Source: a virus
Taxonomy: Duplodnaviria > Heunggongvirae > Uroviricota > Caudoviricetes
IMG/VR virus record: IMGVR_UViG_2711768004_000013
Length of the DNA: 45,436 bases
Direction: 5' to 3' (one strand)
In this document: positions 1 through 45,436 of the stretch, piece by piece
How the letters are laid out: every line of letters begins with the position of its first letter
Numbering within the stretch: the first letter of the stretch is position 1
Program-made: the position numbers and the translations under genes
The notes under the pieces: model-generated
What the model saw: only the letters and a program-made list of their open reading frames with translations
Database searches by the model: none
Told to the model about the DNA's origin: nothing

Positions 1-573
1 ATGTTTTGCGAAGAAAAAGTAGCTCAAATGGCTGCATACCTACTTCTTAAGCGAGGTGGGCGCATGGCATATCTGAAATTGATGAAGCTGCTCTATCTGT
101 CTAACCGCAAGTCGATTTTGAAGCATGGCAGGATGATCGGCGAAGATAGCCTTTACTCTATGAAATTTGGTCCAGTCATGTCGAATACGCTGAACTTGAT
201 TCGTGGTAAGGCTGAAGGTATTGGTGACTACTGGTACAACCTGATAGAGACGAACGGGCATGATGTGTTGTTGCGTTCAGATCCGAGGGAAATGGATGCA
301 GACGAGGTCTTTGATGAGTTGAGCCGTGCAGATATCCGGATTTTAGATGAAATCTATTCTCTGTATGGGCATATGAACCGATTTGATCTCGCAAACATGA
401 CGCATTTAGAAAGCGTTTGTCCAGAGTGGCACAATCCTGGCAATTCTCGTAAGCCTATAGACCTGAAAGAAATGCTGATCAGTGAGGGTAAAAGCGAGGA
501 TGAGGCTAATCGTATAATTGGCAAAATGGAAGAATCTCAGAAACTTAAGGAATTTTCTTTGCAATTATCATGA
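1..573 (+). CDS. Panacea-like (DUF4065-type) protein, putative antitoxin; start may lie at or just beyond the window edge
   Basis: 190-aa ORF; N-terminal segment KLMKLLYLSNRK...SMKFGPVMSNTL fits the KLxKLLY...GPV pattern I associate with DUF4065/Panacea; stop overlaps the downstream ORF start by 4 nt (ATGA), suggesting translational coupling. Confidence 0.55.
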   Translation: MFCEEKVAQMAAYLLLKRGGRMAYLKLMKLLYLSNRKSILKHGRMIGEDSLYSMKFGPVMSNTLNLIRGKAEGIGDYWYNLIETNGHDVLLRSDPREMDADEVFDELSRADIRILDEIYSLYGHMNRFDLANMTHLESVCPEWHNPGNSRKPIDLKEMLISEGKSEDEANRIIGKMEESQKLKEFSLQLS

Positions 574-989
574 CGGATTATCAGCCATACAGGAAAGGAA
601 CTGTGCTTGCCCCAACTGGGCCATGCAATCATCTTCATGTGATTTGTAATGATCCTGTTTATTACCCCGTTAACGATTGTTATTGTGTTTTAGTTGTTAA
701 TATTTCTAGTATCAAGGATGGTGTCCCCCACGATCCGTCTTGCGTCTTGAATTCTGGTGATCATCGCTTTATCAAGCATCCAAGTTATGTTGTTTACGCT
801 GAAGCTATAATTTGGCGAGTGGATAACATGGTTAGAAAGCAGCGATCGGGTGAGATTTCCGTTCATGATGATATGCCAGAAGCTACATTCAATAGAATTC
901 TGGACGGTTTTGATATATCTGATGAAGTTACGCCAAAGAACCTTAAATTTAAAAATAAATATTGCGTATCATCTATTGATGATGAGTAA
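570..989 (+). CDS. hypothetical protein, candidate toxin partner of the upstream Panacea-like protein
   Basis: 139-aa ORF coupled to the upstream gene by ATGA overlap; somewhat more AT-rich than the upstream gene; no motif I recognise. Confidence 0.45.
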   Translation: MTDYQPYRKGTVLAPTGPCNHLHVICNDPVYYPVNDCYCVLVVNISSIKDGVPHDPSCVLNSGDHRFIKHPSYVVYAEAIIWRVDNMVRKQRSGEISVHDDMPEATFNRILDGFDISDEVTPKNLKFKNKYCVSSIDDE

Positions 990-1028
990 ACAACAGGAAT
1001 TGTTTCGGTATAGCTTCTGGAGTTTTCT

Positions 1029-1202
1029 ATGGAAGATCAAAAAGCAACCAAGCCACAGGTTAAGTTCGACACAATGAAAGCATTCGCAGGTATGGGTGCT
1101 GCTGTTGAAGTTCTGATGAAGGCTGCTCCTAATGCGTTCACTCACGCTACTGTCTCTGGTAAAGAGCAGCAGGGTAAGCTTCGTCGTCGCAAAGCAGCAT
1201 GA
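1029..1202 (+). CDS. small hypothetical protein (57 aa)
   Basis: ATG at 1029 preceded by GGAG about 8 nt upstream; ends just before a strong intrinsic terminator; below the ORF-track length cutoff. Confidence 0.3.
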   Translation: MEDQKATKPQVKFDTMKAFAGMGAAVEVLMKAAPNAFTHATVSGKEQQGKLRRRKAA

Positions 1203-1222
1203 TCATAGCTGGTGCTTTTTGA

Positions 1223-1248
1223 AAACCCGCCTTTAGGCGGGTTTTTTC
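1223..1248. terminator. bidirectional rho-independent terminator
   Basis: AAAACCCGCC-TTTA-GGCGGGTTTTTT: GC stem flanked by an A-run and a T-run, placed between the convergent plus-strand module and the minus-strand PrtN-like gene. Confidence 0.6.
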
Positions 1249-1249
1249 T

Positions 1250-1531
1250 TTAGTGATGTTCTTTGCCCTTCTGTTTGCCTGTTCTGACCTGTTCCCACTC
1301 GATACGTCCTTCTTCTCGTCTTTTGTCTATGTATTCCGCAAGATCCTGAATATTGATGCAACGTTTTGCTTTTTGTGATGTACCGATGCGATATGTAGGT
1401 ACAGGCAACTTACAAGCGTTTGCTTTTGCTTCTGCTGTGGCTGGACTCATACCAAAGTATTTTTGACTAACTGCTGAGAGTTCAATGTTTGGGGTATTGA
1501 ATTCAGCCATCAGTAAAAACAAGGTATTCAT
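1250..1531 (-). CDS. PrtN-like (pyocin activator family) phage transcriptional regulator
   Basis: 93-aa ORF starting MNTLFLLMAEF... with ...DLAEYIDKRREEG, resembling PrtN-family regulators as I recall them. Confidence 0.65.
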   Translation of the reverse strand: MNTLFLLMAEFNTPNIELSAVSQKYFGMSPATAEAKANACKLPVPTYRIGTSQKAKRCINIQDLAEYIDKRREEGRIEWEQVRTGKQKGKEHH

Positions 1532-1567
1532 ATCATTTCTCCATCATAACCGGCTGCACCCGGTGAG

Positions 1568-2350
1568 TTACTTATTCATTTCAATAATATTATTTTCTAT
1601 CATTGATTTATTTAAAACCAAAGAAGGAGCAAGATGGTTGTCTATTTTAAACAATGCATAACTTTTAAACTGTTGGTGATATCCGTAACTAATAAGGATG
1701 CTAGAAAAATCTCTTAATTCATCTTCTTTTAAAAAATTAAAATGAAATGGGTTGTCACCATTTATGAACAATGAAACATCTATTATGCAGTATTTCTCTC
1801 CGTTGTCATTTGCATAGAAAAAAATATAAGACATTCTGTTTGTTAAGACAATGCCATTAAATTTTCTTATGTCTGTAGCTATTTTGTTTTCCATGTTTGG
1901 TGCTACATATTTATTTTCAGAAATACATTTAATTTCATCTCCAGATGTCGTGATTATATAAAAATGAAACTTATCAGAAATATCTAACTTAACTACGCCA
2001 TCATTATTGTAAAGGCTGCTAAATTTTGGTGGTTCAACTTTTAAAGAATCATAGTTCTTTAAAAGAAGAGGGGAGTCAAATTTAATAACTTGTAGTATCC
2101 CTTTACCTTCAACCTCCATATTGATTGAAGATATAGCAATTGCATTATCTCTTTTATTATTCAGGATTATGGTTGATATATGCATGTCATATATTCTACT
2201 TGCATTTGCTGAATACGACACTGTCACCTTTTTTGATATTTTTTGCACGCCAAAATATATAGTGAAGGCAGCGGCAAGAATAGATAAGAATTTAATGTCA
2301 AATAAGGACCATAGCCACATTAGTTGCTCAATTGCTTCAGAGTTAATCAT
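1568..2350 (-). CDS. membrane-anchored hypothetical protein (AT-rich moron); start ambiguous (in-frame ATGs up to 2383; the 2401 codon is TTG)
   Basis: ORF 1568..2401; single N-terminal hydrophobic helix (LMWLWSLFDIKFLSILAAAFTIYFGV) followed by about 230 aa rich in N/K/I/D; strongly AT-rich versus flanking genes; separated from the upstream operon by a terminator. Confidence 0.5.
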   Translation of the reverse strand: MINSEAIEQLMWLWSLFDIKFLSILAAAFTIYFGVQKISKKVTVSYSANASRIYDMHISTIILNNKRDNAIAISSINMEVEGKGILQVIKFDSPLLLKNYDSLKVEPPKFSSLYNNDGVVKLDISDKFHFYIITTSGDEIKCISENKYVAPNMENKIATDIRKFNGIVLTNRMSYIFFYANDNGEKYCIIDVSLFINGDNPFHFNFLKEDELRDFSSILISYGYHQQFKSYALFKIDNHLAPSLVLNKSMIENNIIEMNK

Positions 2351-2504
2351 TTGCTTTACCATTATCGCTGTAATACAACACATGTGTGTATATATACGCA
2401 ATGCAATTATTTTGCAAGTGCTTCATTTACTATCAATAGCTACGTCACGTTATTGTTTAATGGTTCTTTATAGGGGCGGCAATAGTTAAAATTATCGCTT
2501 CCGT

Positions 2505-2526
2505 AAATGCCCCCGCAGGGGCATTT
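2505..2526. terminator. intrinsic terminator between the early-left operon and the AT-rich moron
   Basis: AAATGCCCC-CGCA-GGGGCATTT: 7-bp GC stem with A and T runs on both sides. Confidence 0.5.
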
Positions 2527-2538
2527 GCAGTAATGAAA

Positions 2539-3363
2539 TCAGGCGGTGAAAGTACCAATAAAGGTTTCTACTTTGCTGTCTTTGAATTTCTCAACAAGCA
2601 GATCACGAAATTCGTTAGCCATTTCTTCCTGTACCGCTTCCAGCTGAATAATGCGCAGAACCAGTACAGGACGATCGCCAGTGATAATGCTGAGGCGTAA
2701 TTTAAACGGACGTTCTTTCAGACCTTCAAACGGAACGCATTTAAATTCAAATGCCACTGGCATAATGTCTTTGGTCTTCGCTTCGACAGACTCCATCAGG
2801 GAGCGTTTGCCGCTGAAGTCATTATCTTCAAAATCAGCGGTCTGGTTCGCTTCAATTGTGATTTTACGGATCGCCGCAGCCGCTTTGGTTGCCTGAATGG
2901 CGTCACCATTAGCATCAAAGCCCACAAGGTAGTCGGCCCAGTCTTCAATCCATTCTGCCAGTGACTTCTGGGAGTTACGCTCGCCATTAACAGACAACAG
3001 AGCAGAGAACGGAGCTGTCTTTTTCAGTTTGAGAGTGGCGGTGTTATCTGCGTGACCTGGTTCATCAATAGTACCCAGGTTAAGAACACTGACGGCACGC
3101 ATATTATCAGCATCGATAAAGCAGCGGGTGCCTTCATCTGCAAGATCTTTAGAATAACGAGTAAAGTCATCGATGCTGGCAGTGGAAAGCGCACCACGGA
3201 AACGGAAACGATTTAAATTTAATTTTTCCAGATCATGAATGCGGAAATTCTCAGGCAATGCCACAGCATCGGCACCAATCTTACTGATAATTTCATTAAC
3301 ACCCTGAGCAGAAATAAGGGCATGGATTTGATTAATTGCGGTTGCGTCTAAGTTCTGAGACAT
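2539..3363 (-). CDS. conserved phage early protein (possibly DUF2303/YfdQ-like)
   Basis: 274-aa ORF with a GTGAGGA Shine-Dalgarno upstream; protein-like composition; the family assignment is from memory only. Confidence 0.55.
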
Positions 3364-3428
3364 AATAAGTCCTCACTATATAAAGATATTCAGTGATGAG
3401 ATAAATAATCGGTTAATTAAGAACGATA

Positions 3429-3790
3429 TTAATGACCTGCTGCGCGGAGTTTTCCGTCAGGTTCACCGGCAAGAGTCAGTAATTGTCCCTGGTCTTCCTG
3501 CAGAATAGTCAGGCGACCACCGCGATTGACATACATCGGCGTTTCGGTGGTGTCTTCTTCGGAAATTTTCCCGCGGTTAGTCGGGCGAACATATGAGAGT
3601 TTGTGTTTGATTTTCACACGGTTCTCATCAAATGGTTCGATTTCCAGGTTGAGTGAGACCTTACCTTTGGTTTTCGTGTTCATCACACCGGAAGCGACTT
3701 CACTGAGAACTGCGCCGATTTTGGTTTCAAATACGCCGCCGTCCAGCTCCCCAATAAATGCCTGCACATCAGTACTGCGTTCGCTAGCCA
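3429..3790 (-). CDS. hypothetical phage early protein (120 aa)
   Basis: ATG at 3788-3790 (minus) preceded by AGGAG; the upstream extension of the ORF track (to 3977) is Cys/His/Arg/Trp-rich and not protein-like. Confidence 0.55.
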
Positions 3791-3838
3791 TTTTGCTGCT
3801 CCTAATCATATCGACCCTGCAAGGTCGGTTGGTTTCTC

Positions 3839-3940
3839 CACAAAACAGAGAAGAACACCTGCGGTGGCAGCCGCCCGGATGGATTTGGTTATGAGCCCGT
3901 CGTCCGGTGATGCTCTTCTCTGTTTTGTAAAAAGAGCGGT
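3839..3940 (-). promoter_or_regulatory. nut-like element: boxA-like CGCTCTTTTTA followed by a large hairpin with 15-bp perfect arms
   Basis: Minus strand reads CGCTCTTTTTAC, then ACAAAACAGAGAAGA ... about 60 nt ... TCTTCTCTGTTTTGT; lies in the leader between the putative PL and the first early-left gene. Confidence 0.3.
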
Positions 3941-4411
3941 ACCAGCCGGAAGCAAGTGTACAAACTGGTACCGCCAAAGCAGTGGCTGTTGTGGTGACCG
4001 GTGCTGATCTCCGGCTTGCGGTTATTTCAGACTCTCACGGGCGTTTAATTGCCCCGCCGAACAGCTCTTTTCCGCATTAGCTGCAATGTCTTTCGCGCAT
4101 CAGCCTGCGCATTCACCACAACGCTGAGAGCACTTAGCCAGTTACGGCACCACACTTTGTCGCGGTTCCATAAATGTCCTCATCGTTGCACCCTGGTCTC
4201 TTCCCAGGCGTCAAACCGAATCGCCACGCTGGTTAGGCGTCTTATCAGCATCATCATTGACTTGCACATTCCGGCTACCTGGTTTGTTTGCCCGAGCAAG
4301 GAGTGGATTGTCCCCTTTAACGTCCCCAGACCGCTAACGACGCATGTGCCATACGCCGTGTTACAACCAAATTTTGTTTAATCTTGCCTGTGCTGTGTTT
4401 CTTTTAGATAC

Positions 4412-4439
4412 ATTATGTATCCCAAAGGTACATTGTCAA
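4412..4439 (-). promoter_or_regulatory. putative leftward early promoter PL with overlapping operator OL
   Basis: Minus strand TTGACA, 17 nt, CATAAT; the spacer contains ATGTATCCCAAAGGTACAT, closely resembling the OR-side site ATGTATACCGGAGGTACAT. Confidence 0.45.
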
Positions 4440-4441
4440 GT

Positions 4442-4466
4442 ATAAAAAAACCTGCCGAAGCAGGTT
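4442..4466 (-). terminator. intrinsic terminator downstream of the repressor gene
   Basis: Minus strand AACCTGC-TTCG-GCAGGTT followed by a T-run. Confidence 0.5.
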
Positions 4467-4477
4467 ATAAATATTGA

Positions 4478-5152
4478 TTAGGCCTTTATTATGTATCTTC
4501 TTGGTTTTCCTGAGAAAATCACTGTACCAATTATAGAGCAATTACCGTTAATCTTAATGTAAGGCTCAGGCCAGTTTGGGTTTAATGCTTTGAGATAACG
4601 CTGTGTTCCATCTTCTATCAACCGCTTGAAGGTGGTTTCGCCTGTATCGTGCATCAATGCAATAACGTCGTCACCGTGGCAGGCAGGGACTTCAGGATCA
4701 ACAAAAATCATGTCTCCCGGGCGGTACTCATCAATCATTGAATCACCAATCACCCGCAAGATATAAGTCATTTCGCCACAGGGTACAGGGCAGGGATAAG
4801 TTTCTGCTGTGCTCAAATCAACCTCAGAATAGCCAACTTCTTTCCATGCTCCGGCCTGTACCCATGATATGACAGGGACTAACGTTATTTGTTTGTTAGT
4901 GATTGAAACGTCAGGTTTTTTTGTGATGTTCGTTGTCTGGTGTTCTTGATCAAGCCATCCGACAGGCAGGTCGAAACATTTTTCGATGTGCCGTGCCATG
5001 CTGTCACCGATATTTTTAGTTGCACCATCTCCCATAAACCTGCTGGTCTGGGTTGGCTCGCGATCAATCATGGTGGCAAAGGAAGAATTCCCGCCAACAC
5101 CATCTCTCAGTTTTCTGGCGTTAGACCGCCGGATGTCATGGACTGTTTTCAT
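4478..5152 (-). CDS. CI-like prophage repressor (N-terminal HTH, C-terminal S24/LexA-type peptidase domain)
   Basis: 224-aa ORF; C-terminal VIGDSM serine motif and downstream FKRL lysine typical of S24 autopeptidases; divergent from a Cro-like gene with palindromic operators between them. Confidence 0.85.
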   Translation of the reverse strand: MKTVHDIRRSNARKLRDGVGGNSSFATMIDREPTQTSRFMGDGATKNIGDSMARHIEKCFDLPVGWLDQEHQTTNITKKPDVSITNKQITLVPVISWVQAGAWKEVGYSEVDLSTAETYPCPVPCGEMTYILRVIGDSMIDEYRPGDMIFVDPEVPACHGDDVIALMHDTGETTFKRLIEDGTQRYLKALNPNWPEPYIKINGNCSIIGTVIFSGKPRRYIIKA

Positions 5153-5168
5153 AAAGAAATTAAAACCT

Positions 5169-5239
5169 TTGTACCGATAAGGTACAAGTATCTTGAAGGT
5201 TCATCTCAATCATGTAATATGTATACCGGAGGTACATAT
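5169..5239. promoter_or_regulatory. OR region: two palindromic operators and putative PR
   Basis: TTGTACCGATAAGGTACAA (5169-5187) and ATATGTATACCGGAGGTACATAT (5217-5239); between them TTGAAG, 16 nt, TAATAT forms a rightward promoter overlapping the second operator. Confidence 0.55.
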
Positions 5240-5242
5240 TGT

Positions 5243-5443
5243 ATGAAAGCGTATTGGGACTCTTTAACCAAAGAACAGCAGGGTGAGTTGGCCGGAAAAG
5301 TTGGCTCAACACCAGGCTACTTACGGCTGGTTTTCAATGGTTATAAAAAAGCCAGTTTTGTGCTGGCTAAAAAACTTGAGCAATGCACGTCAGGTGCAAT
5401 TACGAAATCTGACTTAAGACCGGATATCTATCCGAAAGATTAA
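5243..5443 (+). CDS. Cro-like small HTH regulator
   Basis: 66-aa ORF with GGAGG 9 nt upstream, immediately right of the operators and divergent from the repressor. Confidence 0.7.
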   Translation: MKAYWDSLTKEQQGELAGKVGSTPGYLRLVFNGYKKASFVLAKKLEQCTSGAITKSDLRPDIYPKD

Positions 5444-5474
5444 CAGAACACCTTCAATTTTTAACCACAGAACG

Positions 5475-6038
5475 ATGAGGCTAACCGTGGGTAAGCATCA
5501 CTGGAAAGTAGAAAAACAGCCTGAGTGGTACGTGAAAGCTGTCAGAAAAACTATCGCGGCGTTGCCGGGGGGTTACGCTGAAGCTGCTGAGTGGCTGGAT
5601 GTAACAGAGAACGCTTTATTCAACCGCCTTCGTGCAGATGGCGATCAGATTTTCCCGCTGGGATGGGCAATGATTTTACAGCGCGCGGCTGGCACTCACT
5701 ACATTGCGGATGCTGTCGCACAGTCTGCTGGTGGGGTGTTTGTATCGCTTCCTGAAATTGAGGAAGTAGAGAACGCCGATATAAACCAGCGCCTGCTGGA
5801 AGTCATCGAACAGATCGGGAGTTACTCAAAGCAGATTCGTTCGGCAATCGAAGATGGGGTAGTGGAGCCACACGAGCAGACAGCAATTAATGATGAGTTG
5901 TATCTGTCAATTTCGAAGCTCCAGGAGCATGCAGCACTGGTCTACAAAATCTTTTGCGCTCCAGAAAAGAGTGACGCCCGCGAGTGTGCAGCTCCGGGCG
6001 TCGTGGCGTTTTGTGTCTGTGGAGAAACTAACGCATGA
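5475..6038 (+). CDS. hypothetical early regulatory protein in the CII / YdaT position (possible GTG start at 5487)
   Basis: 187-aa ORF directly after cro; GAGG lies 5 nt before the GTG at 5487, none before the ATG at 5475. Confidence 0.45.
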   Translation: MRLTVGKHHWKVEKQPEWYVKAVRKTIAALPGGYAEAAEWLDVTENALFNRLRADGDQIFPLGWAMILQRAAGTHYIADAVAQSAGGVFVSLPEIEEVENADINQRLLEVIEQIGSYSKQIRSAIEDGVVEPHEQTAINDELYLSISKLQEHAALVYKIFCAPEKSDARECAAPGVVAFCVCGETNA

Positions 6039-6871
6039 ACAGTTTAACGGCAAATAACCGTTTGTCGCAACAGCTGGTGGTCAGCGTCGCTGAACACCTG
6101 TTGTTACGGCATGAATGCAGATTACCAAATCACCTGGCTGTAAGTAACCACAGAGAACTTTACCTGACTGTGGGGGGCGAGTTGTGCAGGAACTTAACCG
6201 CTGGTTTCGTGACGGAAGAGGACTTTATGTTCATGTTATTCGTTGGGAGCCAGAAACACAGCGCGTTATCTATCTTCGCAAAGACTACCCGCATGAGTGC
6301 TTTAGTCCTTTGTGGAAATTCAGGCGTGATTTTGTTGAGTGTGAAGGACCACCAGCACATTGATTCTGCCATTCCGGGACGTTACACTGTTCAGGCACCT
6401 TATAAAGCGGGTGCCGGGATTGGCGTCCTGGAATTGATCAAGGCGATATATGACGCGCCAGCGTCTTTTTTATCGTCCGCATTTGCTCACATCAAAGTTA
6501 TGGTGGGCTGGGCGGGGGCATCGAAAGATGCGCCGGTTTCCTTGATCACCGGTTACGCCAACCCCGTTCAGTTCACCACCAGCGAAATTGGCGTTTCCGG
6601 TGGTGGAAGTATTTCACCGATCAAGGAGGCTGCCATCATGGCTACTGTCCCAGCCCTCACTCGTCTGAATGATGAAGACTTACATAAACTCAGTTATGTA
6701 ACAACTGCACTACGTGCTCTGCGCAAGGTAACTCTTTCGGATCCGCAGGCACATCAGGTTCTGGTAGAAACCCTTCTTAACTTGCAAGCTGAACGTATTC
6801 GTCTGGCGGATAAGGCTAATTTTCATATTCACCGTCTCCTGAATATCAGCGGAGGGCATCGTCATGCTTAA
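6035..6871 (+). CDS. hypothetical protein (278 aa)
   Basis: ATGA overlap with the upstream stop and GGAG about 10 nt upstream; no motif I recognise. Confidence 0.45.
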   Translation: MNSLTANNRLSQQLVVSVAEHLLLRHECRLPNHLAVSNHRELYLTVGGELCRNLTAGFVTEEDFMFMLFVGSQKHSALSIFAKTTRMSALVLCGNSGVILLSVKDHQHIDSAIPGRYTVQAPYKAGAGIGVLELIKAIYDAPASFLSSAFAHIKVMVGWAGASKDAPVSLITGYANPVQFTTSEIGVSGGGSISPIKEAAIMATVPALTRLNDEDLHKLSYVTTALRALRKVTLSDPQAHQVLVETLLNLQAERIRLADKANFHIHRLLNISGGHRHA

Positions 6872-7100
6872 TCCGTTGATCCTCAATATTTGCCGTTTGC
6901 TTCAGCGTAAAAAAATATCAATTCCTACAGTTGGGCAGTGGTACACCACGCCTGCAGGGCATGTTCTACGTGTTAGCCTGGTTGACCGTGAATGCCAGAA
7001 GGTGATTTGTGAACCGCTGGGCCGTAATTACCGCGTCAGTATGCCGCTTATAGCCTTTCGCTCCGGAAAAAACATGAAGCATCTCGGAGGTGCAGCATGA
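6864..7100 (+). CDS. small hypothetical phage protein (78 aa)
   Basis: GGAGGG upstream; overlapping start/stop with both neighbours. Confidence 0.45.
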   Translation: MLNPLILNICRLLQRKKISIPTVGQWYTTPAGHVLRVSLVDRECQKVICEPLGRNYRVSMPLIAFRSGKNMKHLGGAA

Positions 7101-7915
7101 GTATGGAGCTGATGGTTAAAGCGATGAAAATTCGAGTGGGTAATCCATTGCGAAAACTGGTTCTGATCAAGCTGGCTGATAATGCCAGCGATCAGGGTGA
7201 GTGCTGGCCCAGCTACCAGCATATTGCTGACCAGTGCGAAATTAGCAAACGTTCTGTGATGAATCATATTGCGGCCCTTTGTGAGTCCGGGCTGGTAAAA
7301 AAAGTCACCCGGAAAGGTGAAAAAGGTAACTCAAGTAATATCTATCTCCTTCATCTGGATGGTGCAGGAGATTCACTAGGGGGTAGTGCAAATAATTCAC
7401 TATCTGGTGCAGCAAATTCACCAGGTAGTGCAGGAGTTGCACCAGGGGGTAGTGCAGGAGATTCACCCAGAACCAGTCACTCTTTTGAACCAGTCAAAGA
7501 ACCAGTCAATGAACCAATAGCTGTTGGTGCATCAGTTGATGAGTCCGTGCGAGTTCGTTCAAACCGACCGGAATACTCTCCGGAGTTTGAGCAGGCATGG
7601 CTGGCATATCCCAAACGTGCTGGTGGCAATTCAAAATCTGCAGCCTTCAAAGCCTGGAAAGCCCGTTTGAATGAGGGAGTAAACCCCGAAACCATGCTGG
7701 AAGGTGTGAAACGCTACGCGGGATGGGTATCTGCGATGGGTAACAGCGGCACACAATTTGTGAAACAGGCTGTCACGTTCTTTGGTCCGGATCGTCATTT
7801 CGAAGAATTCTGGGAAGTTCCTGCGGTATCTGCAGCCAGACGCGAGGACCCGTACTTCAAAGCCAGTTACGACAACGTGGACTACAGCCAGATCCCGGCA
7901 GGATTCAGGGGGTGA
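7097..7915 (+). CDS. putative replication initiator / replisome organiser (N-terminal winged-HTH, Gly/Ser-rich linker)
   Basis: 272 aa; N-terminus LRKLVLIKLADNASDQGECWPSYQHIADQCEISKRSVMNHIAALCESGLV resembles HTH_36-type phage replication proteins; GGAGG upstream. Confidence 0.6.
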   Translation: MSMELMVKAMKIRVGNPLRKLVLIKLADNASDQGECWPSYQHIADQCEISKRSVMNHIAALCESGLVKKVTRKGEKGNSSNIYLLHLDGAGDSLGGSANNSLSGAANSPGSAGVAPGGSAGDSPRTSHSFEPVKEPVNEPIAVGASVDESVRVRSNRPEYSPEFEQAWLAYPKRAGGNSKSAAFKAWKARLNEGVNPETMLEGVKRYAGWVSAMGNSGTQFVKQAVTFFGPDRHFEEFWEVPAVSAARREDPYFKASYDNVDYSQIPAGFRG

Positions 7916-7917
7916 TC

Positions 7918-8406
7918 ATGAGTCTTTTGAATGAAGTTCAGAAATTCATTGAAGCCCATCCGGGGTGTACTTCCGGAGACATTGCGGATGCTTTTGCAGG
8001 TTACTCACGGCAGCGCGTTCTGCAGTCAGCAAGCAAGTTACGTCAGAGTGGGCGTGTGGCTCACCGTTATGAAGGAGATACACGCAGACATTTCCCACGC
8101 CTGACTGAGAGAGCGCAGGAGCCGGAACCACAACCAGTTCGTGAAACCAGACCTGTGCGCAATTTCTATGTCGGCACTAACGATCCCCGGGTGATTTTGT
8201 GCCTGACCCGCCAGGCGGAAGAACTGGAGTCCAGGGGCTTATACCGTCGTGCTGCAACGGTGTGGATGGCGGCATTCCGTGAAAGCCACTCCCAGCCAGA
8301 ACGAAACAATTTTCTGGCGCGTCGTGAGCGGTGCTTACGGAAAAGCAGCAAGCGCGCTGCATCGGGTGAAGAGTGGTATCTGTCAGGGAATTACGTGGGG
8401 GCTTAA
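7918..8406 (+). CDS. hypothetical protein with a PerC-like motif (possible transcriptional regulator)
   Basis: ATG at 7918 preceded by GGGGG; segment ESRGLYRRAATVWMAAF resembles PerC-family regulators; low certainty. Confidence 0.45.
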   Translation: MSLLNEVQKFIEAHPGCTSGDIADAFAGYSRQRVLQSASKLRQSGRVAHRYEGDTRRHFPRLTERAQEPEPQPVRETRPVRNFYVGTNDPRVILCLTRQAEELESRGLYRRAATVWMAAFRESHSQPERNNFLARRERCLRKSSKRAASGEEWYLSGNYVGA

Positions 8407-9059
8407 TGAGTAATAAATATTGCCAGGCGCTGGTGGAGCTGCGGAACAAACCAGCCCATGAACTGAAGGAAGTGGGCGATCAGTGGCGCACGCCGGATAA
8501 CATTTTCTGGGGAATTAACACCCTGTTTGGCCCGTTTGTTCTGGATCTGTTCACTGATGGTGATAACGCCAAATGTGCCGCTTATTACACTGCGGAAGAC
8601 AACGCGCTGGCGCATGACTGGTCTGAACGTCTTGCGGAGCTTAAAGGTGCTGCCTTTGGTAATCCCCCGTACAGCCGCGCCAGTCAGCATGAAGGGCAAT
8701 ACATCACCGGCATGCGTTACATCATGAAACATGCCAGTGCCATGCGTGATAAGGGCGGACGCTATGTTTTCCTGATCAAAGCTGCCACCAGCGAAGTGTG
8801 GTGGCCGGAAGATGCAGATCATATTGCTTTTATTCGCGGGCGTATTGGTTTTGAACTGCCTGCCTGGTTTATCCCGAAGGACGAGAAGCAGGTGCCGACA
8901 GGCGCTTTCTTCGCTGGTGCTATTGCTGTTTTCGACAAGACCTGGAAGGGACCGGCAATCAGCTACATCGGGCGCGATGAACTTGAGGCATGTGGTGAGG
9001 CGTTTCTGGCGCAGGTTCGCCAGCAGGCGGAAAAACTGGTCAGGGAGATGGCGGCATGA
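8406..9059 (+). CDS. phage DNA N6-adenine methyltransferase (Dam-like, orphan)
   Basis: 217 aa with an NPPY catalytic motif (AAFGNPPYSR); TAATG start/stop overlap with the upstream gene; no adjacent restriction endonuclease candidate. Confidence 0.75.
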   Translation: MSNKYCQALVELRNKPAHELKEVGDQWRTPDNIFWGINTLFGPFVLDLFTDGDNAKCAAYYTAEDNALAHDWSERLAELKGAAFGNPPYSRASQHEGQYITGMRYIMKHASAMRDKGGRYVFLIKAATSEVWWPEDADHIAFIRGRIGFELPAWFIPKDEKQVPTGAFFAGAIAVFDKTWKGPAISYIGRDELEACGEAFLAQVRQQAEKLVREMAA

Positions 9060-9382
9060 CGACGTTAACTCAATGCCAGCAGCAGGTGCTGGATATGCTG
9101 ATTTCTTACCAGAAAGAACGTGGCTTCCCGCCAACCAATCAGGAGGTGGCAACCATGCTGGGATACCGTTCAGTGAATGCAGCGGTGGAACATCTTCGCG
9201 CACTGGAGAAAAAAGGCGTCATCACGATAAAGCGTGGCATGGCCCGGGGTATCACTCTTCATACCGCGGTGAAGGACGACGACAGCGAGGCGGTCGGGAT
9301 TATCCGCTCACTGCTTGCCGGTGAGGAAAACGCCAGGCTGCGTGCAACCCACTGGTTACATGAGAGAGGCCTGAAAGTATGA
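9056..9382 (+). CDS. LexA-like DNA-binding-domain-only protein
   Basis: 108 aa; QQQVLDMLISYQKERGFPPTNQEVATMLGYRSVNAAVEHLRALEKKGVI closely parallels the LexA N-terminal winged HTH; no S24 peptidase domain follows. Confidence 0.65.
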   Translation: MTTLTQCQQQVLDMLISYQKERGFPPTNQEVATMLGYRSVNAAVEHLRALEKKGVITIKRGMARGITLHTAVKDDDSEAVGIIRSLLAGEENARLRATHWLHERGLKV

Positions 9383-9768
9383 AGCTGATCCTGCCTTTCC
9401 CGCCCAGCGTGAACACGTACTGGCGACACCCCAACAAAGGGGCATTTGCTGGTAAGAGCCTGATAAGCGCGGCGGGGCGAAAATTTCAGAGCGCGGCGTG
9501 CGCAGCAATAGTTGAGCAGTTACGTCGTCTGCCAAAACCAACGTCGGCACCTGCTTCAGTGGAGATCGTGTTGTTTCCTCCGGATAACCGGATCCGCGAT
9601 CTGGACAACTATAACAAGGCGCTGTTTGACGCCCTGACCCACGCGGGGGTGTGGGAAGACGACAGCCAGGTGAAAAGAATGCTGGTGGAGTGGGGACCGG
9701 TTATCCAGAAAGGGAAGGTCGAGATCACTATCAGTAAGTATGAGAAACCGGCGGGTGCAGCCGCCTGA
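9379..9768 (+). CDS. rusA: RusA-type Holliday junction resolvase
   Basis: 129 aa; LPFPPSVNTYWRH and DLDNYNKALFDALT motifs characteristic of RusA. Confidence 0.85.
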   Translation: MKLILPFPPSVNTYWRHPNKGAFAGKSLISAAGRKFQSAACAAIVEQLRRLPKPTSAPASVEIVLFPPDNRIRDLDNYNKALFDALTHAGVWEDDSQVKRMLVEWGPVIQKGKVEITISKYEKPAGAAA

Positions 9769-9787
9769 TCAAGAGGAGAAACGAAGT

Positions 9788-10597
9788 ATGAATAATCTGA
9801 TGGTCATTGATGGTATTGAAGTTCGTCGTGATGCTTATGGGCGTTACAGCCTGAACGATCTGCACAGGGCAGCCGGGGGAGAACAAAAAAACCGCCCGAA
9901 ATACTGGCTCTCCAATAAGCAAACCTGTGAATTGATTGAACAACTTTTCACCGAGGGTGGAATTCCGCCTCTGGAACAAAATCAACCAGTTAGCGTCATT
10001 AATGGCGGAAATAACCAGGGGACGTATGTCTGCAAAGAACTGGTGTATGCCTATGCAATGTGGATCAGCCCGTCATTCCATCTGAAGGTGATCCGTACTT
10101 TCGACATGGTAACCAGCGCACCGGAAAAATTATCCGGACAGGCTGCTGACAAGATGCAGGCTGGCGTGATCCTGCTGGACTTTATGCGCCGGGAATTAAA
10201 TCTGTCTAACTCATCAGTGCTTGGAGCCTGTCAGAAGCTTCAGGAGGCTGTTGGCTTACCGAATCTGGCACCGCGCTATGCCATTGATGCTCCTGCTGAC
10301 GCGCCTGATGGCTCAAGTCGCCCCACGCTGTCGCTGAGTGCACTGCTGAAGCAGTATGGTATCCGCCTGACGGCTAATCAGGCATATCACCAGATGGTGA
10401 AGCTGGGGATCGTTGAACAACGCGAACGATACAGCCGTACCGCGATTAACAACATCAAAAAATTCTGGTCGCTGACGGCGAAAGGCTGCATGTTCGGCAA
10501 GAACATCACCAGTCCTGCAAATCCGCGCGAGACGCAGCCGCATTTCTTCGAATCCCGATTCCCTGAGCTGTTAAAGCTGCTCGATACCGTTCATTGA
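9788..10597 (+). CDS. KilA-N domain protein (putative antirepressor)
   Basis: N-terminal MNNLMVIDGIEVRRDAYGRYSLNDLHRAAG fits the KilA-N domain; GAGGAG upstream. Confidence 0.6.
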   Translation: MNNLMVIDGIEVRRDAYGRYSLNDLHRAAGGEQKNRPKYWLSNKQTCELIEQLFTEGGIPPLEQNQPVSVINGGNNQGTYVCKELVYAYAMWISPSFHLKVIRTFDMVTSAPEKLSGQAADKMQAGVILLDFMRRELNLSNSSVLGACQKLQEAVGLPNLAPRYAIDAPADAPDGSSRPTLSLSALLKQYGIRLTANQAYHQMVKLGIVEQRERYSRTAINNIKKFWSLTAKGCMFGKNITSPANPRETQPHFFESRFPELLKLLDTVH

Positions 10598-10598
10598 G

Positions 10599-11594
10599 GT
10601 GACCGTGAGAGCACTACTGACCCCTGAAATTGCCCCGCGTATGGGGATCGTATTGTTCAGGCCAGGTTCAGAGCTGATGCCCCTGTTTATGCAGGGGCGT
10701 GTTCTGCTGGAGCCTGAGCCGGAACGTTATTCATCTTTCGCCAGTGGTGCCGTTCCGGCGGCATCACAACCGCTGGCGGATGATCCTGCCGTTCGGGCCG
10801 TGTTCCGCAATGAGGCAGTGATCCGTCGTGCTGGTGGCGTGGAATGTCTTGAAAGCTGGTTACTTCGTGAAAAAGGCTGCCAGTGGCCTCATTCCGACTG
10901 GCACAGCGAGAACATGACCACAATGCGACACGCTCCGGGCGCAATCCGTCTGTGCTGGCACTGCGATAACCAGCTGCGCGATCAGTTCACGGAACGGCTG
11001 GAATCAATGGCAACGGATAACTGTGCCCGCTGGGTGTTGTCTGTTGTGCGTCGGGATCTCGGTTTTGATGATAGTCACGTTGTGACAATGCCGGAACTGT
11101 GCTGGTGGCTGATTCGTAATGACCTGGCGGATGCCTTACCGGAAAGTGCAGCCCGTAAGGCACTGAGATTACCAAAGCCTGTTGTGCCGTCTGTCACCCG
11201 GGAAAGTGACCTTGTGCCTTCGGTTCCTGCCACCAGCATCATCCAGGATAAGGCAAAAAAGGTGCTGGCGCTGAAAGTGGATCCGGAGTCGCCGGAGTCT
11301 TTTATGTTACGCCCAAAACGCCGCCGCTGGGTTAATGAAAAGTACACGCGCTGGGTTAAGACACAGCCGTGTGCATGTTGTGGAAAGCCTGCTGATGATC
11401 CCCACCACCTGATAGGCCACGGTCAGGGTGGAATGGGTACAAAAGCGCATGACCTCTTTGTGTTGCCTTTGTGCAGAAAGCATCACGACGAGCTGCATGC
11501 GGATACCGTGGCATTTGAAGAGAAGTATGGCTCCCAGCTGGAGCTGATATTTCGTTTTATCGATCGTGCGCTGGCAATTGGCGTATTGGCGTAA
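10599..11594 (+). CDS. DUF968-like protein with HNH-like Cys/His C-terminus (GTG start; alternatives at 10605 or 10638)
   Basis: C-terminal CACCGKPADDPHHLIGHGQGG...CRKHHDELH Cys/His cluster typical of DUF968/HNH-like prophage proteins. Confidence 0.55.
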   Translation: MTVRALLTPEIAPRMGIVLFRPGSELMPLFMQGRVLLEPEPERYSSFASGAVPAASQPLADDPAVRAVFRNEAVIRRAGGVECLESWLLREKGCQWPHSDWHSENMTTMRHAPGAIRLCWHCDNQLRDQFTERLESMATDNCARWVLSVVRRDLGFDDSHVVTMPELCWWLIRNDLADALPESAARKALRLPKPVVPSVTRESDLVPSVPATSIIQDKAKKVLALKVDPESPESFMLRPKRRRWVNEKYTRWVKTQPCACCGKPADDPHHLIGHGQGGMGTKAHDLFVLPLCRKHHDELHADTVAFEEKYGSQLELIFRFIDRALAIGVLA

Positions 11595-11607
11595 GTGGAG
11601 AACGAGC

Positions 11608-12360
11608 ATGAACCTTGAAGCCTTACCAAAATATTACTCCCCAAAATCTCCAAAATTGAGCGATGACGCACCGGCGACAGGCTCAGGTGGTTTAACGATT
11701 ACGGATGTGATGGCTGCGCAGGGGATGGTGCAGTCGAAAGCACCGCTTGGGTTTGCCTTATTCCTGGCAAAAGTTGGTGTTCAGGATCCTCAATTTGCGA
11801 TTGAAGGTCTGCTCAATTACGCGATGGCACTGGATAACCCGACATTGAACAAATTGAGTGAAGAAACCCGGTTACAGATCATCCCTTACCTTGTGAATTT
11901 TGCCTTTGCTGATTATTCCAGGTCTGCGGCAAGTAAGGCTCGCTGTGAGCATTGTGCTGGTACTGGATTTCATAATGTATTGCGCGAAGTGGTGAAACAC
12001 TCCAGAAGCGGGGAATCTGTTATCAAGGAAGAGTGGGTGAAGGAACTATGTCAGCATTGCCATGGTAAGGGAGAAGTCAGCACAGCGTGCAGAGGGTGTA
12101 AGGGTAAAGGTATTGTCCTGGATGAAAAAAGAACCCGGCTTCATGGTGTGCCTGTTTATAAGATTTGTGGGCGTTGCAATGGCAACCGGTTTAGCCGTTT
12201 ACCAACCACACTGGCGCGGCATCATGTCCAGAAACTGGTACCGGACCTGACGGATTATCAGTGGTACAAAGGATATGCAGACGTTATTAATAAACTGGTT
12301 ACAAAGTGCTGGCAGGAAGAAGCGTATGCTGAATCGCAATTGAGAAAAGTGACAAGATAG
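11608..12360 (+). CDS. late-gene antiterminator Q-like protein
   Basis: 250 aa with a CxxC...CxxC zinc-finger-like cluster; positioned directly upstream of a strong promoter plus terminator (PR-prime / tR-prime arrangement). Confidence 0.7.
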   Translation: MNLEALPKYYSPKSPKLSDDAPATGSGGLTITDVMAAQGMVQSKAPLGFALFLAKVGVQDPQFAIEGLLNYAMALDNPTLNKLSEETRLQIIPYLVNFAFADYSRSAASKARCEHCAGTGFHNVLREVVKHSRSGESVIKEEWVKELCQHCHGKGEVSTACRGCKGKGIVLDEKRTRLHGVPVYKICGRCNGNRFSRLPTTLARHHVQKLVPDLTDYQWYKGYADVINKLVTKCWQEEAYAESQLRKVTR

Positions 12361-12391
12361 ATAATTTTCGCCGAAGATGTCGACGTGATAC

Positions 12392-12420
12392 TTGCATTTT
12401 TCAAAAAATATGGATAAGAT
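12392..12420 (+). promoter_or_regulatory. putative late promoter PR-prime
   Basis: TTGCAT, 17 nt, TAAGAT immediately downstream of the Q-like gene and upstream of an intrinsic terminator. Confidence 0.4.
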
Positions 12421-12464
12421 TTTCTCAACGATGGGCCTTGTATGTCTACCGTTGGTAAATGTCA

Positions 12465-12490
12465 AAAACCCGCCGCTGAGCGGGTTTTTT
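12465..12490 (+). terminator. tR-prime-like intrinsic terminator
   Basis: AAAACCCGCCGCTGAGCGGGTTTTTT. Confidence 0.6.
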
Positions 12491-12639
12491 GTGCCTGATG
12501 TCTCATGAAACTATGAAATGGATTGGTGCGTTAAACATTTTTTCTTATTATCTTTTAGATTTTGGAGAGATGGTTAACGTCTGTATTCCAGAAACTCGAT
12601 GGTTATTTAATAAATTAGTTTCAATGATGCTTCTAGGTT

Positions 12640-13065
12640 ATGACTGTAATGAAAAAGGTATTAATAGCAGCGATAGGTTTTTGTTTAGTTGGTTGTGCAG
12701 GTATGAAATTACCTGAGTATTCGCAAGTTAAAGCAAGTCCGTATTATACAGATTGCCGTGCGTTTGCCATGGATGTTTATAAAAATGATGGATACAGCAA
12801 AATTGCGAAAACTACTATCCTTAGCATGGATGATGTGAAAGCTAGATATATTGTGACAGGGTGTGTAGTTGCTATGGGGAAAAACACTGTAGAGGAAATC
12901 AAAGCTGATCTCTCTGCTAAAGGGAGTTCTTTTGGGCTTATCAGTGGAGCTTGTTCTAGTGCGGCATGTCGGGTTGATGTAGAGCAGCAAATGAACGCTT
13001 ATGTACTTGGTAGTTATTATGCTGCAAATAAAAAATTCCCGGATAAAATGAAAGCAGAGTTTTAA
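12640..13065 (+). CDS. lipoprotein (moron), function unknown
   Basis: Signal peptide with LVGC lipobox; AT-rich island bracketed by two near-identical terminators. Confidence 0.55.
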   Translation: MTVMKKVLIAAIGFCLVGCAGMKLPEYSQVKASPYYTDCRAFAMDVYKNDGYSKIAKTTILSMDDVKARYIVTGCVVAMGKNTVEEIKADLSAKGSSFGLISGACSSAACRVDVEQQMNAYVLGSYYAANKKFPDKMKAEF

Positions 13066-13140
13066 GCAAACCTTGTTTTCGATTATATGTCGAAGATAAA
13101 TGTTAGTAACGGCATAATAAGTAAATATATAGCTGTGATA

Positions 13141-13166
13141 GCAACCCGCCACTGAGCGGGTTTTTT
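13141..13166 (+). terminator. intrinsic terminator, near-duplicate of tR-prime
   Basis: AACCCGCCACTGAGCGGGTTTTTT; differs from the 12465-12490 copy at one loop position. Confidence 0.6.
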
Positions 13167-13264
13167 GTACCCGTAAACTTGGTGCAGTACAGTAAACACG
13201 CTGGTGGTCGTGAATACTGACTTTTTATCTTGCTGGCTTTTTAGACAAGAGTTATTGGTATGTC

Positions 13265-13492
13265 ATGTTAACCAGAAGGGAAAAAGACATGCTAAAACAG
13301 CAAGATATGACAGAAACCGCCGCCGCAGTCCTTCATTTCTTACCTGCTGACAAGTGGGTAACGCCACGCATGATGACGAGAACTACCGGAGTAAGCGAAG
13401 CCCGGTGCCAGTTAATACTGACTCAGTTAGTTCTGGCGGGTCTGGCGAAGGATAACGGCGGGTACGGGAATAAATTCAGACGCTGCCAGTAA
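13265..13492 (+). CDS. small hypothetical protein (start ambiguous: 13265, 13289 or 13307)
   Basis: 75-aa ORF with no recognisable motif. Confidence 0.35.
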   Translation: MLTRREKDMLKQQDMTETAAAVLHFLPADKWVTPRMMTRTTGVSEARCQLILTQLVLAGLAKDNGGYGNKFRRCQ

Positions 13493-13642
13493 TGGCGGTT
13501 TCCTGCTGTGAAAATGGGCGGCTGGTGGGTGTTGGTAGCACCTGCCAGCCATTCGCTCATGCTTACTGGTCACAAGCGAACCACGGCCCACTGCTTTAGC
13601 GCAAAAGCAGAGTGAGCCTACCAGAGTTACGCTTACTGATCC

Positions 13643-14695
13643 ATGAAAAATACTGTAAAAATAAACAGTGTTGATTTAATCAACGCTGATTGCCTGCATT
13701 TTATTCAGTCCCTGCCTGATGATTCCATTGACCTGATTGTTACCGATCCGCCTTACTTCAAGGTGAAACCCAACGGTTGGGACAATCAGTGGAAAGGGGA
13801 CGAAGATTACCTTAAGTGGCTGGACCACTGTCTGGCCCAGTTCTGGCGGGTGTTGAAACCTGCCGGAAGCCTTTACCTGTTCTGTGGGCATCGCCTGGCA
13901 TCTGATATTGAGATCATGATGCGTGAACGTTTCAACGTGCTTAACCATATCATCTGGGCGAAGCCGTCCGGACGTTGGAATGGGTGTAATAAAGAAAGTC
14001 TGCGCGCATATTTTCCTGCCACAGAGCGCGTTCTGTTTGCTGAACATTACCAGGGGCCATATCGCGGCAAAAGTGACGGCTATGCGGCAAAAGAAAGGGA
14101 ACTCAAACAGCACATAATGGCACCGCTGATATCGTATTTCAGGGATGCTCGTGCCGAACTGGGTATAACGGCAAAACAAATTGCCGAAGCCACAGGTAAG
14201 AAAAATATGGTTTCCCACTGGTTTGGTGCCAGTCAGTGGCAGTTGCCGAATGAGGCTGACTATCGGAAGTTACAGGCACTGTTTTCCCGTATAGCGGCAG
14301 AGAAGTTTCAGGAACAACAACTGGAACAACCACACCACCAGCTGGTGGCATCTTATGATTCACTGAATCGTAAATATTCTGAATTGCTGGATGAGTTTAA
14401 ATCTCTCCGGCGCTATTTCTCCGTATCAGTCTCCGTGCCTTATACCGATGTCTGGATGCATAAACCCGTTCAGTTCTACCCGGGGAAACATCCGTGTGAG
14501 AAACCGGCGGATATGCTCAGGCAAATAATCAATGCCAGTAGTCGACCAGGTGATCTGGTTGCTGATTTTTTTATGGGATCCGGTTCCACAATAAAAGCAG
14601 CAATGGCGCTGGGGCGTCGGGCCTTAGGTGTTGAGCTTGAGTCAGAGCGGTTTAATCAGACAGTGAAAGAGATAAACGAGCTGGTGGGGAAATAA
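13643..14695 (+). CDS. DNA methyltransferase (N6/N4 type, DPPY motif; orphan)
   Basis: 350 aa; N-terminal IVTDPPYF catalytic motif and C-terminal [11 protein letters not shown]-binding motif; no nearby endonuclease candidate. Confidence 0.8.
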
Positions 14696-14701
14696 TCTGG
14701 T

Positions 14702-14723
14702 GGCCACGTCAGGTGGCCTTTTT
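14702..14723 (+). terminator. intrinsic terminator after the methyltransferase
   Basis: GGCCAC-GTCAG-GTGGCC followed by TTTTT. Confidence 0.55.
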
Positions 14724-14762
14724 ATTTCCATTACACAGCACCCGCATCTGCGAGGTGGGGTT

Positions 14763-14914
14763 ATGAAATCCATGGATAAGTTAACAACGGGTGTCGCCTA
14801 TGGCACCTCAGCAGGTAGTGCCGGGTACTGGTTTTTACAGTTGCTCGATAAAGTCACGCCCTCACAGTGGGCGGCAATAGGTGTGCTGGGTAGTCTGGTA
14901 TTTGGCTTGCTGAC
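14763..14914 (+). CDS. phage-21-type pinholin (S21-like), 3-prime end lost in the assembly gap
   Basis: [50 protein letters not shown] closely matches the phage 21 pinholin N-terminus as I recall it, including the dual-start MKSM motif. Confidence 0.65.
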
Positions 14915-15323
14915 NNNNNNNNNNNNNNNNNNNNNNNNNNNNNNNNNNNNNNNNNNNNNNNNNNNNNNNNNNNNNNNNNNNNNNNNNNNNNNNNNNNNNN
15001 NNNNNNNNNNNNNNNNNNNNNNNNNNNNNNNNNNNNNNNNNNNNNNNNNNNNNNNNNNNNNNNNNNNNNNNNNNNNNNNNNNNNNNNNNNNNNNNNNNNN
15101 NNNNNNNNNNNNNNNNNNNNNNNNNNNNNNNNNNNNNNNNNNNNNNNNNNNNNNNNNNNNNNNNNNNNNNNNNNNNNNNNNNNNNNNNNNNNNNNNNNNN
15201 NNNNNNNNNNNNNNNNNNNNNNNNNNNNNNNNNNNNNNNNNNNNNNNNNNNNNNNNNNNNNNNNNNNNNNNNNNNNNNNNNNNNNNNNNNNNNNNNNNNN
15301 NNNNNNNNNNNNNNNNNNNNNNN
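14915..15323. other. assembly gap (N-run)
   Basis: 409 consecutive N. Confidence 0.95.
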
Positions 15324-15390
15324 TTAAGTCACTGACCGGAACAGATAAACCTGTCCGTGGGCAGAAACCGATAAATCCTGATAAATATCC

Positions 15391-15924
15391 ATGAACGCAA
15401 AAATCAGATACGGCCTGTCGGCTGCCGTTCTGGCACTGATTGCCGTCGGTGCGCCCGCGCCTGATATTCTCGACCAGTTTCTGGATGAAAAAGAAGGTAA
15501 CCACACAACGGCATACCGCGATGGGTCCGGCATCTGGACCATCTGTCGGGGTGCCACGATGGTGGATGGAAAACCCGTTTTTCCCGGTATGAAACTGTCG
15601 AAGGAAAAATGCGACCAGGTCAACGCCATTGAGCGTGATAAGGCGCTGGCATGGGTGGAGCGCAATATTAAAGTACCACTGACCGAGCCACAAAAAGCGG
15701 GTATCGCGTCATTTTGTCCCTATAACATTGGCCCCGGTAAGTGTTTTCCGTCGACGTTTTATAAGCGGCTGAATGCTGGTGATCGTAAAGGTGCATGCGA
15801 GGCGATTCGCTGGTGGATAAAAGATGGTGGGCGCGATTGCCGCATACGTTCAAATAACTGCTATGGACAGGTTATTCGTCGTGACCAGGAAAGCGCATTA
15901 GCCTGTTGGGGGATAGATCAGTGA
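15391..15924 (+). CDS. SAR-endolysin (T4-lysozyme-like muramidase with N-terminal signal-anchor-release segment)
   Basis: Hydrophobic, Gly/Ala-rich N-terminus ([15 protein letters not shown]) followed by the E...D...T catalytic triad region [20 protein letters not shown]. Confidence 0.85.
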
Positions 15925-16388
15925 GCAGAGTCGCCGCGATTATTTATGCTCTGGTTATCTGCATCATCGTCTGCCTGTCGTGGGCGGTCAATCATTACCG
16001 TGATAACGCCATCGCCTACAAAGAACAGCGTGATAAAAAAGTCAGTGAGCTGAAGCAGGCGACCGCCACCATTACTGACATGCAGCAACGCCAGCGTGCT
16101 GCTGATGTACTCGATGCTAAATACACGAAGGAGTTGGCTGATGCGAAAGCTGAAAATGATGCTCTTCGGCGCAAGCTTGATAATGGTGGTCGGGTGCTCG
16201 TCAAAGGAAAATGCTCTGTGCCATCCTCAGCCGAAACCTCCAGCGCCTCCGGCATGGGCAATGATGCCACCGTCGAACTCTCTCCAGTTGCTGGACGAAA
16301 CGTTCTCGGTATCCGGGACGGAATCATCAGAGACCAGACAGCACTGAGAACGCTTCAGGAATATATCAGGACGCAATGCCTTCGATGA
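15921..16388 (+). CDS. Rz-like i-spanin (GTG start at 15921; alternative ATG at 15906)
   Basis: N-terminal TM helix ([19 protein letters not shown]) then coiled-coil-like region; ...VNHYRDNAI.. and ..[17 protein letters not shown].. match lambda Rz. Confidence 0.7.
16141..16347 (+). CDS. Rz1-like o-spanin lipoprotein embedded in the +1 frame of Rz
   Basis: [19 protein letters not shown] lipobox signal peptide followed by a proline-rich segment, fully nested inside Rz as in lambda. Confidence 0.65.
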
Positions 16389-16563
16389 TAGCGATAATTT
16401 TACTCATCATCCTTCACATTTGGCTCTGTAGACAGGGTGGTGATCACTTCTGGAGTGAATCCAGATTAAACATCTCATTGCTGATGCTTGAAGTTGAGCA
16501 TCTGGCGCGCGGTAAGGGGCTGCGTTGAAATAAGAGCCAGTCATTAAAAATACCTGGATTTAG

Positions 16564-16587
16564 CCTCGCATTCGCGGGGCTTTTTAT
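16564..16587 (+). terminator. intrinsic terminator downstream of the lysis cassette
   Basis: CCTCGC-ATTC-GCGGGG stem-loop followed by CTTTTT. Confidence 0.45.
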
Positions 16588-17016
16588 TGCCATTACAAAA
16601 GCCACTCCCTACAGAGTGGCTTTGATAATGGCTTATACCCTACACGGGATAACTTAACTGATATCCCTTTTAACGGATAAAGGTATTCAAGCCTGACACA
16701 TCATGCGCTGTATCGTCGCCGTATTCCCGTATTAACAGAGACCGTAGCCCGACGGGGAACTCCTTCTGCGAGAGTGTGCGGGAATAATCAAAAACGATGC
16801 ACACCGGGTTTTTACCGCGTTTATGGTTCGCGGGTTTGTCCCTCATGCTCGCCAGTCCTGTGCGGGGGTGGAAGAAACAGGATACTCACACAGATTCTTG
16901 TGGGCACGATGCTATTCCTTTCTGGATTATCCCGATGCCATTCATGCAAGGCGCTGTATCAGACGTTCGTCATGTCTGTCAGGCTGACGGGTCCTCCCGG
17001 TGGAGTGGCCTGCCAC

Positions 17017-17110
17017 GGGGCGGGAGCGTCGCGGAAAAAGGCTAGTTTTTGAAATTTCATTCGTCATCACCACCACTGTAATAGATTGATATTACAGTGG
17101 TTTTGTTTTT
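17017..17110. other. putative cos site region (cosN-like GC-rich element plus downstream binding-site-like repeats)
   Basis: GGGGCGGGAGCGTCGCGG followed by TTTTGAAATTTCATTCGTCATCACC resembles the lambda cosN/cosB segment as I recall it; lies about 180 nt upstream of the terminase small-subunit gene; perfect 10-bp inverted repeat CCACTGTAAT/ATTACAGTGG at 17073-17100. Confidence 0.35.
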
Positions 17111-17203
17111 ATGGTGTCGATTTTGATTGTTTTTTGTTCATCACTAACACCGTTTGCCTAAAGTTGTTCGCGAGATGCATGTTTAAAACATTCTGGAGCG
17201 GGT

Positions 17204-17698
17204 ATGGATCGAGAGTTAAAAAATCTGACGCTGAATATCAGTCAACTGGCGGCACTGTCAGGTGTACATCGCCAGACTGCTGCGGCAAGGCTGCAAAATC
17301 TACCCGTTGCAGGGGGGCATGAAAGCAACCTCAAGCTTTATCGGGTGGTTGATATTGTGTCGGCATTTCTGGCATTGCCACCGCCGGTTGCAGAAGGCGA
17401 AATGGACGCGCATGAGCGCAAAGCCTGGTATCAGTCTGAACGTGAGCGTCTTAAGTTCGAACAGGAAACGGCACAACTCATTCCGGCCAGTGATGTCAGA
17501 CGGGAGTTTGCCATCTGGGCAAAAGCGGTCGTGCAGGTGCTGGAGACATTACCGGATATTCTGGAACGTGACTGCGGTCTGCAGCCTGCCGCTGTGAGCC
17601 GTGTTCAGTCCATTATTGATGATCTGCGCGATCAGATAGCCCTGCGGGTGACTGAAGCAGGTGCGGATGATGAGGAGGAATTACAGCAGGAGGAGTAA
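17204..17698 (+). CDS. terminase small subunit
   Basis: 164 aa; N-terminal HTH (LNISQLAALSGVHRQTAAARL), acidic C-terminus, TAATG overlap with the large-subunit start; GGAG upstream. Confidence 0.75.
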   Translation: MDRELKNLTLNISQLAALSGVHRQTAAARLQNLPVAGGHESNLKLYRVVDIVSAFLALPPPVAEGEMDAHERKAWYQSERERLKFEQETAQLIPASDVRREFAIWAKAVVQVLETLPDILERDCGLQPAAVSRVQSIIDDLRDQIALRVTEAGADDEEELQQEE

Positions 17699-19800
17699 TG
17701 CTGAATCAGGAAACCGCAAAGGCAGCACGAACCGATTCAGGTTATATCCTTCGCGCACCGAGACGAATGCGGGTTGCTGATGCCGTTGCTCAGTATATGC
17801 GGGTGCCCATGGGGGCAGGGAACTCAGTCCCGTGGGATCCGCTGGTGGCACCGTATGTTATTGAGCCGATGAACTGCCTGGCCTCGCGTGAATACGACGC
17901 AGTGATATTTGTTGGCCCGGCACGAACCGGCAAGACTATCGGCCTGATTGACGGCTGGGTGATTTACAACGTGATTTGCGATCCTGCTGATATGCTGATC
18001 ATTCAGATGACGGAGGAAAAAGCCCGCGAACACTCCAAAAAACGACTCGCCAGAACGTTTCGCGTCAGCCCGGAAGTGGTCAGTCGCCTGAGTCCGAACA
18101 AAAATGACAACAACGTTTATGACAGAACATTCCTTGCTGGTAACTACCTGAAAATCGGCTGGCCGTCAGTCAATATCATGTCCTCATCAGATTATAAATG
18201 CGTCGCGCTGACGGATTATGACCGTTTTCCGGAAGATATTGATGGCGAGGGGGATGCTTTCTCTCTTGCCTCAAAACGTACCACAACATTTATGTCCAGT
18301 GGTATGACGCTTGTGGAGAGTTCCCCCGGCAGGGATGTGAAGGATGTGAAATGGCGACGGACTTCACCGCATGAGGCTCCACCAACCACGGGGATACTGT
18401 CGCTCTATAACCGTGGCGATCGCCGTCGCTGGTACTGGCCCTGTCCACACTGTGGTGAGTATTTTCAGCCCTGCGGCGATGTGGTTGCTGGTTTCCGTGA
18501 TATTGCCGATCCCGTGCTGGCAAGTGAGGCGGCTTATATTCAGTGTCCTTCCTGTTCAGGACGGATTATGCCTGAACACAAACGTGAGCTGAACGGACGT
18601 GGGGTCTGGTTGCGGGATGGTGAATCCATCAATGCGGATGGCAGTCGTTATGGTGATCCCCGACGCTCACGTATTGCGTCATTCTGGATGGAGGGTCCGG
18701 CAGCTGCTTACCAGACACTCTCGCAACTCGTTTACAAACTGCTTACTGCAGAACAGGAATACGAGACAACCGGAAGTGAAGAAACACTCAAGACGGTTAT
18801 CAATACCGACTGGGGATTACCTTATCTTCCCCGCGCCAGCATGGAGCAACGAAAAAGTGAACTGCTTGAGCAGCGGGCAGAGCCAGTTCCTTCCCGCAGT
18901 GTGCCGGATGGCGTTAATTTCCTTGTGGCGACAGTGGATGTGCAGGCGGGACGTCATCGCCGTTTTGTGGTTCAGGTAACGGGCTATGGCAGCCGTGGCG
19001 AACGCTGGATTATTGATCGTTACAACATCACGCAGTCATTGCGCGGTGACAGCGACGGGGAGAGCCAGCGAATTGATCCGGCCAGCTATCCGGAAGACTG
19101 GGATGTCCTGCTGACGGATGTTTTTCATAAAAGCTGGCCGCTGGCCTCCGATCCTTCTCAACAAATGCGACTGATGGCAATGGCGGTGGACTCCGGCGGT
19201 GAAGACGGGGTCACTGATAATGCCTATAAATTCTGGCGTCGTTGCCGTCGTGATGGCCTTGGTAAACGTATTTACCTGTTTAAGGGCGACAGCATCCGGC
19301 GCGCAAAACTGATCACCCGTACATTCCCTGATAACACCGGACGAACGGGCCGACGGGCGCAGGCCGCAGGTGATGTGCCGCTCTGGCTTCTTCAGACGGA
19401 TGCACTGAAAGACCGGGTGAATAACGCGTTATGGCGTGACTCGCCAGGTCCCGGCTATGTGCATTTCCCTGACTGGCTGGGGAGCTGGTTTTACGACGAA
19501 CTGACGTATGAAGAGCGGAGCAGTGACGGGAAATGGAGTAAGCCGGGTCGCGGTGCCAACGAAGCTTTTGACCTGATGGTGTATGCCGAGGCTCTGGTCA
19601 TTCTGCATGGATACGAAAAGATCCGCTGGCCGGATGCACCGGAGTGGGCGAGCCGGGAAACCTGGCTGGAGTGTGTCCCGGACAGTACCGAACCGTCACC
19701 CTCACCGGAACCGGTATCCACGCCTGTTAAAAAACAAAAACGGAAGAAAACAGTAACTGACGATGTTAACCCCTGGCTGACTTCCGGAGGATGGTTATGA
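17698..19800 (+). CDS. terminase large subunit (lambda gpA-like)
   Basis: 700-aa ORF with a Walker-A-like VGPARTGKT motif, in the canonical position. Confidence 0.9.
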   Translation: MLNQETAKAARTDSGYILRAPRRMRVADAVAQYMRVPMGAGNSVPWDPLVAPYVIEPMNCLASREYDAVIFVGPARTGKTIGLIDGWVIYNVICDPADMLIIQMTEEKAREHSKKRLARTFRVSPEVVSRLSPNKNDNNVYDRTFLAGNYLKIGWPSVNIMSSSDYKCVALTDYDRFPEDIDGEGDAFSLASKRTTTFMSSGMTLVESSPGRDVKDVKWRRTSPHEAPPTTGILSLYNRGDRRRWYWPCPHCGEYFQPCGDVVAGFRDIADPVLASEAAYIQCPSCSGRIMPEHKRELNGRGVWLRDGESINADGSRYGDPRRSRIASFWMEGPAAAYQTLSQLVYKLLTAEQEYETTGSEETLKTVINTDWGLPYLPRASMEQRKSELLEQRAEPVPSRSVPDGVNFLVATVDVQAGRHRRFVVQVTGYGSRGERWIIDRYNITQSLRGDSDGESQRIDPASYPEDWDVLLTDVFHKSWPLASDPSQQMRLMAMAVDSGGEDGVTDNAYKFWRRCRRDGLGKRIYLFKGDSIRRAKLITRTFPDNTGRTGRRAQAAGDVPLWLLQTDALKDRVNNALWRDSPGPGYVHFPDWLGSWFYDELTYEERSSDGKWSKPGRGANEAFDLMVYAEALVILHGYEKIRWPDAPEWASRETWLECVPDSTEPSPSPEPVSTPVKKQKRKKTVTDDVNPWLTSGGWL

Positions 19801-20009
19801 ACCAGAATGATATTGAAGCCATGATTCAGCGTTATACGGAAGCTGAAATGGCGGTGCTGGACGGAAAATCCGTCACCTTTAATGGTCAGCAGATGACCAT
19901 GGAAAACTTATCTGAGATCCGGCAGGGACGGCAGGAGTGGGAGCGCCGCCTTGCGGCTCTGATTACACGACGACGGGGGCATCCCGGGTACCGGCTGGCG
20001 AGGTTCTGA
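19797..20009 (+). CDS. head-tail connector protein (gpW-like)
   Basis: 70 aa between terminase and portal; GGAGG 6 nt upstream; ATGA overlap with terminase stop. Confidence 0.65.
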   Translation: MNQNDIEAMIQRYTEAEMAVLDGKSVTFNGQQMTMENLSEIRQGRQEWERRLAALITRRRGHPGYRLARF

Positions 20010-21517
20010 TGGCAATTCTTGATGATGTGATTGGCGTTTTTTCACCAGGATGGAAAGCGGCAAGGCTGCGTTCCCGTGCGGTGATCCAGGCTTATGAGGC
20101 CGTAAAAACGACGCGGACACACAAAGGCCGGCGGGAAAACCGAACTGCCGACCAGTTAAGCCAGTACGGGGCCGTGTCGTTACGTGAGCAGGCCCGTTAC
20201 CTTGATAACAACCACGATCTGGTTATTGGTGTATTTGACAAGCTGGAAGAACGGGTGGTGGGGAAAAACGGGATTATTGTCGAGCCACATCCGGTATTAC
20301 GCAATGGGGCCATTGCCCGTGACCTGGCTGCGGAGATTCGCACCCGATGGAGTGAATGGTCTGTCAGCCCGGAAGTCACCGGGCAGTTTACCCGTCCGAT
20401 GCTGGAACGTCTGATGCTGCGTACCTGGCTGCGCGATGGTGAGGTGTTTGCCCAGATGGTTTCCGGGCGCATAAACAGCCTGACGCCTTCTGCCGGTGTT
20501 CATTTCTGGCTGGAGGCGCTCGAGCCGGACTTTATTCCCATGACCAGTGATGAGAGCAACAGGCTGAATCAGGGCGTGTTTGTTGATGACTGGGGGCGTC
20601 CCGAAAAATATCTGGTGTATAAAAGCCGTCCCGTATCCGGACGGCAGATGGAAACCAAAGAAGTGGATGCAGAGCGAATGCTGCATCTTAAATTTGTTCG
20701 CCGTCTGCACCAGATGCGCGGGACGTCTTTGTTGTCCGGTGTGCTGATCCGCCTCAGTGCCCTGAAAGATTATGAAGATTATGAGCTGACTGCAGCAAGG
20801 ATCGCCGCTGCTCTGGGGATGTACATCCGCAAAGGCGACGGGCAGAGCTATGAACCGGATGGTAATGGCAGCAAGGATAAGGAACGCGAGCTTACCATTC
20901 AGCCAGGCATTATTTACGACGATCTGAAACCCGGCGAAGAAATCGGAATGGTGAAGTCGGATCGCCCCAATCCTAACCTTGAAACTTTTCGTAATGGTCA
21001 GTTGCGTGCCGTGGCGGCGGGCAGTCGTCTGAGTTTTTCCAGTACAGCGCGCAACTATAACGGCACTTACAGCGCCCAGCGTCAGGAGCTGGTTGAATCT
21101 ACTGATGGCTACCTGATCCTGCAGGACTGGTTTATTGGTGCCGTCACCCGCCCGATGTATCGTGCATGGCTGAAACAGGCTGTGGCATCCGGTGTTATCA
21201 GGCTACCCCGCGATCTTGACCGTTCTTCACTGTATACCGCGGTGTATTCCGGACCGGTGATGCCGTGGATTGACCCTGTTAAGGAGGCTGAGGCCTGGAA
21301 AATCCAGATTCGTGGTGGAGCGGCGACAGAATCAGACTGGGTACGTGCAGGTGGTCGTAATCCGGATGATGTCAAACGTCGGCGCAAGGCCGAAATTGAT
21401 GAAAACCGCAAGCTGGATCTGGTATTTGATACCGATCCGGCCAGTGATAAAGGAGGCAGCAGTGCCGCAACGAAACGACAGGAGCCGCAGCACACCGACG
21501 ACCAGTCCGAAGAATAA
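20009..21517 (+). CDS. portal protein
   Basis: 502 aa in the conserved position after terminase and gpW; TGATG overlap with W. Confidence 0.85.
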   Translation: MAILDDVIGVFSPGWKAARLRSRAVIQAYEAVKTTRTHKGRRENRTADQLSQYGAVSLREQARYLDNNHDLVIGVFDKLEERVVGKNGIIVEPHPVLRNGAIARDLAAEIRTRWSEWSVSPEVTGQFTRPMLERLMLRTWLRDGEVFAQMVSGRINSLTPSAGVHFWLEALEPDFIPMTSDESNRLNQGVFVDDWGRPEKYLVYKSRPVSGRQMETKEVDAERMLHLKFVRRLHQMRGTSLLSGVLIRLSALKDYEDYELTAARIAAALGMYIRKGDGQSYEPDGNGSKDKERELTIQPGIIYDDLKPGEEIGMVKSDRPNPNLETFRNGQLRAVAAGSRLSFSSTARNYNGTYSAQRQELVESTDGYLILQDWFIGAVTRPMYRAWLKQAVASGVIRLPRDLDRSSLYTAVYSGPVMPWIDPVKEAEAWKIQIRGGAATESDWVRAGGRNPDDVKRRRKAEIDENRKLDLVFDTDPASDKGGSSAATKRQEPQHTDDQSEE

Positions 21518-21530
21518 TTCCTGGTTCAGG

Positions 21531-23489
21531 ATGCAGGCTGGTCACCAGAGTGACGCGGATATTTATATTTATGACGAGATTGGTTTCTGGGGTGTTACAG
21601 CGAAGCAGTTTATCAGTGATCTGAATGCACTGGGCGATATCACCCACATTAATCTCCATATTAATTCACCGGGTGGCGATGTCTTTGAAGGCATCGCCAT
21701 TTTTAATGCGCTGAAAACACATGGTGCGTCCATTACCGTTTATGTCGACGGTGTGGCGGCGTCAATGGCGTCGGTCATTGCGATGGTGGGAAACCCGGTC
21801 ATTATGCCGGAAAACACCTTCATGATGATTCATAAACCATTTGGCTTTACGGGCGGTGATGCGGAGGACATGCGCACCTATGCCGACCTGCTCGATAAGG
21901 TTGAGGCGGTTCTGTTACCCGCTTATGCACAGAAAACCGGGAAAACCACCGATGAAATTGCTGCCATGCTGGCGGATGAGACCTGGATGTCCGGTGCCGA
22001 ATGTCTGGCACAGGGATTTGCTGATCAGGTGACGCCAGCCGTTAAGGCAATGGCATGTATTCAGTCAAAACGTACAGAGGAATTTAAAAAGATGCCGGAA
22101 TCCATTCGAAACATGATTACTCCGCCACGCAACAGTGCTCCACGCGTACAGGATGATGAACCTGCAGCCTCCCGGACGCCAGTGCAGGCAGCAGCACCCG
22201 TGGTGGATGAAAACAGTATCCGTGCGCAGGTACTGGCAGAGCAAAAAGCGCGTGTAAACGGTATTAATGATCTGTTTGCCATGTTTGGCGGGCGTTATCA
22301 GACGCTGCAGGCTCAGTGTCTTGCCGATCCTGAATGTTCGCTGGAGCAGGCCCGCGAAAAGCTGTTGAACGAGATGGGGCGCGAGTCCACGCCATCCAAT
22401 AAAAATACCCCGGCTCATATTTATGCCGGAAACGGTAATTTTGTGGGGGACGGGATCCGCCAGGCGCTGATGGCGCGTGCCGGATTTGAAAAAACCGAAC
22501 GTGATAATGTCTACAACGGGATGACCCTGCGTGAATATGCCCGTATGTCACTGACTGAACGGGGTATTGGGGTTTCCAGTTATAACCCGATGCAGATGGT
22601 CGGTGCGGCGTTCACACACAGTACGTCTGACTTCGGTAATATTCTGCTGGATGTTGCGAACAAAGCCATTCTGCAGGGCTGGGAAGATGCCCCTGAAACC
22701 TATGAACAGTGGACGCGGAAAGGTCAGTTGTCTGATTTTAAAATTGCCCATCGTGTGGGTATGGGGGGCTTCAGTGCTCTGCGTCAGGTGCGTGAAGGGG
22801 CGGAATATAAATACGTCACCACCGGAGATAAACAGGCCACTATTGCACTGGCGACCTATGGCGAGCTGTTCAGTATCACCCGTCAGGCCATTATCAATGA
22901 TGATCTGAATATGCTGACCGATGTCCCGATGAAACTGGGCCGTGCGGCGAAATCCACTATTGCCGATCTGGTTTATGCCATTCTGACGTCTAACCCGAAA
23001 ATCTCCACAGATAATGTAAGTCTGTTCGATAAAGCGAAACATGCAAACGTACTGGATAGCGCTGCAATGGACGTGGCATCGCTGGATAAAGCCCGCCAGT
23101 TGATGCGCGTTCAGAAAGAGGGGGAGCGTCATCTGAATATTCGTCCTGCGTTCGTACTGGTACCGACGGCGATGGAGTCTGTTGCTAACCAGGTCATTCG
23201 CTCCTCAAGTGTCAAGGGGGCCGACATTAACGCCGGTATTATTAACCCGGTGAAAGATTTTGCGACCGTTATTGCAGAGCCTCGTCTTGATGATAACAGC
23301 CAGACCACCTTCTACCTGGCTGCGTCAAAAGGCTCCGATACGATTGAAGTGGCTTATCTCAACGGTGTGGATACGCCATATATTGATCAGATGGAGGGCT
23401 TCAGTGTGGATGGCGTGACAACGAAAGTGCGTATTGACGCCGGTGTCGCGCCAGTTGATCACCGCGGTCTGGTGAAATGTACGGCGTAA
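21531..23489 (+). CDS. prohead protease (ClpP-like) - scaffold-like linker - major capsid protein, encoded as one ORF (start uncertain)
   Basis: 652 aa; N-terminal ClpP-like domain (INSPGGDVFEGIAIF...ASMASVIAM), a Pro/Ala/Gln-rich middle, and a C-terminal major-capsid-like region. Confidence 0.75.
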   Translation: MQAGHQSDADIYIYDEIGFWGVTAKQFISDLNALGDITHINLHINSPGGDVFEGIAIFNALKTHGASITVYVDGVAASMASVIAMVGNPVIMPENTFMMIHKPFGFTGGDAEDMRTYADLLDKVEAVLLPAYAQKTGKTTDEIAAMLADETWMSGAECLAQGFADQVTPAVKAMACIQSKRTEEFKKMPESIRNMITPPRNSAPRVQDDEPAASRTPVQAAAPVVDENSIRAQVLAEQKARVNGINDLFAMFGGRYQTLQAQCLADPECSLEQAREKLLNEMGRESTPSNKNTPAHIYAGNGNFVGDGIRQALMARAGFEKTERDNVYNGMTLREYARMSLTERGIGVSSYNPMQMVGAAFTHSTSDFGNILLDVANKAILQGWEDAPETYEQWTRKGQLSDFKIAHRVGMGGFSALRQVREGAEYKYVTTGDKQATIALATYGELFSITRQAIINDDLNMLTDVPMKLGRAAKSTIADLVYAILTSNPKISTDNVSLFDKAKHANVLDSAAMDVASLDKARQLMRVQKEGERHLNIRPAFVLVPTAMESVANQVIRSSSVKGADINAGIINPVKDFATVIAEPRLDDNSQTTFYLAASKGSDTIEVAYLNGVDTPYIDQMEGFSVDGVTTKVRIDAGVAPVDHRGLVKCTA

Positions 23490-23513
23490 ACGTCGCAGAC
23501 AACAACTCTGATG

Positions 23514-23532
23514 GCCCGTAAGGGCTTTTTTT
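23514..23532 (+). terminator. weak intrinsic terminator after the capsid gene
   Basis: GCCC-GTAA-GGGC followed by TTTTTTT. Confidence 0.4.
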
Positions 23533-23575
23533 GTACCTGAAATCAGCCCCTGAACGGGGCTGTGCGGAGACAGTT

Positions 23576-23899
23576 ATGGCAAAGAATTTTGTAGAAGAAG
23601 GAAAAACGGTGGCGATTGTTGCCAGTGCAGCCATCAGCAGCGGAGATCTGGTGCAGGTGGGTGATGTTTTTGCGGTGGCACTGACCGATATTCCACAGGG
23701 TGAAACAGGCGACGGCCTGACCGAAGGTGTGTTTATGCTGCCTAAGCTGAAAACGGATGACATGAAAACGGGTAAGAAGGTTTATCTGAAGTCCGGAAAA
23801 GTTCAGCTGACTAACAGCGGCTCTGATCCGCTGGTCGGGGTTGTCTGGGCAGATGCCGGAACCAGTGCAGAAGAAGTGCCGGTAAAACTCAATGTCTGA
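23576..23899 (+). CDS. DUF2190-like head protein (possible decoration/cement protein)
   Basis: MAKNFVEEGKTVAIVASAAISSGDLVQVGDVFAVA... matches the DUF2190 pattern as I recall it; GGAGA upstream. Confidence 0.6.
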   Translation: MAKNFVEEGKTVAIVASAAISSGDLVQVGDVFAVALTDIPQGETGDGLTEGVFMLPKLKTDDMKTGKKVYLKSGKVQLTNSGSDPLVGVVWADAGTSAEEVPVKLNV

Positions 23900-24167
23900 T
23901 CCCTTTTCCCGGCTGGCAGCGCGTATGGATGCGATCACGGTCAGAAAGATGGGAAAGACAGCCTCGATTAATGATGTCGATATGACTGTGATCCCGGGAG
24001 AAACACTGGCAGAGCTGAATGCTCTGTCCGGACCTGCGGTCTCTCTGGTGGTGTTTTCTTCGGGATACCGCCCACGGCGCGGGGATCGCGTTGTTTATGA
24101 CGGACAACAATGGACGGTCACACGGCATGAACGCTTTAACGGTAAGCCAATGATCTTTATTGAGTAA
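23892..24167 (+). CDS. head-tail joining / head completion protein
   Basis: 91-aa ORF between capsid and tail modules, overlapping the upstream stop. Confidence 0.55.
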   Translation: MSDPFSRLAARMDAITVRKMGKTASINDVDMTVIPGETLAELNALSGPAVSLVVFSSGYRPRRGDRVVYDGQQWTVTRHERFNGKPMIFIE

Positions 24168-24178
24168 AGAGGTGTGGG

Positions 24179-24757
24179 ATGAAGGGGCTTGAGAATGCCA
24201 TCCGCAATCTGAACAGCCTTGATACCCGTATGGTGCCACAGGCCAGCGCATGGGCGATAAACCGTGTGGCACAGAAAGCGGTCTCGGTTGCCACCCGGCA
24301 GGTTGCCGGGAATACCGTTGCGGGAGATAACCAGGTGAAAGGGATCCCCCTGAAACTGGTACGTCAGCGTGTCCGGGTGTTTAAAGCCAGTCCGTCAGGA
24401 AAAATGACGGCCAGGATCCGCGTTAACCGGGGCAATCTGCCCGCCATTAAGCTGGGGACAGCCCGGGTCAGACTGGCCCGGCGTGGTGGAAAACTGCAGT
24501 ACCGTGGCAGTGTGCTGAAGGTGGGTAAATATCTTTTCCGGGATGCGTTTATTCAGCAACTGGCGAATGGTCGCTGGCATGTGATGCGGCGTATTGATGG
24601 CAAAAATCGTTACCCCATTGATGTGGTGAAAATCCCGCTGTCCGGACCGCTGACACAGGCATTTGAAGATGCCCGCGACCGCATCATTGCTGCGGAAATG
24701 CCGAAACAGCTGGGGTATGCACTGAAACAACAACTGAGGTTATGGCTGACCCGATGA
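24179..24757 (+). CDS. tail completion protein (lambda gpZ-like)
   Basis: 192 aa, the same length as lambda Z, in the Z position; GAGG upstream. Confidence 0.55.
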   Translation: MKGLENAIRNLNSLDTRMVPQASAWAINRVAQKAVSVATRQVAGNTVAGDNQVKGIPLKLVRQRVRVFKASPSGKMTARIRVNRGNLPAIKLGTARVRLARRGGKLQYRGSVLKVGKYLFRDAFIQQLANGRWHVMRRIDGKNRYPIDVVKIPLSGPLTQAFEDARDRIIAAEMPKQLGYALKQQLRLWLTR

Positions 24758-25155
24758 ACCGACATACACAAATCCGCCAGGTCGTACTGGCACGCCTTCG
24801 GGAACAGTGTGGAGACAGCGCCACGTTTTTTGACGGGCTTCCGGCATTTGTTGATGCGCAGGAACTGCCTGCCGTGGCGGTGTGGCTGAGTGATGCTCAG
24901 TACACCGGAAAAATGACGGATGAAGATGACTGGCAGGCTGTTCTGCATATTGCTGTCTTCATCCGGGCACAGGCACCGGATTCAGAGCTGGATATGTGGA
25001 TGGAGAGCACCATTTTCCCGGCCTTGAATGATGTACCAGCACTTTCCGGACTCATCGACACCCTGATCCCACTCGGTTTTAACTATCAACGTGATAATGA
25101 GATGGCCACCTGGGCGATGGCGGAAATCACGTACCAGATCACGTACACGAATTAA
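24742..25155 (+). CDS. tail terminator protein (lambda gpU-like)
   Basis: 137 aa between the Z-like and V-like genes. Confidence 0.55.
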   Translation: MADPMNRHTQIRQVVLARLREQCGDSATFFDGLPAFVDAQELPAVAVWLSDAQYTGKMTDEDDWQAVLHIAVFIRAQAPDSELDMWMESTIFPALNDVPALSGLIDTLIPLGFNYQRDNEMATWAMAEITYQITYTN

Positions 25156-25165
25156 GGAGGTGGTA

Positions 25166-25909
25166 ATGACCACACCAAATCCACTGGCAAAAACGAAAGG
25201 TGCGGGAACGACGTTCTGGATGTATACCGGCAAGGGCGATGCGTTTGCGAACCCTTTATCGGACACTGACTGGCTGCGTCTTGCGATGGTGAAGGATCTG
25301 CAACCTGGCGAAATGACCGCTGATGCAGAAGATGACACTTATCTCGATGATGAAGATGCAGACTGGAAAACGACAACCCAGGGGCAGAAATCCGTTGGTG
25401 ATACTTCGGCGACGCTGGCCTGGCGTCCGGGTGACAGCGGGCAGAAAAAACTGGTTCAGTTGTTCGACTCCGGTGAAGTCTGCGCGTTTCGTATCAAATA
25501 TCCCAACGGTACTGTTGATGTTTTCCGTGGCTGGCTGAGTTCACTGGGTAAAACCATTGCCTCAAAAGACGTGATGACCCGCACAGTGAAAATCAGCGGT
25601 GTGGGGCGTCCGTATCTGGCAGAGGAAGGCACTGAAACAGTGAGCGTTACCGGGCTGACGGTGGCACCGGCATCTGCCAGTGTAAAAGTGGGAGCAACCA
25701 CCACGCTGACCTTTACAGTAAAACCTGACGGAGCCAGTGACAAAGCGATCAGTGTGCATTCGACAGATCCACAGACTGCCACGGTGACCCTGAACGGGCT
25801 TGTGGCCACGGTGAAAGGCGTGAAGCAGGGCAGTGTCAGCATTGTGGGCATGACCGCTGACGGGAATTTTGTGGCAGTGGCTACGGTGACTGTCAGCGCA
25901 GCAGGTTAA
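25166..25909 (+). CDS. major tail protein (gpV-like) with C-terminal Ig-like domain
   Basis: AGGAGG upstream; C-terminal SVTGLTVAPASASVKVGATTTLTFTVKPDGASDKAISV...TATVTLNGLVATVKGVKQGSVSIV is a Big_2-like Ig repeat; followed by a terminator. Confidence 0.8.
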   Translation: MTTPNPLAKTKGAGTTFWMYTGKGDAFANPLSDTDWLRLAMVKDLQPGEMTADAEDDTYLDDEDADWKTTTQGQKSVGDTSATLAWRPGDSGQKKLVQLFDSGEVCAFRIKYPNGTVDVFRGWLSSLGKTIASKDVMTRTVKISGVGRPYLAEEGTETVSVTGLTVAPASASVKVGATTTLTFTVKPDGASDKAISVHSTDPQTATVTLNGLVATVKGVKQGSVSIVGMTADGNFVAVATVTVSAAG

Positions 25910-25929
25910 CAGGACGATACTCATCATTT

Positions 25930-25953
25930 GCCCCGGTTATTCGGGGCTTTTTT
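25930..25953 (+). terminator. intrinsic terminator after the major tail gene
   Basis: GCCCCG-GTTATT-CGGGGC followed by TTTTTT. Confidence 0.55.
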
Positions 25954-25966
25954 ACAGGTGGAGAAC

Positions 25967-26356
25967 ATGATGTTTCTGAAACAGGACACGTTTAATTATG
26001 AAAAACAGTCCGTGGTGCTCAGTGAGCTGTCCGGGCTGCAGAGAATTGAATATCTGACGTTTGTTCAGCAGCGAACGGCAAAGTTTGATGCCGGGGAGGG
26101 AGAACTGCCGGAGGCTGAACGACAGATTGCTTTTCTGCGGATGGGGATGGATATCAATGCCTGGCTGGTTTCCCGCTCACTGTGGAATGCGGAACAGTCT
26201 CAGGATGTTGAGACGCTTTACGCATCCGTTATTACAACATGGTCGTATGATGCCCTGGGTGCGGGGGCGGAGATGGTTCTGTCGCTGAGCGGTATGGGGG
26301 CCATTGATAATGCCGGGGATTTGGAGCATGAGGGGCTGACGCCGGAAAAGTCCTGA
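25967..26356 (+). CDS. tail assembly chaperone (gpG-like)
   Basis: 129 aa directly upstream of the tape measure gene; the downstream ORF is open in the -1 frame. Confidence 0.7.
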   Translation: MMFLKQDTFNYEKQSVVLSELSGLQRIEYLTFVQQRTAKFDAGEGELPEAERQIAFLRMGMDINAWLVSRSLWNAEQSQDVETLYASVITTWSYDALGAGAEMVLSLSGMGAIDNAGDLEHEGLTPEKS

Positions 26357-26694
26357 CGCGGGAAATGCAGTTTGTCATGCGGCTTGCCCGGGAGTTCCGG
26401 CGGGCAGACTGGCGGCGGATGCTGTCGGAAATGTCGGCCACTGAGCTTGGTCAGTGGGGCGATTATTTCCGGATGCAGAGCTTCAGTGATGTGTGGATGG
26501 ATGCGCAGTTTGCCTCGCTGAAGGCATTGATCGTGAGAATGGTGTCCGGCAGCAGTGATGCTGCGGTGGCTGATTTCAGCCTTTTACCGGAAGAGAACGG
26601 GATACCGGAGCGAACGGACGAAGAACTGATGCATCTTGGGGAAGGTATTTCCGGAGGTGTGCGTTATGGACCAGATAGCCAACCTGGTCATTGA
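26344..26694 (+). CDS. tail assembly chaperone T-like extension, probably expressed as a G-T fusion by -1 frameshift
   Basis: The -1 frame is open from the end of G to 26694; candidate slip site G_GAA_AAG at 26344-26350, which is similar to but not identical with lambda G_GGA_AAG. Confidence 0.5.
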   Translation, partial: GKVLTREMQFVMRLAREFRRADWRRMLSEMSATELGQWGDYFRMQSFSDVWMDAQFASLKALIVRMVSGSSDAAVADFSLLPEENGIPERTDEELMHLGEGISGGVRYGPDSQPGH

Positions 26695-29600
26695 TTTGGG
26701 GATTGATGCGGCAGAGTTTAAAAATGAAATTCCCCGTATCAAAAACCTTCTGAATGGTGCAGCCAGCGATGCAGAACGGTCTTCTGCCCGTATGCAGCGT
26801 TTTATGGAGCGTCAGACTCAGGCCGCCCGGCAGACAACGCAGGCGGCTTCTTCGGCTGCAACAGCCGCATCCGTCCATGCGCAGACGGTGGAGAAGAACG
26901 CACAGGCTCATGAACGCATGTCCCGCGAGGTGGAGAAAACCCGCCAGCGCATGGAGGCACTGAGCCAGAAAATGCGCGAGGAACAGGCGCAGGCCATGGC
27001 TCTGGCGGAGGCTCAGGATAAAGCGGCTGCTGCGTTTTATCGTCAGATTGACAGTGTGAAACAGGCCAGTGCGGGGCTGCAGGAATTACAGCGTATTCAG
27101 CAGCAGATCCGACAGGCCAGAAACAGTGGCGGGATTGGTCAGCAGGATTATCTGGCGCTGATTTCTGAGGTTACGGCGAAAACCCGTGTTCTTACACAGG
27201 CTGAGGAAGAGGCTACCCGACAGAAAGTGGCGTTTATCCGTCAGCTTAAAGAGCAGGCAACCCGCCAGAATCTTTCATCTTCTGAGTTGCTTCGTGCTAA
27301 GGCTGCCCAGCTGGGGGTAAGCAGTGCTGCAGAAGTGTATATCCGCAAAATGGAGCAGGCAGGAAAAGCCACGCATTCGCTGGGTCTGAAAAGTGCAGCA
27401 GCCCGCCAGGAGATAGGCGTTCTGATAGGTGAACTGGCCCGCGGCAATTTAGGGGCGCTGAGGGGGTCCGGAATAACGCTGGCTAACCGTGCCGGATGGA
27501 TAGACACACTGATGTCACCGAAAGGCATGATGCTGGGCGGGGTTATTGGCGGTATTGCCGCGGCTGTCTATGGTCTGGGTAAAGCCTGGTATGACGGTCA
27601 GAAGGAGGGGGAAGAATTTAACCGCCAGTTGTCGCTGACGGGGCATTATGCCGGAGTCACTGCCGGGCAGCTGTGGACGCTCAGTCGTGCTATTTCCGGG
27701 AATGGTATTACGCAACATGCTGCAGCCGGTGCGCTGGCTCAGGTGGTGGGGAGTGGTGCATTTCGTGGAAACGATATCGGTATGGTGGCGAGAGCTGCCG
27801 CACAGATGGAGCGATCGGTTGGCCAGTCGGTCAGCGATACCATAAATCAGTTTAAGCGGCTGAAGGATGATCCTGTAAATGCCGCGAAGGCTCTGGACAA
27901 TGAGCTGCATTTTCTTACTGCCACTCAGCTTGAGCAGATACGCGTCCTTGGGGAACAGGGGCGGTCCAGTGATGCGGCACGGATAGCCATGTCTGCACTG
28001 GCAGAGGAAACCGGTCGGCGTACTGCGGATATTGATAATAACCTCAATGCGCTGGGCAGTACGCTGAAGTATCTGTCTGATTTATGGAGTCGTTTCTGGG
28101 ATGCGGCCATGAATATTGGTCGTGAAGACTCGCTGGATGAACAGATTTCCGCTTTACAGGAGAAAGTGTCGCGGGCGAAAAGACTCCCCTGGACGGCATC
28201 ATCTTCTCAGGTTGAGTACGATCAGCAGCGTCTTAACGAGCTTCAGGAGAAAAAACGCCAGAAGGATTTGCAGGATGCAAAAGAGCAGGCAGAGCGGAAT
28301 TATCAGGAGCAACAGAAACGCCGTAATGCTGAAAATGCTGCACTGAACCGGATGAATGAAACGGAAGCAGCACGACATCAGCGTGAAATTGCGCGTATTA
28401 ATTCCATGCAGTACGCCGATCAGGCTGTCAGGGATGCGGCGATACAACGTGAAAATGAACGTTACGAGAAAGCCCTGGCATCCGGTAAGAAAAAAACACG
28501 CGAACCCCGTAATGATGAGGCCACCCGGTTATTGCTGCAGTACAGTCAGCAACAGGCACAGGTGGAAGGACAGATTGCTGCTGCCAGACAGTCAGCAGGC
28601 ATTGCCACGGAAAGGATGACAGAAGCGCATAAACAGCTTCTGGCTCTGCAGCAGCGCATCAGCGACCTGGACGGGAAAAAACTGACGGCAGATGAAAAGA
28701 GTGTGCTGGCCCGTAAAGATGAACTGATTCAGGCACTGACGCTGCTGGATGTAAAACAGCAGGAGCTTCAGAAACAGACGGCACTCAACGAGCTGAAGAA
28801 AAAAACAATTCAGCTGACCAGTCAACTGGCTGAAGAAGAGCGCGCTCAGCGTCAGCAACATGACCTGGATATCGCCACGGTGGGTATGGGTGATCAGCAG
28901 CGGCAGCGATATCAGGTACAACTGAGTCTTCGCCAGAAATACCAGCAACAGCTGGAGCAGTTGAGGCGGGATAGTGAGCAGAAAGGAACATATAACACGG
29001 ATGACTACAGAAAGGCCGAGCAGGCGCTGACGGAGAGCCTGAACCGACAACTGAATGAGAATCGCCGTTACTGGCAACAGCTTGAAGTTGTGCAGGGTAA
29101 CTGGAAAAACGGAGTCCTGCGTGCATTTCAGGATTTTACCGTGGATGCAGATAATACGGCAGGAACAGCAGAACAGGTGTTCTCGTCAGCCTTCAGCAAC
29201 ATGGGAAATGGCCTGGCAACTTTTGTCACTACCGGCAAACTCAATTTCAAATCCTTCACCTCTTCTGTGCTGTCAGATATGGCGAAAATCCTGGCGCAGG
29301 CAACCATGATGAAATCGATAAAAGGGATTGGCAGTGTACTGGGATTTGATCTCAGCAGCCTTTCCCTGAATGCCAATGGGGGGATTTATCAGTCTGCTGA
29401 TTTGAGTCGTTACAGTGGCACGGTGGTTAACCGTCCGACGTTTTTTGCTTTTGCAAAAGGCGCGGGTGTGATGGGGGAAGCGGGACCTGAAGCCATTCTG
29501 CCACTGCGTCGTGGTGCTGACGGTAAGCTGGGGGTTGTGGCGGATATTGGTGGTTCAGGTATGGCGATGTTTGCCCCGCAGTACAACATCGAGATCAATA

Positions 29601-29731
29601 ACGATGGCACGAACGGGCAGATAGGTCCGGCTGCCCTGAAGGTGGTTTATGACCTTGGGAAAAAAGCGGCAGCGGACTTTATGCAACAGCAGGCCCGTGA
29701 TGGTGGTCGGTTAAGTGGAGCATATCGGTAA
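26666..29731 (+). CDS. tail tape measure protein (gpH-like)
   Basis: About 1021 aa, long coiled-coil-rich (Q/A/E/R) protein; GGAGG 9 nt upstream of the ATG at 26666. Confidence 0.85.
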   Translation: MDQIANLVIDLGIDAAEFKNEIPRIKNLLNGAASDAERSSARMQRFMERQTQAARQTTQAASSAATAASVHAQTVEKNAQAHERMSREVEKTRQRMEALSQKMREEQAQAMALAEAQDKAAAAFYRQIDSVKQASAGLQELQRIQQQIRQARNSGGIGQQDYLALISEVTAKTRVLTQAEEEATRQKVAFIRQLKEQATRQNLSSSELLRAKAAQLGVSSAAEVYIRKMEQAGKATHSLGLKSAAARQEIGVLIGELARGNLGALRGSGITLANRAGWIDTLMSPKGMMLGGVIGGIAAAVYGLGKAWYDGQKEGEEFNRQLSLTGHYAGVTAGQLWTLSRAISGNGITQHAAAGALAQVVGSGAFRGNDIGMVARAAAQMERSVGQSVSDTINQFKRLKDDPVNAAKALDNELHFLTATQLEQIRVLGEQGRSSDAARIAMSALAEETGRRTADIDNNLNALGSTLKYLSDLWSRFWDAAMNIGREDSLDEQISALQEKVSRAKRLPWTASSSQVEYDQQRLNELQEKKRQKDLQDAKEQAERNYQEQQKRRNAENAALNRMNETEAARHQREIARINSMQYADQAVRDAAIQRENERYEKALASGKKKTREPRNDEATRLLLQYSQQQAQVEGQIAAARQSAGIATERMTEAHKQLLALQQRISDLDGKKLTADEKSVLARKDELIQALTLLDVKQQELQKQTALNELKKKTIQLTSQLAEEERAQRQQHDLDIATVGMGDQQRQRYQVQLSLRQKYQQQLEQLRRDSEQKGTYNTDDYRKAEQALTESLNRQLNENRRYWQQLEVVQGNWKNGVLRAFQDFTVDADNTAGTAEQVFSSAFSNMGNGLATFVTTGKLNFKSFTSSVLSDMAKILAQATMMKSIKGIGSVLGFDLSSLSLNANGGIYQSADLSRYSGTVVNRPTFFAFAKGAGVMGEAGPEAILPLRRGADGKLGVVADIGGSGMAMFAPQYNIEINNDGTNGQIGPAALKVVYDLGKKAAADFMQQQARDGGRLSGAYR

Positions 29732-30060
29732 TGGAGACGTTTCACTGGAAAGTGCGCCCGGATATGAATGTGGTATCAGAGCCGAAAGTGGTGACAGTGA
29801 AGCTGGGCGATGGTTATGAACAGCGTCGTGCGGCGGGACTGAATAACCAGTTGTCGACTTACAGCGTGACGATACGTGTTCGTAAATGTGAACACCCATC
29901 TTTAAAAGCCTTTCTGGAACGGCACGGTGGCGTCCGCGCATTTCAGTGGACGCCACCTTATGACTGGAAGCCGATCAGGGTGGTTTGTCGTAAATGGTCG
30001 GCAAGCGTGGGGGCGTTGTGGGTAACCATAACGGCAGATTTTGAACAGGTCGTGGCATAG
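29731..30060 (+). CDS. minor tail protein (gpM-like)
   Basis: 109 aa, same length and position as lambda M. Confidence 0.8.
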   Translation: METFHWKVRPDMNVVSEPKVVTVKLGDGYEQRRAAGLNNQLSTYSVTIRVRKCEHPSLKAFLERHGGVRAFQWTPPYDWKPIRVVCRKWSASVGALWVTITADFEQVVA

Positions 30061-30069
30061 GAGTCTCTG

Positions 30070-30768
30070 ATGCAGGATATTCCACAGGAAACACATCATG
30101 AGACGACACGCCTCACTCAGTCAGCCCAGGTGGTGCTCTGGGAAATCGATCTGACAGAGGTCGGTGGAGAACGTTATTTTTTCTGTAATGAGCAGAACGA
30201 AAAAGGTGAGCCGGTCACCTGGCAGGGGCGACAGTATCAGGCGTATCCCATTCAGGGGACGGGATTTGAACTGAACGGCAAGGGCAGTGCTGCCCGTCCG
30301 ACACTGACGGTTTCTAACCTGCACGGCATGGTCACCGGGATGGCGGAAGATCTGCAGAGTCTGGTCGGCGGAACGGTGGTCCGGCGTAAGGTTTACGCCC
30401 GTTTTCTGGATGCGGTGAACTTCGTCAACGGAAACAGTGACGCCGATCCGGAGCAGGAGGTGATCAGCCGCTGGCGCATCGAGCAGTGCAGCGAACTGAG
30501 CGCGGTGAGTGCCTCTTTTGTACTGTCCACGCCGACGGAAACAGATGGCGCTGTTTTTCCGGGACGTATCATGCTGGCCAACACCTGCACCTGGACCTAT
30601 CGCGGCGATGAGTGCGGTTATCACGGTCCGGCGGTCGCGGATGAATATGATCAGCCGACGTCCGATATCACGAAGGATAAATGCAGCAAATGCCTGAGCG
30701 GCTGTAAGTTTCGCAATAACGTCGGCAACTTTGGCGGCTTCCTTTCCATTAACAAACTTTCGCAGTAA
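30070..30768 (+). CDS. minor tail protein (gpL-like)
   Basis: 232 aa, same length and position as lambda L; C-terminal Cys cluster; AGGAG upstream. Confidence 0.8.
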   Translation: MQDIPQETHHETTRLTQSAQVVLWEIDLTEVGGERYFFCNEQNEKGEPVTWQGRQYQAYPIQGTGFELNGKGSAARPTLTVSNLHGMVTGMAEDLQSLVGGTVVRRKVYARFLDAVNFVNGNSDADPEQEVISRWRIEQCSELSAVSASFVLSTPTETDGAVFPGRIMLANTCTWTYRGDECGYHGPAVADEYDQPTSDITKDKCSKCLSGCKFRNNVGNFGGFLSINKLSQ

Positions 30769-30773
30769 ATCCC

Positions 30774-31517
30774 ATGACAGAGACAGAATCAGCGATTCTG
30801 GCGCACGCCCGGCGATGTGCGCCAGCGGAGTCGTGCGGCTTCGTGGTGAGAACACCGGAGGGGGAAAGATATTTTCCCTGCGTGAATATCTCCGGTGAGC
30901 CGGAGGAGTATTTCCGGATGTCGCCGGAGGACTGGCTGCGGGCAGAGATGCAGGGTGAGATTGTGGCGCTGGTCCACAGCCACCCCGGTGGTCTGCCCTG
31001 GCTGAGTGAGGCCGACCGGCGGCTGCAGGTGCAGAGTGATTTGCCGTGGTGGCTGGTCTGCCGGGGGGCGATTCACAAGTTCCGCTGTGTGCCACATCTT
31101 ACCGGGCGGCGCTTTGAGCACGGGGTGACGGACTGTTACACGCTGTTCCGGGATGCTTACCATCTGGCGGGGATTGAGATGCCGGATTTTCATCGCGGGG
31201 ATGACTGGTGGCGTCACGGTCAGAATCTCTATCTGGATAATCTGGAGGCTACAGGGCTGTATCAGGTGCCGTTGTCAGCGGCGCAGCCGGGCGATGTGCT
31301 GCTGTGCTGTTTTGGTTCATCGGTGCCGAATCATGCCGCCATTTACTGTGGTGACGGCGAGCTGCTGCACCATATTCCTGAACAACTGAGCAAACGAGAG
31401 AGGTATACCGACAAATGGCAGCGACGCACACACTCCCTCTGGCGTCACCGGGCATGGCACGCATCTGCCTTTACGGGGATTTACAACGATTTGGCCGCCG
31501 CATCGACCTTCGAGTGA
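30774..31517 (+). CDS. tail assembly protein (gpK-like, JAB/MPN plus NlpC/P60-like)
   Basis: HSHP motif (VALVHSHPGG) typical of JAB/MPN; Cys/His residues of an NlpC/P60-like domain. Confidence 0.8.
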   Translation: MTETESAILAHARRCAPAESCGFVVRTPEGERYFPCVNISGEPEEYFRMSPEDWLRAEMQGEIVALVHSHPGGLPWLSEADRRLQVQSDLPWWLVCRGAIHKFRCVPHLTGRRFEHGVTDCYTLFRDAYHLAGIEMPDFHRGDDWWRHGQNLYLDNLEATGLYQVPLSAAQPGDVLLCCFGSSVPNHAAIYCGDGELLHHIPEQLSKRERYTDKWQRRTHSLWRHRAWHASAFTGIYNDLAAASTFE

Positions 31518-32062
31518 AAACGGGGTCCGAAGCCATCCGGGCGCTGGCCATGCAGATCCCGGCGTTTCGTCAGAAACTGAATGAGGGCTGGTATCAGGTG
31601 CGCATTGCCGGGCGTGATGCAGGCGAAAATGAATTATCTGCCCGTCTTAATGAGCCGCTGGCAAATGGTGCCGTGATCCACATCGTGCCGCGTCTGGCGG
31701 GAGCTAAAAGTGGCGGTGTGTTTCAGGTGGTGCTTGGGGCGGCGCTGATTGCGGTGGCATGGTGGAACCCTGTGGGCTGGCTGGGGGCCGCGGCTGTATC
31801 GGGCATGTATGCGGCAGGGGCCAGTATGATCCTGGGCGGAGTGGCGCAGATGCTGGCACCGAAAGCCAGGACGCCCACGGCAGCCAGTACAGATAACGGC
31901 AAACAGAACACCTATTTCTCCTCACTGGATAACATGGTTGCCCAGGGCAATGTTCTGCCTGTTCTGTACGGTGAAATGCGCGTGGGGTCACGTGTGGTTT
32001 CTCAGGAGATCAGCACGGCAGACGAAGGGGATGGTGGTCAGGTTGTGGTGATTGGTCGCTGA
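31415..32062 (+). CDS. tail assembly protein (gpI-like); alternative GTG start at 31514 overlapping the K stop
   Basis: C-terminal hydrophobic Gly/Ala-rich segment and ...NVLPVLYGEMRVGSRVVSQEIS... as in lambda gpI. Confidence 0.7.
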   Translation: MAATHTLPLASPGMARICLYGDLQRFGRRIDLRVKTGSEAIRALAMQIPAFRQKLNEGWYQVRIAGRDAGENELSARLNEPLANGAVIHIVPRLAGAKSGGVFQVVLGAALIAVAWWNPVGWLGAAAVSGMYAAGASMILGGVAQMLAPKARTPTAASTDNGKQNTYFSSLDNMVAQGNVLPVLYGEMRVGSRVVSQEISTADEGDGGQVVVIGR

Positions 32063-32122
32063 TGCAAAATGTTTTATGTGAAACCGCCTCCGGGCGGTTT
32101 TGTCGTTTATGGAGCGTGAGGA

Positions 32123-35100
32123 ATGGGTAAAGGCAGCAGTAAGGGGCATACCCCGCGCGAAGCAAAGGACAACCTGAAGTCCACGCAGTTGCTGAGTGTG
32201 ATCGATACCATCAGCGAAGGGCCGGTTGAAGGTCCGGTGGATGGATTAAAAAGCGTGCTGCTGAACAGTACACCGGTGCTGGACAGTGAGGGGAATACCA
32301 ACATCTCTGGTGTCACGGTGGTGTTCCGGGCAGGTGAGCAGGAACAGACACCGCCGGAGGGATTTGAATCATCAGGTTCCGAGACGGTACTGGGTACGGA
32401 AGTGAAATACGACACGCCGATCACCCGGACCATCACGTCGGCAAACATTGACCGTCTGCGCTTTACCTTCGGTGTGCAGGCACTGGTGGAAACCACCTCA
32501 AAGGGGGACAGGAATCCGTCGGAAGTCCGCCTGCTGGTTCAGATACAACGTAATGGTGGCTGGGTGACGGAAAAAGACATCACCATTAAGGGCAAAACCA
32601 CCTCGCAGTATCTGGCCTCGGTGGTGGTGGGTAACCTGCCGCCGCGCCCGTTCAATATACGGATGCGCAGGATGACGCCGGACAGCACCACAGACCAGCT
32701 GCAGAACAAAACGCTCTGGTCGTCATACACCGAAATCATCGATGTGAAACAGTGCTACCCGAACACGGCACTGGTCGGCGTGCAGGTGGATTCGGAGCAG
32801 TTCGGCAGCCAGCAGGTGAGCCGTAATTATCATCTGCGCGGGCGCATTCTGCAGGTGCCGTCGAGCTATAACCCGCAGACGCGGCAATACAGCGGTATCT
32901 GGGACGGAACGTTTAAGCCAGCATACAGCAACAACATGGCCTGGTGTCTGTGGGATATGCTGACCCATCCGCGCTACGGCATGGGGAAACGTCTTGGTGC
33001 GGCGGATGTGGACAAATGGGCGCTGTANNNNNNNNNNNNNNNNNNNNNNNNNNNNNNNNNNNNNNNNNNNNNNNNNNNNNNNNNNNNNNNNNNNNNNNNN
33101 NNNNNNNNNNNNNNNNNNNNNNNNNNNNNNNNNNNNNNNNNNNNNNNNNNNNNNNNNNNNNNNNNNNNNNNNNNNNNNNNNNNNNNNNNNNNNNNNNNNN
33201 NNNNNNNNNNNNNNNNNNNNNNNNNNNNNNNNNNNNNNNNNNNNNNNNNNNNNNNNNNNNNNNNNNNNNNNNNNNNNNNNNNNNNNNNNNNNNNNNNNNN
33301 NNNNNNNNNNNNNNNNNNNNNNNNNNNNNNNNNNNNNNNNNNNNNNNNNNNNNNNNNNNNNNNNNNNNNNNNNNNNNNNNNNNCATTGCCCGTTACGGTC
33401 GTAACGTCACGAAGATGGATGCTTTTGGCTGTACCAGCCGGGGGCAGGCACACCGCGCCGGGCTGTGGCTGATTAAAACAGAACTGCTGGAAACGCAGAC
33501 CGTGGACTTCAGCGTGGGTGCCGAAGGGCTTCGCCATGTACCGGGCGATGTCATTGAAATCTGCGATGATGACTATGCCGGTATCCGCACCGGCGGGCGC
33601 GTGCTGGCGGTAAACAGCCAGACCCGGACGCTGACGCTCGACCGTGAAATCACGCTGCCATCTTCCGGCACCACGCTGATAAGCCTGGTTGACGGGCAGG
33701 GGAGTCCGGTCAGCGTGGAGGTTCAGTCCGTCACCGACGGCGTGAAGGTGAAAGTGAGCCGTGTTCCTGACGGCGTTGCTGAATACAGCGTATGGGGGCT
33801 GAAGCTGCCGACGCTGCGCCAGCGCCTGTTCCGCTGCGTGAGTATCCGTGAGAACGACGACGGCACGTATGCCATCACTGCCGTGCAGCATGTACCGGAA
33901 AAAGAGGCCATCGTGGATAACGGGGCGCACTTTGACGGCGACCAGAGCGGCACGGTAAATGGTGTCACGCCGCCAGCGGTGCAGCACCTGACCGCAGAAG
34001 TCACCGCAGACAGCGGGGAATACCAGGTGCTGGCCCGCTGGGACACGCCGAAGGTGGTGAAGGGCGTGAGCTTCCTGCTTCGCCTGACCGTGGCAGCGGA
34101 TGACGGCCGTGAGCGGCTGGTCAGCACGGCCCGGACGACGGAAACCACTTACCGCTTCACACAACTGGCTCTGGGGAACTACAGGCTGACAGTCCGGGCA
34201 GTAAATGCGTGGGGGCAGCAGGGCGATCCGGCGTCGGTATCGTTCCGGATTGCCGCACCGGCAGCGCCGTCGCGGATTGAGCTGACGCCGGGCTATTTTC
34301 AGATAACCGCCACGCCGCATCTTGCGGTTTATGACCCGACGGTACAGTTTGAGTTCTGGTTCTCGGAAAAACGGATTGCGGATATCAGGCAGGTTGAAAC
34401 CACAGCCCGCTACCTTGGCACGGGGCTGTACTGGATAGCCGCCAGTATCAATATTAAGCCGGGCCATGATTATTACTTTTATATCCGCAGTGTGAACACC
34501 GTCGGCAAATCAGCATTCGTGGAGGCTGTCGGTCGGGCGAGCGATGATGCGGAAGGTTACCTGGATTTTTTCAAAGGCCAGATAACCGAATCCCATCTCG
34601 GCCAGGAGCTGCTGGAAAAAGTCGACCTGACGGAGGATAACGCCAGCAGACTGGAGGAGTTTTCGAAAGAGTGGAAGGACGCCAACGATAAGTGGAATGC
34701 CATGTGGGGCGTCAAAATTGAGCAGACCAAAGACGGCAAACATTATGTCGCGGGTATTGGCCTCAGCATGGAGGACACGGAGGAAGGCAAACTGAGCCAG
34801 TTTCTGGTTGCCGCTAACCGTATCGCGTTTATTGACCCGGCAAACGGGAATGAAACGCCGATGTTTGTGGCGCAGGGCAACCAGATATTCATGAATGACG
34901 TGTTCCTGAAACGCCTGACGGCTCCCACCATTACCAGCGGTGGAAATCCGCCGGCATTTTCCCTGACACCAGACGGAAAGCTGACCGCTAAAAATGCGGA
35001 TATCAGCGGTAATGTGAATGCAAATTCAGGGACGCTCAACAATGTCACGATTAACCAGAACTGTACGATTAAGGGCATGCTGGAGGCGACCCAGGTCAGA

Positions 35101-35532
35101 GGAGATTTCGTTAAAGCTGTATCAAAAGCCTTCCCGAAAAAAGTCGGTACGTGGGGTAACACGGAAACACCAAACGGTACGGTTACAGTCACCATCAGCG
35201 ATGATCATAACTTTGACCGCCAGATTATTATTCCGCCCATTATTTTTAACGGTATAGCGTATGACGATCCGGGGAGCGGAAATAACCCAGGAGGCACGCG
35301 ATACACGGGTTATGGTTTTGAAGTTCGCAAAAACGGCGTATTAATCGCATCCAGAGAAACTAAAGGGGCCATTCCCGGTAGTTACAGTGCAGTTATTGAT
35401 ATGCCGAGTGGCAGGGGAAGCGTCACTCTGGAGTTTAAGATTTTCCAGAAAGGCAATCAGGGGGCAGGCAATATCACCGACTGTACGGTGATTGTGACCA
35501 AAAAAGCCGCTTCCGGCATCAGTATTCGTTGA
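32123..35532 (+). CDS. central tail fiber / host specificity protein (gpJ-like), interrupted by an assembly gap
   Basis: Total span about 1136 codons, comparable to lambda J; the two flanks of the N-run are in different frames, so the gap length is not the true length. Confidence 0.8.
33027..33383. other. assembly gap (N-run) inside the J-like gene
   Basis: 357 consecutive N. Confidence 0.95.
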
Positions 35533-35554
35533 AATATTTATAACCCCAATAAAG

Positions 35555-35578
35555 GGCGTCAGGAATGACGCCTTTTTT
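35555..35578 (+). terminator. intrinsic terminator after J
   Basis: GGCGTCA-GGAA-TGACGCC followed by TTTTTT. Confidence 0.6.
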
Positions 35579-35602
35579 ATTGCAGAAAAGCGAGAGGTAA
35601 TT

Positions 35603-36202
35603 ATGCGTAAAGTTTGTGCAGCAATTTTGTCCGCAGCCATTTGTCTGGCCGTATCCGGTGCGCCTGCATGGGCGTCTGAACATCAGTCCACGCTGAGCGC
35701 GGGGTATCTTCATGCCTCGACGAACGTCCCCGGCAGTGATGATCTGAACGGGATTAACGTGAAATACCGTTATGAGTTTACGGACACACTGGGGCTGGTG
35801 ACGTCATTCAGCTATGCAGGAGACAAGAATCGCCAGCTGACCCGTTACAGCGATACCCGCTGGCATGAAGATTCCGTTCGTAACCGCTGGTTCAGCGTAA
35901 TGGCGGGGCCGTCTGTGCGCGTGAATGAATGGTTCAGCGCGTATGCGATGGCGGGTGTGGCTTACAGCCGTGTGTCGACTTTCTCCGGGGATTATCTTCG
36001 CGTAACTGACAACAAGGGGAAAACGCACGATGTGCTGACCGGAAGTGATGACGGTCGCCACAGCAACACGTCTCTGGCGTGGGGAGCTGGCGTGCAGTTT
36101 AACCCGACCGAATCCGTGGCCATTGATATTGCTTATGAAGGCTCCGGCAGTGGCGACTGGCGCACTGACGGTTTCATCGTGGGTGTCGGTTATAAATTCT
36201 GA
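35603..36202 (+). CDS. lom: Lom-like outer membrane beta-barrel protein (Ail/Lom/PagC family)
   Basis: 199 aa with signal peptide and alternating beta-strand pattern ending ...GVGYKF; located between J and stf as lambda lom is. Confidence 0.8.
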   Translation: MRKVCAAILSAAICLAVSGAPAWASEHQSTLSAGYLHASTNVPGSDDLNGINVKYRYEFTDTLGLVTSFSYAGDKNRQLTRYSDTRWHEDSVRNRWFSVMAGPSVRVNEWFSAYAMAGVAYSRVSTFSGDYLRVTDNKGKTHDVLTGSDDGRHSNTSLAWGAGVQFNPTESVAIDIAYEGSGSGDWRTDGFIVGVGYKF

Positions 36203-36228
36203 TTAGCCAGGTAACACAGTGTTATGAC

Positions 36229-36255
36229 AGCCCGCCGGTTCAGGCGGGCTTTTTT
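36229..36255 (+). terminator. intrinsic terminator after lom
   Basis: AGCCCGCC-GGTTCA-GGCGGGCT followed by TTTTTT. Confidence 0.6.
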
Positions 36256-36266
36256 GTGGGGTGAAT

Positions 36267-39200
36267 ATGGCAGTAAAGATTTCAGGTGTACTGAAAGACG
36301 GCACAGGAAAACCGGTACAGAACTGCACAATCCAGCTGAAAGCAAAACGTAACAGCACCACGGTGGTGGTGAACACGCTGGCCTCAGAAAATCCGGATGA
36401 AGCCGGGCGTTACAGCATGGACGTTGAGTACGGTCAGTACAGCGTTATTCTGTTGGTGGAAGGATTCCCGCCGTCACATGCCGGGACCATCACCGTGTAT
36501 GAAGATTCCCGACCCGGTACGCTGAATGATTTTCTCGGTGCCATGACGGAGGATGATGCCCGTCCTGAGGCACTGCGCCGCTTTGAACTGATGGTGGAAG
36601 AGGTGGCGCGTAACGCGTCCGCGGTGGCACAGAACACGGCAGCCGCGAAGAAATCAGCCAGCGATGCCAGCACATCAGCCCGTGAGGCGGCAACCCGTGC
36701 GACTGATGCTGCAGGCTCAGCACGAGCAGCCAGCACGTCAGCCGGACAGGCCGCTTCGTCGGCTCAGTCTGCGTCTTCCAGCGCAGGAACGGCATCAGCA
36801 AAGGCCACTGAAGCATCAAAAAGTGCTGCCGCTGCAGAGTCCTCAAAAAGCGCGGCGGCCACCAGTGCCGGTGCGGCGAAAACGTCAGAAACGAATGCGG
36901 CAGCGTCACAACAATCAGCTGCCACTTCTGCATCCACCGCGACCACGAAAGCGTCAGAAGCAGCCACCTCAGCCAGAGATGCGTCGGCTTCAAAAGAGGC
37001 GGCAAAATTATCAGAAACGAGCGCAGCTTCGAGCGCCAGTAATGCCGCTTCCTCGGCAACGGCGGCAGGAAATTCCGCGAAGGCGGCAAAGACGTCTGAG
37101 ACAAACGCTAAGTCCTCTGAAACGGCAGCAGCACAGAGTGCCTCCGCAGCAGCAGGCTCAAAAACAGCGGCTGCGTCGTCTGCCAGTGCAGCGTCAACAA
37201 GTGCCGGGCAGGCCTCAGCCAGTGCTAGCGCCGCCGGAAAATCGGCAGAAAGCGCCGCATCGTCCGCTTCAACAGCCACAACGAAGGCTGGCGAAGCCAC
37301 TGAACAGGCCAGTGCAGCAGCGAGGTCTGCTTCCGCAGCGAAGACATCGGAGACGAACGCGAAAGCGTCGGAGACCAGCGCAGAATCCTCAAAAACGGCT
37401 GCCGCATCGTCCGCCAGTTCGGCGGCGTCATCGGCATCATCGGCGTCTGCTTCAAAAGATGAGGCGACCAGACAAGCGTCCGCAGCGAAGGGCAGCGCCA
37501 CGACAGCATCCACGAAGGCGACAGAGGCTGCTGGCAGTGCGACGGCGGCAGCACAGAGCAAAAGTACGGCGGAATCCGCGGCAACGCGCGCCGAGACAGC
37601 GGCAAAACGTGCAGAGGATATTGCATCCGCCGTGGCGCTTGAGGATGCGAGCACGACGAAAAAGGGGATAGTACAGCTCAGTAGTGCGACTAATAGCACG
37701 TCTGAAACGCTGGCGGCAACGCCAAAGGCAGTAAAAGCAGCCAATGACAATGCTGAGAAACGTCTGCAGAAAGACCAGAACGGCGCTGATATACCCGATA
37801 AGGGACGCTTCCTGAACAACATTAACGCGGTCAGTAAAACAGACTTTGCTGATAAGCGTGGTATGCGTTATGTGCGGGTTAACGCTCCTGCAGGTGCAAC
37901 ATCTGGAAAATATTACCCTGTTGTTGTTATGCGTTCTGCTGGCTCAGTAAGCGAACTGGCATCAAGGGTCATTATCACCACGGCAACGCGAATCGCAGGC
38001 GATCCGATGAATAACTGCGAGTTTAACGGATTTGTTATGCCTGGTGGCTGGACTGACAGGGGGCGTTATGCTTATGGAATGTTCTGGCAATATCAAAACA
38101 ATGAACGAGCCATCCACTCAATAATGATGAGTAATAAGGGCGATGATTTGCGCTCTGTGTTCTATGTTGATGGCGCTGCTTTCCCTGTTTTTGCGTTTCT
38201 CGAAGATGGCCTGTCAATATCCGCACCTGGTGCTGATCTCGTTGTTAATGATACGACCTATAAGTTTGGGGCAACAAATCCGGCGACTGAATGTATCGCG
38301 GCGGACGTTATCCTTGATTTTAAGAGTGGGCGTGGTTTTTATGAGTCTCATTCGTTAATCGTTAACGATAACTTGTCGTGCAAAAAACTTTTTGCCACAG
38401 ACGAAATTGTAGCGCGTGGTGGTAATCAGATTCGAATGATAGGTGGGGAGTATGGTGCATTATGGCGTAATGATGGCGCTAAAACTTACCTGCTGCTTAC
38501 CAATCAAGGTGATGTTTATGGTGGCTGGAATACATTAAGACCGTTTGTTATTGATAACGCAACCGGCGAACTGGTTATTGGAACCAAACTGTCTGCAAGT
38601 CTGAACGGTAACGCATTGACAGCAACAAAGCTGCAAACGCCAAGACTGGTTTCTGGTGTTGAGTTTGATGGTTCCAAAGATATTACTTTAACCGCCGCGC
38701 ATGTGGCTGCTTTTGCCAGAAGGGCAACGGATACATATGCCGATGCGGATGGTGGCGTTCCATGGAATGCCGAATCAGGCGCTTACAATGTCACCCGCTC
38801 TGGCAACAGCTATATTCTGGTTAACTTCTATACCGGAGTCGGAAGTTGCCGGACCTTGCAGATGAAGGCGCATTACAGAAATGGTGGTCTGTTCTACCGT
38901 TCTTCAAGAGACGGTTATGGTTTTGAGGAAGACTGGGCAGAAGTTTATACCTCGAAAAATCTTCCACCAGAAAGCTACCCAGTCGGTGCACCAATCCCGT
39001 GGCCATCAGATACCGTTCCGTCTGGTTATGCCCTGATGCAGGGACAGACTTTTGACAAATCTGCTTACCCGAAACTTGCAGCCGTTTATCCGTCAGGTGT
39101 GATCCCTGATATGCGTGGCTGGACGATTAAGGGCAAACCTGCCAGTGGTCGGGCCGTATTGTCTCAGGAACAGGACGGCATTAAATCGCATACCCACAGC

Positions 39201-39665
39201 GCCAGCGCATCCAGTACGGATTTGGGGACGAAAACCACATCGTCGTTTGATTACGGCACTAAATCCACGAATAACACTGGTGCGCATACCCATAGTTTAA
39301 GTGGCAGCACGAATGCAGCTGGTAATCACAGCCATAGAGATGGCCGTCGATTTAACCCCAGTGTTTTTAAAGATACTTATCAATATGGTTATACAAGCTC
39401 AGGTCAAAATACCTGGGGTGTACAAGGCTCAGTAGGTATGTCTACGGGGTGGTTAGCGAATACCAGTATAGATGGTAATCATAGCCATTCACTGTCCGGC
39501 ACAGCAGCATCTGCAGGTGCACACGCGCATACTGTCGGTATTGGTGCTCATACGCACTCCGTTGCGATTGGTTCACATGGACATACCATCACCGTTAACG
39601 CTGCGGGTAACGCGGAAAACACCGTCAAAAACATCGCATTTAACTATATTGTGAGGCTTGCATAA
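36267..39665 (+). CDS. stf: side tail fiber protein (Stf-like)
   Basis: N-terminus [26 protein letters not shown] matches lambda Stf; long Ala/Ser/Thr-rich repeat region; C-terminal His-rich HxH repeats. Confidence 0.85.
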
Positions 39666-40249
39666 TGGCATTCAGAATGAGTGAACAACCACGGACCATA
39701 AAAATTTATAATCTGCTGACCGGAACTAATGAATTTATTGGTGAAGGTGACGCATATATTCCGCCTCATACAGGTCTGCCAGCAAACAGTACCTATATTG
39801 CACCGCCAGATATTCCGGCTGGCTTTGTGGCTGTTTTCAACAGTGATGAGGCATCGTGGCATCTCGTTGAAGACCATCGGGGTAAAACGGTTTATGACGT
39901 AGCGTCAGGGGACGCGTTATTTATTTCTGAACTCGGTCCGTTACCGGAAAATGTTACCTGGTTATCCCCGGAAGGGGAGTTTCAGAAGTGGAACGGCACA
40001 GCCTGGGTGAAGGATACGGAAGCAGAAAAACTGTTCCGGATCCGGGAGGCGGAAGAAACAAAAAACAGCCTGATGCAGGTAGCCAGTGAGCATATAGCGC
40101 CGCTTCAGGATGCTGTGGATCTGGAGATCGCAACGGAGGAAGAAAACTCGTTGCTGGAAGCCTGGAAGAAGTATCGGGTGTTGCTGAACCGTGTTGATAC
40201 ATCAACTGCACCTGATATTGAGTGGCCTGCGGTCCCTGTTATGGAGTAA
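39665..40249 (+). CDS. tfa: tail fiber assembly protein (Tfa-like)
   Basis: 194 aa immediately after stf with TAATG overlap; same length as lambda Tfa. Confidence 0.8.
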
Positions 40250-40320
40250 TCGTTTTGTGATATGCCGCAGCAACTTGTCATGGCAGGATACTGCGGCTGA
40301 TTTGTGAATTTAAATAGTGT

Positions 40321-40390
40321 NNNNNNNNNNNNNNNNNNNNNNNNNNNNNNNNNNNNNNNNNNNNNNNNNNNNNNNNNNNNNNNNNNNNNN
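40321..40390. other. assembly gap (N-run)
   Basis: 70 consecutive N. Confidence 0.95.
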
Positions 40391-40405
40391 TAATGGATTA
40401 CATAT

Positions 40406-41776
40406 CTATGATATCCCTGAAATGTCCTCTTCAAGCTCTTTTACTGATTTCGCAATTTTAAATTTAAATTTTCTCTCTATTTCACTATTGCTAAGTTTTT
40501 TTTCATTCTCTTTCCCTATCCACATAGAAACAATTTCTCGTTTCTGAGATATATGTAGATTGTCAAAGTTAGGTATGTATTTAAAAGTCTCCGCTCTACC
40601 CCTGCGGAGTTCATAGAAAGTTTTAATCAAAGACTTTGGTTTTATTTCTGATGAAAGGCCGAATCGGCGGATAAGATTATTGATCGTATGATTAACAGCT
40701 CGAAGTTGAGCTGTTGACGTTATTTGTGAGAAGTACGATACCCATCCCAATCGTTTACCTTCAAACACACATCCCGTAATTCTAAGATTTAGTTTCCACT
40801 GACAATATGCAACAGCTCGTTCTTTATCGCGCTTATTTTTAGCTTGTAGTAGAGCGTGTCTATATGCAGTAAAAATTTTTGCTAAGGATGACTCAAATCT
40901 AAGAATGCTCTCATGTTTTATCAATAATTCTCGATTTTTTATGTGGTAGCCCAAAAAGTTGAAACTTTCATCCAAGCTGCCTACTTTGGATTTTGAGTTC
41001 TCTTCATTTAATGGATGTGGGTTTAAATTTAATGATTGAAGCTTATCAATGATATGAGAAGCTATTTTTGTTGCTTGATATTTTGGTGTTAAAATAAGAA
41101 TGTCATCAACGTATCGCATGTACCATATGTCATGCATTTTATTGATTTCATCATCGAAATTAGATAGTGATATTTCAGCTAAAATGTTTGATATCGCTAA
41201 TCCCTGAGGTACTCCTCTGGTATTATTAGGGATACCTTTGCTTCCTGTGGTTCCACTTACAGTAGGCACGATTAATGATGATGTTATTAACTGTCTAATT
41301 TCTTTTTTTCTAATTTTATTTTTTATTGCATTAATTATCAATTTATGTTCAATTGAAGGATAGAAACTTTTAAGATCTATTTTTGCATATTCAGCATATA
41401 GACTGTTGTTTAATGCTTCTTTCAATGAGTCAATTACTGTATGTGGTAGTTTTAATCTGGACTTAGGATATATTTCCGTAAGGCATTCACAGAGAGCTCT
41501 AAGAGTAATTCTGTCCCTAGCAGTTGGTATGGAAATCTGTCTGGGTGTAGAGTTAGCGCCTTTAGATATTAATTTTTCTTTATATGCTGTAAATTTGTAA
41601 TTGCCAGAATTAACCTTTTCAAAAATGAAAGTGATCTCATTTTTTATTGTCAAATCAAGTTTTGATGGGCGAATCCGATCTATGCCAATCGCTCCTGATT
41701 CTTTGATTTTTTCAGAGTATACTTTTAGAAGATTTTTTTTCGAGAATGACTTTTTAAAAATTCTGCTTGCAGTCAT
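40406..41776 (-). CDS. reverse transcriptase (retron / group-II-like catalytic motifs; probable defence-associated RT)
   Basis: 456 aa from the ATG at 41776 (ORF track extends to a TTG at 41782); motifs in order: GIDRIRP, RQISIPTARDR, IDLKSFYPSI (motif A), GVPQGLAISNILAEI (motif B), YMRYVDDILIL (motif C, YVDD), FNFLGYHI (motif E), RITG in the thumb; AT-rich; overlaps the upstream membrane-protein gene by 23 nt. Confidence 0.8.
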   Translation of the reverse strand: MTASRIFKKSFSKKNLLKVYSEKIKESGAIGIDRIRPSKLDLTIKNEITFIFEKVNSGNYKFTAYKEKLISKGANSTPRQISIPTARDRITLRALCECLTEIYPKSRLKLPHTVIDSLKEALNNSLYAEYAKIDLKSFYPSIEHKLIINAIKNKIRKKEIRQLITSSLIVPTVSGTTGSKGIPNNTRGVPQGLAISNILAEISLSNFDDEINKMHDIWYMRYVDDILILTPKYQATKIASHIIDKLQSLNLNPHPLNEENSKSKVGSLDESFNFLGYHIKNRELLIKHESILRFESSLAKIFTAYRHALLQAKNKRDKERAVAYCQWKLNLRITGCVFEGKRLGWVSYFSQITSTAQLRAVNHTINNLIRRFGLSSEIKPKSLIKTFYELRRGRAETFKYIPNFDNLHISQKREIVSMWIGKENEKKLSNSEIERKFKFKIAKSVKELEEDISGIS

Positions 41777-42305
41777 AGTCAATCCAAAGATATATTAATG
41801 GGAGTATATAAAGTGCGGCAGTAATAAATATTCGAAGTAATATCCATAAAATAACAATTATTTTTTCTTTTTGTGTGGGGATCCTCGTCTTAAGTCCAAC
41901 TTGAGTTACCCTTGAAATTTTATCATCTATGTCACGGTGATTCTCAACCTCATTGAGCAAATTAAAATATTTTTCTTTCTGTTCAAGAGATAACTGTTGA
42001 CTGGTGGTAATGTCAAAATAGAGTCGCTGTAGTGCAATATAATTCCTTCTCATGGCTATTGCTCGACCACGAAAATCTAGGTTAGATACGATCAGAGAAA
42101 TACCCAGTAGAGCCACTGAAAGTATCGCCGCAACGACATCTGTATTATCTCCTAGAACCTTTGGAAATCGCAACGTTACAATTGAAAGTACCGCACTCAA
42201 TATAGCATACCAAACGAGGATAAATTGAGAGTGTTTTTCAAGCCATTCTAGTCGATGGTGCGCTTGGATACGTGCTTTATATGTAAACCAAATATTGTCA
42301 TGCAT
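41754..42305 (-). CDS. small multi-TM membrane protein (2TM / SLATT-like), putative effector of the RT system
   Basis: 183 aa; two adjacent hydrophobic helices near the N-terminus, a predicted helical soluble stretch, and a C-terminal hydrophobic helix; AAGGA 6 nt before the ATG at 42305. Confidence 0.6.
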   Translation of the reverse strand: MHDNIWFTYKARIQAHHRLEWLEKHSQFILVWYAILSAVLSIVTLRFPKVLGDNTDVVAAILSVALLGISLIVSNLDFRGRAIAMRRNYIALQRLYFDITTSQQLSLEQKEKYFNLLNEVENHRDIDDKISRVTQVGLKTRIPTQKEKIIVILWILLRIFITAALYILPLIYLWIDYDCKQNF

Positions 42306-42470
42306 AAAAGATCCTTTTTAAAAGCGGAAGGGGCAGGATATATTGGAACCGTTGAACATCCTGCCCGGCAGGATCAGTGAGCATAAGCTCAACAGTAAAA
42401 TATTACTGTTCATTATCAGAGCCGCCCTTGCATGCGCAAGAGGAAAAACCTGCCCCATCCCTTTGAATTA
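42306..42470 (-). ncRNA. candidate structured non-coding RNA / 5-prime leader of the RT operon (retron msr-msd-like or DRT-ncRNA-like)
   Basis: ORF-free interval with a possible promoter (TTGACT, 17 nt, TGTAATAAT on the minus strand), distal inverted repeats GGGGCAGG / CCTGCCCC, and several internal hairpins. Confidence 0.3.
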
Positions 42471-42527
42471 TTACAATTTAATGATCTTAAAGTCAATACA
42501 AGTGAATGGTGTCCAGAGATGATGAAC

Positions 42528-42776
42528 TTAATGAACAAACCACTCGTCAGCAGACTCCCAGGTATCTTTCAGAGTCTCCTGAACAAAAGTTTTAGCTGAA
42601 TCTTTATCAGCGGTGCGCGTAACAGAAAGGCCATCGTTGCTGGTGGCTTTTACGATCACTTCTACATCGTCATAACGTTTACTGATGCGTCGGGTTAATT
42701 CTTCCTTTAACGCATCCACAGCACCGGTTGGCATTTTAGTCATTTTTTCTTTGGCTATGCAGATTTCAATACGCAT
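42528..42776 (-). CDS. DinI-like DNA-damage-inducible protein
   Basis: 82 aa; [11 protein letters not shown]... and ...[16 protein letters not shown] parallel E. coli DinI; GGGGA Shine-Dalgarno; two LexA boxes in its promoter region. Confidence 0.8.
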
Positions 42777-42790
42777 AAAAGTCCCCTACA

Positions 42791-42834
42791 CTGTATTTGT
42801 ATACAGTATTATTTTTAACTGTATGGATAAACAG
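42791..42834. promoter_or_regulatory. two tandem LexA (SOS) boxes upstream of the dinI-like gene
   Basis: CTGTATTTGTATACAG (42791-42806) and CTGTATGGATAAACAG (42819-42834), both CTGT-N8-ACAG. Confidence 0.55.
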
Positions 42835-42836
42835 TG

Positions 42837-43934
42837 TCAAGAGGTCTTATTTCTGCTCCTTTGGAGTTCTTCAAAACGATTATGTAAAGATTTCGGATAC
42901 AGTTCGGTATATACCTGCCATAGCACGTTTAATGAACGATGCCCTGTAACCTGAGCGACTTCCTCAATACTAAAACCAGCCTCAAATAAGCGACTTGCCC
43001 CTTCTCTACGCAAATCATGGTATCTCAGATCTTTAATACCTAATTTGCTTCTTACCCTCTGAAATCCTGCGGTAACAGAAGTGCTGTTATATGGAAAAAT
43101 GAATTCTGATTTTTTGGGTTGTCGCTGGACGATATCCCAGGCTTCCCCAAGCAAGGCAACTTTCATATGGTTGCCTTCCTTTTTACGTGGATCTTTCCTG
43201 TCTCTTACTAGTATAGATTTTTGTTCCTGGTCGAGATCTTCCCATCGTAACCGGCATACTTCTCCGATTCGCATACAGGACCACACAGAAAATTTGAGGA
43301 TATCAACGAACGGAATTTTTGAGCATTTATGAGTAGATCGTTGTTGAAGGCCTTCAATGAGCATGTTCAGTTCATCAGATGCTGGTCTACGATTACGACG
43401 GTTTGATTTACCAATCAAACCGAGTTTAAGTAGATATGGACGAGCGCTTTTCGCCGGGTTTGATGTGTAATTGATTCCGTATACAGGTTTTGCCGCATCC
43501 AGAACACTGCCAAGATAACTAACATCGTGGCTGACTGTTGCTGGGCCTGCACCAGCGTTGTTTCTTAGCCTGCAATGTTCAATTACGTCATTTTCTGTCA
43601 GTTCAGATAGTTTGATCGCGGAGATGTCACTATCCATAAGCAGTTCCAGCACATATCTTTTAGTACGGCCTGCTTTACCTCCGGCATTTGGGTCATTTAA
43701 ATATTTGTGTAGTAAGTCACGGACTGTAAGTCCGTCAACAGCATTTGATGATGGAATGCCATATAGATCTAATTCCATCACTTTCTGTGCGCCCCATGTT
43801 TTGGCATGAGCATGTTTAGGGAATGTTTTGCTTTCCCTGTAAGTGATAACACCTTTTTCTTTGATAATCACATTACAGCGATAGCGTGGTGTGCCATCGG
43901 ATTTTAGTCGTTTCTCTATGTTATAGTACGCCAT
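42837..43934 (-). CDS. int: tyrosine integrase (dusA-associated type)
   Basis: 365 aa; C-terminal catalytic residues in HDLRREGASRLF, VTGHRS and LWQVYTE; immediately adjacent to dusA. Confidence 0.9.
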   Translation of the reverse strand: MAYYNIEKRLKSDGTPRYRCNVIIKEKGVITYRESKTFPKHAHAKTWGAQKVMELDLYGIPSSNAVDGLTVRDLLHKYLNDPNAGGKAGRTKRYVLELLMDSDISAIKLSELTENDVIEHCRLRNNAGAGPATVSHDVSYLGSVLDAAKPVYGINYTSNPAKSARPYLLKLGLIGKSNRRNRRPASDELNMLIEGLQQRSTHKCSKIPFVDILKFSVWSCMRIGEVCRLRWEDLDQEQKSILVRDRKDPRKKEGNHMKVALLGEAWDIVQRQPKKSEFIFPYNSTSVTAGFQRVRSKLGIKDLRYHDLRREGASRLFEAGFSIEEVAQVTGHRSLNVLWQVYTELYPKSLHNRFEELQRSRNKTS

Positions 43935-43953
43935 TACACGACCTCGTTATTTC

Positions 43954-43989
43954 GGGTTCCCATAAAGCGTGGGAACCTGTGCGGGAACC
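43954..43989. repeat. GGGAACC direct repeats with one inverted copy in the int-dusA intergenic region (possible recombinase or regulator binding sites)
   Basis: GGGTTCCC at 43954-43961, then GTGGGAACCT and GCGGGAACCT at 43969-43990. Confidence 0.3.
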
Positions 43990-44022
43990 TAACGCGAGAA
44001 AAATAGCCTGAAATGTTCAAAA

Positions 44023-45060
44023 ATGCACGATAATCCTGAAACACAGAAAACTAATCAAACCAGCGTGATGCCTGAAAAAACTGGCGCTTACTGGAGTTCT
44101 CGGTTTAGCATTGCTCCTATGCTCGACTGGACGGACAGACATTGCCGCTATTTCTTGCGTCTGCTTTCCCGCAATACGTTGCTGTATACCGAAATGGTGA
44201 CCACAGGGGCGATTATTCACGGTAAAGGTGATTACCTGGCGTACAGTGAAGAAGAACATCCGGTAGCGTTGCAACTCGGCGGTAGCGATCCGGCGGCGCT
44301 GGCACAGTGTGCGAAGCTGGCAGAAGCGCGTGGATATGATGAGATCAACCTGAATGTCGGCTGCCCGTCTGACCGGGTGCAGAACGGCATGTTTGGTGCG
44401 TGTCTGATGGGTAATGCGCAGCTGGTTGCCGACTGCGTGAAAGCGATGCGCGATGTGGTGTCGATTCCAGTGACGGTGAAAACGCGTATTGGCATCGATG
44501 ACCAGGACAGCTATGAATTTCTCTGCGATTTCATCAACACCGTTTCCGGCAAAGGCGAGTGTGAGATGTTTATCATCCACGCACGTAAAGCCTGGCTTTC
44601 GGGGTTAAGCCCGAAAGAAAACCGTGAAATCCCGCCACTCGATTATCCGCGTGTGTATCAACTGAAGCGTGACTTTCCGCATCTGACAATGTCGATTAAC
44701 GGTGGTATCAAGTCGCTGGAAGAGGCCAAAGCACACCTGCAACATATGGATGGCGTGATGGTCGGGCGCGAGGCGTATCAGAATCCGGGTATTCTGGCGG
44801 CGGTAGACCGGGAGATCTTTGGTTCCTCGGATACCGATGCCGATCCGGTGGCGGTAGTGCGCGCCATGTATCCGTACATTGAGCGTGAACTCAGCCAGGG
44901 GACGTATCTCGGCCATATTACCCGGCATATGTTGGGCTTGTTCCAGGGTATTCCTGGCGCGCGGCAGTGGCGGCGTTATTTAAGTGAAAATGCCCATAAA
45001 GCGGGTGCAGACATTAATGTGCTGGAACACGCGCTCAAACTGGTGGCGGATAAGCGTTAA
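44023..45060 (+). CDS. dusA: tRNA-dihydrouridine synthase A
   Basis: 345 aa with the conserved ...[16 protein letters not shown]... region and active-site context NLNVGCP; recognisably E. coli DusA. Confidence 0.9.
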
Positions 45061-45142
45061 CTTTTCACCAAAAAGTAGTCAAATTCACCACGCCCTGCGC
45101 ACCGTCGCGGGGCGTTTTGCTGTTAAATCAATAGATTATTTT

Positions 45143-45158
45143 TGGCATGATTCTTGTA
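45143..45158 (+). promoter_or_regulatory. putative sigma-54 promoter of pspG
   Basis: TGGCATG-ATTC-TTGTA fits the -24/-12 pattern TGGCACG-N4-TTGCA at 10 of 12 positions. Confidence 0.4.
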
Positions 45159-45193
45159 ATGCCAGCAAGAGATTTCATATTTGGGAGAGCATC

Positions 45194-45436
45194 ATGCTGG
45201 AACTACTTTTTGTGATTGGCTTTTTTGTCATGCTGATGGTCACCGGCGTTTCGTTGCTGGGCATTATCGCCGCGCTGGTTGTGGCGACGGCCATTATGTT
45301 CCTCGGCGGTATGCTGGCATTGATGATTAAGTTGCTGCCGTGGTTACTACTGGCGATTGCGGTGGTGTGGGTTATTAAGGCGATTAAAGCACCAAAAGTG
45401 CCGAAATATCAGCGTTATGACCGCTGGCGTTACTAA
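45194..45436 (+). CDS. pspG: phage shock protein G
   Basis: 80-aa very hydrophobic protein; sequence and position downstream of dusA match E. coli PspG. Confidence 0.85.
   Translation: MLELLFVIGFFVMLMVTGVSLLGIIAALVVATAIMFLGGMLALMIKLLPWLLLAIAVVWVIKAIKAPKVPKYQRYDRWRY

Follow-up and report, generated by a model that had tools for sequence, protein, structure and literature searches.

A PanA-PanT gene pair of class T6, a likely toxin-antitoxin module, in a dusA-integrated lambdoid prophage of E. coli

In the viral sequence IMGVR_UViG_2711768004_000013 (45,436 nucleotides, this whole stretch being referred to as the window), the first two genes, panA and panT, are likely to form a two-gene type II toxin-antitoxin (TA) module of the PanA-PanT kind, class T6, which is carried as an accessory cassette by an E. 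coli prophage of the lambdoid kind that integrates at dusA, and whose toxin would most likely block translation, probably as a MazF-like endoribonuclease. The pair is real and belongs to a kind of TA system that has already been described; it is not a new toxin, and it reveals neither a new toxin fold nor a new kind of system. Its toxicity, the neutralisation by the antitoxin, the formation of a complex and the inhibition of translation would be shared with the 43%-identical pair of Pseudomonas moraviensis, for which they are documented.

The value of the assignment is that a common prophage pair, present in about 4% of the complete E. coli genomes, is placed in an experimentally grounded TA class, while the current annotation has the antitoxin gene only as a Panacea-domain protein, and treats that of the toxin as hypothetical; besides, the start codon of the toxin in RefSeq is corrected. 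The pair also offers a native-host example for two questions left by the PanAT papers, namely which trigger makes Panacea antitoxins set their toxins free, and whether phage-borne PanAT modules defend lysogens or stabilise the prophage.

Gene order, translation and prophage setting

Both genes lie on the plus strand, panA (ORF1) at 1-573, encoding an antitoxin of 190 amino acids, and panT (ORF2) at 570-989, encoding a toxin of 139, in agreement with the preliminary description of this DNA. Despite its position at the edge of the window, panA is complete: RefSeq has the same 573-nt coding sequence, WP_000458583.1, starting from window base 1, with the product name "Panacea domain-containing protein". 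The two reading frames share an ATGA at 570-573, in which the start codon of panT (ATG, 570-572) overlaps the stop codon of panA (TGA, 571-573), as was noted before. No Shine-Dalgarno sequence was seen at normal spacing before the ATG at 570, so that the translation of panT is probably coupled to that of panA via this overlap.

As for the start of panT, the RefSeq/PGAP annotation places it at GTG 603, giving a protein of 128 amino acids. This codon has the better Shine-Dalgarno sequence, yet it was rejected because the 11 residues encoded upstream of it (MTxYxPYRKGT) are conserved as protein in 38 homologues, with P6 nearly invariant and G10 invariant; ATG 570, with the overlap, is the better call. 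Among the 24 loci with an upstream PanA in which the spacing was considered, the overlap is of 4 bases in 10 and of 1 base in 1, and gaps of 3-62 bases separate the genes in 10 other scorable loci; the overlaps of 157 and 142 bases in two loci (L012 and L021) are artefacts of taking the longest upstream start, and one locus (L028) was not scorable. Many T6 pairs in the dataset of Kurata et al. have an overlap of −4 or −1 (PMC8832971).

Downstream of panT there is ORF3 (1029-1202, plus strand), which encodes 57 amino acids and matches phrog_2741 (PHROG E-value 8.4e-36). No terminator was predicted between 989 and 1029, and ORF3 is probably co-transcribed with panA and panT, without being part of the TA module; it is conserved, and it occurs without panAT in other phages, mEp460 being one. 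The panA-panT-orf3 unit is closed by an intrinsic terminator at 1221-1256 (plus strand), with an 11-bp stem containing 6 GC pairs and a T-run; its hairpin, at 1221-1246, has a folding energy of −19.3 kcal/mol (z −3.7) on the plus strand, and of −18.1 kcal/mol with a weak U-tract on the minus strand. The stop of the next gene, of the xis/PrtN family (1250-1531, minus strand), abuts the terminator, and all the neighbouring genes (1250-1531, 1568-2401, 2539-3363 and 3429-3977) are on the minus strand, which bears out the earlier remark that the pair is opposite to its neighbours.

The idea of an autonomous cassette ending at a bidirectional terminator stands in part. The hairpin is strong and does close the unit, but the clear T-run exists on the plus strand only, with about four U on the minus strand; the pair itself does not end at the terminator because the 57-aa ORF3 intervenes, its promoter lies outside the window, and read-in from dusA is possible. 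The lambdoid prophage, integrated in dusA, carries panA-panT as its accessory cassette next to attL; in the lysogen, the promoter and the 5' fragment of the host dusA immediately precede this cassette, with no predicted terminator in between. A separate promoter, TTGACC-17-TAAACT, is predicted 127 bp upstream of panA.

Among 5,426 complete genomes of E. coli, the pair was seen in 208, and 206 of these have it complete; in the partial case among the genomes listed, panA is kept and the 3' part of panT is lost, and none of the genomes listed has panT without panA.

The two proteins and their families

The preliminary description attributed ORF1 to the DUF4065/Panacea family, and the HMM search supports this fully: PanA matches Pfam PF13274 (SocA_Panacea) with an E-value of 1.8e-18 and scores 67.9 bits where the gathering cut-off is 25.7, and the alignment spans profile positions 1-109 of 113, that is, most of the model. 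The domain comprises residues 27-137 (Pfam envelope), encoded at 79-411 on the plus strand. The identification of the antitoxin rests on this match, on the RefSeq name, on the AF2 model (pLDDT 92.5) and on the homologues, which number 204 at E ≤ 1e-10 and contain PF13274 in 120 of the 120 matches listed.

PanA is without an N-terminal DNA-binding domain. Alignment and secondary structure delimit a C-terminal extension at residues 138-190 (412-570, plus strand), in which the model has two helices, at residues 155-161 and a long one at 166-189, and which contains the conserved motif CPEW..P.GS..PI; in the PanA alignment, H135, E142 and W143 are invariant, and C140, P146 and I153 are nearly so. 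This extension is a candidate toxin-contacting or dimerisation element. The PanA model found no structural neighbour in the PDB (best E-value 1.8), hence the search gave no solved Panacea structure as a guide to the mechanism of neutralisation.

Regarding PanT, the searches against Pfam, NCBIfam and PADLOC gave no family, what they returned (ICMT, DapC and the like) being noise below the thresholds, and the statement that the 139-aa protein has no recognisable domain is borne out by the Pfam search; PADLOC has no model for either protein, and the sole PHROG match of PanT is phrog_19071, of unknown function. PF02452 (PemK_toxin) does not match the window PanT at E ≤ 1, and among 102 members of the PanT family it matches one, with an E-value of 0.011. 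Profile searches of the PDB sequences with PanT found nothing, and hhalign against a three-sequence profile of MazF, EndoA and Kid returned a probability of 0.5%; at the level of sequence and profile, PanT is not a member of the MazF/PemK/Kid family.

The structure model of PanT (pLDDT 93.9) has the SH3-like barrel fold of the CcdB/MazF type, with a MazF/Kid/CcdB-like beta-barrel as its core (about residues 10-100), after which come two extra helices at the C-terminus. In the Foldseek search against the PDB the top 46 matches are all MazF, the best one with an E-value of 1.5e-3 and TM scores of 0.51/0.65, and MazF and Kid structures rank above CcdB in both fold searches. Structure prediction and remote homology search, suggested at the outset as a check on this protein, led in this way to a MazF-like fold, which is seen by structure comparison only, since the sequence-profile searches found no link. 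The toxins of type III TA systems (ToxIN/CptIN) share the fold distantly; the assignment of the pair to this type, or to another RNA element, was rejected because there are no tandem repeats upstream of panT that could represent an RNA antitoxin, and in the pair region Rfam gave only sub-threshold matches, on the terminator hairpin.

Conservation in the 102 diverse family members highlights a set of signature residues, encoded at 630-785 (plus strand): H21 is present in all 102, Ser or Thr at position 47 in 100, each of D55, C58 and H65 in 99, and S72 in 97, with Thr in the other 5. Together with S46, these are candidate active-site residues, and the window PanT has kept every one of the family's signature residues. 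The catalytic residues of E. coli MazF are R29 and T52; in the motif register, the invariant H21 of PanT occupies the position of the Arg, which is not conserved there, and the Ser/Thr at 47 that of the Thr.

The PanT family has 2,673 cluster representatives. A PanA homologue is immediately upstream of PanT, on the same strand, in 24 of 24 testable genome loci, and directly upstream of the PanT homologue in 9 of 9 phage records, so that the same-strand arrangement of panA and its partner recurs across distant genomes; the pair is found also in non-phage chromosomal contexts in Pseudomonas. Each protein has hundreds of homologues and the adjacency is kept across Gamma-, Beta- and Alphaproteobacteria, which puts the pairing far beyond chance. 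The identities of PanA and PanT co-vary (Spearman 0.87, n = 23).

The class of the toxin follows from its close relatives. The homologues from Yersiniaceae 2016-Iso4 (or 2016Iso4) and Pantoea septica LMG 5345 are 55-56% identical to the window PanT, with E-values of 2e-49 and 1e-48, and in Dataset S1 of Kurata et al. 2022 (PMC8832971) both genomes appear among the members of toxin cluster T6; the partner of PanA falls in this published cluster. Cluster T1 was considered as the home of the pair and discarded, since its relatives are under T6 and no Salmonella phage record is among the tblastn matches of the window PanA or PanT.

Cluster T6 also holds the PanT of P. moraviensis, WP_083201923.1, which is marked "TA" and "EndoA/PemK/MazF-family RNAses", and HHpred searches by the same authors led from the T6 toxin to the EndoA/PemK/MazF RNases; this cluster has one validated member.PMC8832971 In the P. 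moraviensis pair, PanT is toxic and is neutralised by PanA (Table 1), the two proteins form a complex in pull-down experiments, and PanT specifically inhibits the incorporation of 35S-methionine, that is, translation.PMC8832971 Over 120 residues, the window PanT shares 43% identity (E-value 6e-34) with the P. moraviensis protein P0242 (SDU72800.1), which, judging from species and gene context, should have the same sequence as WP_083201923.1; an upstream PF13274 gene overlaps the close relatives of P0242 by one base. With an identity to the validated toxin of just 43%, target specificity could differ.

The proposal of a candidate TA module is in this way strengthened by the Panacea domain, the synteny, the MazF-like fold and the 43% identity to a PanT that appears to be the validated one. 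What has to be given up is the suggestion that the partner is an uncharacterised and plausibly novel toxin, because its family is the known cluster T6, with one member validated (PMC8832971).

Proposed mode of action and alternatives

In the favoured model, a single rightward transcript would express panA, panT and the passenger ORF3, and end at the hairpin at 1221-1246; the ATGA overlap would couple the translation of PanT to the termination of PanA, and the toxin would not be made without its antitoxin. Free PanT, with its MazF/Kid-like barrel, would most likely stop growth through a block of translation; it would probably be an endoribonuclease in which, by the motif register, H21 would act in place of the catalytic Arg of MazF and S47 in place of the catalytic Thr. 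PanA would neutralise PanT by direct binding, through the Panacea domain, the conserved C-terminal helices, or both. The RNase chemistry of PanT and the surface of PanA involved in neutralisation are speculative details of this model, and so is the biological role, be it retention of the prophage or a defence of the lysogen, by abortive infection or against superinfection; no paper showing anti-phage activity of a Panacea TA was found in the literature searched.

A genuine PanAT pair might also have a toxin that is not a MazF-type endoribonuclease and that uses the barrel in another way, like gyrase poisoning of the CcdB kind, or a metal-dependent chemistry with His, Asp, Cys and His. This is unlikely, although several traits would suit it: PanT has no profile-level similarity to PemK/MazF, its invariant residue is, by the motif register, a His and not the Arg of MazF, D55, C58 and H65 are 97% conserved and could bind a metal, and MazF lacks the two extra helices at the C-terminus; furthermore, Ernits et al. 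2023 cautioned that TA proteins with a common fold may differ in function. However, with the validated T6 member the inhibition is specific to protein synthesis, replication and transcription not being its primary targets, and the HHpred results of Kurata et al. lead to EndoA/PemK/MazF RNases (PMC8832971); likewise, MazF and Kid outrank CcdB in the two fold searches.

Whether the pair acts as a TA system at all in E. coli was weighed against the record of failures in toxicity assays. Eight predicted PanTs are non-toxic in E. coli, among them those of the phage-associated T1 pairs that an E. coli strain and Salmonella phage Emek carry (Kurata et al. 2022), and ten further NetFlax pairs are also without toxicity (Ernits et al. 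2023), so a conserved phage pair with another role, for instance a sensor-effector against incoming phage, or a PanT that is harmless in E. coli, can be conceived. This is improbable: the two phage-associated non-toxic pairs belong to a different cluster, T1, while T6, where the window pair has its relatives, has a tested member, and this one is toxic in E. coli; no signature residue of the family is lost in the window PanT; and the antitoxin-first order, the coupling and the strict co-occurrence, with no listed genome having panT alone, are as a toxic partner predicts.

The phage-borne position of panA, and the fact that two substitutions suffice to evolve Panacea antitoxins against non-cognate toxins, would fit a counter-defence protein as well, a decoy antitoxin against PanT-like toxins of the host beside which the downstream gene is incidental; T4 Dmd, which neutralises RnlA and LsoA, is an analogue. 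Against it, the downstream gene accompanies PanA in all 24 genome loci and all 9 phages, with co-varying divergence, and the same pair resides in non-phage chromosomal contexts of Pseudomonas, which makes this explanation highly improbable.

Returning to the MazF-like TA module, a bolder form of it can be formulated, with little confidence: the T6 PanT family would form an enzymatic branch of its own within the MazF/CcdB fold, with the invariant H21 and the D55/C58/H65 triad instead of Arg/Thr and possibly another target, and its expression would be lysogen specific, from the dusA promoter captured at attL, in the service of abortive-infection or superinfection defence or of prophage retention, with the Panacea domain as the sensor of the trigger.

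Comparison with known systems

The T1 pairs of E. coli MOD1_EC5558 and Salmonella phage Emek resemble the window pair in being phage-associated, antitoxin-first Panacea pairs of Enterobacteriaceae; they differ in the cluster, T1 and not T6, and they were reported as "not Toxic" (Kurata et al. 2022, PMC8832971).

SocAB of Caulobacter crescentus, a type VI TA system with the founding Panacea antitoxin, has in common with the window pair the SocA_Panacea domain of the antitoxin. Membership of PanA in the SocAB type was nevertheless rejected, because its score with NCBIfam NF047745 (the SocA equivalog) is 13.5 bits, far below the cut-off of 190. SocB is an inhibitor of the replication clamp, and not a MazF-fold protein. 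The mode of neutralisation differs as well: SocA is a ClpXP adaptor by which SocB is degraded, whereas PanAs neutralise by direct binding, as concluded from tests in strains without ClpXP and Lon.PMC8832971

With MazEF and Kid-Kis (PemIK), the window pair shares the antitoxin-first operon and the small toxin, and the validated T6 relative blocks translation like these toxins. Some motifs appear to correspond when the sequences are compared by eye, namely G-x-[VIL] in beta-1, [RH]-P/L-x-[VI]-[VI] in beta-2, V-x-x-[ST]-[ST] in beta-3, and [DP]-S-x-[VI]-x-x-x-[QE] further on. On the other hand, a sequence-profile relation is not detectable, and the antitoxin is a Panacea protein, and not one of the MazE/Kis/PemI type (AbrB or RHH). 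PanT differs from MazF also for the much shorter beta1-beta2 loop, the His that, by the motif register, is in the place of the catalytic Arg, and its two further helices at the C-terminus.

The closest system is PanA-PanT of P. moraviensis. It is chromosomal and marked "NotPhage", while the window pair is attL-proximal in a dusA prophage, and the Pseudomonas protein has E and C where most of the PanT family keeps G63 and D64. The two pairs have these traits in common: the antitoxin gene precedes the toxin gene with an overlap of 1-4 bases; PanA is in both a Panacea protein that stands alone and lacks an N-terminal domain; PanT has 132-139 amino acids, no Pfam domain and a predicted MazF-like fold; cluster T6, which holds the P. 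moraviensis pair, also includes enterobacterial pairs closely related to that of the window; and the N-termini of the two PanA proteins are nearly identical, MFCEEKVAQ in the window and MIFSEQKVAQ in P. moraviensis.

The panA and panT genes

Regarding the predicted antitoxin gene, panA (ORF1; 1-573, + strand; 573 nt, 190 aa) has its ATG at the first base of the window; RefSeq holds an identical CDS of the same length, called "Panacea domain-containing protein", so that ORF1 is complete and not cut by the window edge. Its assignment to the Panacea/DUF4065 proteins in the preliminary description was borne out by the HMM check: residues 27-137 matched Pfam family PF13274 (SocA_Panacea, formerly DUF4065) with 67.9 bits and an E value of 1.8e-18, the gathering cut-off being 25.7. 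An N-terminal DNA-binding domain is absent from PanA, whose AlphaFold model is of high confidence over the full length (pLDDT 92.5); a search of solved structures for similar folds found none. C-terminal to the Panacea core lies a conserved CPEW..P.GS..PI segment, followed by predicted helices at residues 155-161 and 166-189. PanAs neutralise via the Panacea core directly or via appended elements, and Panacea has been proposed as a possible trigger sensor (Ernits et al. 2023, PMC10440598). By analogy with the C-terminal tail of MazE, the conserved C-terminal region of PanA is favoured as a possible contributor to neutralisation.

As for the predicted toxin gene, panT (ORF2; 570-989, + strand; 420 nt, 139 aa), its ATG overlaps the TGA of panA as ATGA, and the stop-start overlap described earlier is thus read in the sequence. 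ATG 570 is the start used in GenBank phage records; RefSeq/PGAP places it at GTG 603 (128 aa, WP_014640052.1; 6603-6989 in the E. coli AR_0085 locus, L001), and the overlap is lost with that start. In an alignment of 38 homologues, the 11 residues ahead of GTG 603 (MTxYxPYRKGT) show protein-level conservation, G10 being invariant and P6 nearly so; therefore, ATG 570, with its 139 aa and four-base overlap, is the better start. Among related loci, panA and panT overlap by four bases in ten and by one base in one, the remaining scorable loci having gaps of 3-62 bases; two score as long overlaps only since the longest upstream start was taken. No Shine-Dalgarno sequence at normal spacing occurs 5' of ATG 570, which fits translation of panT being coupled to that of panA.

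Co-occurrence of the pair and its prophage setting

With one genome scanned per species, PanT relatives occurred at 26 loci in Gamma-, Beta- and Alphaproteobacteria; a PanA homologue lay immediately upstream on the same strand (BLASTP E 3e-120 to 1e-12) in all 24 with enough upstream sequence to judge. The same held for nine of nine phage records encoding a PanT relative, from phages of Escherichia, Yersinia, Vibrio, Pseudomonas, Klebsiella and Helicobacter. Identities to the window proteins are correlated between PanA and PanT (Spearman 0.87, n=23; shared phylogeny accounts for part of this), as a co-inherited two-gene unit would predict. The pair is present in 208 of 5,426 complete E. coli genomes, chromosomal every time and complete in 206; in one partial case among those listed, panA is kept and the 3' part of panT is missing. 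In Pseudomonas phage Sirocco (OR683410), a PanT homologue of 132 aa (48% identity to the window PanT) lies at 1486-1884, overlapping by one base the PanA gene, which ends at 1486; the GenBank record leaves it unannotated and has instead, at 1741-1875, a CDS of 44 aa on the other strand.

The right end of the window (43900-45436) carries a tyrosine integrase, an intact (restored) dusA and pspG, and therefore the window covers an entire lambdoid prophage in dusA plus a little host DNA. In AR_0085, which has an identical cassette, the left flank (L001, 5643-6000; see also L002, 4547-5000) contains an orphaned 105-nt 5' fragment of native dusA, which lies ∼250 bp ahead of panA, shares its strand and points into the prophage; alignment with the free phage Lys8385Vzw places the crossover inside dusA-like sequence. 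Given this orientation, and since no terminator is predicted between the fragment and panA, transcription of panA-panT-orf3 could come from the host dusA promoter, and would then be specific to lysogens. There is also a sigma-70-like site, TTGACC-17-TAAACT, 127 bp ahead of the panA ATG. The cassette may be transcribed from a promoter of the phage itself, by read-through from dusA in the lysogen, or by both routes.

Downstream, the conserved 57-aa ORF3 (1029-1202, + strand), a match to phrog_2741 (E 8e-36), belongs to no Pfam or NCBIfam family, and its C-terminus is basic; it probably shares the transcript of the pair and precedes a hairpin terminator at 1221-1246 (+ strand, -19.3 kcal/mol). 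The cassette had been said to end at a bidirectional terminator: the hairpin exists, with ORF3 intervening and a T-run on the + strand only. ORF3 adjoins xis with or without panAT; phage mEp460 (NC_019716) has both and no panAT, and a different 177-aa gene, gp23 (1784-2317; no Pfam match), fills the slot that separates attP/int from ORF3. In this phage group, the cargo at this integration-proximal site is variable. Because the mEp460 slot holds another gene, and because Yersinia phage YeP1 carries the pair between dinI and int, panAT behaves as a mobile accessory cassette of two genes in the integration-proximal variable part of temperate phage genomes.

Nearby, a 277-aa ORF on the minus strand (1568-2401) matched phrog_14996 (E 3e-178, function unknown) and nothing in Pfam or PADLOC. 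Its GC content is 28-32% vs 42-50% in the flanks, and the AR_0085 prophage has an exonuclease/DUF551/yfdS/yfdR block in its place; it resembles an AT-rich moron gained by horizontal transfer, with exclusion or defence as candidate functions. The whole 1-4000 arrangement occurs in just 52 of the 5,426 E. coli genomes.

PanT fold, probable mode of action and relation to known PanAT pairs

The preliminary description found no recognisable domain in the 139-aa partner, and Pfam, NCBIfam and PADLOC were indeed all blank, the sole match being PHROG 19071, of unknown function. The family is large: an exhaustive profile search gave 2,673 cluster representatives with E<=1e-3 (930 with E<=1e-10). A 38-sequence alignment yielded an AlphaFold2 model of PanT of high confidence (mean pLDDT 93.9, pTM 0.87), which has a beta-rich core followed by three helices; in Foldseek against the PDB, the top 46 hits were all MazF structures (best E 1.5e-3; TM 0.51 by query, 0.65 by target). 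Among 102 diverse members, His21 is invariant, 100 have Ser/Thr at position 47, and D55, C58 and H65 each occur in 99; at position 72, Ser (97 members) alternates with Thr (five). Read by eye, His21 appears to occupy the place of the MazF catalytic Arg, and S46/S47 that of the MazF Thr.

In a survey of DUF4065 neighbourhoods, Kurata et al. (2022, PNAS, PMC8832971) gave the domain the name Panacea and sorted its partner toxins into clusters; cluster T6 (Dataset S1) includes Pantoea septica LMG 5345 and "Yersiniaceae bacterium 2016Iso4", together with Pluralibacter, Proteus, Photorhabdus and Halomonas entries. The first two are loci of our comparison (L008 and L007), and the published one-base overlap of 2016Iso4 agrees with our measurement. 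The T6 toxin of Pseudomonas moraviensis, WP_083201923.1, is listed with the HHpred result "EndoA/PemK/MazF-family RNAses" and marked "TA"; it is toxic, is neutralised by its cognate PanA, forms a complex with it in pull-downs and inhibits protein synthesis specifically (PMC8832971). We infer that it is the same as SDU72800.1 (P0242), a P. moraviensis protein of 132 aa that shares 43% of 120 aligned residues with the window PanT (E 6e-34); members of the 90%-identity cluster of P0242 are encoded in chromosomal, non-phage surroundings, with a one-base overlap with a PF13274 gene. The authors added ten residues, MIFSEQKVAQ, to the P. moraviensis PanA (PMC8832971); they are the exact N-terminus of Sirocco PanA and are close to MFCEEKVAQ of the window PanA, which serves as an independent pointer.

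On this basis, the window pair is quite probably a type II PanAT system, in which PanT, a MazF-fold toxin, would block translation, probably as an endoribonuclease, PanA would restrain it by direct binding, and coupled translation would ensure that the antitoxin precedes the toxin. That the pair is a true toxin-antitoxin system whose PanT barrel serves another chemistry or target is rather unlikely, and several features speak for it. PanT lacks profile similarity to MazF/PemK: no Pfam PemK match was obtained for the window protein and one of 102 relatives matched (E 0.011), profile searches of PDB sequences returned nothing, and hhalign gave a probability of 0.5% with a small profile built from MazF of E. 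coli, EndoA of B. subtilis and Kid, whose sequences were checked against PDB chains. The apparent His21 in place of the MazF Arg and the conserved Asp/Cys/His set (D55, C58, H65) point the same way. A CcdB-like mode, however, is opposed by the translation-specific effect of the tested relative.

That the panAT pair is non-toxic in E. coli is improbable; the pairs of E. coli MOD1_EC5558 and Salmonella phage Emek are non-toxic (Kurata et al. 2022, PMC8832971), but they are T1 pairs and in this differ from the window pair. PanA acting as a decoy antitoxin for counter-defence is very unlikely.

As for the role of the pair in the prophage, lysogen defence by abortive infection and prophage retention are candidates; PADLOC has no model for PanA or PanT, and among the papers searched, none showed anti-phage activity of a Panacea toxin-antitoxin system. 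The pair improves the annotation of panA-panT and offers a native-host model for asking what activates Panacea antitoxins.

In conclusion, the preliminary description was correct about the kind of system and incorrect about its novelty: the partner had been considered a plausible novel toxin, a reading that fails because PanT relatives fall in T6, a published and partly validated toxin class, to which the E. coli prophage pair appears to be a new addition.

Follow-up and report, generated by a model that had tools for sequence, protein, structure and literature searches.

Near the left end of this prophage lies a gene far richer in A and T than its neighbours, and the question that it raises is whom such a gene serves: the lysogen, the phage, the mobile element that carries it or the physiology of the host. 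The window, which is the whole stretch of 45,436 nucleotides analysed here, is a complete mEp460-like lambdoid prophage with zur on one side and dusA on the other. Leftward from pL, the order is repressor, yfdP, yfdQ, the AT-rich gene and the excisionase gene. The features of the locus, in coordinates of the window, are as follows.

Left end of the prophage, plus strand: Panacea-domain gene pair.
1221-1248: hairpin terminator common to two convergent units, strong on the plus strand (Panacea operon) and weaker on the minus strand (AT-rich gene and xis).
1250-1531, minus strand: PrtN-family excisionase-like gene (xis), directly downstream of the AT-rich gene; PF11112, E = 3e-23; phrog_1300, excisionase.
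1564-2488: whole AT-rich replacement cassette, 925 bp, GC 0.298, with edges where similarity to mEp460-like, SfV-like and Stx phages is lost.
1568-2350, minus strand: coding sequence of a single-pass membrane protein of 260 residues, by open reading frame and translation; stop codon at 1568-1570, ATG at 2350.
2351-2488, minus strand: AT-rich 5' region travelling with the gene; phages without the cassette are homologous again only from about 2489 onward.
2505-2526: GC-rich stem-loop downstream of yfdQ, -19.4 kcal/mol, z = -3.4, without a U tract and not a canonical intrinsic terminator.
2539-3363, minus strand: yfdQ (DUF2303; PF10065, E = 8e-93; RefSeq), the last of the conserved early-left genes on the upstream side of the cassette.
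4478-5152, minus strand: cI-like repressor gene.
42837-43934, right end of the prophage: integrase gene.

The counterpart of the PrtN-family gene in mEp460 carries an excisionase annotation. The limits of the AT-rich gene are identical to those of WP_047654657.1 (RefSeq, E. coli O25b:H4), whose product is also identical and is labelled "hypothetical protein". The ATG at 2350 is preferred over an upstream TTG, because homologues begin with M-[ILY]-N at the same point. The gene has a GC of 0.290 against a mean of 0.503 (sd 0.066) for 783-nt stretches of the window, corresponding to a z of -3.2, and it is the lowest of all such stretches. The contrast in composition described in the earlier note is thus confirmed, as is the residue bias of the product towards I, S, N, K and L. 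Two other dips of GC in the window, at about 14.4-15.2 kb and 32.8-33.6 kb, coincide with masked runs of N.

A megablast search against 50,697 phage records matched only positions 1-364 of the query (window 1200-1563) and 1290-1361 (window 2489-2560). The breaks in similarity, at about 1563 and about 2489, define the segment between them as a discrete cassette. In mEp460 and Lys8385Vzw, approximately 3.5 kb lies between xis and yfdQ in its place, with an exonuclease gene (exo), DUF551, ea22-like and HD-hydrolase genes. The upstream gene in these two phages ends at the coordinate equivalent to window 1568, which indicates that the cassette is a replacement at gene borders, as is usual in lambdoid mosaicism. 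The full block is present in 99 of 5,426 complete E. coli genomes (about 2%) at 98.9-100% identity, and at least one flank in 2,748; the carriers include clinical ST131-type O25b:H4 and avian pathogenic strains. The suggestion of horizontally acquired accessory cargo is therefore borne out, since the slot holds other genes in mEp460 and Lys8385Vzw and only a small minority of E. coli carries the block. Being a discrete replacement of atypical composition in a slot differently filled in relatives, the cassette agrees in this respect with a moron in the sense of Juhala and Hendrix, which is a gene inserted between phage genes together with a promoter and a terminator of its own. The xis-yfdQ junction of mEp460-like prophages thereby emerges as a point of cargo exchange. 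The opposite end of the same prophage carries a defence pair of UG17 reverse transcriptase and SLATT, which is AT-rich as well.

The insulation of the gene between two terminators, as the earlier note had it, is only partly supported. The stem-loop at 2505-2526 and the hairpin at 1221-1248 are both far more stable than shuffled controls. On the strand of the gene, the former is followed by ACGGAAGC, which holds no U tract, and a terminator scan of both strands made no call there. The stem-loop sits in a segment 95.8% identical to SfV, SfIV and Stx2c phages that do not have the gene; this conservation assigns it to the yfdQ module rather than to the cassette. It is a real hairpin, but weak as a terminator between the early-left operon and the gene. 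At the other side, the scan called the hairpin at 1221-1246 as a plus-strand terminator of 11 pairs and a T run (UUUUUU), which closes the convergent Panacea operon. Minus-strand transcripts have only UUUUC after it (tail UUUUCAAAAA), and the fold energies of 1221-1248 are -19.0 kcal/mol on the plus strand and -16.2 kcal/mol on the minus strand. The proposal that a hairpin at 1223-1248 closes the unit of the gene and the PrtN-like gene thus stands in part: the hairpin is shared, serves mainly the convergent operon and is weaker in the direction of the gene. No terminator lies between the stop of the gene (1568) and the start of xis (1531), and the gene therefore has its 3' end in common with xis.

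The 5' region contains weak sigma-70-like hexamers, TTGATA-16-CAAAAT at 2436-2409 and TACACA-18-GATAAT at 2390-2361. Promoter-like hexamers upstream of the gene are not above chance, with six found and 7.7 expected from shuffles. About 110 nt of this region align with the Citrobacter orthologues despite unrelated upstream genes there, which indicates that the gene travels with its own leader or regulatory region.

Such an arrangement could be that of an early gene that serves the phage, transcribed from pL (or from pR elsewhere) and acting at the membrane in host takeover, counter-defence or an exclusion limited to the lytic cycle. The gene has the same orientation as yfdP, yfdQ and xis and runs with the repressed pL operon, read-through of the hairpin between yfdQ and the gene is likely as it lacks a U tract, and the chance level of the promoter-like sites points the same way. 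However, the conserved 5' region that orthologues bring with them argues against this reading, to which we return with the genomic contexts.

A word-indexed search for relatives of the protein returned 11 clusters, all enterobacterial. The exhaustive profile search gave 221 representatives at 50% identity, 141 of them at E up to 1e-10 and nearly all 240-265 residues long. A degenerate DNA pattern for the NK[KR]D...PLxLK motifs, run on collections of viruses and of genomes, added 42 DNA stretches, most of them confirmed by the family HMM, for a total of 53 confirmed member loci. The hosts are E. coli, Citrobacter, Klebsiella, Raoultella, Pseudomonas, Psychrobacter, Acinetobacter, Aeromonas, Pantoea and Buttiauxella, together with Burkholderiales and Syntrophobacteraceae MAGs, so that the family ranges over the Proteobacteria. 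The best conserved residues are Tyr32, Phe33, Lys37, Asn65, [KR]67, Asp68, Pro94, Lys98, [ED]101, Ser111, Cys142, Tyr179 and Asn205, among which Lys37, Asn65, Pro94, Ser111, Cys142 and Tyr179 are invariant or nearly so. Low GC is common to the family: the genes have 0.26-0.43, and in each of the 28 contexts examined the value is lower than that of the flanks (difference -0.06 to -0.29), Pseudomonas and Aeromonas (0.33 vs 0.62) included.

The sole curated family that contains the protein is phrog_14996 (PHROGs v4, unknown function; E = 2.3e-178, residues 1-260 on profile positions 1-260), which covers only the close enterobacterial members and holds no functional information. The best Pfam-A match, to Ig_TMEM131L_3, scored 16.2 bits where the cut-off is 28, no Pfam-A family is common to 80 members, and NCBIfam gave no match to the protein. 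Sequence searches of the PDB with the single protein and with the 80-member profile revealed no relative. Against PADLOC-DB 2.0.0 (5,027 defence-protein models), the window protein had no match at E up to 1, and the 80 members gave two isolated matches at chance level (E = 0.0016 and 0.0099), none of them convincing. Neither the accession nor members of the family were found in the searchable literature or in the DefensePredictor supplements, nor was a link to phage resistance. HepS (PMC13043305) proved unrelated.

The codons of the protein divide into three parts.

2243-2317, minus strand: N-terminal membrane helix, about residues 12-36, from hydropathy, charge counts and AlphaFold.
1925-2227, minus strand: Ig-like beta-sandwich, residues 42-142, with the motifs N65-K-[KR]-D, P94-L-x-L-K98-x-x-[ED], S111 and C142.
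1574-1885, minus strand: C-terminal alpha/beta domain, residues 156-259, AlphaFold pLDDT 93-98.

The single N-terminal transmembrane helix claimed from the letters is reproduced by a hydropathy peak at about residues 13-36 and an AlphaFold helix at 4-38, and hydropathy gave no second hydrophobic segment beyond it. Averaged over 80 family members, the K/R count is 0.7 in the 15 residues that precede the hydrophobic core and 2.6 in the 15 that follow it, and the D/E count is 1.7 and 0.4, respectively; K/R are in excess on the C-terminal side in 71 of the 80. By the positive-inside rule, this excess predicts an N-out/C-in topology. The large soluble domain is thus predicted, on that rule only, to face the cytoplasm, with the acidic N tail (residues 1-11) outside. 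Such an orientation argues against exclusion of the receptor-masking, surface-conversion type. In addition, conservation is higher in the membrane and juxtamembrane segment than in much of the soluble part, suggesting that the helix is probably more than an anchor.

AlphaFold modelling gave a pLDDT of 80.4 and a pTM of 0.66 with an 11-sequence alignment, and a pLDDT of 93.8 and a pTM of 0.82 with an 80-sequence alignment; the secondary structure of the two models is identical. Helix 4-38 is followed by nine strands (42-141), a poorly ordered linker (145-152) and a domain (156-259) in the order beta-beta-beta-beta-alpha-alpha-beta-beta-alpha. The earlier description of a soluble domain of unknown fold can therefore be refined: the soluble part is confidently modelled as an Ig-like beta-sandwich and a small alpha/beta domain, the latter with no recognisable relative and no specific match in the PDB or BFVD. 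The top PDB match of the 11-sequence model in Foldseek was an archaeal pilin or archaellin; this match was set aside, as it reflects the succession of a hydrophobic helix and a sandwich and no class III signal peptide. The BFVD fold search with the same model gave nothing significant. No catalytic or pore-forming domain is recognisable in the 260 residues.

The possibility that homologues are core structural or replication genes of related phages was examined in the genomic contexts and is not supported, since they occupy unrelated positions across prophages, satellites, plasmids and islands. In lambdoid prophages the neighbour is xis/int, and the same holds for Citrobacter islands that carry P4-type primase genes. 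Pseudomonas has members in P2-like prophages, where they directly adjoin the portal gene gpQ with a STAND-like ATPase gene before them, and locus L036 shows the same P2-like neighbour pattern by sequence similarity. The slot beside gpQ is the P2 gpA-gpQ hotspot, which, like P4 psu-int, is a hotspot of defence genes (Rousset et al. 2022, PMC9122126). Homologues also occur in podovirus-like prophages, in satellites or islands and in chromosomal defence islands, and six neighbour genes across the 28 scanned contexts are phage integrases. Known immune systems are found immediately next to members: IetA/IetS (E = 1e-143 and 4e-290), a type II-A retron reverse transcriptase with its NDT (E = 1e-106 and 9e-59), an AbiLi-like ATPase and a type I HsdMSR operon. 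The neighbours further include RmrA and a methyl-directed REase. About one in four of the distinct contexts has such an association, a proportion that describes a sample of about 28 contexts rather than enrichment across whole genomes; some other loci adjoin plain housekeeping genes (FdhD, Asd, an MFS transporter). Within this sample, the siting beside known defence systems and in hotspots is recurrent, which is the pattern on which guilt by association relies.

No neighbour gene is conserved across the contexts, and without a conserved partner the gene appears to be a one-gene unit. A two-gene system was considered and discarded, as the STAND-like ATPase of Pseudomonas and the 477-residue and 427-residue upstream proteins of Citrobacter and Acinetobacter are mutually unrelated.

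We propose that the product is a putative stand-alone, cytoplasm-facing, membrane-tethered anti-phage protein of the superinfection-exclusion or abortive-infection kind, a reading for which we hold the odds to be about even. It is based on the one-gene cassette, the AT-rich composition in every host, the exclusive carriage on mobile elements, the hotspots and the adjacency to immune systems, which together make up the kind of profile from which defence genes are predicted. The UG17 and SLATT pair in the same prophage and the conserved membrane helix speak for it as well. Of the two roles offered by the earlier note, conversion or exclusion, exclusion or defence gains from the neighbours, and exclusion through surface conversion runs counter to the predicted cytoplasmic domain.

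The contexts also bear on the early phage gene considered above. In Klebsiella and Raoultella prophages the homologue lies within early lytic operons (early-right, replication or nin-like), as that reading would have it. However, homologues exist outside phages, on small plasmids and at chromosomal loci by type I restriction-modification systems and retrons. No homologue was found at the protein level in 50,697 deposited phage genomes, that is, among phages that were propagated and sequenced, and the position of the gene is not fixed relative to any phage function. A role in the service of the phage is therefore unlikely, if still worth consideration.

A membrane-active gene for addiction or toxin-type stabilisation, or another selfish gene for element maintenance rather than phage immunity, appears quite improbable. 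The gene is always on mobile elements, its single membrane helix is conserved, and a Panacea-type pair is present at the left end of the prophage as well. Members are also found on non-mobilisable Acinetobacter plasmids of 11-21 kb, where one adjoins mazEF (11-kb plasmid) and another an AAA-family ATPase gene (21-kb plasmid). These points would suit maintenance, but no conserved small neighbour offers itself as an antitoxin, the protein has 260 residues and two well-folded soluble domains unlike the small hydrophobic toxins, and the gene is intact and nearly identical in the 99 E. coli genomes. Equally improbable is a lysogenic-conversion factor that alters envelope physiology or virulence of the host and is unrelated to phages: the membrane location, the AT-rich and likely H-NS-regulated foreign DNA and the clinical ST131-type O25b:H4 and avian pathogenic carriers would agree with it, but the large domain is predicted to be cytoplasmic, the family extends to environmental taxa (Psychrobacter, a Syntrophobacteraceae MAG, Burkholderiales, Aeromonas) and the neighbours are defence or mobility genes and not virulence genes.

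If the gene is indeed an anti-phage gene, its action might proceed as follows. The cassette, made of the gene and about 140 nt of its own 5' region, would have displaced the usual early-left 'ea' genes of an mEp460-like prophage. Upon expression, the product would reside in the inner membrane as a single-pass protein with the short acidic N tail outside and about 220 residues in the cytoplasm, in which the Ig-like beta-sandwich would be packed on the small alpha/beta domain. This cytoplasmic module may recognise some part of a phage that is entering or replicating, for instance proteins of its genome-entry apparatus. The helix, conserved in its membrane and juxtamembrane parts, might then either block entry of the genome or self-associate and thereby damage the membrane. 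The predicted cytoplasmic orientation, together with the lack of an enzyme-like domain, suggests a design of sensor plus membrane helix; the effector step is conjecture, because the protein has no recognisable catalytic or pore-forming domain.

AT-rich morons of unknown function are common in prophages, and the observation as such is ordinary. What is new here is a large, constrained and unannotated family that stands outside the defence catalogues up to PADLOC-DB 2.0. Being large, constrained, confidently folded and without domain annotation, it merits a name even if it does not serve in defence. If the defence reading is true, the gene would be a compact, partner-free immune gene of 260 codons with a confident, unclassified fold, spread across the Proteobacteria on prophages, satellites and plasmids. 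Since the block occurs in about 2% of complete E. coli genomes, among them those of ST131-type and avian pathogenic strains, it could then affect the host range in phage therapy.

P22 SieA, HK97 gp15 and the lactococcal Sie2009-type proteins are small membrane moron proteins of temperate phages, often encoded near int or the repressor gene. Superinfection-exclusion proteins of prophages benefit the lysogen and intervene when an infection has reached the membrane. Kinship with P22 SieA, P22 SieB and HK97 gp15 was rejected, as the hhalign probabilities were 0.5%, 0.2% and 0.1%, respectively. HK97 gp15 has 62 residues and P22 SieA is a multi-pass protein of 164 residues, whereas the present protein has 260 residues and one membrane helix. 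In addition, its large folded domain is predicted to be cytoplasmic, and the family is found outside prophages as well. Similar to the cargo of the gpA-gpQ and psu-int hotspots, distant members lie by gpQ in Pseudomonas and close ones by the integrase of Citrobacter islands; however, the family matches none of the systems from these hotspots that are catalogued in PADLOC-DB 2.0, and its slot in the window is a lambdoid one, between xis and yfdQ.

[quoted passage not shown] The present protein has neither domain (no Pfam match) and carries an Ig-like sandwich and an alpha/beta domain instead, and the N-out/C-in topology shown by experiment for SNIPE (bioRxiv 10.1101/2025.11.03.685801) is only predicted here. 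Similar to SNIPE, it is encoded by a single gene and has one N-terminal membrane helix; its soluble domains are predicted to lie, like those of SNIPE, on the cytoplasmic side of the membrane, at the site of phage genome entry. We tentatively suggest, with rather less than even confidence, that the family is a widespread and hitherto undescribed one-protein system that may sense genome-entry or early phage proteins at the inner membrane face and jam entry or disrupt the membrane through self-assembly, as a counterpart, without a nuclease, of the spatial logic of self and non-self recently shown for SNIPE. If this is true, it would be a second membrane-tethered, cytoplasm-facing guard of phage genome entry, here with a helix and two folded domains in place of a recognisable enzyme.

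Genes lying upstream of the family gene at other loci include the following.

L007-L010 (Citrobacter islands), 6015-7448, plus strand: 477-aa protein, with the family gene about 550 bp further downstream
L014, 7589-8959, and L015, 7584-8951 (Pseudomonas P2-like prophages), plus strand: 455-aa STAND-like P-loop ATPase (AAA_16/NB-ARC)
L061, 4653-5936 (Acinetobacter chinensis plasmid p5SAAc573), plus strand: 427-aa Cys-rich hypothetical protein

The Citrobacter protein, which gave no match in Pfam or PADLOC, recurs at this position in elements of four different backgrounds; possibly it represents another, likewise unknown, cargo gene belonging to the hotspot that the family gene occupies. Within the gpA-gpQ hotspot, the cargo site beside the portal gene, the Pseudomonas ATPase gene directly precedes the family gene; its product carries the Walker A motif GDRGIGKS and matched the PADLOC candidates PDC-S59 and PDC-S27 only weakly. 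On its 11-kb plasmid, where mazEF is also present, the Acinetobacter gene precedes the family member at a distance of 68 nt, and its product, with the Cys-rich sequence CRFCF...CDECDECNEHF, showed no relation to the upstream genes of the Pseudomonas or Citrobacter loci.

The family gene has a short GC-rich stem-loop 30-45 nt ahead of its ATG in three or more independent contexts (L016, at about 8955-8975; also L019, L026, L034, L053 and L055), with the example sequence CCTCCCTCATAATGAGGGGGG. The gap between hairpin and gene is too short to hold a promoter, and the stem-loop may therefore act as a leader or attenuator element. The block surrounding the family gene was found in 99 copies in E. 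coli; one of them, in strain E89 (NZ_CP121157.1, hit H53), is interrupted by an IS1X2 insertion somewhere within 1200-2560.

Three runs of N (14915-15323, 33028-33383 and 40321-40390) mask parts of the window, producing apparent low-GC dips and making the host-specificity gene J appear as two ORFs in the ORF list. RefSeq annotates no gene between yfdP and the cI-like repressor (3792-4477, about 690 bp, GC 0.52-0.55), where a 110-aa ORF lies at 4049-4381 on the plus strand; pL and its operators are presumably located inside this stretch.

Further features lie at the two ends of the window.

Within 40406-42305, minus strand: UG17-class reverse transcriptase, 458 aa (PADLOC RT_UG17, E 1e-158)
Within 40406-42305, minus strand: RT-associated SLATT membrane protein, 183 aa (E 1.5e-56)
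1-573, plus strand: Panacea/SocA-domain protein (PF13274, E 2e-18)
570-989, plus strand: 139-aa ORF (phrog_19071)
1029-1202: conserved 57-aa ORF downstream of the Panacea pair (phrog_2741)

Only one other stretch of the window comes close to the family gene in AT content, namely that of the reverse transcriptase and SLATT genes. Its GC content is 0.32-0.37, and it is flanked by a tail-fibre assembly gene and dinI/int. It is a DRT-type defence pair. At the left end of the prophage, the Panacea/SocA gene overlaps by 4 nt the 139-aa ORF, which has no match in Pfam or PADLOC, and the plus-strand stretch 1-989 resembles a PanA-type antitoxin-toxin pair.

Follow-up and report, generated by a model that had tools for sequence, protein, structure and literature searches.

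The window analysed here, a stretch of 45,436 nucleotides, is an E. coli lambdoid prophage integrated at dusA, and it carries two DNA methyltransferase genes, one in its early and one in its late region (Table 1). For this locus we computed the family membership and motifs of the proteins, the gene order, the terminators, the recurrence of the whole, and the conservation and covariation of a structured element that lies just upstream of the late gene. The first-pass annotation had reported two unrelated methyltransferases, and both were confirmed at the positions it gave. They are indeed unrelated at the sequence level, as they fall in separate Pfam families (PF05869 and PF01555) with a BLASTP E=0.077; both are Rossmann-fold amino-methyltransferases.

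Table 1. Genes and other features around the two methyltransferase genes (positions in the window)
Feature	Position	Strand	Evidence
PerC-like regulator gene (yfdN homologue)	7912..8406	+	PF06069 PerC; RefSeq annotation, near-identical E. coli A14 locus
Early phage Dam, N6-adenine methyltransferase, predicted GATC	8406..9059	+	PF05869, TIGR01712, identity to SfV dam
Small protein with LexA-type DNA-binding domain; translation coupled to that of Dam	9056..9382	+	PF01726; start/stop overlaps
RusA, a Holliday-junction resolvase and no restriction enzyme	9379..9768	+	PF05866; no PADLOC match
DUF968 protein, HNH-like motif (YdfU family), ordinary nin-region gene	10605..11594	+	PF06147, weak PF16784; phrog_96 'HNH endonuclease'; no PADLOC match
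Q-type late antiterminator	11608..12360	+	PF03589; RefSeq annotation
First tR'-like intrinsic terminator, some 100 bp downstream of Q	12464..12492	+	Hairpin and U run, -13.9 kcal/mol; homologous SfV site annotated as terminator
141-aa lipoprotein-like moron, low G+C, absent from SfV	12640..13065	+	phrog_4748, function unknown
Second tR'-like terminator, near-identical copy, closing the moron insertion	13143..13168	+	Terminator scan and fold
67-aa ORF (phrog_331) ahead of the late gene	13289..13492	+	Weak winged-helix hints only
Conserved structured element, three helices (P1 13520-13550, P2 13552-13580, P3 13586-13617)	13505..13625	.	Covariance model, covariation, folding
Late beta-class N6-adenine methyltransferase, M.EcoGII family, predicted non-specific	13643..14695	+	PF01555; identity to M.EcoGII, SfV orf48, PhiOS31_p25
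Intrinsic terminator immediately behind the late gene	14702..14723	+	Homologous site annotated in SfV and N15
Holin gene (essD), start of lysis cassette; 3' part N-masked from 14915	14763..14978	+	RefSeq annotation, near-identical locus

The early enzyme matches the PF05869 Dam profile with 156 bits (cut-off 28.1) and TIGR01712 phage_N6A_met with 255.6 bits (cut-off 97.05), and its catalytic (D/N)PPY motif is intact, as NPPY at residues 86-89. Its start and stop codons overlap those of both neighbours (the ATG with the stop codon of the PerC-like gene before it, the stop codon with the ATG of the gene that follows), so that it is embedded in the rightward early operon, where an NPPY Dam-like enzyme had been described. 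Shigella phage SfV encodes a Dam with which the protein shares 215/217 residues (99%), and it is 31% identical to M.EcoVT2Dam, also of PF05869 and listed as GATC-specific, and from these two likenesses it is predicted to methylate GATC. M.EcoVT2Dam (VT2-Sakai orf32) and the phage T1/HP1 Dam group, for which GATC is reported, resemble it further in being small, in carrying NPPY and in their nin-region location, although M.EcoVT2Dam has 175 aa and the early Dam 217 aa. There are 166 GATC sites in the window, 0.76 of the Markov expectation, as for other palindromes; the site being neither notably depleted nor enriched, the sequence gives no independent sign of Dam-linked selection. The antisense ORF at 8403-9203 matched no family.

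The late enzyme, of 350 aa, matches PF01555 N6_N4_Mtase with 145.9 bits (cut-off 26.7) over residues 29-341, and the succession of DPPY (35-38) and FMGSG (310-314) is the beta-class motif order, with FxGxG C-terminal. Downstream of Q as it is, this is the DPPY-type enzyme that the first-pass annotation had assigned to the late region. It is 98% identical to SfV orf48, 81% identical to M.EcoGII over the full length including the central domain (281/349 residues, 2 gaps; the M.EcoGII sequence was taken from a machine-read table in PMC11551740, and the figure is good to about 1 percentage point), and 64% identical to PhiOS31_p25, again over the full length and including the central target-recognition region. 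In experiments, M.EcoGII methylates adenine in nearly any context (PMC5778455), as does PhiARM81ld_p56 (cited in PMC7556043), and PhiOS31_p25 showed extremely relaxed adenine specificity in protection assays (PMC7556043). By this kinship, methylation of adenine with hardly any dependence on context is predicted for the late enzyme, although its divergence from M.EcoGII could in principle alter its specificity. The alternative is a sequence-specific enzyme similar to the distant beta-class members YhdJ (ATGCAT), CcrM (GANTC) or M.RsrI. The best NCBIfam and PDB matches are indeed site-specific enzymes, at low scores (PRK11524 with 110 bits against a cut-off of 292; RsrI, CcrM), and some RefSeq copies bear the name 'site-specific DNA-methyltransferase'. 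We nevertheless hold this to be very unlikely, as the late enzyme is far nearer to the non-specific enzymes, target-recognition region included, and as Anc291 and SUPREM, two ancestral enzymes reconstructed for the M.EcoGII clade, both proved active and largely non-sequence-specific when tested (PMC11551740). The antisense ORF at 13676-14218 matched no family.

The late gene was said to stand "behind its own terminator". Terminators do precede it, but in detail they are two tR'-like copies between Q and the gene, and a third terminator follows it, ahead of the lysis genes. No late promoter was found by consensus scan; by eye, a weak candidate can be seen at 12392-12420. The 67-aa ORF is 52% identical to the equivalent ORF of the Stx2a phage WGPS2 and is present in 70/70 of the IMG/VR loci examined, all with a late enzyme 99-100% identical to the one here, while no equivalent was seen in the annotation of N15.

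The pair formed by an early GATC-type and a late M.EcoGII-type enzyme is a common phage module, previously described in the literature and databases, a point that the first-pass annotation had missed. The module with both genes recurs in mEp460, SfV, Stx2a/Stx2c phages and a Hafnia phage, and among 5426 complete E. coli genomes the Dam gene was matched in 2120, the late gene in 1255 and most of the whole 7-kb module in 304. The late part has a recurrent order (Q, terminator, in some cases the small ORF, methyltransferase, then holin or tRNAs-stx), which was found in SfV, Stx2a WGPS2, phiP27, N15, Hafnia yong2 and Serratia OS31. Dam is present in 50 of the 70 IMG/VR loci, and 16 of the 70 have a clean Dam-less junction, where the genes that flank Dam elsewhere lie 3 or 18 bp apart, which makes the two methyltransferase genes independent of each other. 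Allison et al. 2002 reportedly described multiple DNA methylases in SfV, orf-41 being a functional Dam. Its dam (orf41) and orf48 (GenBank U82619) have the same order, spacing and terminators as here; unlike SfV, this prophage has, in the interval from Q to the late gene, the moron and a second terminator copy, is integrated at dusA and carries different cargo.

Other known enzymes are comparable to various degrees. M.EcoGII/M.EcoGI (E. coli O104:H4 C227-11; Murray et al. 2018, PMC5778455) share the beta-class order, the size (349-350 aa), the prophage location and the orphan status, and the closest phage homologues of M.EcoGII (93% identical, in Stx2a phages) are likewise found after Q and before the lysis/stx genes; 19% of residues differ, however. 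PhiOS31_p25 (Serratia phage vB_SspS_OS31) and PhiARM81ld_p56 are homologous late-region methyltransferases of relaxed adenine specificity (PMC7556043). OS31 has the same layout of Q, methyltransferase and holin and carries the conserved upstream element, but its host is of another genus and no PF05869 Dam is annotated in the region fetched. The non-specific adenine methyltransferases Hia5/Hin1523 and phage Mu Mom (PMC3299994) are also phage-borne and give broad protection against many restriction enzymes, which is an analogy and not a membership, Hia5/Hin1523 being of a different class (alpha, per PMC5778455) and Mom of a different chemistry.

Neither gene has a restriction partner. No restriction endonuclease model matched among the neighbours (PADLOC), nor does the annotation of the whole prophage list one, so a type II restriction-modification system was rejected: the cognate endonuclease gene that should adjoin a methyltransferase gene is absent. 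The earlier statement that no endonuclease is adjacent was therefore right for restriction enzymes, with the precision that two ordinary nucleases, RusA and the DUF968/HNH-like protein, lie between the methyltransferase genes. One could see in this position, and in the PHROGs label of the DUF968 protein, a restriction-modification-like defence of which the methyltransferases are the modification halves and DUF968 or RusA the nuclease, but this is scarcely credible: neither protein has a PADLOC match, the RusA family is one of junction resolvases, DUF968 is kept in the loci cleanly lacking Dam and occurs also in phiSTEC1575-Stx2k, whose match stops before the late-gene region, and a non-specific methyltransferase leaves no meaningful cognate restriction site.

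We consider it quite probable that the prophage encodes two independent orphan N6-adenine methyltransferases within lytic-cycle transcription units, an early GATC Dam and a late non-specific enzyme that protects the progeny; that the enzymes have these specificities, are expressed at these times and counter restriction, and that the element regulates anything, is what we infer. The early Dam would be expressed as part of the rightward early (nin-like) operon and keep the fast-replicating phage DNA fully Dam-methylated. The late enzyme would be made only on read-through by Q-modified RNA polymerase, alongside the lysis and morphogenesis genes, and, belonging to the Q-dependent late transcript, would reach the progeny DNA shortly before it is packaged, hypermethylating the genomes and blunting m6A-sensitive restriction in the next host. 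Such enzymes being toxic, the terminators would keep it silent in the lysogen, and it is probably also controlled by the structured element adjoining its start codon. Self-protection of progeny DNA in lytic growth is the best-supported role, because of the position of the late gene between Q and the lysis genes, behind terminators, and because published homologues are silent in lysogens. Indeed, no methylation signal came from close late homologues in lysogens of C227-11 (PMC5778455, PMC4659465) or of the O111 strains 95JB1/95NR1 (PMC6602927), another in EC958 was judged inactive by RT-PCR (PMC4659465), and constitutive expression is deleterious (PMC5778455). The sequence here is consistent with a late enzyme silent in the lysogen and expressed on induction.

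The first-pass annotation had proposed either anti-restriction protection or epigenetic control of the lysogen. The former is strengthened by the M.EcoGII family and the Q-dependent transcript; the latter is not supported for the late enzyme, which lies behind two terminators and whose close homologues stay silent in lysogens but are toxic once expressed. For the early Dam, the SfV record (GenBank U82619) annotates -35 and -10 promoter signals just upstream of dam, the Dam encoded by Phi24B was detected in lysogen cultures, and stable 933W lysogeny needs the host Dam (PMC3342100). The gene here is, however, translationally coupled within a repressor-controlled rightward operon, and its product would merely duplicate the GATC methylation of the host Dam. 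That one or both enzymes regulate host or prophage genes epigenetically in the lysogen is therefore quite unlikely, though the SfV promoter annotation and the Phi24B detection mean that the early Dam may have a lysogen role.

The sole possibly new item is the structured element upstream of the late gene, about 120 nt long and ending 17 nt before the ATG. Its covariance model matches here with 127.8 bits, the only match in the window. Changes on both sides affect 28 of its 32 base pairs, and compensatory changes are abundant across phages whose enzymes are 55-100% identical. Single-sequence folds have a mean z of -2.93 and recover P1-P3 at the same places in 62/62 representatives. With the covariance models of Rfam 15, nothing was found on the element at E<=1 in a 7.5 kb search, a 261-nt search gave chance-level matches only (E 4-6), and nothing was found on it in six homologous loci; the M.EcoGII publication (PMC5778455) describes neither an upstream element nor a small ORF. 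We tentatively propose, at somewhat less than even confidence, that it is a previously undescribed structured regulatory RNA of M.EcoGII-family genes, acting as a sense 5' leader or in cis-antisense to keep the toxic enzyme off until late lytic growth. The conservation could instead lie at the DNA level, in a protein-binding site or a recombination joint of the module, or reflect a short coding region: the element may be read on the + or the - strand, covariation is lacking in its invariant blocks (UGGGC, GCCCA, GAGCCUA), and an AUG-initiated ORF is present. This seems rather unlikely, as the pairing is maintained through so many two-sided changes and helix covariation is not normal for plain DNA-binding sites, while the ORF is unconserved, with stops scattered from 4 to >50 codons.

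If the element is a regulatory RNA, several modes of action can be considered. In phage Mu, translation of mom, a late modification gene that is toxic, is controlled through a hairpin in the leader to which the small protein Com binds, and mom/Com may serve as a useful analogy for the small ORF and structured leader here. In cis-antisense, the element adjoins and might possibly extend over the translation start. IS10 RNA-OUT, P22 sar and the antisense RNAs of type I antitoxins are functional analogies for such a minus-strand element. Such an RNA would, like these, be stable, structured and antisense, and would lie near the translation start of a toxic gene; it has no sequence or Rfam relationship to them, and an overlap with the start codon has to be assumed, as the mapped element stops 17 nt short of the ATG. 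Finally, M.EcoGII-type enzymes bind and methylate RNA, and the element may perhaps work through autoregulation by the methyltransferase itself.

As a standard lambdoid module, the methyltransferase pair carries little weight as a discovery. It does predict heavily m6A-modified progeny of the prophage, which bear on host range and on restriction barriers to prophage spread, including that of Stx phages with the same module, and which matter for the interpretation of SMRT/Nanopore methylomes of induced cultures. The element could matter more than the pair, M.EcoGII being a widely used tool enzyme: if true, post-transcriptional control in phages would gain a new example, that of an RNA element dedicated to the control of a toxic DNA/RNA methyltransferase.

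Over the 7 kb tested, E. coli strain A14 matches the window almost base for base, and its counterpart of the window is a lambdoid prophage with dusA as its insertion site. The 7-kb stretch that holds both methyltransferase genes is also found, at about 96-98% identity, in phages mEp460, SfV and Ayreon and in a series of Stx2c phages. Runs of N mask the window in three places; to the first are lost the holin gene's 3' end and the ydfR-like gene that follows it. Beside the integrase, genes for a reverse-transcriptase-domain protein and a SLATT-domain protein overlap, a pair that is likely prophage defence cargo, and the Panacea-domain gene at the opposite end may be cargo of the toxin-antitoxin type.

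Layout of the prophage and coordinates of its features in the window
Feature	Coordinates	Direction	Remarks
Panacea-domain protein gene	1-573		left end of prophage; coordinates mapped from A14 annotation
CI/LexA-like repressor gene		leftward	
Early operon		rightward	from Cro-like gene to Q-type antiterminator
Early enzyme (Dam)	8406-9059	+	PF05869/TIGR01712; NPPY at residues 86-89
RusA	9379-9768		
DUF968 protein	10605-11594		
Intrinsic terminator	12464-12492		strong, tR'-like; about 100 bp after Q
Moron	12640-13065		141 aa, lipoprotein-like, low G+C; not in SfV
Second terminator copy	13143-13168		near-exact; after moron
67-aa ORF	13289-13492		phrog_331; after second terminator copy
Non-coding stretch			150 nt, between 67-aa ORF and late gene
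Structured element	13505-13625		P1 13520-13550; P2 13552-13580; P3 13586-13617
GATC site	13637-13640		-6 to -3 of late-gene ATG
Late enzyme	13643-14695	+	PF01555; DPPY at 35-38, FMGSG at 310-314
Small hairpin	13653-13675		late-gene codons 4-11
Third terminator	14702-14723		after methyltransferase gene, then holin gene
N runs	14915-15323; 33028-33383; 40321-40390		
Lysis cassette, lambda-like head and tail genes, integrase			after early operon; integrase adjoins dusA
Reverse-transcriptase/SLATT pair	about 40459-42358	-	coordinates mapped from A14 annotation

The first-pass annotation had read the two genes as unrelated orphan methyltransferases, an NPPY enzyme early and a DPPY enzyme late; both families and both motifs were confirmed, and no pairwise similarity between the two proteins was detectable. 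The early enzyme is a phage Dam. Its gene overlaps its neighbours on both sides, the PerC-like gene at that gene's stop and the following gene at its start, and is thus part of a translationally coupled early operon. It is identical to the SfV dam product at 215 of 217 positions. Allison and colleagues, in their paper of 2002, are reported to have described multiple methylases in SfV and to have experimentally confirmed orf-41 as Dam. GenBank labels the SfV gene a DNA adenine methylase and gives it -35 and -10 signals of its own, and orf32 of VT2-Sakai (M.EcoVT2Dam), listed as GATC-specific, falls in the same Pfam family with 31% identity to the early enzyme. Near-identical copies of this Dam are widespread (2120 of 5426 complete E. 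coli genomes). A sequence search of the PDB returned no solved-structure relative, and the SfI paper makes no mention of methylases. Hia5 and Hin1523 were also considered as relatives, and the paper on them (PMC3299994) leaves HP1, VT2 and Pfam all unmentioned. The GATC content of the prophage was unremarkable when depletion or enrichment was sought. The early enzyme would top up GATC methylation where DNA replication outpaces the host Dam; in lambda, only about half of the GATC sites are methylated (PMC3299994).

The late enzyme has its motifs in the beta-class order and is 98% identical to SfV orf48, and 64% identical to PhiOS31_p25. With M.EcoGII it shares 81% identity from end to end, a value good to about one percentage point since the comparison sequence was taken from a machine-read table in PMC11551740. 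Adenine in any context is a substrate of M.EcoGII, which is unexpressed in its own lysogen and harmful under constitutive expression (PMC5778455). PhiOS31_p25 shields plasmid DNA from many m6A-sensitive enzymes, and PhiARM81ld_p56 is cited as behaving in the same way (PMC7556043), while the reconstructed ancestors of the M.EcoGII clade, Anc291 and SUPREM, are active and largely non-sequence-specific (PMC11551740). Lysogens of EC958 (PMC4659465) and of O111 strains (PMC6602927) carry homologues of the late enzyme without a methylation signal or transcript. Near-identical or similar copies of the late gene are present in 1255 of the 5426 complete E. coli genomes. Two small features lie at its start: a GATC site just 5' of the ATG (CTGATCCATG), shared by many homologous loci but not by all, and an intragenic hairpin (ACUGU...ACAGU), for which other phages have the compensatory variant ACUGG...CCAGU.

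Hafnia phage yong2 has the two families in the same order, which marks their combination as old. The pairing is not an obligatory one. Of 70 IMG/VR loci in which the late enzyme is 99-100% identical and the upstream sequence spans at least 6 kb, 50 carry Dam, which behaves as a clean presence/absence cassette (window 8403-8409; 5410-5413 in the compared locus L017, for example); 16 loci that are otherwise near-identical have the PerC-like gene and the LexA-like gene only 3 or 18 bp apart where Dam would lie. The module match in phiSTEC1575-Stx2k covers Dam and DUF968 and stops before the late-gene region. The absence of an adjacent endonuclease, also claimed at first pass, holds for restriction enzymes, although RusA and the DUF968/HNH-like protein do sit between the two genes. 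DUF968 is retained with or without Dam, which argues against a restriction-modification relationship. The best reading is that of two independent phage self-modification enzymes, with the late, non-specific one as the main anti-restriction device. Of the two roles that had been proposed, anti-restriction is the better supported; the late enzyme is unlikely to exert epigenetic control of the lysogen, and for the early one such a role would be redundant. As the arrangement and both enzyme families have already been described, the finding is real but ordinary.

The late gene occupies the position that, in Shiga-toxin phages, is the moron slot carrying stx. Its surroundings, with Q and a terminator before the methyltransferase and the holin or tRNAs-stx after it, are repeated in SfV, Stx2a phage WGPS2, phiP27, N15, Hafnia phage yong2 and Serratia phage OS31. 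In the window, the duplicated tR'-like terminator flanking the moron looks like a trace left when the moron was inserted at this terminator. A consensus scan found no consensus late promoter, and the late gene would probably be expressed only from the Q-antiterminated late transcript. All 70 near-identical loci have the 67-aa ORF ahead of the late gene, as do Stx2a, phiP27 and Hafnia phages, and the N15 annotation does not show it; the only hints of homology for this ORF, to winged-helix proteins (MarR/TrmB), are all sub-threshold. In OS31 (locus L087), a weak isrK-like match lies 5' of the element (3215-3276; 27 bits, E 0.047, below the gathering score) and may correspond to a short late-promoter transcript.

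Nucleotide-level conservation of the 150 nt that separate the small ORF from the late gene extends even to phages whose enzyme is only 55-75% identical. These 150 nt contain a conserved structured element of three helices that is also present in the compared loci L085, L086 and L087 and in about 60 IMG/VR loci, directly 5' of M.EcoGII-family genes. RNAalifold on plain MAFFT alignments of the leaders, in which the covarying arms were misaligned, for that reason returned only an invariant UGGGC:GCCCA pairing; it was replaced by anchored single-sequence folds and by a covariance model built from 20 sequences and a hand-drawn structure. In the anchored folds, the P1 hairpin directly follows the invariant UGGGC in all 62 dereplicated representatives, through 56 distinct P1 sequences, and P2 and P3 form in most of them. 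The covariance model matches 63 of 82 representative sources, the window included, once each, always on the plus strand and just 5' of the gene; its single match in the 45 kb scores 127.8 bits. In the model alignment, the fitting of which makes pairing counts lean towards the model, 84% of cells pair as against 29-42% with partners slid, both partners have changed in 28 of 32 pairs, double-change cells number 277 as against 21-47 in the slid controls, and none of 500 shuffles reached the observed values. Single-sequence folds, which are independent of the alignment, gave a mean z-score of -2.93, with 90% below -2. No Rfam 15 family matches the element.

Some candidate features were discarded. 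An enclosing helix P0 (UGGGC:GCCCA) has two invariant blocks, hence no covariation signal, and competes with the covarying base of P3, while a pseudoknot UGUGA:UCACA overlaps P2. A leader peptide from the AUG of AAAUGGGC was rejected on account of its scattered stop positions; the element is not a conserved ORF. The prophage sRNAs AgvB, AsxR and Pas are located elsewhere in the late region, and their own papers are silent on the late gene.

Assigning the element to the plus strand from its G.U pairs was rejected, since A.C cells outnumber G.U cells (147 versus 56, almost entirely from P2). In 53 of 62 cases the minus strand gives the more stable fold, and it has a U run after the invariant GCCCA. 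Given these features, the element may be a sense leader, a cis-antisense RNA adjoining the start codon, or both. Near the methyltransferase start, the consensus scan found no minus-strand sigma-70 consensus promoter, and only weak hexamers were visible by eye. A sense leader would find its analogue in com-mom of Mu, and an antisense RNA in RNA-OUT of IS10. The element stands at a fixed distance, 17-20 nt, from the late-gene start codon, where the Shine-Dalgarno sequence is weak or absent; this spacing, taken with a toxic gene, would point to post-transcriptional control, on either strand. Only the element 5' of the late gene may be new, and it merits experiment.

What the first reader, a model, noticed from the sequence alone, without database searches (positions are those of the whole stretch)
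9056..9382. Prophage-encoded LexA DNA-binding domain without the autocleavage domain
The 108-aa protein parallels the LexA N-terminal winged HTH almost residue for residue in the recognition region but has no S24 peptidase domain. Such a protein could occupy LexA boxes while being insensitive to RecA-stimulated cleavage. The same prophage carries a dinI-like gene behind two canonical LexA boxes, and the repressor itself has an S24 domain, so SOS wiring is a recurring theme here.
Basis: partly seen in the sequence, partly recalled or inferred. Interest (0 to 1): 0.55.

Follow-up and report, generated by a model that had tools for sequence, protein, structure and literature searches.

The report
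Phage LexA DNA-binding domain without protease
A gene found in prophages of about 40% of E. coli genomes encodes the DNA-reading head of the SOS repressor LexA joined to a small helical tail instead of the self-cleaving domain, so it could hold SOS-type promoters shut when LexA itself has been destroyed; nobody appears to have tested this.

Summary
ORF 9056-9382 (+) encodes 108 aa. Residues 1-65 are a complete LexA_DNA_bind winged HTH (Pfam E=2e-19; model superposes on DNA-bound E. coli LexA at 0.9 Å, 50% identity). There is no S24 domain. It is not a gene remnant. It belongs to phrog_362, whose members all carry a conserved two-helix C-terminal hairpin, and dN/dS is 0.06-0.2 for both head and tail. 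It lies in the delayed-early nin region, between dam and rusA with overlapping stop/start codons, in an mEp460/cdtI/SfV-like prophage.

Function is inferred. Core LexA DNA-contact residues are kept (S39, N41, A42, E45; wing R64-G65), but R28 and E44 are replaced family-wide.

The main new evidence comes from a Klebsiella/Enterobacter sister clade. There, 27 of 28 loci place the gene in an operon headed by a canonical SOS box and usually containing dinI, sometimes recA or a umuD-like gene. Those phages have short repressors without a cleavage domain.

My best reading (about 0.5) is a RecA-proof LexA surrogate that re-closes SOS boxes. The main rival is a regulator with its own operator, as in GIL01 gp6, which proved not to be a close relative. 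The gene is annotated by homology everywhere, and I found no functional study.

The parts
9056..9382 (+). Gene for the 108-aa LexA-DBD-only protein (phrog_362 member); end coordinate includes the stop codon
   Evidence: ORF list. Pfam PF01726 E=2e-19. phrog_362 E=4e-59 over the full length. The exact protein is on 665 contigs under the name 'LexA family transcriptional regulator'.
9056..9262 (+). Residues 1-69: LexA-type winged HTH. Helices at 6-22, 28-35 and 40-52 (recognition helix, 9173-9211); wing strands at 56-58 and 66-68
   Evidence: AF2 model secondary structure. Foldseek against 3jso gives rmsd 0.9 Å and 50% identity. HMMER alignment to 1lea.
9263..9379 (+). Residues 70-108: low-confidence linker (71-74), then a family-specific helical hairpin (helices 74-88 and 93-103). 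Probably a dimerisation module that replaces the S24 domain
   Evidence: structure; conserved across 16 members, with A97 and L101 invariant; dN/dS about 0.2 for the last 38 codons in four subfamilies.
9043..9047 (+). Shine-Dalgarno-like GGGAG, 8 nt before the ATG
   Evidence: Read directly from the sequence.
8373..9059 (+). Upstream gene: phage Dam-type N6-adenine methyltransferase (RefSeq start is equivalent to 8406). Its stop codon overlaps the ATG of the LexA-like gene
   Evidence: Pfam PF05869 E=1e-45. RefSeq annotation of an identical locus.
9379..9768 (+). Downstream gene: RusA Holliday-junction resolvase. Its ATG overlaps the stop of the LexA-like gene. This adjacency holds in essentially all type-A loci
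   Evidence: Pfam PF05866. Synteny offsets of +317 to +344 in the E. coli, P0130, P0129 and L204-209 groups.
42789..42808 (.). Candidate operator: SOS box 1 (CACTGTATTTGTATACAGTA), just downstream of the -10 of the dinI-like promoter
   Evidence: Exact CTGT-N8-ACAG. PWM score 23.6 bits. Promoter context.
42817..42836 (.). Candidate operator: SOS box 2 (AACTGTATGGATAAACAGTG), between the -35 TTGACA and the -10 of the dinI-like promoter
   Evidence: (21.2 bits).
42534..42776 (-). DinI-like gene controlled by the two boxes
   Evidence: Pfam PF06183 E=1e-19.
13651..13670 (.). Candidate operator: SOS-box-like palindrome TACTGTAAAAATAAACAGTG, in codons 3-9 of the late-region N6_N4 DNA methyltransferase gene (13643-14695)
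   Evidence: 22.7 bits. Conserved at the same place in other phages.
4478..5152 (-). Prophage repressor with an S24 domain (YmfK-like). It sets when the early-right operon, and so the LexA-like gene, is transcribed
   Evidence: Pfam PF00717 E=1.5e-26. Annotation of an identical locus.

Best explanation
The gene encodes a RecA-insensitive DNA-binding regulator built from a gammaproteobacterial LexA winged HTH plus a family-specific two-helix C-terminal hairpin. The hairpin most likely provides the dimerisation that LexA's S24 domain normally supplies. In this prophage the gene is a delayed-early gene. It is translationally coupled in the string perC-dam-lexA-like-rusA-kilA-DUF968-Q, and no credible promoter or SOS box of its own was found upstream. 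It should therefore be made only after the S24-type prophage repressor has been cleaved, which is exactly when host LexA is also being cleaved. The proposal is that the dimer reads CTGT-type half-sites, meaning SOS boxes or close variants, and acts as an uncleavable LexA surrogate. It would re-close LexA-controlled promoters during lytic growth. Candidate targets are the phage's own dinI-like promoter and the box at the methyltransferase start, host SOS genes, and LexA-gated antirepressor operons of co-resident prophages. What is shown: domain identity, absence of S24, family conservation and purifying selection, operon position, and membership of SOS-box-headed operons in a sister clade. What is inferred: dimerisation through the hairpin, SOS-box specificity, repression, and the biological pay-off.
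For: (1) The head is LexA-like: PF01726 E=2e-19 and rmsd 0.9 Å to DNA-bound LexA.
(2) Of the five helix-3 DNA-contact residues listed for E. coli LexA (S39, N41, A42, E44, E45; PMC3091678), four are identical here. Across 16 family members S39 is kept in 16, N41 in 15, E45 in 13, and the wing R64-G65-I66 in all 16.
(3) It is not a remnant. All subfamilies match phrog_362 over the full length. dN/dS is 0.06-0.20 overall and about 0.2 for the tail.
(4) The sister clade in Klebsiella/Enterobacter prophages (L177-L203 and L210) links the family to SOS control. In 27 of 28 loci an exact CTGT-N8-ACAG lies within 1500 bp upstream (435-1463 bp); in the 28th (L193) the nearest is 1862 bp upstream. The box follows a terminator and overlaps or abuts a promoter. 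It heads a co-directional gene string: recA in 3 of 28 loci, a umuD-like gene in 8 of 28, dinI in 20 of 28, then phrog_1813, the LexA-DBD gene, phrog_1212 and DUF968.
(5) Those phages have a 128-aa HTH-only repressor (16 of 23 loci) and never the S24 type (0 of 23). This matches the Gifsy layout of a LexA-controlled dinI-antirepressor operon (PMC3121763).
(6) Among CTGT-Nx-ACAG palindromes only x=8 is enriched in distinct contexts around the gene.
(7) In 52 loci matched by the same lysozyme gene, SOS-like sites (PWM at or above 16 bits) occur in 17 of 20 carriers and 8 of 32 non-carriers. The PWM recovers the experimentally defined Gifsy-2 box.
(8) The window has three strong sites against 0.07 expected.
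Against: No binding data exist. Three positions that are nearly constant in sampled full-length LexAs are changed family-wide: R28 is non-R in 16 of 16, E44 is non-acidic in 16 of 16, and S63 is A in 13 of 16. Specificity or affinity may therefore differ from LexA. The mEp390-like subfamily (P0130) shows no SOS-box enrichment, with 20 boxes against 21.7 expected. The carrier versus non-carrier contrast is confounded by linkage and shared ancestry. The methyltransferase-start box is present in non-carriers too, as a ...ATCCAGTT variant. In this window the gene has no SOS box within 1.5 kb upstream. The only characterised truncated phage LexA homologue, GIL01 gp6, binds a different palindrome and activates transcription. 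From my own knowledge, the isolated LexA N-terminal domain binds operators only weakly, so everything depends on an unverified dimer geometry.
Confidence: 0.5

Rival explanations
1. It is a regulator with its own, non-SOS operator, comparable in logic to GIL01 gp6. A LexA-derived head has drifted to a phage-specific palindrome and represses or activates phage genes, for example in the nin or late region. It has no direct action on host SOS boxes.
For: gp6 sets the precedent: a truncated LexA homologue 44% identical to host LexA that binds GaCACAnnTGTGaC and activates P3. R28, E44 and S63 are replaced family-wide. The P0130 subfamily has no nearby SOS-box enrichment.
Against: The recognition helix is much closer to E. 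coli LexA (S39, N41, A42, A43, E45, H46, L47 all kept). No alternative spacing of the CTGT arms is enriched. In lambdoid phages late activation is already provided by Q (11566-12360). The sister clade places the gene inside SOS-box operons. I did not run a full de novo motif search, so a different operator is not excluded.
Confidence: 0.28
2. It is an accessory DNA-binding or architectural factor for the recombination functions it travels with (RusA, Dam). It might target or time RusA, or bind DNA with low specificity, as has been suggested for other small nin-region HTH proteins.
For: The LexA-like gene is followed immediately by rusA, with overlapping stop and start, in essentially all type-A loci across subfamilies only 40-50% identical. 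A DNA methyltransferase gene is often upstream.
Against: In the sister clade RusA is absent, and the neighbours are instead dinI, phrog_1813 and phrog_1212. Strong conservation of base-reading residues argues for sequence-specific binding.
Confidence: 0.12
3. It interferes with host LexA rather than replacing it. For example, it could compete for boxes without repressing, or form mixed wing-to-wing complexes with a LexA monomer on DNA. Either would prolong or reshape SOS expression.
For: The wing residues R64-G65-I66 are invariant. From my own knowledge of the 3jso structure paper, LexA wings from the two subunits meet in the same minor groove.
Against: Any protein occupying an operator that overlaps -10 or +1 would itself block RNA polymerase. 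No interaction data exist. The family has its own conserved tail, which suggests self-association.
Confidence: 0.07
4. It is a decaying fragment of a captured lexA gene with no function.
For: HMMER extends the alignment to LexA residue 86, and 'LLAGE' resembles the 'VAAGE' cleavage-site region.
Against: dN/dS is 0.06-0.2 for both head and tail in four subfamilies. Length is conserved at 105-135 aa and the C-terminal hairpin is conserved. The gene is present in 2233 of 5426 complete E. coli genomes. The 'AG' is AN or VG in some members, so it is not a conserved cleavage site.
Confidence: 0.02

Closest known systems
E. coli LexA repressor (N-terminal domain, PDB 1lea / 3jso)
   Same: Same winged-HTH fold and about 50% identity over residues 1-69. 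The recognition helix is nearly identical (SxNAAxEHLxAL) and the wing RGI motif is conserved.
   Different: There is no S24 protease/dimerisation domain and no catalytic Ser/Lys. A 35-aa helical hairpin takes its place. R28, E44 and S63 are replaced. The gene is phage-encoded in the nin operon and, in this window, is not preceded by its own SOS box.
GIL01 gp6 (Bacillus tectivirus; Fornelos et al. 2018, PMC6182141)
   Same: It is also a phage-encoded LexA homologue reduced to the DNA-binding domain, acting in a phage whose life cycle is wired to host LexA.
   Different: gp6 is 66 aa and has no C-terminal hairpin. It belongs to phrog_3502, not phrog_362, and shows no BLASTP similarity to the window protein (E>100). 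It derives from a Firmicutes LexA. It is an activator that binds a non-SOS palindrome at the late promoter. The two are independent truncations of LexA rather than one family.
Gifsy-type LexA-controlled dinI-antirepressor operons (Lemire et al. 2011, PMC3121763)
   Same: The sister clade of this protein sits in the same layout: terminator, promoter with LexA box, dinI, a small ORF, in the nin region of phages whose repressors lack a cleavage domain.
   Different: Gifsy phages have no LexA-DBD gene; they are not among the tblastn hits. Their small ORF is phrog_4847 rather than phrog_1813, and the third gene (irsA) matches phrog_319, annotated NinB/Orf-like. The prophage in this window has an S24 repressor and no box ahead of the gene.
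Non-inducible LexA mutants (lexA3/G85D, S119A) and phage proteins that damp SOS (GIL01 gp7, Listeria AriS PMC9043618, DinI)
   Same: The proposed outcome is the same: SOS promoters stay or become repressed despite activated RecA.
   Different: Those act through an intact but uncleavable LexA, through binding to LexA or RecA, or by other routes. Here the proposal is a separate DNA-binding protein that would compete for the operators. The resemblance is functional only and has not been tested.

Membership tests
LexA repressor (TIGR00498 equivalog) | N-terminal LexA_DNA_bind winged HTH | tested here: met
   PF01726 E=2e-19, covering 65 of 65 model positions. Foldseek rmsd 0.9 Å to 3jso.
LexA repressor (TIGR00498 equivalog) | C-terminal Peptidase_S24 domain with the Ser119/Lys156 dyad (autocleavage and dimerisation) | tested here: not met
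   The protein ends at residue 108. There is no PF00717 hit. TIGR00498 scores 71.3 bits against a 110.95 cut-off, and only model positions 1-91 of 203 are matched.
LexA repressor (TIGR00498 equivalog) | Conserved Ala84-Gly85 cleavage site | tested here: not met
   'LLAGE' aligns with 'VAAGE', but the AG is AN or VG in close family members and absent in distant ones. The segment is also predicted to be helical.
LexA repressor (TIGR00498 equivalog) | Own gene preceded by SOS box(es) (autoregulation) | tested here: not met
   None of the E. coli-type loci has a box within 1500 bp upstream (77 have at least that much sequence), and neither does the window. The feature is met only in the sister clade (27 of 28 loci).
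LexA repressor (TIGR00498 equivalog) | Binds CTGT-N8-ACAG operators as a dimer | not testable with these tools
   There is only indirect evidence: the core contact residues S39, N41, A42 and E45 are kept, while R28, E44 and S63 are changed.
phrog_362 (phage LexA-type wHTH plus C-terminal hairpin; labelled 'transcriptional repressor') | Full-length match to the family profile, including the C-terminal 35-40 residues | tested here: met
   E=4.3e-59, residues 1-108 against profile positions 1-106 of 106. Distant subfamilies also match over the full length.
phrog_362 (phage LexA-type wHTH plus C-terminal hairpin; labelled 'transcriptional repressor') | Repressor activity, as implied by the family label | not testable with these tools
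   The label rests on homology. I found no experimental paper.
GIL01 gp6-type truncated LexA activators (phrog_3502) | Sequence membership in the gp6 family | tested here: not met
   BLASTP finds no alignment at E<=100. gp6's best PHROG is 3502 (E=2e-21), and it matches phrog_362 only at 2.8e-5 over the DBD. The window protein hits phrog_3502 at only 1e-14.
GIL01 gp6-type truncated LexA activators (phrog_3502) | [quoted passage not shown] | tested here: inconclusive
   The S24 domain is missing as in gp6, but a conserved extra helical hairpin is present. gp6 is 66 aa.
GIL01 gp6-type truncated LexA activators (phrog_3502) | Binds a palindrome overlapping the -35 of the late promoter and activates it | not testable with these tools
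   No such site was identified. Late control here is by a Q antiterminator.
LexA-controlled SOS-input operons of temperate phages (Gifsy dinI-antirepressor type) | Terminator, promoter and LexA box heading a nin-region operon, in a phage whose repressor has no cleavage domain | tested here: not met
   This is not met for the window: the repressor is S24-type and no box lies ahead of the gene. It is met for the sister clade.

The most novel reading that the evidence does not exclude
A widespread family of temperate-phage proteins (phrog_362) acts as RecA-proof stand-ins for LexA. They are made either from the delayed-early operon (E. coli, Shigella and Stx phages) or from an SOS-box-gated operon together with DinI (Klebsiella/Enterobacter phages). 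They would re-occupy SOS boxes after host LexA has been cleaved. That would turn the SOS response, and the phage's own SOS-gated module, into a pulse, and would silence LexA-gated antirepressor operons of rival prophages.
Probability: 0.35. Interest if true: 0.75.

Novelty: new variant of a known kind. Interest (0 to 1): 0.55.

Why it matters
The gene is in prophages of 2233 of 5426 complete E. coli genomes, and in Shiga-toxin (Stx2a, Stx2c, 1720a-02), cytolethal-distending-toxin (cdtI) and serotype-converting Shigella (SfV, SfII, SfIV) phages. If the protein does occupy SOS boxes, induced lysogens would shut down SOS-dependent repair, mutagenesis, toxin and colicin expression, and competitor-prophage induction, and RecA could not reverse this. 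That bears on Stx release after antibiotic treatment, on SOS-driven resistance evolution, and on prophage-prophage competition. It would also be a second, independent case, after GIL01 gp6, of a phage reusing the host LexA reading head. The test is straightforward: one small protein, known operators, and existing reporter strains.

Tried and rejected
- **Vestigial cleavage site.** I considered whether 'LLAGE' is a remnant of the LexA cleavage site that could be cut in trans. I rejected this because the AG is not conserved.
- **Different half-site spacing.** I counted CTGT-Nx-ACAG for x=0-16. Only x=8 stands out. The apparent peaks at x=1, 6 and 15 in the P0130 group are conserved coding sequence, one of them inside the gene itself.
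- **The fourth exact box at 6138.** It lies inside the Ash-family ORF, fails the PWM and is probably chance.
- **Methyltransferase-start box specific to carriers.** With the exact pattern it first looked that way (12 of 12 carriers against 0 of 6 non-carriers). That was an artefact of the strict pattern: non-carriers have a CTG-N10-CAG variant at the same place.
- **gp6 as the same family.** Rejected by BLASTP and PHROG assignment.
- **phrog_1813 as the Gifsy antirepressor.** No PHROG-level link was found: GftA is phrog_4847. This stays open.
- **Lysogenic promoter for dam-lexA-like-rusA.** The SfV record annotates one (TTGCGC-15-TACGGA). It is a poor match, is further degraded in the window (TGGCGC), and was not picked up by the scan.
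- **Alignment-based scans of genome contigs** with A2 and A1 failed because no conserved stretch was available.
- **Literature.** Five searches found no functional study of the enterobacterial protein. The 1720a-02 'bully phage' preprint attributes cross-repression to Cro and does not mention this gene.
- **Not attempted.** I did not complete a whole-genome carrier versus non-carrier comparison on complete reference phages. I did not run a de novo motif search.
Full report
**1. The observation**

A GGGAG sits 8 nt upstream. The ATG overlaps the stop of the upstream dam-type methyltransferase gene (ATGA, 9056-9059). The stop overlaps the ATG of the downstream rusA (ATGA, 9379-9382).

Pfam finds a complete LexA_DNA_bind domain: PF01726, E=2.1e-19, residues 1-65 against model positions 1-65 of 65. 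It finds nothing else. NCBI's lexA equivalog model matches only its first 91 of 203 positions and scores 71 bits against a cut-off of 111. The S24 half is therefore absent.

The closest solved structures are E. coli LexA entries (1lea, 3jso; E about 1e-15). In residues 36-56, 15 of 21 positions are identical. An AlphaFold2 model built on a 16-sequence family alignment has mean pLDDT 82.9. It shows helices at 6-22, 28-35 and 40-52, a two-stranded wing (56-58, 66-68), a low-confidence linker (71-74), and two further helices at 74-88 and 93-103. Residues 1-68 superpose on DNA-bound LexA (3jso) at 0.9 Å with 50% identity.

A DinI-family gene lies at 42534-42776 (-). An S24 repressor lies at 4478-5152 (-). 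Two exact CTGT-N8-ACAG boxes sit at 42791 and 42819. One lies between a perfect TTGACA -35 and the -10 of the dinI promoter, and the other lies just downstream of the -10.

**2. Where the gene sits**

The window is an mEp460/cdtI/SfV-like lambdoid prophage. The early-right string runs: cro-like, CII-like, Ash, replication protein, PerC (YfdN), Dam, LexA-like, RusA, KilA-N, DUF968/HNH, Q.

No credible sigma-70 promoter was found on the + strand between 7000 and 9056. The promoter annotated for dam in the SfV record is a weak prediction and is further degraded in the window. I therefore infer that the gene is expressed as a delayed-early gene, after the S24-type repressor has been inactivated. 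That step is inference.

The gene is very common. It is in 2233 of 5426 complete E. coli genomes at 90% nucleotide identity or more in nearly all. The exact protein is on 665 contigs. It is present in SfV (orf42), SfII, SfIV, mEp460, cdtI, 1720a-02, and Stx2a and Stx2c phages. It is annotated as 'LexA family transcriptional regulator', 'LexA repressor' or 'transcriptional repressor'. All of these labels come from homology.

**3. A family, not a fragment**

A profile-free search of 1.8 billion representative proteins recovered more distant proteins of 105-135 aa that align over the whole length at 40-50% identity. All of them match phrog_362 from end to end.

The C-terminal hairpin is conserved. 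It has hydrophobic positions at 82/83/86/87 and 94/97/100/101, and A97 and L101 are invariant. Nei-Gojobori dN/dS is 0.06-0.20 for the whole gene and about 0.2 for the last 38 codons in each of four subfamilies. Both the head and the tail are under purifying selection, which removes the pseudogene reading.

The 'LLAGE' that HMMER aligns with the LexA cleavage region 'VAAGE' is not conserved and is predicted to be helical. It is not a cleavage site.

Because the S24 domain also supplies LexA's dimer interface, the hairpin is the obvious candidate for a replacement dimerisation element. That too is inference.

**4. Is the DNA-reading surface LexA's?**

PMC3091678 lists S39, N41, A42, E44 and E45 as the DNA-contacting residues of helix III. 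Here S39, N41, A42 and E45 are identical, and E44 is V.

Across the 16 aligned family members the following are kept:
- S39 in 16 of 16
- N41 in 15 of 16
- A42 in 11 of 16
- E45 in 13 of 16
- H46 and L47 in 14 of 16
- K53, R64, G65 and I66 in 16 of 16

Three positions that are nearly constant in the sampled full-length LexAs are changed in the family:
- R28 is replaced by N, Y, Q, M, T, V, L or C in 16 of 16
- E44 is non-acidic in 16 of 16
- S63 is A in 13 of 16

The core of the reading head is retained and the periphery is altered. This fits SOS-box binding with tuned affinity. It does not exclude a shifted specificity.

**5. Evidence from relatives**

I fetched the surroundings of the gene, up to 10 kb on each side, for four subfamilies from IMG/VR. 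Two architectures emerge.

*Type A* comprises the E. coli group, the mEp390-like P0130 group, the P0129 group and L204-209.
- The gene is followed immediately by rusA (start offset +317 to +344) and by DUF968 at about +1.45 kb in essentially every locus.
- There is no SOS box within 1.5 kb upstream.
- The phages carry S24-type repressors.

*Type B* is the P0139 clade of 28 loci, whose nearest genome matches are Klebsiella and Enterobacter.
- 27 of 28 loci have an exact CTGT-N8-ACAG within 1500 bp upstream (435-1463 bp); in L193 the nearest box is 1862 bp upstream.
- The box is preceded by a terminator-like hairpin and overlaps or abuts promoter hexamers. In L177 the terminator is at 9371-9388, TTGCAA-17-AATAAT is at 9394-9422 and the box is at 9425-9440.
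- The box heads a tightly packed co-directional string. RecA is present in 3 of 28 loci (PF00154, E=3e-135, with two tandem boxes), a UmuD-like gene in 8 of 28 and DinI in 20 of 28. Then come phrog_1813 (82-87 aa, unknown), the LexA-DBD protein, phrog_1212 and DUF968.
- These phages have a 128-aa HTH-only repressor (16 of 23 loci) and never the S24 type (0 of 23).

The type-B layout matches what Lemire et al. showed for Gifsy prophages: a terminator, a LexA box, dinI and a small antirepressor in the nin region of phages whose repressors are not cleaved (PMC3121763). Gifsy itself lacks the LexA-DBD gene, and its small ORF belongs to a different PHROG.

In type B the truncated LexA is therefore most probably an SOS-induced gene, co-transcribed with DinI, another modulator of the SOS response. 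A product that re-binds the box heading its own operon would reproduce lexA's own autoregulatory logic in a RecA-proof form. This is the strongest circumstantial argument for the surrogate model.

**6. SOS boxes around the gene, with a control**

Exact CTGT-N8-ACAG counts within the fetched flanks (up to 10 kb each side), against a mononucleotide expectation, are:

| Group | Observed | Expected |
|---|---|---|
| E. coli | 95 | 20 |
| P0129 | 13 | 3.4 |
| P0139 | 50 | 9.2 |
| P0130 | 20 | 21.7 |

Among spacers 0-16 only x=8 is enriched in distinct sequence contexts.

For a matched control I fetched 80 loci chosen by the window's lysozyme gene. Of these, 52 have at least 8 kb upstream; 20 carry the LexA-DBD gene and 32 do not.

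I scored sites with a position weight matrix built from E. coli operators recalled from memory. That matrix is approximate. It does recover the experimentally defined Gifsy-2 box. Sites of 16 bits or more occur in 17 of 20 carriers and 8 of 32 non-carriers, a density of 1.0 against 0.25 per 10 kb (nominal Fisher p=4e-5).

This contrast is only suggestive. The loci are related and the boxes sit in modules physically linked to the gene. One class, the box in the first codons of the late-region methyltransferase, exists in non-carriers too.

In the window the matrix finds three sites, against 0.07 expected:
- 13651, 22.7 bits
- 42789, 23.6 bits
- 42817, 21.2 bits

**7. Comparison with what is known**

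The only characterised phage-encoded truncated LexA homologue I found is GIL01 gp6. It is 44% identical to B. thuringiensis LexA, binds a distinct palindrome overlapping the -35 of the late promoter P3, and activates it.

I tested membership directly. gp6 is 66 aa and has no hairpin. It belongs to phrog_3502 and has no BLASTP similarity to the window protein. The two are independent reductions of LexA from different bacterial lineages.

gp6 shows that such proteins can acquire private operators and even activate transcription. That is why I keep that rival at about 0.28.

Five literature searches found no functional study of the enterobacterial protein. The preprint on phage 1720a-02, which carries this gene, attributes cross-repression of a co-resident prophage to Cro and does not examine it. 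The held library is incomplete, so earlier work in subscription journals cannot be excluded.

**8. Verdict**

The domain-level interpretation is correct. The functional interpretation is plausible, has gained circumstantial support, and is unproven.

I classify this as a new variant of a known kind. Phage-borne truncated LexA homologues are known, but this proteobacterial wHTH-plus-hairpin family is uncharacterised.

My confidence levels are:
- About 0.9 that it is a sequence-specific, RecA-insensitive, LexA-type DNA-binding regulator.
- About 0.5 that it acts on SOS boxes as a LexA surrogate.

Interest is moderate (0.55). The gene is extremely widespread, sits in medically relevant phages and is directly testable, but its mechanism rests on inference.

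Noticed in passing
window 40406-42305 (-): A reverse-transcriptase defence pair: RT of class UG17 (PADLOC RT_UG17, E=1e-158) overlapping a SLATT 2TM effector (RTasSLATT, E=3.5e-56). It lies between the tail-fibre genes and the dinI-like gene.
   Followed up: partly
window 13651-13670; also SfV 34170, mEp460 41021, cdtI 44083, and L163, L178 and others: A strong SOS-box-like palindrome (TACTGTAAAAATAAACAGTG, 22.7 bits) occupies codons 3-9 of the late-region N6_N4 DNA methyltransferase gene. In diverged phages the spacer, and so the peptide, changes (K to N, I to L, N to Y) while the CTGT/ACAG or CCAG arms stay. It occurs whether or not the LexA-DBD gene is present. Its function is unknown.
   Followed up: partly
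L003 5588 (inside ORF 5122-5814, - strand); mEp460 31970; 26 of 80 E. coli-type loci: A near-consensus LexA box (TACTGTTTTTACATACAGTA, 25.6 bits) lies inside the coding sequence of an HTH+S24 CI-like repressor gene, in the linker between the two domains.
   Followed up: partly
L021 12116-12131 (and L042, L055, L059): An SOS-like box (TACTGTATTTATGAACAGTG) contains the ATG of a KilA-N gene variant about 2 kb downstream of the LexA-DBD gene.
   Followed up: no
L193 7637-11558 (type-B loci L177-L203, L210): Klebsiella/Enterobacter-type prophages carry an SOS gene cassette in their nin region: a UmuD-like protein (phrog_3469) behind its own box, RecA behind two tandem boxes, DinI, phrog_1813, the LexA-DBD protein and phrog_1212. 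Their repressor is a 128-aa HTH-only protein. phrog_1813 is a candidate antirepressor.
   Followed up: partly
L177 about 9445-9500 (the 150-nt leader between the SOS box and phrog_1813): A conserved inverted repeat, GGGAGGAAT...ATTATCCTCC, in the 5' leader could form a hairpin that sequesters a Shine-Dalgarno-like GGAGG.
   Followed up: no
proteins P0159, P0132, P0150 and others: Other LexA-DBD architectures exist. One has a LexA-DBD fused to a DUF968/HNH C-terminus (P0159, 240 aa); this may be a real fusion or a frameshift. Others have two tandem LexA DNA-binding domains and no S24 domain (P0132, P0134, P0146, P0150 and more).
   Followed up: no
window 42836-42841 and 42789-42836 (- strand promoter): The dinI-like promoter has a perfect TTGACA -35, one SOS box filling the spacer and a second just after the -10. 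This is an unusually tight double-operator design. The same arrangement is present in mEp460 and cdtI.
   Followed up: partly
window 7912-8406 (+): A PerC-family (YfdN-like) transcriptional activator gene lies two genes upstream of the LexA-like gene and accompanies it in most type-A loci.
   Followed up: no

Follow-up and report, generated by a model that had tools for sequence, protein, structure and literature searches.

The present analysis indicates that an AT-rich segment with a single lipoprotein gene in a lambda-like prophage is probably a moron, an optional and horizontally acquired piece of cargo lodged in a 'cargo bay' between the late control elements (Q, pR' and tR') and the lysis genes. 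This reading, which we favour as a whole, includes a proposed expression of the gene in the lysogen and the loss of the cassette through the terminator repeats that bracket it. The prophage was studied on a stretch of 45,436 nucleotides (the window), in which the 1001 bases compared with E. coli strain A14 (positions 12300-13300) proved 100 % identical. Genes for a KilA-N protein (9740-10597) and a DUF968 protein (10599-11594) are followed by the late antiterminator gene Q of the PF03589 type (11608..12360, + strand; Pfam Antiterm 6.9e-54, phrog_127), to which a RefSeq CDS of A14 maps. Beyond the segment under study come a small conserved late-region ORF (13289..13492, +, phrog_331), a DNA methyltransferase gene (13643..14695, +, PF01555) and, in the gap between methylase and holin, a further terminator-like hairpin (14702..14718, +), which was found by sequence scan and carries a terminator annotation in both Ayreon and SfV. 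The lysis genes come after this hairpin. The optional cassette itself spans 647 bp (12496..13142, +) and is absent from 720R4 and SfV. Its GC content of 35.7 % deviates from that of the flanking Q and methylase genes (47.8-47.9 %) and of the window (50.2 %).

The sequence-only reading of this DNA had described two nearly identical terminators around an AT-rich segment encoding a lipoprotein with an LVGC lipobox, and that description was borne out. The left copy (12465..12490, +, AAAACCCGCCGCTGAGCGGGTTTTTT; repeat unit 12467-12495), which we infer to be the late terminator tR', corresponds to annotated terminators at the equivalent sites of SfV and Ayreon. The right copy (13143..13166, +, AACCCGCCACTGAGCGGGTTTTTT; repeat unit 13143-13171) ends the cassette and heads the orf-methylase-lysis module. 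A loop base, G against A, is the sole difference between AAAACCCGCCGCTGAGCGGGTTTTTT and AACCCGCCACTGAGCGGGTTTTTT. Over the full direct repeat of 29 nt the identity is 27/29 at a spacing of 676 nt, and a search for the 29-nt pattern that allowed up to 3 mismatches hit these two sites only in the 45-kb window, with no match in any of 100 shuffles. Both copies fold into a GC-rich stem of 7-10 bp that closes a 6-nt loop and is followed by a U6 tail (-13.9 and -13.3 kcal/mol), so that at the level of sequence each presents the GC-rich stem-loop directly before a U tract by which Rho-independent terminators are recognised. The terminator scan reported the right copy alone, in our opinion because the stem of the left copy runs on into its own A/T tracts. 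An Rfam search gave sub-threshold matches only, to STnc130, the Trp and Leu leaders and isrK, and these were driven by the terminator hairpins. The match to STnc130, an enterobacterial sRNA, lies antisense over the right terminator and the leader of the ORF that follows (13134-13270, - strand); at 26 bits it falls below the gathering score of 55, and it is probably an effect of the hairpin. A terminator-like hairpin of the same CCCGCC/GGCGGG stem type (AAAACCCGCCTTTAGGCGGGTTTTTT) is also present in the early region at 1222-1247 (+).

That the gene is accessory and sits directly behind pR' and tR', as had been proposed, is supported by comparison with relatives. In the phage collection the filled site is present in mEp460, PhiR47_1, phiSTEC1575-Stx2k (L015), 15 Stx2c-converting phages and Ayreon, for which both terminators were annotated by its authors. 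The phages 720R4 (vB_EcoM-720R4) and SfV share Q, the leader and the downstream genes with the window at 96-98 % identity, have one terminator, and are short of exactly one terminator copy and 652 bp relative to it. In a survey of 5426 complete E. coli genomes the cassette was found at 97.8 % identity or more in 215, in all but one of them (214) with the same flanks, and the empty junction was found in 425. An ancestral and core place of the arrangement in the late operon, the finding that would have gone against the sequence-only reading, did not emerge, as in E. coli about two empty sites were counted for each filled one. The segment is present in some phages and absent from close relatives, its composition deviates from that of the surrounding genes, and a hairpin plus U6 at 13143-13166 gives it, at the sequence level, a terminator of its own downstream. 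It would therefore fit the moron concept on three of the four sequence-level criteria, the promoter being a candidate.

The ORF at 12640-13065 (+) encodes 141 aa and belongs to phrog_4748 (7.5e-91); its start may be the ATG at 12649 (MKKVL). It corresponds to RefSeq WP_000217632.1, a 'hypothetical protein', and a literature search found no mention of WP_000217632; among the 10 papers on mEp460 listed out of 63, judged by title, none appears to concern the gene. The N-terminus, MTVMKKVLIAAIGFCLVGC followed by AG, combines an n-region with KK, a hydrophobic stretch and the lipobox LVGC, and the residues MKKVLIAAIGFCLVG followed by C agree with the signal-peptide/lipobox pattern [LVI][ASTVI][GAS]C. 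All 8 aligned homologues share G18 and C19, the lipobox itself reading LVGC, IVGC, MVGC, MAGC or STGC, and four further cysteines (C39, C75, C105 and C110) are invariant as well. Against the homologues dN/dS is 0.08-0.19, and dS to the Salmonella copy is about 1.8. From these values it follows that the + strand ORF is a protein under purifying selection and that its family is old, and the low dN/dS rules out a spurious ORF. The lipoprotein gene of the sequence-only reading, with its own terminator at the end of the cassette, is in this respect real. An antisense ORF of 147 aa (12709-13152, -) overlaps the gene; in view of the AT-rich composition here and of the selection on the + frame, it was judged an artefact. 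In Lol sorting, Asp at position +2 is the signal for retention in the inner membrane. Here +2 is Ala, so that the retention signal is missing and sorting to the outer membrane is predicted. The protein is accordingly predicted, from its sequence, to be a substrate of signal peptidase II that is anchored in the outer membrane, with a mature part of about 120 residues and a predicted fold of an all-helical bundle.

Searches with the lipoprotein found no match in Pfam, NCBIfam or PADLOC, and structure searches of BFVD and PDB gave no significant match. In PHROGs only families of unknown function were hit, phrog_4748 over the full length and phrog_8068 marginally, and a profile search of PDB sequences stayed at chance level, with mitoribosomal uL14 as the top hit (E = 0.011). 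Among 5.8 billion proteins a word-indexed search recovered 9 clusters of the family; when 1.84 billion representatives were searched exhaustively with a profile, 8 proteins came up, all of them fragments or family members. All homologues with a named source or an examined contig are enterobacterial. By these searches phrog_4748 is a tiny enterobacterial family that is always found on mobile elements.

The gene has several other genomic homes. In a Salmonella prophage (L004) it lies between a Q gene of a different type (PF06530/DUF1133) and a holin gene, in the same layout of terminator, gene and terminator. Rac-like prophages have a homologue that adjoins vapBC. A 111-kb plasmid of Buttiauxella and several metagenomic contigs contain further homologues, and the most distant member of the family lies in a transposon-rich island. 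On the Buttiauxella plasmid (L005, 6446-6745) and in the metagenomic contigs (L138, 751-1050) a second lipoprotein of 99 aa (phrog_7666) is encoded 10 nt past the 141-aa gene. This suggests a unit of two lipoprotein genes, of which the E. coli cassette would have kept the first only.

The site, in turn, has other occupants. Lys8385Vzw has the same Q, the same pR' leader and the same tR' position, followed by stx1AB, and 2H10 has the same stretch from Q through the leader to tR', followed by cspF/cspB. In phage cdtI other genes precede the right terminator and the orf-methylase module. PhiR40_1 (L009) has another lipoprotein in the same bay, on the opposite strand (930-1376, -; 148 aa, phrog_3152), between a different short Q with a hairpin of its own and a terminator of the right type. 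BLAST matches of many phages start or stop exactly at the terminators, at window positions of about 12490 and 13143. An exact-pattern scan of IMG/VR for the terminator hairpin returned at least 120 loci, and among the loci listed the identical hairpin was found with three major upstream and two major downstream contexts. Upstream of the orf-methylase module these were the PhiR40-type module (44 instances), the 3' end of the cassette (35) and the Q-leader, that is, the empty site (27); the Q-leader was joined to the 5' end of the cassette in 26 instances, and 13 showed other combinations of flanks. Since the same terminator joins several upstream and downstream modules, it can be regarded as a mosaic junction.

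The two copies do not vary alike. Among the IMG/VR loci listed the right copy (A in the loop, T6, GTACC) is invariant in 35 of 35 filled sites and likewise unchanged in the 44 sites with a different upstream module; it resembles the single terminator of the 720R4 type. The left copy is variable, with A or G in the loop, T6 or T7, and GTGCC; SfV has a single terminator similar to it. The cassette is bracketed in Salmonella too, where the left hairpin is the same and the right hairpin has the same stem with another loop (ATTGC or ATCGC). The stem and T tract of this right hairpin are intact although the gene has reached a dS of about 1.8, and the downstream context switches directly past the hairpin between two contigs. 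The retention of stem and T tract despite the change of the loop suggests that the structure of the right terminator is under selection.

How the cassette came to the site, and how it leaves, can be judged in part from one empty locus. The two flanks of L026, each compared with the window over 300 nt, show 100 % and 99.7 % identity. The one terminator between them reads as the left copy through GTGCC (loop G) and as the right copy from CCCGTAAAC on (flank CGTAAAC...), with the crossover placed in the last two bases of the repeat. Such an exact chimera of left and right shows that the cassette can be lost precisely by way of the repeats. By its sequence L026 is a clear deletion product, and it is the sole clear case among the empty sites. 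The sequence-only reading had proposed an insertion with duplication of the terminator. The accessory cassette stands, as described above, and the duplication is one possibility only, because the repeat is too long for a transposase target duplication, the terminator is shared by modules, the unit is old and L026 is a product of deletion. The age of the unit of terminator, gene and terminator follows from its being common to the Salmonella prophage at a dS of about 1.8, and the low GC and promiscuous contexts of the gene mark it as foreign to the site. The first event may have been either an insertion that duplicated tR' or the joining of two modules that each had a homologous terminator.

Two other histories have to be weighed against this. 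A transposase, an integrase or an integron-like system could have inserted the gene, the repeat being a target-site duplication, and a direct repeat that flanks the insert exactly is what such an event would leave. But the repeat, at 29 nt or more, is far longer than typical target duplications and is a functional-looking terminator common to many modules; the only pair of inverted repeats (15 nt, AT-rich) is internal, with none at the ends of the cassette; and no transposase, integrase or other recombinase gene was found in or beside it. Insertion by a transposon or integron was rejected on these grounds and appears very improbable. Alternatively, the series of terminator, lipoprotein gene and terminator could be the ancestral state, with nothing ever inserted at tR' and all empty phages arising by secondary deletion through the repeats. 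The layout in the Salmonella prophage, which is followed by a remnant of the methylase, would agree with this at the divergence of the gene just given, as would the exact chimera in L026 with its matching flanks and the occurrence of the same leader variants in the filled and empty states. It is difficult to reconcile, however, with a cassette of 36 % GC between flanks of 48-50 %, with the unrelated cargo in the bay of sibling phages and with a protein family found in unrelated mobile contexts. Empty sites are, moreover, about twice as numerous as filled ones and are also found in SfV-type phages whose sequence past the terminator is distinct. For these reasons an ancestral arrangement appears quite unlikely to us, and acquisition of a foreign cassette is preferred.

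The location of the cassette has consequences for its control. In lambda, pR' has AACGAT at +1..+6 followed by GGG, a discriminator-like element that forms the sigma70-dependent pause at which Q is loaded (PMC4005639). In the window a -35 element TTGCAT (12392-12397) and a -10 element TAAGAT (12415-12420), separated by a 17-nt spacer, were read from the sequence as the putative pR' (+). The stretch AACGATGGG (12427-12435, +), which begins six bases past TAAGAT, is identical to the initial transcribed element of lambda pR' (PMC4005639) and is invariant in an alignment of the window with Ayreon, 720R4 and SfV. Because AACGATGGG matches AACGAT and GGG of lambda, the predicted transcription start was placed at about 12427, with the predicted sigma70-dependent pause element in the same stretch. 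With this start the left terminator, about 40 nt downstream, would be tR', and a short RNA of about 63 nt is predicted in the lysogen. The predicted constitutive pR'-tR' RNA (12427-12490, +) would consist of a 5' hairpin and the terminator (-20.3 kcal/mol, z = -1.9). In lambda and the Stx phages pR' is constitutive and is stopped at tR' in lysogens, giving short transcripts (PMC7547250). The RNA predicted here would correspond to the 6S RNA of lambda and to StxS, the Hfq-binding sRNA of Stx phages.

A promoter inside the cassette is the weakest link in the mechanism proposed below. A consensus promoter scan from 12491 to 12640 gave no site that reached the threshold. Below it lies a candidate sigma70 promoter, TTGGTG-17-TATTAT (12523..12551, +), with 8/12 positions of the consensus. 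The aligned site of the Salmonella contigs L004/L143 reads TTGGTA-18-TATCAT and has 9/12, so that the candidate would be a conserved one. We propose that in the lysogen the constitutive transcript from pR' would stop at the left copy, and that the lipoprotein gene would be read from its own weak sigma70 promoter inside the cassette. The right copy would halt this transcript ahead of the genes for holin and endolysin. Once the prophage is induced, RNA polymerase modified by Q would ignore both terminators, and the lipoprotein would be the first late product. The terminator repeats serve in addition as substrates of recombination, a crossover between the copies deleting the cassette precisely.

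It could be possible, instead, that the gene has no promoter of its own and that the lipoprotein is made only upon antitermination by Q, when it would head the products of the late operon. In that case it would act during or after lysis, for instance by masking the receptor on debris and so sparing progeny, and the right terminator would be a mere head of the downstream module or a back-up of tR'. The outcome of the promoter scan would agree with this, and the E. coli cassette is always in the pR' transcript, given the same flanks in 214 of 215 genomes. In the Salmonella prophage L004, too, the gene is directly upstream of the holin gene, and the 44 cassette-free loci with an unchanged right terminator, among the IMG/VR loci listed, are consistent with a terminator that belongs to the downstream module. 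The right terminator could indeed persist in either capacity, as module head or as back-up, in the absence of an internal promoter. What speaks against late-only expression is that the pair of -35- and -10-like elements is conserved in position in a homologue as divergent as that of Salmonella, and that the right terminator there keeps its stem and T tract though loop and surroundings have changed. The gene is also found outside late operons, beside VapBC genes in Rac-like prophages, on a plasmid and in a transposon island, where it would require expression signals of its own. Exclusive late expression is for these reasons regarded as unlikely, though it is the alternative to which we give the most room, and expression in the lysogen from within the cassette is retained as the preferred reading.

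Morons were defined by Juhala and Hendrix in the lambdoid phages HK97 and HK022, with lambda bor and lom and HK97 gene 15 as examples (PMC3594210; see also PMC8065619). As in those cases, the cassette is extra DNA with respect to relatives, is low in GC, holds a single gene between transcription signals and encodes an envelope protein. It differs in that its terminator is a near-copy of the phage's own tR' and not an unrelated hairpin, and in that its promoter is only a candidate. A classical moron of the lom/Ail outer-membrane type is present in the tail-fibre region of the same prophage (35603-36202, +; Pfam Ail_Lom 1.5e-122). The location behind Q, pR' and tR' is shared with the stx cargo (PMC8065619, PMC7547250). 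For stx1, Q-dependent read-through is combined with an own, Fur-regulated promoter (PMC7547250), and expression of the cassette would by inference be dual in a similar way. Unlike in the Stx phages, the cargo is a small lipoprotein and not a toxin, and the distance from pR' to tR' would be about 63 nt as against 258 nt for StxS. Short conserved 'linker' sequences at the joints of exchangeable modules are known from lambdoid mosaic boundaries (cf. PMC9836094), and the terminator resembles them in this role; unlike them it is a hairpin that is present twice and hence supports precise loss of the cargo.

The function of the lipoprotein can be approached by class only. With Cor (phi80/N15/HK022), Llp (T5), Bor (lambda) and TraT it has in common that it is a small secreted lipoprotein, accessory cargo and predicted to reach the outer membrane. 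It differs in that there is no detectable relationship in sequence or fold to these four or to other known exclusion or defence proteins. By analogy with this class, and not by homology, its most likely role would be lysogenic conversion of the envelope. The superinfection exclusion or envelope modification that the sequence-only reading had suggested remains a class-level guess.

In the Stx2c and Stx2k phages the cassette is upstream of stx2 in the same transcript. In the Stx2c phage PV98-693 (L142, 6075-10814) the order is Q, terminator, lipoprotein gene, terminator, orf, methylase and stx2cAB. Two tandem terminators of the tR' type with the cassette are in this way placed between pR' and the toxin genes in Stx2c phages. 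The lipoprotein gene is the first gene of a late transcript that also bears stx2c or stx2k, and as the cassette heads this transcript its product and the terminators sit in a clinically relevant control region. The cassette is carried by about 4 % of complete E. coli genomes. The variable nature of the region from Q to the lysis genes, home of the stx genes, is known already. What is specific here is the use of a near-copy of tR' as the terminator of a cassette, its sharing as a recombination joint, and a lipoprotein cargo that is uncharacterised. The pair of terminators offers a concrete picture of how cargo behind a late promoter may be silenced, insulated from the lysis genes, exchanged and lost. 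Current concepts are unchanged by it; one uncharacterised lipoprotein family and one clean case of repeat-mediated loss of cargo are added, and the cassette, though a good case of moron cargo in a phage, is an ordinary one.

A bolder proposal, which we consider doubtful, is that the paired late terminators form a dedicated site of cassette exchange, about 30 nt of homology sufficing for phage recombinases, and that phrog_4748 is at the same time a new, structurally unrelated family of outer-membrane lipoproteins that mask a phage receptor or protect the lysogen in another way. If this were true, phages could swap, gain or drop cargo such as stx1, csp genes and lipoproteins at this site with late-gene control undisturbed, and the protected lysogens would include those of Stx2c phages in E. 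coli O157.

It should be noted here that three runs of N (14915-15323, 33028-33383 and 40321-40390; 835 bases in total) mask parts of the holin/YdfR region, of the tail-tip gene region and of the stretch before a reverse transcriptase gene, and that ORFs listed across them are artefacts. The reverse transcriptase (RVT_1, 458 aa) is paired with a SLATT_5 effector with two transmembrane segments at the end of the prophage (40406-42305, -), and the pair is adjoined by the integrase gene (42837-43934, -) and host dus (44023-45060, +). The pair is probably cargo for an RT-based defence against phages.

Follow-up and report, generated by a model that had tools for sequence, protein, structure and literature searches.

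Identity of the locus

We found that an AT-rich cassette on the minus strand of the 45,436-nt stretch analysed here (the window) very probably encodes a complete Eco3-type DRT10 anti-phage system (UG17, Class 2 UG/Abi), in which an ncRNA (42460–42324) is followed by a SLATT gene (42305–41754) and a reverse transcriptase (RT) gene (41776–40406). The system itself is already known: judged from its sequence, the window carries an allele of the characterised Eco3DRT10 of E. coli 703491 (RT OKX54664; Tang et al. 2025, PMC12632851; Ramirez et al. 2026, 10.64898/2026.06.29.735271). The two RTs are 98% identical, with 8 differences in 397 aa, and a homologue this close has already been studied by genetics, biochemistry, and cryo-EM. 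UG17 was defined in 2021–22, and the name DRT10 and its mechanism followed in 2025–26, when the system was described as telomerase-like and protein-primed, its RT copying an A-B-A′ template within the ncRNA into tandem-repeat ssDNA and SLATT serving as the effector (PMC12632851; 10.64898/2026.04.29.721553; 10.64898/2026.06.29.735271). The window makes two modest additions, namely a natural template allele that is the commoner one in E. coli, with the predicted repeat GAACCGTTG, and the native setting of the cassette as a moron between tail-fibre assembly and SOS-box-bearing dinI.

The first-pass annotation had picked out a real defence system from raw sequence. It proposed an RT-based anti-phage module in which a structured RNA and a pore-like membrane effector accompany the RT, along the lines of SLATT-associated UG/Abi RTs, and these components were identified as a DRT10 ncRNA, a SLATT_5 protein, and a UG17 RT. 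Its remark that the module fits no type that can be named is outdated, UG17 having already been named DRT10. Architecture and taxonomy fit subtype UG17-A, a compatibility that stops short of formal assignment.

Genomic setting and integrity

The AT-rich minus-strand operon had been placed between tfa and the dinI/int end, and all of its features lie there. GC content is 0.27–0.37 over 40200–42000, compared with about 0.5 in dusA and the prophage sequence around the cassette. The neighbours are also as annotated, with a Caudo_TAP tail-fibre assembly gene (39665–40249) on one side and, on the other, the SOS-box-bearing DinI gene (42528–42776) and a tyrosine integrase gene (42837–43934), followed by dusA. 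A lambdoid prophage integrated at dusA carries the cassette as a moron at its tail-fibre end. An adjoining tyrosine recombinase is shared with Eco3DRT10 and was found next to two of the three E. coli systems of Tang et al. (PMC12632851). A run of 70 Ns (40321–40390) just past the RT stop codon replaces 26 real bases (NZ_CP015085) and is outside the DRT10 system. At megablast sensitivity, deposited phage genomes gave no match to the system, which has thus been seen only in prophages.

A decayed, non-functional DRT10 copy in a degenerating prophage would be compatible with the frameshifts that some alleles carry in the adjoining dinI and with the truncation of some host prophages, but we regard it as very improbable. 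The RT and SLATT ORFs are intact, every functionally tested residue is retained, and the ncRNA is likewise intact and accompanied by a promoter-like site. Moreover, the exact RT sequence is present on 732 contigs, and the window's 45-nt template-loop stretch recurs identically in 154 of the 188 complete E. coli carrier genomes; no third allele of this stretch was found among the 188.

Reverse transcriptase

The minus-strand ORF at 40406–41782 encodes 458 aa if read from a TTG, or 456 aa if the ATG at 41776 is taken as the start. Because all 20 aligned homologues begin with M-[TSN]-A, we assigned the start of the RT gene (40406–41776) to this ATG, which bears out the 456-aa length annotated at first pass; Tang et al. 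applied the same start correction to the Eco3DRT10 RT (PMC12632851). In profile-HMM comparisons, the RT matched PADLOC RT_UG17 end to end (E 1.1e-158, 526.6 bits, residues 3–458, profile positions 1–429 of 429), and sequences near-identical to it appear as UG17 loci in Table S1 of Tang et al. The motifs quoted earlier (IDLKSFYPSI, GVPQGLAISNILAEI, RYVDD, RITG, and NNSLY) are all present in the translation. The YVDD codons lie at 41113–41102 and the codon of the last residue, Ser456, at 40411–40409, both on the minus strand. Across 21 RT homologues, Y222, V223, D224, D225, R371, K385, Y388, and S456 are invariant. By analogy with Eco3, Ser456 would be the priming residue, our examination being confined to its presence.

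Could the RT belong to another Class 2 UG/Abi system, either DRT9-like and making poly-dA or DRT3-like? The RTs are related, Drt3a being the second-best PADLOC family (130 bits) and Drt9 scoring 69 bits, and the DRT10 ncRNA resembles that of DRT9 (Tang et al., PMC12632851). However, these scores are 4–7 times below that of UG17, the template loop reads CAACGGUUC-CAAU rather than the poly-U of DRT9, and the second RT (UG8) of DRT3 is absent. Poly-dA was also not found in the DRT10 system of Sanchez-Nieto et al. (10.64898/2026.04.29.721553). An assignment to either system is therefore extremely improbable.

The first-pass description of the RT motifs as retron or group-II-like did not hold up at the family level, the locus having neither msr/msd nor intron RNA and the RT scoring just 121.7 bits with the generic RT profile. 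A retron would make msDNA from an msr/msd RNA and act through a 2TM protein effector. Its appeal lies in the known retron layout of an RT with a 2TM effector, in that generic profile match, and in database records that call some homologues 'retron-type reverse transcriptase'. It is hardly credible given the full-length UG17 match and the replacement of the retron NAxxH by NNSLY, already noted at first pass and seen in the translation. The upstream five-stem-loop RNA fits the DRT10 covariance model and lacks the long a1/a2 inverted repeats of msr/msd, no Rfam retron family matches, and Eco3 primes from a C-terminal protein serine, not from the 2′-OH of a branching G (PMC12632851; 10.64898/2026.06.29.735271).

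Likewise barely conceivable is an RT without a defence role, whether a group II intron maturase or the remnant of a group-II-like RT: a single GenBank record does name the protein 'maturase-related', and the solved structures closest by sequence are group II intron RTs (GsI-IIC, E 4e-14, RT fingers and palm only), but Pfam returned RVT_1 only, with no maturase X or endonuclease domain, searches of both strands for group II intron RNA gave nothing at E ≤ 1 in 39500–45436 and nothing at gathering score in the window, the RT is consistently accompanied by a SLATT gene and a conserved ncRNA, and it sits in a prophage moron with no interrupted gene around it. The same sequence search of solved structures returned distant RTs only and no DRT10 entry.

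SLATT membrane protein

The putative effector of the DRT10 system is encoded at 41754–42305 on the minus strand, the ORF of the 183-aa membrane protein annotated upstream of the RT, and overlaps the RT gene by 23 nt. A hydropathy scan revealed three hydrophobic segments, at about residues 27–47, 56–76, and 150–175. The SLATT affiliation considered at first pass was borne out by profile searches, with matches to PADLOC RTasSLATT (E 1.5e-56) and to Pfam SLATT_5 (100.1 bits, cutoff 29.5). In 39 of 44 related loci, the gene immediately upstream of the RT encodes a SLATT protein.

Noncoding RNA

Upstream of the SLATT gene, the predicted DRT10 ncRNA (42324–42460, minus strand) is 137 nt long and shares the register of its Eco3DRT10 counterpart. 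In ncRNA numbering, it consists of SL1 (1–12/124–135), SL2 (18–36), Loop A (37–50), SL3 (51–70), SL4 (71–82), SL5 (87–103), and Loop B (104–123). The claim of a structured leader was substantiated by both folding energy and covariation. Folding z-scores are -3.8 for the 222-nt intergenic stretch and -4.6 for its 137-nt core, none of 200 shuffles being as stable, and the MFE fold of the 137-nt RNA includes all five helices. Among 26 ncRNA homologues, base pairing is kept in 97% of cells, and compensatory changes were seen at 19 of 34 pairs; no shuffle out of 500 equalled the observed covariation, and slid controls were 45–58% paired. RNAalifold independently recovered the same five helices. A covariance model (R1) trained on 19 loci, none of them from E. 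coli, had the leader as its sole match in the window (112.6 bits, E 3.7e-31). No Rfam family matches the leader RNA, weak matches to miRNA families being due to chance (E 0.58).

SL5 (42358–42374, minus strand) is the stem-loop immediately 5′ of the template loop. All of its cells are paired across the 26 homologues, and the flanking G86 and G104 are invariant. A boundary role of SL5 was demonstrated in Eco3 (PMC12632851; 10.64898/2026.06.29.735271), and by analogy SL5 of the window would be the template-boundary element. The second single-stranded loop, Loop A (42411–42424, minus strand; RNA 37–50, CGGCUCUGAUAAUG), is highly conserved, with G38, G39, C42, U43, A45, A47, and A48 invariant among the 26 homologues, and U43 and G44 of the window ncRNA fall at the numbers used in the cryo-EM paper. 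In Eco3, Loop A is bound by the second RT monomer and yields only an abortive product of ~10 nt; in the cryo-EM complex, Loop A and Loop B both occupy RT active sites (PMC12632851; 10.64898/2026.06.29.735271).

We also considered pairing between the two loops. The MFE fold pairs G38-G39/C42-G44 with C110-G112/C115-C116, and both allele-specific substitutions strengthen this pairing. We rejected it as a conserved element, the five pairs showing no covariation across the 26 homologues, in which pair 44/110 is GC in 9, GA in 7, AC in 6, GU in 2, and AU in 2.

A promoter-like site for the ncRNA lies at 42467–42496 on the minus strand, with 10 of 12 consensus matches plus a TG extension. It comprises a -35 element TTGACT (42496–42491), an 18-nt spacer, and an extended -10 element TGtAATAAT (42475–42467), and homologues from Pseudomonas and other bacteria carry TGTAAnAT at the same distance from SL1. 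This site would put the ncRNA start at about 42460. The gap between the ncRNA 3′ end and the SLATT ATG is just 18 nt, so transcription reading through from either the ncRNA promoter or the dinI promoter is the most likely source of the SLATT–RT mRNA.

Template and predicted repeat

The predicted template A-B is located at 42346–42354 on the minus strand (RNA 107–115, 5′-CAACGGUUC-3′) and is the position-for-position equivalent of the Eco3 template CAAUGAUUC (C107–C115; PMC12632851; 10.64898/2026.06.29.735271). It is followed by the realignment segment A′ (42342–42345, minus strand; RNA 116–119, CAAU), whose first base, C116, templates the first, protein-primed nucleotide in Eco3 (PMC12632851; 10.64898/2026.06.29.735271). 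The whole A-B-A′ element reads CAA(C)-GGUUC-CAA(U) over RNA 107–119 and begins three bases past SL5. A (U)CAA...(U)CAA pattern with a period of 9–11 nt is found at the corresponding position in most of the 26 homologues.

We took the Eco3-type ncRNA from strain CE10, which carries the published template CAAUGAUUC and whose RT is identical to that of Eco3 over 397 aa. E. coli ncRNA alleles align without indels, and the Eco3-type and window alleles differ only at positions 110 and 112 (CE10 also at 25). The two substitutions, U110C and A112G relative to Eco3, are linked. With these changes in the template, CAACGGUUC is predicted to be copied into the cDNA repeat 5′-GAACCGTTG-3′ to give (GAACCGTTG)n. 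Point mutants of the Eco3 template, such as U110A, are known to reprogram the repeat (PMC12632851; 10.64898/2026.06.29.735271).

Two consequences of the substitutions were considered. A (CAAC) and A′ (CAAU) of the window match at three of four positions, being identical over 3 nt, and the fourth position would form a dG-rU wobble on realignment. Given that Eco3 tolerates fourth-base changes and that a 3-nt A/A′ gave efficient repeat synthesis (PMC12632851; 10.64898/2026.06.29.735271), we expect by analogy that the partial match is of no consequence. In addition, A112G creates a 4-nt GUUC/GUUC repeat with period 8, GUUC(104–107)...GUUC(112–115), the longest exact repeat in the loop. It might in principle compete with A/A′, but should not do so. 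The alternative 8-nt repeat unit (CGTTGAAC) was rejected because G104–U106 lie 5′ of C107, the boundary enforced by SL5 in Eco3, and also because homologues conserve CAA...CAA.

Homologues in Xenorhabdus, Photorhabdus, Pseudomonas, and Stenotrophomonas have the core CAACGG in common with the window's allele. If the repeat sequence matters downstream, the template polymorphism would be a specificity determinant rather than neutral drift, with the Eco3 allele derived and atypical, a reading that we consider unlikely. Were it true, the steps at which the repeat sequence could matter include SLATT activation, sensitivity to ExoI, the binding of SSB from phage or host, and escape from a phage counter-defence.

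Comparison with Eco3DRT10 and proposed mechanism

The window's system resembles Eco3DRT10 in its ncRNA–SLATT–RT order with overlapping SLATT and RT genes, in an RT of 456 aa with YVDD, R371, K385, Y388, and a terminal Ser456, and in an ncRNA with the 137-nt register, five stem-loops, Loop A, and Loop B. U43, G44, G86, G104, U105–U106, C107, G111, C116, and A120–U123 all fall at their published Eco3 numbers. The differences lie in the repeat (GAATCATTG in Eco3 versus the predicted GAACCGTTG, owing to U110C and A112G), the A/A′ match (4/4 bases in Eco3 versus 3/4), 8–11 aa of the RT, and 4 aa of SLATT, the latter measured against CE10, which differs from the window at 11 of 456 RT and 4 of 183 SLATT residues. 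In Eco3DRT10, defence requires RT, SLATT, and ncRNA, the RT and ncRNA form a 2:1 complex seen by cryo-EM, and the RT product is Ser456-primed (GAATCATTG)n (PMC12632851; 10.64898/2026.06.29.735271).

On the strength of this homology (RT 98% identical), we infer the following steps for the window's system. The 137-nt ncRNA would be transcribed from its own extended -10 promoter, fold into five stem-loops around two single-stranded loops, and be bound by two RT monomers. At Loop B, the bound monomer would begin DNA synthesis opposite C116, using the hydroxyl of its C-terminal Ser456 as primer, and would copy the template as far as C107, the point at which SL5 (anchored through R371) would stop it. 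The nascent DNA would then unpair, re-pair with A′ (CAAU, 116–119), and be extended anew, yielding single-stranded tandem repeats that are kilobases long and covalently joined to the RT, with the predicted unit 5′-GAACCGTTG-3′. In the model proposed for UG17-A (10.64898/2026.04.29.721553), host ExoI (SbcB) would restrain the product, infection would tip this balance, for example via an SSB-like phage protein, and the SLATT effector would then halt infection, probably by membrane damage to the infected cell. Upon infection, cDNA was reported to decrease by Tang et al. (PMC12632851) and to increase by Sanchez-Nieto et al. (10.64898/2026.04.29.721553).

Comparison with other systems

Eco1DRT10 and the UG17-A system of Escherichia sp. 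E3659 share with the window the tripartite design, the A-B-A′ logic, C-terminal protein priming, and a SLATT effector, whereas their RTs are shorter (Eco1 primes from Tyr444), their six-stem-loop ncRNAs of about 134–143 nt are unrelated in sequence, and their repeats are 7–8 nt long (AGTAATA; AATCGTGT). In E3659, toxicity is kept in check by ExoI (SbcB), and an SSB-like protein of the phage stimulates activation (Sanchez-Nieto et al. 2026, 10.64898/2026.04.29.721553). Another prophage-borne E. coli locus with a UG17 RT and a SLATT_5 protein is that of H120, which renders sbcB essential (Rousset et al. 2021, bioRxiv 10.1101/2020.05.25.114553). We rejected the sbcB-linked locus as that of the window, its gene order being opposite (RT, then SLATT) and its subtype UG17-B. 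DRT9 (UG28) likewise has a Class 2 UG/Abi RT with protein-primed synthesis from a loop of a similarly shaped multi-stem-loop ncRNA, but its template is poly-U, its product poly-dA, and its priming residue a tyrosine.

DRT10 is a bacterial RT that works like telomerase. As in TERT with telomerase RNA, there is a short internal RNA template with an alignment segment (A′), a structured template-boundary element (SL5), and repeat-addition processivity (Tang et al., PMC12632851). Telomerase extends a chromosome-end primer, whereas DRT10 uses a protein primer, has an RT:RNA complex of 2:1, is bacterial, and makes its product for immunity. An evolutionary link between the two has been proposed by the authors (PMC12632851).

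Assignment of the cassette to UG17/DRT10

Between the tail-fibre assembly gene tfa (39665-40249; Pfam Caudo_TAP) and a DinI-like gene (42528-42776), an ORF scan placed two overlapping ORFs on the minus strand, namely a 183-aa SLATT ORF (42305-41754) and an RT ORF that is 458 aa long when read from a TTG and 456 aa when read from ATG 41776. The ATG was taken as the start codon, with M-[TSN]-A found in 20/20 aligned homologues. The GC content of the cassette was 0.27-0.37, compared with about 0.5 in its surroundings. These ORFs, GC values and flanking genes agreed with the first-pass annotation, which had described an AT-rich minus-strand operon between tfa and the dinI/int end, and the RT motifs it quoted, including NNSLY, were present in the translation.

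The RT matched the PADLOC profile RT_UG17 over its whole length (E 1.1e-158, 526.6 bits), followed by Drt3a (130 bits) and a generic RT profile (122 bits), while Pfam returned RVT_1 only. The small protein, which contains three hydrophobic segments, scored E 1.5e-56 against the RT-associated SLATT profiles and 100 bits against Pfam SLATT_5, whose cutoff is 29.5. UG17 is now named DRT10 in the literature. Three E. coli UG17 operons have been shown to protect against phage, and this defence requires the RT active site, SLATT and the upstream ncRNA (Tang et al., PMC12632851). The earlier proposal of a defence module composed of an RT, a membrane effector and a structured RNA was thus correct in substance, as indicated by RT_UG17, SLATT_5 and the ncRNA covariance model described below.

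Other RT classes were also considered. The nearest solved structures by sequence are group II RTs (E 4e-14), but the locus has neither an intron RNA nor a maturase domain, and an origin of the RT from a group II intron is not supported. The same holds for a retron, given that both NAxxH and msr/msd are absent and the best profile is not a retron profile. DRT9 or DRT3 is likewise not supported, as their scores were far lower and the poly-U template and second RT are missing.

A conserved leader RNA

A promoter-like site on the minus strand (42496-42467; TTGACT, 18-nt spacer, TGtAATAAT) predicts a transcript start near 42460. The following 137 nt (42460-42324) fold with z = -4.6 into a 12-bp basal stem, SL1, enclosing SL2, a 14-nt Loop A, SL3, SL4, SL5 and a 20-nt Loop B. 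Among 44 related loci taken from species-representative genomes, the SLATT gene was located upstream of the RT in 39. Upstream regions were taken only from loci whose SLATT showed 38% identity or more, giving 26 distinct sequences from Enterobacterales, Pseudomonas, Stutzerimonas, Stenotrophomonas and Bordetella. Across these sequences, standard pairing was found in 97% of pair cells and changes on both sides in 19 of the 34 pairs, a combination of pairing and covariation reached by none of 500 shuffles; sliding the 3′ partner as a control lowered pairing to 45-58%. Unguided RNAalifold recovered the same five helices. A covariance model trained on 19 sequences, from which the window and its nearest relative had been excluded, gave a single match in the 45-kb window (42324-42459, minus; 112.6 bits, E 3.7e-31), and no family matching the leader RNA was present in Rfam 15.

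Relationship to Eco3DRT10 and template alleles

The closest characterised system is Eco3DRT10 (hereafter Eco3; E. coli 703491). The 458-aa annotation of its RT, OKX54664, includes two spurious residues at the N-terminus, and the priming Ser458 is accordingly numbered S456; the window RT ORF shows the same start situation. The two RTs differed at 8 of the 397 residues compared (Table S1 sequence; 98% identity). The RT of strain CE10 equals that of Eco3 over these residues, and the window differed from CE10 at 11/456 residues in the RT and 4/183 in SLATT. The exact RT sequence corresponds to WP_039268535.1, found on 732 contigs. Y222, V223, D224, D225, R371, K385, Y388 and the terminal S456 were present and invariant in 21 homologues (down to 59% identity); in Eco3, R371 anchors SL5, and K385 and Y388 contact SL1. 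The window system is a member, almost an allele, of this already characterised system. A decayed copy is not supported: the ORFs and the RNA are intact, the key residues are kept, and conservation of the locus is broad.

In the work of Tang et al. (PMC12632851), the UG17 RT was shown to produce protein-primed, kilobase-long tandem-repeat ssDNA, templated by an A-B-A′ pattern in the template loop of the ncRNA. Cryo-EM structures revealed two RTs per pseudo-symmetric ncRNA, and the same study established the limits of the template (Ramirez et al., 10.64898/2026.06.29.735271). Numbering the window RNA from 42460 agrees with the published Eco3 numbering, with U43 and G44 (Loop A), G86, G104, the linker U105-U106, C107 (5′ template edge), G111, C116 (the first templating base in Eco3) and the linker A120-U123 all in place. 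No indel was seen within the RNA when it was aligned to those of six further E. coli alleles.

At RNA positions 107-115, Eco3-type alleles (CE10, CFIAFB20180511) carry CAAUGAUUC, whereas the window carries CAACGGUUC, corresponding to U110C and A112G. The ncRNA was found in 188 of 5426 complete E. coli genomes, 154 with the window allele and 34 with the Eco3 allele. No third template allele was found among these 188 carriers, and the two alleles differ at the linked positions 110 and 112 (window 42342-42354, minus; compared loci L046-L051). The CAACGGU core was the commonest state in other genera as well, and (U)CAA...(U)CAA with a period of 9-11 occurred at the template site in most homologues. 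The window allele is predicted to yield the repeat product (GAACCGTTG)n. After realignment, the ...GTTG at its 3′ end would form three Watson-Crick pairs and one dG-rU wobble with A′ (CAAU). Eco3 tolerates changes at the fourth A/A′ position, as well as a 3-nt A/A′ (PMC12632851).

By analogy with Eco3, where these steps have been shown, two RTs would occupy one ncRNA in the window system. The Loop B monomer would prime from Ser456 opposite C116, copy to C107, where SL5 would halt the RT, and realign on A′ for further rounds, and the Loop A monomer would yield only a short abortive product. In the model proposed in the field, build-up or changed processing of the ssDNA would set off the membrane effector. 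In a UG17-A system, ExoI (SbcB) represses toxicity and a phage SSB-like protein favours activation (Sanchez-Nieto et al., 10.64898/2026.04.29.721553).

Expression and prophage setting

The gap between the 3′ end of the ncRNA and the SLATT ATG is only 18 nt long, ribosome-binding site included, and neither a terminator nor a further minus-strand promoter-like site was found in it; read-through from the ncRNA promoter is therefore the probable route of SLATT-RT expression. Read-through from the dinI promoter, which carries a LexA-box-like palindrome, possibly contributes. The palindrome (42789-42808; TACTGTATACAAATACAG, CTGT-N8-ACAG) is located immediately upstream of the DinI-like gene, adjoining a promoter-like site (42840-42811). 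The stretch from dinI to the promoter of the DRT10 ncRNA showed no terminator, so transcription induced by the SOS response could conceivably continue into the defence operon. In the interval separating tfa from the RT stop codon, a GC-rich hairpin (40264-40297; GCCGCAG...CTGCGGC) followed by a plus-strand T-rich tract probably terminates tfa and may also end the convergent DRT10 transcript.

Beyond dinI, a tyrosine integrase (42837-43934) is followed by dusA; the prophage is thus a lambdoid one inserted at dusA, with the cassette at its tail-fibre end. The order dinI-ncRNA-SLATT-RT-tfa recurs in prophages at dusA, at prfC and at yecD/aspS, three chromosomal sites (loci L001, from NZ_CP015085, and L046-L051), which fits a mobile moron. 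At megablast sensitivity, the cassette was not found in deposited phage genomes. In the more divergent sampled alleles L047-L049, including one from an ST131 strain, dinI was frameshifted and DRT10 intact.

Other features of the window

The window contains three N runs (14915-15323, 33028-33383 and 40321-40390). In NZ_CP015085, the 70 N of the last correspond to no more than 26 real bases (L001 3121-3146), and thus the N runs do not preserve the original length. Adjoining Rfam matches to isrK (64 bits) and C4 antisense RNA (82 bits) at 6395-6583 (plus) represent a pair of P1/P7-type antisense immunity RNAs in the prophage early region, with a Peptidase_S24 repressor-like gene nearby (4478-5152, minus). 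A second AT-rich stretch (1568-3363, minus; GC 0.37-0.40) encodes a DUF2303 protein (2539-3363) and a 277-aa ORF with no match in Pfam or PADLOC, and may be a further accessory module of the prophage. The 3′ part of tfa contains a full-length match to the Rfam sRNA IS009 (40008-40206, plus; 219.5 bits, gathering score 117). In the 1134-aa tail-fibre ORF (36261-39665, plus), the long N-terminal half is Ala/Ser/Thr-rich and of low complexity, with GC reaching 0.64 and a strong AT skew, and the C-terminal part is repetitive and His-rich.

Follow-up and report, generated by a model that had tools for sequence, protein, structure and literature searches.

The window (the whole 45,436-nucleotide stretch of viral DNA analysed here, IMG/VR record IMGVR_UViG_2711768004_000013) carries at 42306-42527 an interval that, read on the minus strand, runs from the stop codon of a LexA-boxed DinI-family gene to the start of a SLATT_5 gene. 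The SLATT ORF (41754-42305) overlaps the ORF of a reverse transcriptase (RT; 40406-41782) on the same strand, and the region to which we assign a non-coding RNA (ncRNA) lies directly upstream of the two (Table 1). The PADLOC model for UG17 RTs matches the RT from end to end, with weaker PADLOC matches to Drt3a (130 bits, the next best), Drt2 (85 bits) and Drt9 (69.4 bits), and the SLATT protein is recognized by PADLOC as RTasSLATT (E 1.5e-56) and by NCBIfam as SLATT_5 (136 bits). A UG17 RT together with a SLATT protein makes up the system now named DRT10. The copy in the window is intact and sits on a prophage-like element adjoining dusA; by BLAST, the ncRNA-SLATT-RT block has no match in the GenBank phage collection. 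Read from its TTG codon the RT ORF is 458 aa long, and the start used by RefSeq and by Tang et al. lies two codons further on, at 41776, giving a protein of 456 aa.

Table 1. Coordinates of the genes, promoter and RNA elements at the locus (window positions; nt, position within the RNA).
Feature	Position	Strand	Evidence
DinI-family gene	42528-42776		Pfam DinI, E 1.1e-19
Sigma-70-like ncRNA promoter: -35 TTGACT (42496-42491), 18-nt spacer, TG-extended -10 AATAAT (42472-42467)	42467-42496	-	Scan, 10/12 matches
Probable DRT10 (UG17) ncRNA, Eco3 type, 137 nt; nt n = coordinate 42461 - n	42324-42460	-	Covariance model and published register
SL1 5' strand, nt 1-12, GGAUGGGGCAGG; includes the CCTGCCCC repeat	42449-42460	-	8/11 SL1 pairs compensatory, 17 loci
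SL2, nt 17-39; top CTTGC-ATGC-GCAAG	42422-42444	-	9 pairs, 3 compensatory, 98.7% paired
Loop A, about nt 40-50/51, CUCUGAUAAUG	42411-42421	-	U43 and G44 agree with published identities
SL3, nt 51-70, AT-rich; CAGTA-AAATAT-TACTG	42391-42410	-	6 pairs, 2 compensatory, 100% paired
SL4, nt 71-82, GAGC-UUAU-GCUC	42379-42390	-	4 pairs, 1 compensatory, 100% paired
SL5, nt 87-103, AUCCUGCC-G-GGCAGGAU, putative template-boundary stem-loop	42358-42374	-	Alignment; boundary role from the literature
Loop B, nt 105-123, 19 nt, UUCAACGGUUCCAAUAUAU: 5' linker UU, template, realignment site, 3' linker AUAU	42338-42356	-	
Predicted template A-B, nt 107-115, CAAC-GGUUC (CAACGGUUC)	42346-42354	-	Register with Eco3 C107-C115
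Predicted A' realignment site, nt 116-119, CAAU	42342-42345	-	CAA at nt 116-118 invariant in 17 loci
SL1 3' strand, nt 124-135, CCUGCCCCUUCC; includes the GGGGCAGG repeat	42326-42337	-	Inverted-repeat search, alignment
ncRNA-SLATT spacer: U-run, putative Shine-Dalgarno AGGA (42315-42312), ATG at 42305	42306-42323	-	Sequence reading
SLATT_5 two-transmembrane effector gene, 183 aa	41754-42305	-	Pfam SLATT_5, E 1.3e-28
UG17/DRT10 reverse transcriptase gene	40406-41782	-	PADLOC RT_UG17, 526.6 bits, E 1.1e-158

An earlier note, made from the sequence alone, had described the interval as an ORF-free, structured leader. 'ORF-free' is only approximately true, since each strand has mechanical ORFs, 28-59 aa long, that run across the interval; the substitution pattern across the interval is that of paired RNA and not of codons. 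The structural elements listed in that note are all present. The inverted repeats GGGGCAGG (42330-42337) and CCTGCCCC (42449-42456) extend to 12-nt arms that are 92% complementary, the hairpins CTTGC-ATGC-GCAAG and CAGTA-AAATAT-TACTG lie at 42427-42440 and 42393-42408 and are SL2 and SL3 of the fold described here, and the direct repeat GGCAGGAT (42332-42339 and 42367-42374) has its complement ATCCTGCC at 42358-42365; the palindrome here is SL5. Folded as the minus-strand RNA the stretch reaches a minimum free energy of -59 kcal/mol, against -42.6 +/- 4.0 kcal/mol for dinucleotide shuffles (z = -4.05), and none of 200 shuffles folded as well. Since the elements are where they had been placed and the fold departs this far from the shuffles, the structured stretch is confirmed as real and beyond chance. 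Its overall architecture is a basal stem, SL1, closing four hairpins (SL2 to SL5) and two single-stranded loops, A and B. SL4 is a fourth internal hairpin that the earlier note had not listed.

Recent publications describe such an RNA. Tang et al. (October 2025) characterized DRT10 as a tripartite defence system of ncRNA, SLATT protein and RT (PMC12632851). In their Eco3DRT10 system the RT binds a 137-nt RNA located upstream of SLATT, as shown by RIP-seq, and primes on its own C-terminal serine, S456, and not on the 2'-OH of a branching guanosine; a 9-nt loop template is then copied repeatedly into tandem-repeat single-stranded DNA by an A-B-A' mechanism, whereby the cDNA end synthesized over A anneals anew to A' (PMC12632851). 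Deletion of the Eco3 ncRNA abolishes defence, and ncRNA and RT together suffice for repeat synthesis in vitro (PMC12632851). Cryo-EM by Ramirez et al. (June 2026) placed two RT monomers on each RNA (10.64898/2026.06.29.735271). According to the same study the template window is set by distance from SL5, where R371 contacts the G86-G104 pair (a Hoogsteen pair at the base of SL5 in Eco3) next to the linker U105-U106, and from SL1, with the linker A120-U123; synthesis starts opposite C116, which templates the first nucleotide (dGTP), and loop A, bound by the second RT monomer, gives short abortive cDNA only (10.64898/2026.06.29.735271). Finally, Sanchez-Nieto et al. (2026) divided UG17 into three subtypes with subtype-specific ncRNAs (10.64898/2026.04.29.721553).

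Several lines of evidence tie the locus in the window to Eco3DRT10, the system of E. coli 703491. Against the Eco3 protein sequences taken from Table S1 of PMC12632851, identity is 98.0% for the RT (398 residues compared without the start codon, 8 of them different) and 97.3% for the SLATT protein (178 of 183 residues the same, 5 differences). A scripted check found the catalytic YVDD and residues R371, K385 and Y388 retained in the RT, a hand count in the translation found N197, and the C-terminus (...DISGIS) ends in the residue that is S456 in Eco3 numbering. To compare the RNAs we relied on the individual nucleotides that the papers name, and on natural alleles with the Eco3 template, found by pattern scan. 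With nt 1 set at 42460, 7 nt after the -10 hexamer, thirteen of fourteen published identities match (U43, G44, G86, G104, U105, U106, C107, G111, C116, A117, U119, A120 and U123); the sole mismatch is U110, which is C in the window. The two systems share the order promoter, ncRNA, SLATT, RT as well as the 137-nt register, the five stem-loops, the UU and AUAU linkers, G86/G104, C107 and C116. Loop B and both its linkers have the lengths published for Eco3, as does the 4-nt linker between SL1 and SL2. We conclude with high confidence that the interval holds the ncRNA of an Eco3-type DRT10 (UG17) anti-phage system together with its own promoter. The element is thus already described, and the window carries a natural allele of the best-studied DRT10 example; of the options weighed in the earlier note, a DRT-type ncRNA was the right one. 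Expression, RNA ends, product and phenotype of the window allele are carried over from the 98%-identical Eco3 system.

The ends of the RNA, accordingly, are those of the published 137-nt RIP-seq species. The minus-strand promoter with TTGACT that had been proposed from reading the sequence was recovered by the scan, with an 18-nt spacer and an AATAAT preceded by TG; its -10 hexamer ends 6 nt ahead of nt 1 (42460), the position at which we infer transcription of the ncRNA to start. Across the region promoter-like sites show no general enrichment (13 found, 10.5 expected). In each of the 15 loci examined, which come from several genera, a -10-like hexamer occurs 4-7 nt before the equivalent RNA position, as would fit a dedicated ncRNA promoter.

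To what extent is the RNA conserved beyond E. coli? An RT-based genome scan yielded 14 full loci, spread over Xenorhabdus, Photorhabdus, Buttiauxella, Pseudomonas and Stutzerimonas; their RTs show 57-83% identity, and all 14 have a SLATT gene ahead of the RT and an alignable upstream region. Together with Escherichia the alignment comprises 17 loci (Escherichia, Xenorhabdus, Photorhabdus, Buttiauxella and Pseudomonas/Stutzerimonas), a modest set in which several members are closely related. The RNAalifold consensus of these 17 contains the same five helices, with compensatory double changes in 15 of 35 pairs. Paired cells amount to 98.5%, as against 48-54% when the 3' partners are slid by one to three columns; double-change cells number 56, as against 4-8 in the slid versions; and none of 500 shuffles reached the covariation score. 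A covariance model built solely from the 14 loci outside E. coli found a single match in the window, at 42323-42462 on the minus strand (124.3 bits, E 6.1e-27). The fold, with compensatory changes in its stems, is thus shown to persist in Enterobacterales and Pseudomonas/Stutzerimonas alike. The earlier note had proposed folding and covariance analysis of homologous loci as a check, and in these loci it is structure, kept through covariation, and not promoter elements alone, that is conserved.

G86 (42375) and G104 (42357), which flank SL5, are invariant in the 17 loci, as are the UU linker and the CAA triplets at nt 107-109 and 116-118, and the B segment is variable. The direct repeat A-B-A' (CAA-CGGUUC-CAA, nt 107-118) lies in loop B, just past the last stem-loop, SL5, and a (U)CAA...(U)CAA pair with a period of 9-10 is found at the same loop position in 17 of 17 loci. 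Invariant G86, G104, UU and CAA triplets around a variable B are exactly what the published mechanism predicts.

A different view of the interval is that it is a cis-acting 5' leader only, resembling an attenuator or riboswitch, whose alternative hairpins regulate SLATT-RT and which has no template role. The RNA does lie between the promoter and the SLATT start codon, and the promoter scan found no further promoter-like site between those two points; a U-run follows SL1. In addition, since the GGCAGGAT repeat and its complement ATCCTGCC are real, the window allele does contain an alternative helix, a perfect 9 bp between the 3' arm of SL5 and the 3' strand of SL1 (42331-42339 with 42358-42366), that competes with SL1 and SL5. 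The mutually exclusive stems suggested in the earlier note are, however, without comparative support: over the 17 loci 65.5% of the cells in the alternative helix are paired, compared with 63.5% after shuffling, and the observed value is attained in 56 of 500 shuffles and equalled by a slid control. We rejected it as a switch and treat it as a by-product of the CCUG/CAGG core that SL1 and SL5 have in common in the enterobacterial lineage. Moreover, the features that are conserved (G86, G104, the UU linker, the two CAA triplets) are those for RT binding and templating, and the Eco3 RNA is bound by the RT and, with it, is enough for repeat synthesis in vitro. Regulation as the main function explains neither these invariant features of the template window nor the published RT binding, and we judge a leader-only role very improbable. 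Besides serving as a template, the RNA may also act as a leader.

The earlier note had also entertained a retron; on such a reading the flanking repeats would be a1/a2 of an msr-msd and priming from a branching guanosine would yield multicopy single-stranded DNA. An inverted repeat does flank a structured RNA upstream of the RT operon, and the RT is weakly similar to retron_St85_RT (E 6.8e-16). Yet at 58.4 bits that NCBIfam match falls short of the cut-off of 235, compared with 526.6 bits for UG17, and the supposed a1/a2 repeats are the core of SL1. The interior contains no long hairpin of the msd type, being made up of four conserved hairpins of 4-9 consensus pairs each and two loops; the SLATT gene separates the RNA from the RT; the serine on which the Eco3 RT primes is retained at the C-terminus; and Rfam gives no match to the interval at E <= 1. 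The chance that this is a retron is, in our estimation, negligible. Just as improbable is the template RNA of another class 2 DRT, with homopolymer synthesis as in DRT9 or rolling-circle gene synthesis as in DRT2: the published DRT10 and DRT9 ncRNAs are similar in overall fold and the RT has weaker matches to the Drt9, Drt2 and Drt3a models (69, 85 and 130 bits, against 526.6 for UG17), but loop B lacks a U-tract, with no run of U longer than 2, 137 nt is too short for a DRT2-type template of about 120 nt plus the RT-binding structure and the CAA triplets are just 9 nt apart, and the partner is a SLATT_5 protein in a system 98% identical to Eco3DRT10.

Besides Eco3DRT10, several known systems resemble the one in the window. 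Among them are the UG17-A ncRNA of Escherichia sp. E3659 and the Eco1 and Eco2 DRT10 systems, which, like the window, are tripartite with the ncRNA upstream of SLATT (10.64898/2026.04.29.721553). In those systems the ncRNA is independently transcribed, the basal SL1 is needed for RNA stability, and a short template with a repeated motif on either side gives rise to tandem-repeat cDNA, as we predict for the window. They differ in belonging to a separate ncRNA sub-family with six stem-loops, a length of about 143 nt and 7-nt or 8-nt repeats. The UG17 covariance models of that study work within subtypes only (10.64898/2026.04.29.721553), and the published E3659 probe sequence was not seen when the window interval was read by eye. 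DRT9 (UG28) resembles DRT10 in its multi-hairpin fold closed by a basal stem and in having a protein-primed class 2 UG RT; unlike the window it has a conserved U-tract that gives poly-dA, a hexamer complex and a UG28 RT. Retron msr-msd RNAs share with the window a structured ncRNA with terminal inverted repeats beside a defence RT, whereas the window has an RT of another clade, no msd hairpin and no branching-G priming, and DRT10 copies 9 nt iteratively where a retron makes a single msDNA.

What makes DRT10 notable is that a bacterial RT works in the manner of telomerase, cyclically copying a short template inside an RNA into tandem-repeat DNA. As in telomerase RNA, the template is short and internal, a 3' alignment segment repeats the template's 5' end, and a helix forms the 5' boundary. 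Unlike telomerase, DRT10 primes on a protein serine and not on a chromosome end, through a 456-aa RT that sits 2:1 on the RNA; its product is free, protein-linked single-stranded DNA that serves in immunity, and there is no sequence homology with telomerase RNA.

The window allele departs from Eco3 in the template itself, which is CAACGGUUC in the window and CAAUGAUUC in Eco3, the differences falling at nt 110 and nt 112. They reduce the perfect A/A' homology to 3 nt (CAA, followed by a G-U wobble, where Eco3 has a perfect CAAU), give loop B two guanines (G111 and G112) where Eco3 has one, and create a second direct repeat, GUUC at nt 104-107 and again at nt 112-115. Because the template differs, the predicted repeat unit is GAACCGTTG rather than the GAATCATTG of Eco3; given the reduced A/A' homology and the extra GUUC repeat, both this unit and the precision with which it is made are predictions. 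Published Eco3 mutants indicate that a changed fourth base of A is tolerated and that 3 nt of homology are enough (PMC12632851).

By analogy with Eco3, the ncRNA of the window would be transcribed constitutively from its own promoter and each molecule bound by two RT monomers. The monomer at loop B would add dG, opposite C116, to the hydroxyl of its C-terminal serine and then copy from C115 back to C107, stopping two nucleotides short of SL5 through the contact of R371 with the G86-G104 pair. The nascent 3' end (...GTTG) would next unpair and re-anneal on the A' site CAAU at nt 116-119, in this allele presumably through three Watson-Crick pairs and a dG-rU wobble, and the cycle would repeat. 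The predicted product is a kilobase-long, protein-linked single-stranded DNA of the form (GAACCGTTG)n, thought to act through the SLATT membrane effector. For this last step the literature proposes either direct binding of the repeat DNA to SLATT or gating via host SbcB and a phage SSB-like protein, and two groups report opposite changes in cDNA on infection, one a rise and the other a fall. We also considered the GUUC/GUUC repeat, with its period of 8, as the working A/A', which would give (CGTTGAAC)n. This register needs read-through past the C107 boundary and is confined to 6 of the 17 sequences (three from E. coli, two from Photorhabdus and one from Xenorhabdus), whereas the CAA/CAA register is invariant, and it was rejected as the main register.

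The biology of DRT10 was published in 2025-2026, and for this reason the value of the present analysis is mainly in annotation. Our survey of 5,426 complete E. coli genomes located the ncRNA in 188, each time on the chromosome, and RefSeq annotates the RNA in none of the 188 carriers. A scan of 39500-45436 with Rfam 15 likewise gave no family within 42306-42527 at E <= 1, and the DRT10 ncRNA does not appear to have an Rfam 15 model. Its recovery here shows that true template RNAs of defence RTs can be recognized from raw sequence by a first-stage reader. Short diagnostic queries split the carriers cleanly by template, with the window template CAACGGUUC in 154 genomes and the Eco3 template CAAUGAUUC in 34. 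What these counts add to the literature is that the commonest E. coli template differs from the one studied experimentally in Eco3, with a product that is predicted.

Three alleles with the Eco3 template, from E. coli CE10 and from two IMG/VR contigs, differ from the 137 nt of the window at nt 110 and 112 only, save for one further change, in the SL2 loop, in the CE10 copy. In the pattern scan that identified such alleles, 9 of the 11 viral contigs with the Eco3 19-mer proved to be unrelated coding sequence and were dropped. That the two E. coli alleles differ only inside the 9-nt template, and that the window allele is the majority form, prompted the thought that the sequence of the repeat DNA could be under selection, with SLATT, SbcB or a phage ssDNA-binding or anti-defence factor reading the repeat. 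We regard this as unlikely: published mutagenesis suggests that the repeat sequence is neutral, and two allele differences are too few for an argument from selection. A weaker variant of the idea is that repeat length or processivity might be altered in this allele by its additional GUUC/GUUC repeat and its 9-bp alternative helix. The other variants seen in E. coli affect nt 27 or nt 96, which are loop nucleotides, or else nt 12, in the pair at the top of SL1.

Exactly two template alleles of the window's DRT10 ncRNA occur among E. coli complete genomes: that of the window itself, CAACGGUUC (42346–42354, nt 107–115), which is present in 154 genomes, and the experimentally studied template, CAAUGAUUC, which is present in 34. 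Among the copies aligned, the sole differences between the two template alleles are at nt 110 and nt 112. A112G in the window allele gives rise to a second direct repeat with a period of 8, GUUC (104–107)/GUUC (112–115), spanning 42346–42357 and overlapping the working CAA/CAA register. This second repeat could be relevant only if the RT copies beyond the template boundary at C107.

The window shares a block consisting of dinI, the ncRNA, the SLATT and RT genes and a tail-fibre region with E. coli strains AR434 and MS6192. Both the window and AR434 have the block beside an integrase at dusA, whereas its neighbour in MS6192, where dinI is frameshifted, is prfC; the cassette is therefore carried by related prophages and moves with them to differing insertion sites. 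In two further IMG/VR contigs (L023 and L027) the Eco3-type ncRNA is intact, the SLATT gene has an in-frame stop at codon 23 and the 3′ end of the RT gene is disrupted; these appear to be copies of the DRT10 system in decay.

A pattern scan also returned exact matches to the 19-mer GATGTTCAATGATTCCAAT in nine viral contigs (L021, L022, L024–L026 and L028–L031). In each case the match falls within a coding region that is homologous among the contigs and unrelated to DRT10, and we rejected all nine as DRT10 ncRNAs. Short template-loop patterns are thus non-specific search keys.

CTGT-N8-ACAG sites number four in the whole window against 0.58 expected, and two of them lie next to the dinI-like gene.

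LexA-box-like sites and the dinI-like gene in the window
Feature	Coordinates	Remarks
LexA-box-like site, CTGT-N8-ACAG	42791–42806	directly upstream of dinI-like gene
LexA-box-like site, CTGT-N8-ACAG	42819–42834	directly upstream of dinI-like gene
dinI-like gene	42528–42776	minus strand

Because a site scan found no terminator-like site between dinI and the ncRNA promoter, it is conceivable that SOS-induced dinI transcription reads through into the DRT10 locus.

A strong match to Rfam family IS009 (RF02111; 219.5 bits, E = 1.4e-54) at 40008–40206 on the plus strand lies wholly within the tail-fibre-assembly ORF (39665–40249) and probably represents conserved prophage coding sequence, not a separate sRNA. 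Finally, the mechanical ORF call begins the RT at a TTG codon (41782); RefSeq and Tang et al. (PMC12632851) place the start at an ATG two codons downstream (41776), yielding a protein of 456 aa.
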